Shown: one piece after another, positions 1 through 6,856 of the stretch
Numbering within the stretch: the first letter of the stretch is position 1
How the letters are laid out: every line of letters starts with the position of its first letter
From: Candidatus Wukongarchaeum yapensis
GTDB taxonomy: Archaea; Asgardarchaeota; Wukongarchaeia; Wukongarchaeales; Wukongarchaeaceae
Length of the DNA stretch: 6,856 nt
Assembly: GCA_016840425.1 (NCBI GenBank)
Contig: JAEOSI010000124.1
Coordinates: 1-6,856 of the forward strand
Reading direction: 5' to 3'
Notes under the pieces: generated by a model
The model's input: only the letters and a program-made list of their open reading frames with translations
Told to the model about the DNA's origin: nothing
Database searches by the model: none
Translations under genes and position numbers: made by a program

Positions 1-677
1 AAACAAACCCAAGTACTCCCATTTTTAAACTTATAAGGCTCCATAAGCTCCCAGCGATAATCCACAGAATTCAAATCCTCCTCGCCCAACTGAACACCCT
101 CAACAGTCAACATCCGGTTAGGTCTTCCATTCTTTCGCAAAATGTTAAGCAAAGGCACTTCGCCTTCACCGCTAACAACGTAATCAAAAACATTCCCTCT
201 ATCCTCTCCCATCCTTTCTAAATCCTCCTTAAACTCGAAAAATTTTTGAGGAACAACTACTCCCTCCTCTTCCTCCACCCTTAACTCCATACCAATCACG
301 TCGTAAAAATCAGAAGGCAGAGCCCTAGCATGCTCTCCTCCAACAACGATCCTCAAATCCGAATCAATAACCCTCGCAGTAACAGCCATAAAAACCGAAG
401 GAATAAAAGCCATGGAAGTATAACTCGAAATACCAAAAACAGTATAATCCCCCCCACTTAACTCCTTCTCAACCATCCCCATCAACTCTTCAAGCTTGAT
501 CGAAGCTTCCCCAAGCGCCCTATAATCCCTGAGTTCCACCTCTAATCCGTCCTCATGTTCCAAAAGAAAGGACGCAATCTCGATCAACATAGGATTCTGA
601 TATCTTTCAATATAGTCATGAAACTCAGAACCTAGGCCCATAGAAGGCGCCTGAACCAACAATAAGCGCTCACCCAT
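1..677 (-). CDS. B12-binding domain radical SAM protein (class B radical SAM methyltransferase-like), N-terminal 225 aa; 3' end lies outside the window
   Basis: Hand translation from ATG at 677 is open to the window edge: MGERLLLVQAPSMGLGSEFHDYIERYQNPMLIEIASFLLE...DYTVFGISSYTSMAF...RIVVGGEHARALPSDF...FDYVVSGEGEVPLLNIL...STWVC. GISS-x-T, VVGG-x-HA and DYVV-x-GEGE are the hallmark motifs of the cobalamin-binding Rossmann domain of B12-dependent radical SAM enzymes. The CxxxCxxC motif is expected just beyond the edge and is not seen. An in-frame ATG at 728 is probably too close to the putative TATA to be used. Confidence 0.82.
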   Translation of the reverse strand, partial: MGERLLLVQAPSMGLGSEFHDYIERYQNPMLIEIASFLLEHEDGLEVELRDYRALGEASIKLEELMGMVEKELSGGDYTVFGISSYTSMAFIPSVFMAVTARVIDSDLRIVVGGEHARALPSDFYDVIGMELRVEEEEGVVVPQKFFEFKEDLERMGEDRGNVFDYVVSGEGEVPLLNILRKNGRPNRMLTVEGVQLGEEDLNSVDYRWELMEPYKFKNGSTWVC

Positions 678-737
678 GGCAAAAAACCATCCCTTACAAA
701 CTTCAAATAAACTCTGACAAAAACCCATAAAAACTTA

Positions 738-753
738 AGTAAAATACTTTACC
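738..753 (-). promoter_or_regulatory. Putative BRE/TATA promoter of the radical SAM gene
   Basis: Minus strand reads GGTAAAGTATTTTACT about 63 nt upstream of ATG 677. The 11-mer AAAGTATTTTA is identical to the one in the putative corrinoid-gene promoter (2836-2846). Confidence 0.4.
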
Positions 754-935
754 AAAAACCCCTATCCTGCCCCTTTTCGTTTTATTTAATCCTTACATCA
801 AAAAATAATCCTAATGTAAAAATGCTGAGCTTAAATTAAAACCCCATATTTCATAAAAGGAGGTGACTATTCAAACAAAAAAACACTTAACACGCGGATA
901 GACTGTTGCGCAAGGGGACTTCCCGCCGAAGAAGT

Positions 936-985
936 TAAAATAAAAAAAGGAGAGAAAAGAAGAAATAAAATAATAGCAATAAATT
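936..985 (-). terminator. Oligo-T/pyrimidine-rich archaeal-type terminator for the methyltransferase plus small-protein transcript
   Basis: Minus strand reads ...TTATTTTATTTCTTCTTTTCTCTCCTTTTTTTATTTTAA about 100-145 nt downstream of the small-gene stop at 1081. Confidence 0.45.
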
Positions 986-1080
986 AAGTCCCTTTGAGTA
1001 AATTTAACGCCACTATAGGCAAACCTGTAAGTTAGAGGATTATTCCATCAACTAACTACAAAATATTTCTAGGGGGATTA

Positions 1081-1215
1081 TTAACCCCTCTTTTTCATCA
1101 CTTTAGTGCAGTGCTCTGGCTTAAAGTCCGCTGTATACTCAGGATTTTCTCTTATCGGGAGGACGAGACCGCAAACTTCACATTCAAACTCCATCATTTT
1201 TCCTTCTTCAGACAT
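1081..1215 (-). CDS. Small (44 aa) putative metal-binding protein, CxxC-x19-HC, desulforedoxin/zinc-ribbon-like
   Basis: AGGTGA ribosome-binding site (1222-1227) followed by ATG at 1215. Translation MSEEGKMMEFECEVCGLVLPIRENPEYTADFKPEHCTKVMKKRG, TAA at 1083-1081. Starts 27 nt after the methyltransferase stop. FECEVCG...P-x-HC-xx-xM mirrors the YKCxxCG...P-x-CCGxxM pattern of desulforedoxin-type domains. Confidence 0.8.
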   Translation of the reverse strand: MSEEGKMMEFECEVCGLVLPIRENPEYTADFKPEHCTKVMKKRG

Positions 1216-1242
1216 CTTTATTCACCTATCCCATAACTTTTC

Positions 1243-2319
1243 TCATCTCTTAATGAACTTCGATATAGCTTCTGGACTATACTGGATTGTTGAGTTGACG
1301 AATTCGCACATGTGCTCTATCGGGATCTCAATGTACCAATCGCACCCAGGCATGGTGAAGTCGATACCTTGTTGTAAGAGCCTCCTAACTGCGCCATTTA
1401 CCCTTTCTGCAGGTCCTTCTTTTAGCAGTCCGAAGGCTGAAAGGTTACCGCCTATCGGATACCTGGGAATCCCTAATTCTGCACACTTCTTGTTTCTTTC
1501 TTCGTCTCCTTCCGTAGTTTTTGTTCTTTCCTCGAAGGATATCATGTTGGCACCGCATTCAATCATGTCCCCAATGATAGGCGTTGTTAATCCACAAATG
1601 TGCAACAGATTAGGCTTCTTTATCCTCTTGATCATCTCTGTTAAGTAGGGTTTTATTAACTCTCTAAAGTGTTTTGGTGACATGTTGTCAGAAGAAGTTC
1701 CTTCTTCTCTCAGCGTAATCATGTCAGCGCCAGCTTCCCTGAAAATATTGGCGATATCAATATAATAATCGATGAGAACATCCCACATTTCATGGATTTT
1801 CTCTGGGTTTGTTCTGCACCAGATTAAAACATCAGTAGTTTCACCTACATAACTGCTATAACTTGTGTAAGGACAGTTAATATAAGCGACTACGGGCACT
1901 TTACCGTAATATTTTTCATGAAGCATATTTAGCGCTTTACAGATCACCGGTATCCTCATCTGGTTCTGAGGGTCATCAGGTATTTTAAGATCCTTTGGTT
2001 CCCATTTTTCTGGCCTTGAAATACATGAAGGCCACAAAATCTTGTCCGGGTGGTAATCACAGACGGCTCCAAGAGGTTCTGCCTCAACCACTAAGTCAAA
2101 CGGCACACACATTCCCTCTAACTTGCAATCCAACCAACTAGCTTCAGCAAGCTTGGTCATCATTGCAGGGTCAAAGTGGGCTTCAGGCCACTTAACATTG
2201 TATTTTCGCATTAAGGGAATTGTAACGCTTGATAAGTGGTTTAATGACGGAATTCTGTCAATATCTTTGTGTTCTGCAAGAGCTACAAATCTTTCATAAG
2301 GATTCATTTCTTCAGCCAT
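1243..2319 (-). CDS. MtaA/CmuA-family (URO-D fold) zinc-dependent, cobamide-dependent methyltransferase, 358 aa
   Basis: ORF track protein. N-terminal MNPYERF...DRIP, PFDLVVEAEPLG, SPKHFRELIKPY, LLHICG (H240-x-C242), GNL and PGCD (C326) match the MtaA/MtbA Zn-site pattern H-x-C...C. Start re-assigned from 2367 to ATG 2319 (MAEEMNPYERF) because AGGTGA (2325-2330) sits 5 nt upstream and a TATA box lies at 2369-2376. Confidence 0.88.
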   Translation of the reverse strand: MAEEMNPYERFVALAEHKDIDRIPSLNHLSSVTIPLMRKYNVKWPEAHFDPAMMTKLAEASWLDCKLEGMCVPFDLVVEAEPLGAVCDYHPDKILWPSCISRPEKWEPKDLKIPDDPQNQMRIPVICKALNMLHEKYYGKVPVVAYINCPYTSYSSYVGETTDVLIWCRTNPEKIHEMWDVLIDYYIDIANIFREAGADMITLREEGTSSDNMSPKHFRELIKPYLTEMIKRIKKPNLLHICGLTTPIIGDMIECGANMISFEERTKTTEGDEERNKKCAELGIPRYPIGGNLSAFGLLKEGPAERVNGAVRRLLQQGIDFTMPGCDWYIEIPIEHMCEFVNSTIQYSPEAISKFIKR

Positions 2320-2368
2320 GAATTTCACCTTTACAACAAAATTTTTAGGTGTGGTGTCTACACCCACG

Positions 2369-2383
2369 TTTAAAAACTTTTTT
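2369..2383 (-). promoter_or_regulatory. Putative BRE/TATA promoter of the methyltransferase operon
   Basis: Minus strand reads AAAAAAG-TTTTTAAA about 50 nt upstream of ATG 2319. Confidence 0.5.
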
Positions 2384-2724
2384 GGAAAAGTGCGTATACA
2401 CGATAATATTTTATAATTAAGAATATTCTAAGATAGCTTGTCCTCATATAAAAGCGTTTTTACAACATATTTATCCCTTTTTTAAACTCTTTATAATCTA
2501 ATTTATCTACATAGATCTTAGTATAAATATCAGAGAGACTATTTAAGAATCCAAAGATTAAACCTTTCAAAAACTTTGCTTTTTCTCCCTTCATCTAATT
2601 CAGCTCAAATTATTCCTTCCCGCGCATAAACCCCTCTAAAATTCTGACGTATACGCTGCATAGCGTCCTAACCTTCTATTAAATACCATAATTTTTATAA
2701 AGTCAAAAGAATCTATTTTTAAAA

Positions 2725-2745
2725 TTGGAACCAAAATGGTTCCAA
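2725..2745. promoter_or_regulatory. Perfect 9-3-9 inverted repeat, candidate transcription-factor operator
   Basis: TTGGAACCA-AAA-TGGTTCCAA in the divergent intergenic region, about 90 bp upstream of the corrinoid-gene BRE/TATA. Confidence 0.55.
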
Positions 2746-2833
2746 AACAAAGATAGAGGTCAATTTCCCGCGCAAATCAAAACCAAAATTTTACTTCGTG
2801 CTGGATGATTGCACTTCTGTTTATGAAAATAAG

Positions 2834-2848
2834 CGAAAGTATTTTAAA
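2834..2848 (+). promoter_or_regulatory. Putative BRE/TATA promoter of the corrinoid protein gene
   Basis: CGAAAG-TATTTTAAA about 52 nt upstream of ATG 2900. Confidence 0.55.
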
Positions 2849-2899
2849 TGAAAACAAAGAGAGATTCAAAGTTTAGAAACCATGGAGGTTAGGTCTAAA

Positions 2900-3589
2900 A
2901 TGAGCAAAGAAGAATTGTTGAAAAAACTTGAACAATTAGTTATTGAGGGTGATGTAGACAACGCTCCAGCAGCAGCCGAAGAAGCTTTAGACTCCGGAGT
3001 AACACCTTGGGAATGTATCCAAGATGGTCTATCAAAAGGAATGGAAACAGTAGGACGCCTTTACGAAGAACACGAATACTTCTTACCAGAAGTTCTCCTA
3101 TCCGCTAACGCGATGTACGCTGCCTTAGACATAGTACTCCCCCAGTTGAAAGTAAGAGGTGGTGGAGAGTCCCCAGGCACTGTTGTGATCGGTGTTGTTG
3201 AAGGAGACATCCACGACATCGGGAAGAACATCGTTAAAGCCCTACTCACTGGCGCAGGATACAACGTGATCGACAAGGGAAGAAACGTCCCAGCCGAAGA
3301 ATTCTTGAAGGGAGTTAAAGAAGAAGGCGCCCAAGTAATCGCTATGTCAACCCTTATGACACCCACTCTAGAATCAATGCGTGAAGTAGAAGACAAGCTG
3401 AAAAAAGAAGGCCTAAAAGGAAAAACTAGAACCATTATCGGCGGTGCAGCTACCTCACAAACATTCGCAGGAGAAATCGGTTCTGACGACTACGGTGAAG
3501 ACGCTCAACAAGCAGTAGATAAAGTAAAAGCCCTAATAGCAGATATCACAGCCGCTGTAGCAGCCGTAGGAGAAAGGGTAGAAAAGTAA
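2900..3589 (+). CDS. Methyltransferase cognate corrinoid protein (MtaC/MttC/MtbC-like), 229 aa
   Basis: N-terminal cap domain (GLSKGMETVGRLYEEHEYFLPEVLLSANAM) plus B12-binding domain with GDIHDIGKNIV (D-x-H-x-x-G), MSTLMT and IIGGA. ATG 2900 is preferred over 2882 because GGAGGT (2884-2889) precedes it. Confidence 0.93.
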   Translation: MSKEELLKKLEQLVIEGDVDNAPAAAEEALDSGVTPWECIQDGLSKGMETVGRLYEEHEYFLPEVLLSANAMYAALDIVLPQLKVRGGGESPGTVVIGVVEGDIHDIGKNIVKALLTGAGYNVIDKGRNVPAEEFLKGVKEEGAQVIAMSTLMTPTLESMREVEDKLKKEGLKGKTRTIIGGAATSQTFAGEIGSDDYGEDAQQAVDKVKALIADITAAVAAVGERVEK

Positions 3590-3610
3590 AAACGTAGTAA
3601 AAACCAATGC

Positions 3611-3630
3611 CCCTTTTTTCCTTACTTTTT
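3611..3630 (+). terminator. Oligo-T terminator after the corrinoid protein gene
   Basis: CCCTTTTTTCCTTACTTTTT begins about 20 nt after the stop codon. Confidence 0.5.
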
Positions 3631-3653
3631 ATAATAAATTAAATAAAAAAATT

Positions 3654-3693
3654 AGAAAAGCCTTTTTTAAGGTCACGTAACTTACCTACGTGA
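3654..3693 (+). promoter_or_regulatory. Putative BRE/TATA promoter of the activator gene with an adjacent 7-7-7 palindromic operator
   Basis: AGAAAAG-CC-TTTTTTAA (3654-3670) followed 2 nt later by TCACGTA-ACTTACC-TACGTGA (3673-3693). Confidence 0.5.
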
Positions 3694-3752
3694 ACATTTA
3701 ACCTAAAAACAAGAAGTTAAGAATTTGTAAAAATTAGAAAGAGGAAATCAAA

Positions 3753-5822
3753 ATGACAGGACAAATTGAAGTCGTTTTTCAACCCTCAGGTAGACGCCGA
3801 ATGGCAGACCCTGGAGAAAACGTGCTTGATGTAGCCAGATCTATTGGTGTAGACCTCGCATCAGTTTGCGGAGGCAAAGGTACTTGTGGTAAATGTAGAG
3901 TTGCAGTGATTTCAGGCGGTGAAAAACTAAACGAGCTAACAGAATATGAGCTTAAGAAAATGACTGATAGAGACATCAAGAAAGACTACAGGTTCGCTTG
4001 TCAGATTTTAGTGCCTACAGATGCTCCGCTTGACGCTAAGTCTGGTCACAAACGATTGGTTCTAAAAATCCCAGAAGAAAGCAAAACCGGTGAACAAAGA
4101 CTTCAGACCGAAGGAAGAGATGTACCCATAGAGATAAACCCCATAGTCAAAAAATACTATTTCGAAGTGAAGAAAGCAACCCTTCACGACCTTGTTTCAG
4201 ACGAACTTAGGATGCTAGCCGAGCTCGAAAAGAAATACGGTCTTAAAGATTTAGTGCTCACAATTGAGGCCGCTTACCAACTACCCGCAGCTATAAGAGG
4301 AGCAAAGACAGAGGACGACATGTGGACAGCTACTGCGGTAGTATGGAATGACCAAGAAATCATAGCTATAGAACCCGGAGACACAAAGGACCAGTTCTAC
4401 GGCTTTGCGGTAGACATAGGAAGTACAAAAGTAGCAGGATTCTTGCTAGACCTCAACACAGGCGAAGTGAAGTCACTTGCAGCTATAATGAACCCGCAGA
4501 TCCCCTACGGCGAAGATATCATGAGCCGTATAACCTTCACCATCCAGCGGGGTGAAGAAGCCCAAGAAATCCTCCACAAAGTCATCGTAGAAGGAGTAAA
4601 CGAAATCTGCCAAAAAGCTTGCGACCAGGCAGGGATAAACCCTGAATTGATCTACGACTGGAGCCTGGTAGGTAACACTGCTATGAGCCACCTCTTCCTG
4701 AAAGTATTAGCCAAATATGTGGCTTTAGCCCCCTACCCACCAGCAGTCAGCCGCGGTATCAACGTCAGATTAAAGGACTTCGGCATGCTCGGACACCCTA
4801 ATGCAAAAGCCTATTTTTCCTCCTGTATTGGAGGCTTCGTAGGAGCAGACAACGTGGCTGTAGTTTTAGCCTCAGATCTTGGGGTATCAGACGAACTAAT
4901 ACTTGCCCTTGACATCGGAACTAACACAGAGATAGACCTCGGCTCAAAAGAACTTGGAGCTATGTGCTGTTCAACTGCTAGTGGTCCAGCTTTTGAAGGT
5001 ATGCAGATTGCCCACGGTATGAGGGCAGCAACAGGAGCTATCGAAAGGATTAGCGTAGATCCCTTCACACAGGAAGTAGATTATAAAACCATAGGTGATG
5101 CTCCTCCTGTAGGAATTTGTGGTTCAGCCCTTGTTGAAGCACCCTCAGAATTTCTCAAAGCTGGCATCATGAACTTCAAAGGCAAAATAGATAAAGAATT
5201 ACTTGGAAAACACAAACACGTAAAACAAGGCGAAAAAGGACTCGAATTCATTATCGCGTTTAAAGAAGAAGCTGGTATAGACACGGACATATGGATCTCG
5301 CAAAATGACATAAGACAGTTACAACTTGCTAAAGCAGCTATGCACACAGGTTGCAGTGTGCTTTTGCACAGGATGAACGTTACAGAAGAAGATCTTGACG
5401 CCATTGTTGTTGCTGGAGCTTTCGGGAACTTTATCCAGCCTGAAGCTGCAAGAACTGTCGGAATGTACCCAGAAACACCACTAGAAAAGATAAGGCTTGT
5501 AGGTAACGCTGCAGGAACCGGTGCAAGAATGAACCTTGTATCAAGAGAAAGCAGACAAAGATCAGAAAACATTCCAGTCATAGTTAAATACCACGAACTG
5601 GCAATTGACCCCATGTTCTTAACTGAATACGCAAACAGCATGCTGTTCCCATACTCTGACCTAAGCAGATATCCAGAAACTTCCGAATTATTGCTCAAAG
5701 CCGGTAGAATAACCGAAGACCAATACAACAAATTCATGGAAGAAAGAGAAAAACGAGCCCTTGTCTTCGACTCCAGAGTCGACACACAAATTGCCTACGA
5801 AAAAGGTGAAAAGAAAGATTAA
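3753..5822 (+). CDS. RACo-type ATP-dependent reductive activator of corrinoid proteins (N-terminal [2Fe-2S] ferredoxin plus ASKHA ATPase), 689 aa
   Basis: CGGKGTCGKCRV...RFACQ [2Fe-2S] motif; AVDIGSTKV, YGEDIMSRI, GGFVGAD, DIGTNTEI, ASGPAFEG, GICGS, DIRQLQLAKAA, AGAFG and GNAAGTGA are the conserved RACo/AcsV-family blocks. GAGG at 3741-3744 precedes the ATG. Confidence 0.93.
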   Translation: MTGQIEVVFQPSGRRRMADPGENVLDVARSIGVDLASVCGGKGTCGKCRVAVISGGEKLNELTEYELKKMTDRDIKKDYRFACQILVPTDAPLDAKSGHKRLVLKIPEESKTGEQRLQTEGRDVPIEINPIVKKYYFEVKKATLHDLVSDELRMLAELEKKYGLKDLVLTIEAAYQLPAAIRGAKTEDDMWTATAVVWNDQEIIAIEPGDTKDQFYGFAVDIGSTKVAGFLLDLNTGEVKSLAAIMNPQIPYGEDIMSRITFTIQRGEEAQEILHKVIVEGVNEICQKACDQAGINPELIYDWSLVGNTAMSHLFLKVLAKYVALAPYPPAVSRGINVRLKDFGMLGHPNAKAYFSSCIGGFVGADNVAVVLASDLGVSDELILALDIGTNTEIDLGSKELGAMCCSTASGPAFEGMQIAHGMRAATGAIERISVDPFTQEVDYKTIGDAPPVGICGSALVEAPSEFLKAGIMNFKGKIDKELLGKHKHVKQGEKGLEFIIAFKEEAGIDTDIWISQNDIRQLQLAKAAMHTGCSVLLHRMNVTEEDLDAIVVAGAFGNFIQPEAARTVGMYPETPLEKIRLVGNAAGTGARMNLVSRESRQRSENIPVIVKYHELAIDPMFLTEYANSMLFPYSDLSRYPETSELLLKAGRITEDQYNKFMEEREKRALVFDSRVDTQIAYEKGEKKD

Positions 5823-5839
5823 GAAAGAACCAAAACACC

Positions 5840-5861
5840 TTTTTTCTTTTATTTTTTCTTT
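5840..5861 (+). terminator. Oligo-T terminator after the activator gene
   Basis: TTTTTTCTTTTATTTTTTCTTT starts 18 nt after the stop codon. Confidence 0.55.
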
Positions 5862-6056
5862 GTCTTTGGCTATTGTTAAAGGCCTGCCTATTTTTATAGA
5901 GCCTAATCTATTTTCCTAAACTGTTTTTTTCTCTTCATAAGATGTTTATTTCTTTTGCAATTCATTTATATATTATTAAGAACTTACCAAATTTTTAAAA
6001 ATGATTTTTCTTTTCCTTTTTTAGTTTTGTTTCATAGTCTTGCGTGGGGAGAAAAA

Positions 6057-6856
6057 ATGGAGGAAAAGATCTGGATAGCGGCTGGAGAACCGCGAAGGGA
6101 AATGCTTACAGGCGAGAAAAATTTCGATGCCTTCCTTAAGATAATTAGCGGTGCTTGCACCATCTTTTATGTAGAAAATCAAACATATAATGACCCCCTT
6201 AGTTTAGTTGCTGCTTGGTTAACAAACTGTGCTGAAGACGAATATGGCATAATTATAAATACGTATGATGATCCTGTAAGATTAGCAGAAAACTTTCAAA
6301 ATCTTAATCCAGAAATTGTTGAAAAAACTATAATGCTTTCAAAGGAGAACAGGTTTTTCTGGATCGACATGTTCACCTACAGGGGCTTTAATGACGTAGA
6401 GGCGGAAAAATTATGGGTTGATTATAAGTTAGCTCTTGAACCTTTGGACGTTAATTTTTCAAACTATTTTAGCGTGAAGAAGCCTTCAGATTTAGGGTCA
6501 ATTCACGGTTTGAACCCGATCCTCAACCATATTCTTGAGCGAACTGGTGGAGAGAAAAAGGCAAGAATAGCTGTAGCTTATGGTGATGATTTAGTAGATC
6601 TTACAGGGGAAGATGAGTTCTTAAAATTTTATAGGAGACAGATAAACACCATTATTCACAAGTTTAATAACGCTGCCATCTTTATTTTCAGCTATATGAG
6701 CCATTCTCAGAAGTTTCATGCCACCCTTGAAAGGTTAAGTGATTCAGTTATTAGGTGGGGATGGGGTCGGTTAGGAAGACGCTCTCAGGAAGAAAAATTT
6801 TTAGAGATTTTAAAAAGCCCCATACCCGATGTTTACCTTGGAAAAGTTCGTTACAA
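6057..6856 (+). CDS. KaiC/RAD55-like RecA-superfamily protein with degenerate Walker motifs; runs off the right edge (at least 266 aa)
   Basis: GGGGAG RBS then ATG 6057; frame open to the edge: MEEKIWIAAGEPRREMLTGEKNFDAFLKIISGACTIFYVENQTYNDPLSLVAAWL...YGIIINTYDDPVRL...FFWIDMFT...RIAVAYGDDL...HATLERLSDSVIRW...KFLEILKSPIP. The LTG-xxx-D start, IINTYDDP, WIDMFT, LERLSDSVI and LEILKS blocks line up with the archaeal KaiC-like pattern. Family call is by eye. Confidence 0.65.
   Translation, partial: MEEKIWIAAGEPRREMLTGEKNFDAFLKIISGACTIFYVENQTYNDPLSLVAAWLTNCAEDEYGIIINTYDDPVRLAENFQNLNPEIVEKTIMLSKENRFFWIDMFTYRGFNDVEAEKLWVDYKLALEPLDVNFSNYFSVKKPSDLGSIHGLNPILNHILERTGGEKKARIAVAYGDDLVDLTGEDEFLKFYRRQINTIIHKFNNAAIFIFSYMSHSQKFHATLERLSDSVIRWGWGRLGRRSQEEKFLEILKSPIPDVYLGKVRY

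Follow-up and report, generated by a model that had tools for sequence, protein, structure and literature searches.

Does the 44-residue open reading frame that directly follows the gene of an MtaA-type methyltransferase in an Asgard archaeon encode a protein, and is that protein part of the corrinoid methyltransfer module in which it lies? We know of no small metal-binding protein in the characterized corrinoid methyltransfer systems. The locus was analyzed in a window of 6,856 bp, by which we mean the whole stretch of DNA under study. This window is an entire contig of a 2.16-Mb MAG that is 92% complete, and the sister species carries the label Candidatus Hodarchaeota (Asgard archaeon). As in the MtaABC, MtsAB, and mlp-type clusters, an MtaA-like zinc methyltransferase occurs together with a corrinoid protein and an activase of the RACE/RACo type (Table 1; PMC10418091). 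By a search for terms, the text of Kountz and Balskus mentions no small metal-binding protein, and the word "zinc" occurs there in the reference list only (PMC10418091).

Table 1. Features of the analyzed window, ordered by position.
Feature	Positions	Strand	Remarks
B12-binding radical SAM enzyme, N-terminal part (full length 508 aa)	3..677	-	Next gene downstream of the miniprotein; gap of ~400 nt
Non-coding region 3' of the miniprotein	940..1080	-	T-rich tracts; candidate archaeal terminator
Miniprotein CDS (P0001)	1081..1215	-	44 aa plus TAA; putative ligands C12, C15, H35, and C36
Spacer with Shine-Dalgarno-like AGGTGAA	1216..1242	-	27 nt between methyltransferase and miniprotein
MtaA/CmuA-type URO-D-fold methyltransferase, 358 aa	1243..2319	-	His-x-Cys...Cys zinc motif; directly upstream of the miniprotein
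Cognate corrinoid protein	2882..3589	+	PF02607 and PF02310; TIGR02370, 208.6 bits; divergent from the methyltransferase
RACo-type ATP-dependent corrinoid reductive activase, N-terminal [2Fe-2S]	3753..5822	+	Fer2, RACo_linker, Raco_middle, and RACo_C_ter; AcsV-like, E 8e-132

The miniprotein ORF lies on the minus strand, with its ATG at 1215-1213 and its TAA at 1083-1081. The methyltransferase TGA occupies 1245-1243, which leaves 27 nt to the miniprotein ORF. An AGGTGAA sequence at 1227-1221 is followed 5 nt further on by the miniprotein ATG; a second copy, at 2330-2324, lies 4 nt ahead of the methyltransferase ATG at 2319. The initial annotation had described a complete 44-aa ORF containing C12, C15, H35, and C36, an AGGTGAA common to the miniprotein and the methyltransferase, and a 27-nt distance from the methyltransferase stop, and all three agree with the window sequence and coordinates. 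The ORF had also been placed before a T-rich terminator. Indeed, T-rich tracts follow the stop on the minus strand (approximately 1065-1058 and 985-940), and these may constitute an archaeal terminator, a role that is putative. The description of the gene as unannotated fits the raw window only: it is present in NCBI, JGI, ENA, and Logan assemblies, where it is called as hypothetical; a copy in IMG bears the automatic name RpoP. The encoded protein has a lone CxxCG motif, a second knuckle that reads P33-E34-H35-C36, and a basic C-terminus (KVMKKRG or KLMKKIK). Upstream of the methyltransferase gene, a non-coding region is strongly conserved and contains a palindrome.

Exact look-ups and contig retrieval in NCBI, JGI, ENA, and Logan yielded 10 distinct homologous proteins that share 68 to 98% identity. 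In their alignment, 28 of the 44 positions were invariant: C12, C15, H35, C36, and 24 others. At the DNA level, the comparison comprised four distinct coding sequences, whose variable sites were distributed 11/10/19 over codon positions 1/2/3. Pairwise dN/dS ratios in the sense frame ranged from 0.10 to 0.40; the values for the methyltransferase and radical SAM genes were 0.20 and 0.18, respectively. All three Cys codons differ synonymously (TGT/TGC) when the window is compared with the sister species. Ratios were higher for a 41-aa antisense ORF, which gained a stop codon in one lineage. Indels were absent from the miniprotein ORF and started immediately past its stop codon, where conservation falls. 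Finally, a search of the window against Rfam returned zero family matches. The conservation statistics are thin because only about four independent lineages contribute to them.

Judged by these substitution patterns, the miniprotein is a genuine protein-coding gene, a conclusion we draw with high confidence. Two checks proposed in the initial annotation bear on it: dN/dS across homologues came to the values given above, and the ORF was kept together with its four ligand residues in 10 of 10 distinct sequences. It is highly improbable that the ORF does not correspond to a functional protein and that the DNA or RNA is conserved instead because it acts in the methyltransferase transcript, be it as a 3' UTR, a terminator, or a regulatory element. 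The tiny, young family would be in keeping with such a role, as would the non-coding DNA upstream of the methyltransferase, which is strongly conserved as well. Against it stand the third-position excess (19 versus 11 and 10) and the dN/dS range, an indel-free ORF with indels beginning directly after the stop, retention of the Shine-Dalgarno sequence and start codon, a confident fold prediction (see below), and the lack of an Rfam match.

The distribution of the family is narrow. An exhaustive search of 1.84 billion representatives with a 10-sequence profile recovered only the miniprotein's own cluster, as did a word-indexed search with the miniprotein. The other 14 matches of the profile search were low-scoring repeat proteins, two of which were inspected: one has DUF4116-like repeats, as judged from the repeat sequence, and the other looks like translated CRISPR repeats. 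Applied to 400 Asgard genomes, the same profile matched in the window genome (G000) and one other (G001) only; the next-best matches were unrelated zinc ribbons or broken frames. A single-sequence search of 61 genomes returned, outside the genus, only generic zinc-ribbon noise, and a synteny-based scan of genome contigs identified the sister species only. The methyltransferase orthogroup and a neighboring 295-aa protein have a similarly narrow range. The latter is an orphan with no family match and no relatives beyond the lineage, and its AlphaFold2 model (pLDDT of 48.9) was too low in confidence for use. By these searches, the miniprotein is an orphan family confined to one genus-level clade of Hodarchaeota. 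Therefore, it is not a general component of corrinoid methyltransfer systems.

The methyltransferase itself matched PF01208 with 189 bits (E 1.3e-55) and fell slightly below the NCBIfam cut-offs for PRK06252 (237.8 versus 244) and TIGR01463 (205 versus 235.4). Alignment to M. mazei MtaA (4ay7) gave an E-value of 6e-41, with the LHICG and PGC motifs conserved. The partner orthogroup is set apart from its paralogues by retention of the canonical His in the His-x-Cys motif, by an insertion of 5 residues, and by a C-terminal extension of approximately 10 residues. In-frame TAA codons in the paralogues proved to be ordinary C-terminal stops that had been read through by the alignment.

In all contigs with context, the gene order is constant: one strand encodes the 295-aa orphan, RACo, and the corrinoid protein, and the opposite strand the methyltransferase, miniprotein, and B12-radical SAM enzyme. 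Further out at the locus are two genes for ABC ATPases. The miniprotein is located directly behind the same methyltransferase in each contig with known context, and the spacer is near-identical in the sister species. In two sister lineages, the genes are closer still: in L018, the methyltransferase ends ...AGG TGA with the miniprotein ATG 6 nt on, and in L017, the gap is 3 nt. In both, the methyltransferase TGA stop falls within the GGTGA Shine-Dalgarno sequence of the miniprotein, a layout that is, as read from the nucleotide sequence, classic translational-coupling geometry. The window lineage carries a 21-nt insertion in this spacer.

The pairing is exclusive to this methyltransferase. A comparable small CxxC ORF was absent downstream at 24 other Asgard MtaA-like loci, including three paralogues in the same genome. 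Of 71 metagenome loci that encode MtaA relatives and have at least 200 nt of downstream sequence, two contained the miniprotein, both orthologous; at the 69 more distant MtaA-like loci, no comparable small CxxC ORF was found downstream. Elsewhere in the genome, a radical SAM paralogue (43-44% identical) has neither a miniprotein nor a methyltransferase in its neighborhood. The coupling to a corrinoid methyltransferase claimed in the initial annotation is thus upheld by conserved synteny and by the coupling geometry, and the suggested look at homologue neighborhoods gave the same picture: copies with known context all follow the same methyltransferase and none are scattered. The coupling geometry and the exclusive pairing suggest that a partnership with the methyltransferase is the most economical reading.

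The miniprotein is confidently predicted to adopt a small β-hairpin fold. The AlphaFold2 model, calculated from the 10-sequence alignment, had a pLDDT of 85.6 and consists of two β-hairpins, with a short helix spanning residues 25-28 and a strand at the C-terminus. AlphaFold2 renders zinc-finger geometry with or without ligands (PMC11241148). Using Foldseek against the PDB, desulforedoxin (1DXG) ranked first, with a TM score of 0.71 by target and a weak E-value of 0.93, followed at ranks 2-4 by N-domains of class-I superoxide reductases (E about 1). VIA-align, a search that does not depend on Foldseek, also ranked desulforedoxin first among 48,161 PDB chains (1CFW, weak Z of 4.4); 34 of 36 residues were superposed with an rmsd of 1.8 Å and a sequence identity of 26%, and the next matches had Z-scores of 3.8. 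The aligned ranges were residues 6..43 of the model and 3..36 of desulforedoxin (Dx), and the alignment end-points pair C12/C15 with Dx C9/C12 and H35/C36 with Dx C28/C29. Ribosomal, MCM, and eRF1 zinc ribbons were tied with desulforedoxin within 1 Z unit. Among AFDB-cluster and ESM Atlas neighbors, where both sides of the comparison are predictions, the desulfoferrodoxin N-domain was the commonest named family, and FmdB-type and unnamed zinc ribbons were also found. Across four structure libraries, the closest named neighbor was desulforedoxin or a desulfoferrodoxin N-domain. When the PDB was searched by sequence, the sole match was the pol-eta UBZ finger (E 0.2-0.35), and desulforedoxin was not recovered.

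At the sequence level, the similarity was that of zinc ribbons in general; all matches to named families were below curated cut-offs and mostly covered the first knuckle. The window miniprotein did not match PF06397 at E<=10; seven of the 10 family members did so at 14.6-20.0 bits, below the gathering cut-off of 23, with the best-scoring stretch limited to the first knuckle (profile positions 7-15/18 of 36). Sub-threshold matches to this model also occurred in nine of 14 control genomes. The Cys-Cys pair of that family was not found: all 10 sequences have His35-Cys36, after a spacer of 19 instead of 15 residues. Genuine Asgard members of PF06397 have an invariant C-C-G-x-x-M. The comparison with desulforedoxin made in the initial annotation stands at the level of the predicted fold, at rank 1 in two PDB searches though with weak scores, and fails at the level of PF06397 membership, where scores were below the cut-off.

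Other small metal-binding families gave similar results. DUF7128 (PF23447) matched all 10 members at 14-18.1 bits versus a cut-off of 25.7 (best E 0.0025), again over the first knuckle only; this model exceeds its own cut-off in one of 14 control genomes. Trm112 (PF03966) matched five of the 10 at approximately 13.6-14 bits, below its cut-off of 22, and TFIIB ribbons likewise produced sub-threshold matches. The weak Pfam and Atlas neighbors included the archaeal DUF7128, DUF7560, and HVO_0758. In profile-profile comparisons using hhalign, 20 genuine Asgard desulfoferrodoxin N-domains scored a Prob of 86.7 over only 16 columns, an Asgard FmdB-like ORF aligned without gaps over 34 columns at 93.8, and a TFS-like ribbon scored 81.8; the latter two targets were the best matches of the family profile, which biases the comparison. 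In the FmdB alignment, C36 falls on the final Cys of the second CxxC, whose first Cys is replaced by P33. A canonical zinc ribbon of the FmdB, RpoP/RPC12, or TFIIB type, with four Cys ligands from two CxxC knuckles, was rejected, as the protein has only one CxxC knuckle and matched no Pfam or NCBIfam model of RpoP or FmdB; the name RpoP on the IMG copy is unsupported. We concluded that the miniprotein belongs to the zinc-ribbon superfamily, with a second knuckle that has degenerated to P-E-H-C, and that the H35-C36 site either descends from or has converged on the adjacent ligands of desulforedoxin.

Several known proteins help to delimit this family. The miniprotein resembles desulforedoxin (D. 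gigas, 1DXG/1CFW) and the desulfoferrodoxin N-domain in its length (about 36-44 residues) and its two β-hairpins. It further shares with desulforedoxin a [YF]-x-C-E-[IV]-C-G first knuckle and an adjacent second ligand pair followed, in most miniprotein copies, by G-x-x-M. It differs from desulforedoxin in that the pair is His-Cys rather than Cys-Cys, the spacer comprises 19 rather than 15 residues, and there is an extra short helix at 25-28. Moreover, its genomic partner is a corrinoid methyltransferase and not an oxygen-defense enzyme. Desulforedoxin itself is a homodimer with Fe at a distorted tetrahedral site. With ribbons of the FmdB or CxxC...CxxC type (PF09723 Zn_ribbon_8; TFS/RPB9-type), it has the fold class in common and a very similar first hairpin; however, P-E-H-C replaces C-x-x-C, leaving one canonical Cys ligand fewer. 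The haloarchaeal C(P)XCG micro-proteins (HVO_0758, HVO_2753, Brz; DUF7128) are also archaeal, shorter than 70 aa, and contain CxxCG knuckles, but they are mostly encoded by stand-alone genes, whereas the miniprotein gene is fixed behind that of an enzyme. Of 14 C(P)XCG zinc fingers predicted in Haloferax, five were zinc-free, and three of these five held another metal, probably Co or Ni (PMC11241148).

As to function, our leading though tentative reading, to which we give a little less than an even chance, is that the miniprotein is a lineage-restricted, ribbon/desulforedoxin-like metal-binding partner or accessory subunit that is made together with the methyltransferase. The 44-aa product would fold as a zinc-ribbon or desulforedoxin-like pair of β-hairpins. 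One metal ion would most likely be held by Cys12 and Cys15 of the CxxCG knuckle together with His35-Cys36, which would occupy the place of the second CxxC of other ribbons or of the Cys-Cys of desulforedoxin. The gene would share a transcript, and be coupled in translation, with that of one particular MtaA-type zinc methyltransferase; therefore, both proteins would be made together and in similar amounts. The accessory role would be Trm112-like and sit within the corrinoid protein/RACo module. We infer metal binding, by Zn, Fe, or Co/Ni, as well as the physical association and the accessory role.

Trm112 is a small zinc-knuckle protein that acts as a partner and stabilizer of several methyltransferases (PMC6144793, PMC5372719). 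Its partners are SAM-dependent enzymes of the Rossmann fold, whereas the neighbor of the miniprotein is a corrinoid-dependent enzyme of the TIM-barrel URO-D fold. The likeness is an analogy in the way of working, and Trm112 has no significant sequence match to the miniprotein. Prediction of a complex of the methyltransferase, the miniprotein, and two Zn gave a score of 0.05 relative to a mark of 0.32, and we counted this result neither for nor against the pairing.

Other roles have to be weighed against an accessory subunit, and the initial annotation had named as candidates an electron carrier, a Zn chaperone, a methyl acceptor, and a radical SAM substrate. Archaea frequently encode small zinc-finger proteins of a single domain that have regulatory phenotypes (PMC2253796, PMC6562870, PMC10716476), and a micro-protein of this kind, comparable to Halobacterium Brz or the C(P)XCG proteins of Haloferax, could bind nucleic acid or a regulator and thereby control the methyl-transfer cluster. 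The basic C-terminus, the weak neighbors DUF7128, DUF7560, and HVO_0758, and the palindrome-bearing conserved region upstream of the methyltransferase would be consistent with that role. We nevertheless consider it unlikely: the overlap of stop codon and ribosome-binding site fits fixed-ratio subunits better than regulators, the protein matched no DNA- or RNA-binding family, and it possesses a single CxxCG motif. A redox-active iron protein, in which a desulforedoxin/rubredoxin-type Cys3His center would supply electrons to the [2Fe-2S] center of RACo or to the corrinoid redox cycle, appears quite unlikely. The nearest named fold in the four libraries and the position of H35-C36, at that of the Dx Cys-Cys pair, speak for such a carrier, and a RACo with a Fer2 domain is encoded in the same cluster. 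The genus, moreover, has no canonical PF06397 protein above the cut-off, which 166 of the 301 Asgard genomes searched do have. Yet the coupling is to the methyltransferase, with RACo transcribed divergently; the PF06397 score is not reached and concerns the first knuckle only; and His replaces the first Cys of the pair in all copies. Rubredoxin-type centers have potentials near 0 to -100 mV. Such potentials are poorly suited to low-potential corrinoid activation.

It is decidedly unlikely that a desulforedoxin-derived Cys3His center (Fe, Co, or Zn) constitutes an obligatory third catalytic component, be it as the physiological thiolate methyl acceptor or relay or by donating metal or electrons to the MtaA-type enzyme or the corrinoid protein; if true, methyl transfer would here have an architecture that is not known from MtaABC, MtsAB, or Mto. 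The location of a short Cys peptide, in every contig, between an enzyme of the thiol-methylating type and a class-B radical SAM methylase raises the further prospect that the miniprotein is a substrate, either as a precursor peptide of the radical SAM enzyme or as a thiolate methyl acceptor of the MtaA-type enzyme, akin to Ada-like Zn-thiolate methylation. The weak NCBIfam matches of the radical SAM enzyme do include RiPP C-methyltransferases. However, the miniprotein is conserved over its full length and has a predicted fold, unlike the conserved leader and variable core of RiPP precursors. In addition, the radical SAM gene is some 400 nt away, separated by the T-rich tracts and by a conserved block that belongs to its own upstream region; its paralogue has no adjoining peptide; and a stoichiometric protein acceptor is implausible in a catabolic methyl-transfer module. 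A substrate role is accordingly very improbable.

The MtaA/corrinoid protein/RACE module and archaeal zinc-ribbon micro-proteins as a kind were known; what is new is an orphan variant with a fixed enzyme partner. If a desulforedoxin-like scaffold carries a CxxC...His-Cys site, the metal center would be an unusual one, worth spectroscopy. The work also provides a case in which synteny, the geometry of coupling, and dN/dS served to validate a micro-protein from sequence alone. The Hodarchaeota rank among the archaea most closely related to eukaryotes, and to our knowledge their methyl-group metabolism has not been characterized biochemically. The cluster encodes one recognizable methyltransferase together with two lineage-specific orphans, the 44-aa miniprotein and the 295-aa protein. 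Should the miniprotein prove to be a subunit, it would be needed in any reconstitution of the system. Though narrowly distributed, it lends itself well to biochemical work in a lineage of evolutionary importance.

Canonical N-terminal domains of desulfoferrodoxin or desulforedoxin (PF06397) scored above the family cut-off in 166 of the 301 Asgard genomes searched. None was found in the source genome (G000), in that of its sister species (G001), or in the same-order genome G002. The source genome contains a 35-aa ORF that matched PF06397 over its full length at a sub-threshold score (E = 0.0018, 18.3 bits; cut-off, 23 bits). With hhalign, this ORF also gave an end-to-end alignment to the miniprotein family (probability 79, 33 columns, with a 5-residue gap). 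Because searches of the sister genome and of a collection of 15 billion proteins did not find it, its status as a real gene is uncertain. Finally, one IMG copy of the miniprotein, that in sister lineage L017 (P0005, JGI record), bears the automatic name 'DNA-directed RNA polymerase subunit RPC12/RpoP', apparently in error, as P0005 was matched by no RpoP model and is without a second CxxC.

Sequence comparison at the junction of the methyltransferase and miniprotein genes revealed that in two sister lineages, L018 and L017, the GGTGA ribosome-binding site of the miniprotein includes the TGA stop codon of the methyltransferase. The gaps between the two genes are 6 nt and 3 nt, respectively. In the window lineage and G001, a 21-nt insertion parts this stop codon from a second GGTGA.

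The region upstream of the methyltransferase is 85-90% identical, approximately, at the nucleotide level among the three lineages compared, despite a dS near 0.5 in the flanking genes. It contains a near-perfect palindrome, GGAACCA-ttt-TGGTTCC, near 2729-2745, and repeated occurrences of the motif GCGCGGGAA. A search of the window against Rfam, this region included, returned no match. Some records annotate the 44-aa ORF within it as a gene. In L018, a shift of its start and an indel of 1 nt abolish the frame, and the ORF is therefore probably a regulatory element or leader and not a gene.

Coordinates of the features described (window positions unless a locus or contig is named)
Feature	Location	Strand	Remarks
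Methyltransferase stop/miniprotein RBS junction	1216-1245; L018:6285-6292; L017 (gene at 844)		Sequence comparison
Conserved non-coding region	2395-2760		Between the starts of the methyltransferase (2319) and corrinoid-protein (2882) genes; nucleotide comparison
Second 44-aa ORF	2460..2594	-	Inside conserved region
295-aa protein gene	6057-6854, partial	+	Adjoins RACo
295-aa protein gene, full length	L048:4271-5155	-
35-aa ORF, GTG start	G000:C4:6995-7099 = L053:1495-1599	-	CxxC...Cys-Cys-Gly-Lys-Pro-Met
Two adjacent ABC-transporter ATPase genes	L050:3565-5278; L018:8518-10266	Opposite radical SAM gene

Besides the miniprotein, the methyltransferase module has another orphan component, the 295-aa protein. 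Its gene invariably occupies its position beside RACo in the methyltransferase cluster, searches of Pfam and NCBIfam assigned it to no family, and no relatives were found beyond the miniprotein-bearing lineage. Its AlphaFold2 model was poor (pLDDT 48.9). In all of the longer contigs, the ABC ATPase gene pair lies just past the radical SAM gene, and may encode a transporter linked to the methyltransferase module.

Follow-up and report, generated by a model that had tools for sequence, protein, structure and literature searches.

The closest characterized relatives of the enzyme reported here are MtaA and MtbA, the methylcobamide:coenzyme M methyltransferases of Methanosarcinales. In the Methanosarcina systems MtsA/MtsB (methylthiol:coenzyme M) and MtpA/MtpC (methylmercaptopropionate), an MtaA-like zinc enzyme is found beside a dedicated corrinoid protein. 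The MtoABCD system, known from methoxydotrophy in Methermicoccus shengliensis, combines paralogous substrate methyltransferases with a corrinoid protein, a RACo-type activase carrying a 2Fe-2S domain, and an MtrH-type methyl-H4MPT transferase (PMC8630106). Type 1 mlp clusters, for which a role with sulfur or selenium compounds has been proposed, occur in hosts other than methylotrophic methanogens and encode MtaA-like enzymes with a His-Cys-Cys site, a RACE-type activase, and a corrinoid protein, but no folate methyltransferase; His-Cys-Cys is described as the mark of sulfur or selenium substrates, the Cys ligands being replaced in O-demethylases (2023 preprint of Kountz and Balskus, PMC10418091).

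We compared these systems with a locus of Candidatus Wukongarchaeum yapensis. The window (the whole stretch of 6,856 nucleotides that was analyzed) holds one methyltransferase of the URO-D/MtaA fold on the minus strand and, divergent from it, the genes for a corrinoid protein and a RACo activase. Its features are listed below; L008 is the corresponding locus in a second Asgard genome, labelled Hodarchaeota.

3 to 677 (ORF 3-728), minus strand: N-terminal part of a B12-binding radical SAM enzyme (weak B12-binding match, full-length L008 orthologue)
1081 to 1215, minus strand: small ORF of 44 aa with CxxC...HC (ORF list, synteny in L008)
1243 to 2319, minus strand: MtaA-fold (URO-D superfamily) corrinoid methyltransferase, "MT_c type", 358 aa (Pfam, NCBIfam, PDB sequence search, AF2/Foldseek)
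2320 to 2899, no strand: putative divergent promoter and regulatory region (sequence, comparison with L008)
2900 to 3589, plus strand: cognate corrinoid protein, cap helix bundle and Rossmann B12 domain (Pfam, TIGR02370, identity to orthologous clusters)
3753 to 5822, plus strand: RACo-type reductive activase of corrinoid proteins (four Pfam domains)
6057 to 6856 (ORF 5955-6854), plus strand: unknown protein running off the contig end (86% identical in L008)

The order of the six genes is conserved in L008, with 84-88% amino-acid identity. The locus is genuine and not an assembly artefact, because a 4948-nt contig from a public marine-sediment run covers positions 935-5882; metagenomes of marine sediment, marsh, and mangrove also contain DNA of the window, and the sulfur-rich character of these settings fits the sulfur-compound reading proposed below. 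Scans of the window ORFs with Pfam and NCBIfam gave no match to the MtaB, MttB, MtmB, MtbB, MtrH, or pterin-binding families, which bears out the claim of an earlier note, made from the sequence alone, that there is one methyltransferase at the locus and no MtaB-, MttB-, or pterin-type gene in the window. An Rfam scan of the window returned no match.

The methyltransferase ORF (1243-2367, minus strand), whose true start is likely the ATG at 2319 with a GGTGA ribosome-binding site, matches Pfam URO-D at 1.3e-55 (189 bits). Its best NCBIfam families, PRK06252 and MtaA/CmuA, are both matched below cut-off (237.6 against 244 for PRK06252, 211 against 400 for the MtaA equivalog). A PDB sequence search retrieved MtaA (4AY7) at 6e-41, with ~28% identity and HICG, FEE, and PGC aligned, and the zinc ligands H240, C242, E263, and C326 follow the His-x-Cys...Glu...Cys arrangement of MtaA. 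With the AF2 model (pLDDT 93.9), 4AY7 was again the best Foldseek match (TM 0.87/0.93), and MetE chains were weaker matches. The zinc site suggests that the substrates are sulfur compounds. Fold, zinc site, and pairing with a separate corrinoid protein are thus as in MtaA and MtbA; unlike them, the window enzyme scores below the equivalog and subfamily cut-offs, belongs to a separate clade, adjoins its own corrinoid protein and RACo, and resides in a host where we found no genes for MCR or coenzyme M synthesis.

Reference labels in our phylogeny were taken from NCBIfam equivalog scores, and M. barkeri MtsA, MtpA, and CmuA were left out of the references. The methyltransferase falls in a 35-row clade with SH-aLRT 97 and, in a second tree, in a 15-row clade with support 100/100; the AU test rejects placing it in one clade with MtaA/MtbA (p 0.000135). 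Judging from these trees, the methyltransferase is a member of an uncharacterized sister clade, neither MtaA nor MtbA, which answers part of the phylogenetic check proposed in the earlier note. Its branch is long, and neither tree settles whether it groups with the His-type or the Asn-type members of the clade. None of the sampled Methanosarcina paralogues lies inside the clade, and the window enzyme lies outside the clade of sampled clostridial Mlp-like sequences. M. shengliensis MtoB1 and MtoB2 (417-420 aa) form a distant outgroup, and phmmer at E<1e-5 gave no match to either. We rejected an identity as MtoB-type O-demethylase, given the lack of detectable similarity to MtoB and the conserved zinc Cys ligands.

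The corrinoid protein ORF (2882-3589, plus strand), likely starting at ATG 2900 (2882 is also possible), contains the Pfam B12-binding_2 cap (78.6 bits) and B12-binding (82.6 bits) domains, reads DIHDIG at the DxHxxG motif, and scores 208.6 against TIGR02370 (cut-off 215.3). RACo comprises Fer2, RACo_linker, RACo_middle, and RACo_C_ter, that is, an N-terminal 2Fe-2S ferredoxin, a linker, a middle domain, and an ASKHA ATPase; it is 38% identical to M. shengliensis MtoD (412 bits), and the genome has no other full-length RACo. The divergent intergenic region, 89% identical to its L008 equivalent, holds the palindrome TTGGAACCAAAATGGTTCCAA at 2725-2745, unique in the genome with up to 4 mismatches allowed, and two copies of TTCCCGCGCA, at 2617 and 2765. 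The 44-aa ORF, which follows the methyltransferase after 27 nt on the minus strand and is probably co-transcribed with it, is syntenic and 83% identical in L008; it has just a weak sub-threshold match to Desulfoferrodoxin_N and was not seen next to the methyltransferase in other lineages. The radical SAM gene is likewise syntenic in L008 (84% identical), where the full-length orthologue (507 aa) has Radical_SAM and B12-binding domains; it is a conserved neighbour and only a candidate, unproven link to the module. The contig-end protein, with no Pfam or NCBIfam match, belongs to a multi-copy family in this genome (one paralogue on contig C133, two copies on C83) and probably lies outside the module.

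Bathyarchaeia, Hadarchaeota, and other archaea have orthologous clusters that encode two to three URO-D methyltransferases together with a corrinoid protein (55-59% identical to that of the window) and a RACo (~50%). Among the methyltransferase paralogues, a second has Asn replacing the zinc His and a third is sister to MtaA. An MtrH-like methyl-H4MPT transferase lies inside the fetched locus in 7 of 16 cases and CdhD/CdhE-like genes in 2 of 16; the minimal clusters (L019, L010) consist of the MT_c-type enzyme, corrinoid protein, RACo, and MtrH. The genome analyzed here has its own partners on other contigs: methyltransferase paralogues on C170 (41% identical, an N-V-C-G variant) and C117, and on C68 an MtrH that shares 50%, 44%, and 42% identity with MtrH proteins linked to the clusters, and 34% with MtoA. 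It also shares the accessory gene fam11 with the MT_c/MtrH loci L020 and L021. The window encodes the core of a corrinoid-dependent methyl-transfer system whose parts are scattered over the genome; the single methyltransferase emphasized in the earlier note is thus a feature of the locus alone, and the MT2 that it supposed to be encoded elsewhere has a candidate in the MtrH on C68.

In this 92%-complete genome we found no MCR alpha, ComA, sulfopyruvate decarboxylase, cysteate synthase, or marker 16, the case for which the earlier note had foreseen an acceptor other than coenzyme M; the coenzyme M cassette is absent both at the syntenic junction and throughout the assembly, and MCR was not found in any of five genomes tested. 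However, a same-genus genome (G004) with the same module has a full coenzyme M cassette (cysteate synthase, 564 bits; fused ComDE; methanogenesis marker 16, 502 bits), so that coenzyme M may still serve as acceptor within the lineage. A split but ordinary methylotrophy locus had been envisaged for an enzyme of the MtaA/MtbA clade in a genome with a coenzyme M pathway and a standard MT1; the enzyme lies outside that clade and the coenzyme M genes were not found, but the genome does have standard MT1 genes outside the locus (MtaB and an MttB-family gene). Overall, the earlier interpretation is partly supported.

We tentatively propose, with a probability of about 0.45, that a methyl-sulfur methyltransferase loads the corrinoid protein and that MtrH hands the methyl group to H4MPT. 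RACo would bring the cobalt from Co(II) to Co(I) at the expense of ATP and a low-potential electron; a small methyl-thio compound, most plausibly a DMS-like compound or methylmercaptopropionate, would bind through its sulfur to the zinc of the methyltransferase, and Co(I) would take the methyl, as with MtsA and MtpA of methanogens. The MtrH homologue on C68 would then move the methyl from CH3-Co(III) to H4MPT, feeding the Wood-Ljungdahl pathway. The funnel-like arrangement, in which several methyltransferases share one corrinoid protein with one MtrH-type enzyme and RACo, matches the Mto system (PMC8630106), from which the window enzyme differs in sequence, length, and retention of the zinc Cys, and in its unlinked MtrH. 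It resembles MtsA and MtpA in its dedicated corrinoid protein, predicted sulfur substrate, and reversible thioether/thiol chemistry; it differs in that coenzyme M cannot be assumed as acceptor and the second enzyme is likely MtrH, the true MtsA and MtpA being absent from the tree. Counting against the sulfur-donor reading, its nearest characterized relatives, MtaA and MtbA, are acceptor-side enzymes that transfer the methyl to a thiol; also, MtrH is unlinked in this genome, and CdhC and Mch were not found in it, both being present in the sister genome. In terms of free energy, methyl transfer from thioether to H4MPT is roughly neutral to unfavorable for DMS and clearly unfavorable for methanethiol, so that a soluble donor-to-pterin route would be strained.

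Since the chemistry is reversible, the same parts could run the opposite way. Such an MT2 role, which we consider doubtful, would have the enzyme methylate a thiol from CH3-Co(III) on the corrinoid protein. MtrH would supply that protein with methyl groups from CH3-H4MPT, or else the Asn-variant paralogue or the methanol- and MttB-type systems would load it; hosts that make coenzyme M (the sister species) would use it as acceptor, and others a different small thiol or sulfide. This agrees with thiol methylation by MtaA and MtbA through the same zinc site, with the coenzyme M genes of G004, with the exactly two half-reaction enzymes of the minimal clusters, and with energetics, thiol methylation from the pterin being downhill (about -30 kJ/mol for the Mtr reaction). 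It fits poorly with the missing coenzyme M cassette and with several paralogues per corrinoid protein, a pattern that suits a range of donors better than a range of acceptors; and methyl-coenzyme M would have no known fate, because MCR was not found in the five genomes. Somewhat less probable still is a modular methionine synthase, a split MetH making methionine from CH3-H4MPT and homocysteine, with MtrH as pterin, corrinoid protein as B12, and zinc methyltransferase as homocysteine module, and RACo for reactivation. MetE (PF01717) and the MetH/BHMT homocysteine domain (PF02574) were not found in G000, G004, G002, G705 (a 5.1-Mb deltaproteobacterial genome), or G706, all of which have the MT_c type and AdoHcy hydrolase, and the genome lacks MetH, as it has only three cap-type corrinoid proteins. 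The weaker MetE fold matches fit a distant kinship of both folds, MetE has a zinc site like that of MtaA, and the clusters are found across very different habitats. Yet MetE and MT_c co-occur in G707, G708, and G709, so that their distribution is not cleanly complementary; one Asgard family (f16) has MetE and only the Asn-variant paralogue, most Asgard families have neither MetE nor the window-enzyme clade, and two to three paralogues per cluster exceed the needs of methionine synthesis.

An MT1 for O-, N-, or halide-bound methyl groups (methoxylated aromatics, methyl halides), like MtoB, OdmB, CdmB, or CmuA, seems improbable, even though a corrinoid protein with a 2Fe-2S RACo and an MtrH encoded apart from them fits an Mto layout, CmuA-type enzymes are reported to retain a zinc motif, and Asn-variant paralogues of other Asgard families adjoin GH1 glycosidase-like genes. 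CdmB resembles MtoB and has no zinc, the Cys ligands are replaced in O-demethylases whereas the window enzyme keeps both Cys and the His, and MtoB1 and MtoB2 gave no phmmer match; the methoxyaromatic and methylhalide donors listed in the earlier note are accordingly disfavored. We regard as very improbable a demethylase of methyl selenides, the function put forward for type 1 mlp clusters (Sdm of Methanococcus voltae): those clusters share the make-up of an MtaA-like His-Cys-Cys enzyme with a corrinoid protein and a RACE-type activase and likewise lack a folate methyltransferase, and ClMlp2 prefers selenide in vitro (PMC10418091), but SelD was not found at cut-off in G000, G004, G002, G003, or G005, the enzyme is outside the sampled clostridial Mlp-like clade, and the cluster has one methyltransferase instead of an Mlp2 and Mlp3 pair, with relatives' clusters linked to MtrH and CdhD/CdhE.

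Whether used for methyl-sulfur demethylation, as we tentatively prefer, or in the opposite direction, an Asgard archaeon in whose assembly no MCR was found carries a predicted B12 methyl-shuttling module from an unstudied sister group of methanogen MtaA.

The window, which is the entire 6,856-bp contig C121 of its assembly (2.16 Mb in 277 contigs, 92% complete), carries a real, conserved corrinoid methyl-transfer module around an uncharacterised clade of MtaA-like methyltransferases with a predicted thiol-type zinc site. Its features are listed below.

Features of the window: coordinates, strand, description and basis
3-677, minus: B12-binding radical SAM gene, N-terminus only (ORFs, domain scans)
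1081-1215, minus: CxxC..HC ORF, 44 aa (ORF call)
1243-2319, minus: URO-D-fold methyltransferase (domain scans; GGTGA precedes the ATG)
580 bp between the methyltransferase and corrinoid genes: divergent control region, the two genes being transcribed away from each other
2900-3589, plus: corrinoid protein (cap and Rossmann domains, DIHDIG motif)
3753-5822, plus: RACo activase (Fer2, linker, middle domain, ASKHA)
6057-6856, plus: uncharacterised ORF at the right edge, incomplete at the contig end

In domain scans no window ORF matched MtaB, MttB, MtmB, MtbB, MtrH or the pterin-binding family, and the earlier note was therefore correct in describing a methyltransferase, a corrinoid protein and a RACo with no standard donor-side methyltransferase (MT1) or pterin gene beside them. 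An Rfam scan of the window gave no match and no riboswitch. The corrinoid protein has PF02607 and PF02310 above cut-off together with the DIHDIG (DxHxxG) motif, and falls narrowly under the TIGR02370 cut-off (208.6 versus 215.3), while the activase has the RACo/RACE architecture of 2Fe-2S ferredoxin, linker, middle domain and ASKHA ATPase, with four of four Pfam domains above cut-off. The six genes recur, with their order conserved and 84-88% identity at the amino-acid level, in locus L008 of G004, a sister genome ranked in the same genus. Near-identical DNA is present in metagenomes of 13 studies (marine sediment, marsh and mangrove), and one 4,948-nt contig from a public marine-sediment run spans window positions 935-5882. 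Contigs of an RNA-library run (X20), where DNA carry-over is possible, cover parts of the corrinoid, RACo, radical SAM and right-edge genes, and none lies over the methyltransferase. As initially called, the methyltransferase ORF has an intergenic gap of 514 bp on each side, an equality that seems to be due to chance.

The methyltransferase belongs to the URO-D TIM-barrel family (Pfam PF01208, 189 bits). Its AlphaFold (AF2) model (pLDDT 93.9) has MtaA (4AY7) as best Foldseek match at TM 0.87/0.93, with uroporphyrinogen decarboxylases (UroD) at about 0.79, and Methanosarcina mazei MtaA is also the sole solved relative found by sequence (4AY7, 6e-41). The MtaA motifs HICG, EE and PGC align with H240/C242, E263/E264 and C326 of the window enzyme, predicting a zinc site of the form His-x-Cys...Cys (plus Glu). 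The enzyme falls narrowly below the NCBIfam subfamily cut-offs (TIGR01463, 204.8 versus 235.4; PRK06252, 237.6 versus 244) and under those of the equivalogs (MtaA, 211 versus 400; MtbA, 127 versus 600); for comparison, true Methanosarcina MtaA proteins score 471-531 and MtbA 629. A word-indexed search of 5.8 billion proteins returned the enzyme itself and one relative at 82% identity, and no others. When 1.84 billion representatives were searched in full with HMMER, the hits were the same 82% relative and two proteins of 41-42% identity, all others being at 36% or less. By these sequence comparisons, the window enzyme is an outlier.

To place it, we used as tree references the MtaA/MtbA paralogues of one Methanosarcina genome, labelled by NCBIfam equivalog score, and the M. 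shengliensis mto operon, found via its RACo, whose protein start (MSVRVTFE) corresponds to the published MtoD primer. In the 87-row tree the enzyme lies in a 35-row clade (SH-aLRT 97) with no Methanosarcina paralogue inside; the neighbouring clade holds MtaA, MtbA and the MtaA-like enzymes of sampled clostridial clusters, and the fused corrinoid-methyltransferase proteins of one Methanosarcina genome branch far away. The 40-row tree places it in a fully supported (100/100) clade of 15 rows, separate from MtaA/MtbA, and an AU test on this set rejects union with them (p 0.000135, delta lnL 164) for a group that was named post hoc, with the tree already seen. A place inside the MtaA/MtbA clade, which the earlier note had named, together with a standard MT1 and a CoM pathway in the genome, as the outcome that would make this an ordinary methylotrophy locus, is thus contradicted (100/100; AU p 0.000135, with the group named after the tree). 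We regard the clade as distinct and uncharacterised, with a zinc site of predicted thiol type.

The window enzyme has its zinc site in common with MtaA and MtbA, but differs from them in equivalog scores, clade position and the coenzyme M/MCR status of the host. MtsA/MtsB likewise combines an MtaA-like zinc enzyme with a dedicated corrinoid protein encoded beside it, as in the divergent window pair 1243-2319/2900-3589. As in a type 1 mlp cluster, the window has a corrinoid protein and a RACE activase without a folate methyltransferase; such a cluster, however, needs both Mlp2 and Mlp3, whereas the window has one methyltransferase, and the enzyme does not group with the sampled clostridial Mlp-like sequences. 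A selenium role of the kind proposed for mlp clusters is unlikely here, since no SelD reached cut-off in five genomes. With M. shengliensis MtoB1/MtoB2, phmmer gave no match at E<1e-5, and in the tree these proteins form a distant outgroup; they are without the HxCG and GC motifs, whereas the window enzyme retains both Cys and the His. An MtoB/MtvB/OdmB/CdmB-type identity was rejected because the zinc Cys ligands are kept and sequence relatedness to MtoB is absent.

Clade members are patchily distributed, with loci in Bathyarchaeia, Hadarchaeota, Heimdallarchaeota, Hydrothermarchaeota, Methanomethylicia, Ca. Methylarchaceae and one deltaproteobacterium. Orthologous clusters encode a corrinoid protein 55-59% identical and a RACo about 50% identical to those of the window, alongside two or three URO-D paralogues: MT_a, which is sister to true MtaA; MT_b, which reads N-x-C-G...PGC, with Asn in place of the zinc His; and MT_c, the window type, which reads H-x-C-G...PGC. 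An MtrH-family gene is present in 7 of 16 loci (the copy in L019 scores 307 bits in Pfam), and in two Bathyarchaeia loci CdhD-like and CdhE-like genes (acetyl-CoA synthase corrinoid Fe-S protein) lie within or directly after the cluster (L009:3144-5691; L015:7462-10151). Within Asgard archaea, clade members at E<=1e-60 occur in just 11 of the 400 genomes sampled, and beyond the window genus and one Heimdall-type genome they are orphan Asn-variant genes with no clusters. This orphan NICG paralogue is seen in two further Asgard families (L076:9364-13758, L077:1641-5114, L078:1-3661 and L079:5907-12728). At four of five loci, GH1 beta-glucosidase-like genes lie within a few kb of it, suggesting a possible connection with the metabolism of glycosides or aglycones.

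The partners missing from the window are found elsewhere in the same genome: an MT_b copy, 41% identical to the window enzyme, on contig C170, an MT_a copy on C117 and a single MtrH on C68. Having "only one methyltransferase", as the earlier note put it, is therefore a property of the locus and not of the system. The C68 MtrH is 50%, 44% and 42% identical to the cluster-linked MtrH of L022, L014 and L019, respectively, and 34% identical to MtoA. At 2.6 kb from it (C68:1311-2045) is a gene for an uncharacterised protein of about 250 aa, homologous (36%, 7.5e-41) to one found in L020 (8091-8855) and L021 (9046-9822) between MT_c and a short B12-binding protein; of these two loci, only L020 has MtrH. 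The family has a GxGxxG start, is rich in Cys across its C-terminal half and matches no Pfam entry. The window copy is the only full-length RACo of the genome. The genome has three cap-type corrinoid proteins; it also encodes MtaB (split across two contig ends), an MttB-family gene that is free of internal stops, and an MtaC/MtaA-like pair. Contig C95 has a second such pair, in which a corrinoid protein accompanies a URO-D enzyme (HLCG) of highly divergent sequence; a zinc-ribbon-like small ORF follows the pair (1674-3458), and a URO-D fragment containing an in-frame TGA lies farther along (5558-5785).

We found no MCR alpha in the window genome or in four other clade-bearing genomes, and ComA was absent from all five genomes searched. 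Genes for a ComE-type enzyme, for cysteate synthase and for marker 16 are likewise absent from the window genome, at 92% completeness; a host lacking coenzyme M and MCR was a case that the earlier note had considered. Its sister G004 has a three-gene cassette (L080:8231-11901, contig C3) of cysteate synthase (TIGR03844, 564 bits), a fused sulfopyruvate decarboxylase (alpha 193.6 versus a cut-off of 148; beta 217.9 versus 221.5) and methanogenesis marker 16 (502 bits), with no MCR found. We take this cassette to be the Methanosarcina-type coenzyme M gene set, and G004 probably makes coenzyme M. In the window genome the genes that flank the cassette are directly adjacent (C98:4302/4310), the cassette missing exactly there, and cysteate synthase was not found elsewhere in the assembly. 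Across the 400 sampled Asgard genomes cysteate synthase occurs in 17, and does not follow the distribution of the clade. CdhC and Mch are present in G004 and in two other genomes (G003 and G005) and were not found in the window genome, where their absence may be an assembly gap at 92% completeness.

What the module does can be approached from its zinc site. According to a preprint by Kountz and Balskus (PMC10418091), S-methyltransferases of the URO-D family retain the zinc ligands His-Cys-Cys, whereas in O-demethylases at least one of the two Cys is exchanged; the MtoB-like chloromethane enzyme CdmB is zinc-free (PMC13222342). The window enzyme retains all three ligands, plus Glu. This and the lack of similarity to MtoB disfavour the methoxyaromatic and methyl-halide donors that the earlier note had listed beside methyl-sulfur compounds; the interpretation in that note is borne out in part. 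The minimal clusters (MT_c, corrinoid protein, RACo and MtrH) imply two half-reactions on one cobalamin, from sulfur-methyl to cobalt and from cobalt to H4MPT. We favour transfer from a methyl-thio compound through the corrinoid protein to H4MPT, because corrinoid protein and RACo are usually encoded beside substrate-side enzymes, because several paralogues feed one corrinoid protein and one MtrH, like the Mto system, because two of the clusters are interwoven with genes for the corrinoid subunits of acetyl-CoA synthase, and because the habitat is sulfidic coastal sediment. Against this direction, thioether-to-pterin methyl transfer is, on free-energy grounds, near neutral at best for DMS. The nearest characterised enzymes, moreover, act on the acceptor side, and the sister species probably makes coenzyme M, both of which speak for an enzyme that methylates a thiol instead. 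Given these three considerations, we put the donor direction at a probability of roughly 0.45, and think thiol methylation unlikely.

Somewhat less likely again, the module and the unlinked MtrH may form a split, MetH-like, H4MPT-dependent methionine synthase, in which MtrH would transfer the methyl group of CH3-H4MPT to the corrinoid protein, the zinc methyltransferase would pass it on to homocysteine, and RACo would return the cofactor to its active state. MetE, too, has an H-x-C...E...C zinc site, and five MT_c genomes have AdoHcy hydrolase without MetE or the MetH/BHMT homocysteine domain, among them the 5.1-Mb deltaproteobacterium of L021 (G705), whose MT_c enzyme is encoded beside a short B12-binding protein. 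Three MT_c genomes do have MetE, however, as does Asgard family f16, which has only the Asn-variant paralogue, and most Asgard families are without both MetE and the clade; over the 400 Asgard genomes the complementarity of the two is not clean. If true, a split synthase would supply the missing methionine-synthase step of those archaea, and of at least one deltaproteobacterium, in which AdoHcy hydrolase occurs with neither MetE nor MetH. In G004 we also noted an AdoHcy hydrolase match with one in-frame TAA (C66:1917-3224).

The divergent promoter region contains a perfect 21-bp palindrome, TTGGAACCAAAATGGTTCCAA (2725-2745), unique in the genome, which may be an operator; two copies of TTCCCGCGCA (2617-2626 and 2765-2774) flank it. 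This intergenic region is 89% identical to its sister-genome counterpart, a degree of conservation comparable with the 84-88% protein identity of the genes on either side. A 44-aa ORF upstream of the methyltransferase and on its strand (2460-2594, minus; MKGEKAKFLKGLIFGFLN...) keeps its start and first codons in L008; it may encode a small protein or serve as a leader. The CxxC...HC ORF (1081-1215, minus), 27 nt past the methyltransferase stop, is syntenic and 83% identical in L008; in the other lineages examined it is not beside the enzyme, and an unrelated cysteine-free protein of about 80 aa is found there (e.g., L019:9144-9383). The radical SAM gene adjoins the module in both Hodarchaeota genomes (window 3-677, minus; L008:7077-8600), with a 34% identical paralogue on C164. 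The right-flank protein (6057-6856) is a member of a multi-copy family, of which the window genome has at least four (C133 and C83 included), 37-45% identical; it is also weakly similar to an unannotated 248-aa ORF on C117.

MtaA-like genes of MCR-less archaea are routinely labelled mtaA or mtbA. The present analysis defines a distinct, uncharacterised MtaA-like clade and the partners that are conserved with it, namely paired paralogues of the His and Asn types, a corrinoid protein, RACo, MtrH and, in some cases, CdhD/CdhE-like proteins, a small, soluble and directly testable set. The function of this clade would show how uncultured sediment archaea, including Asgard archaea, link methyl-sulfur compounds or thiols to the C1 pool, with implications for how DMS and methanethiol are turned over in coastal sediments, and perhaps for the synthesis of methionine.
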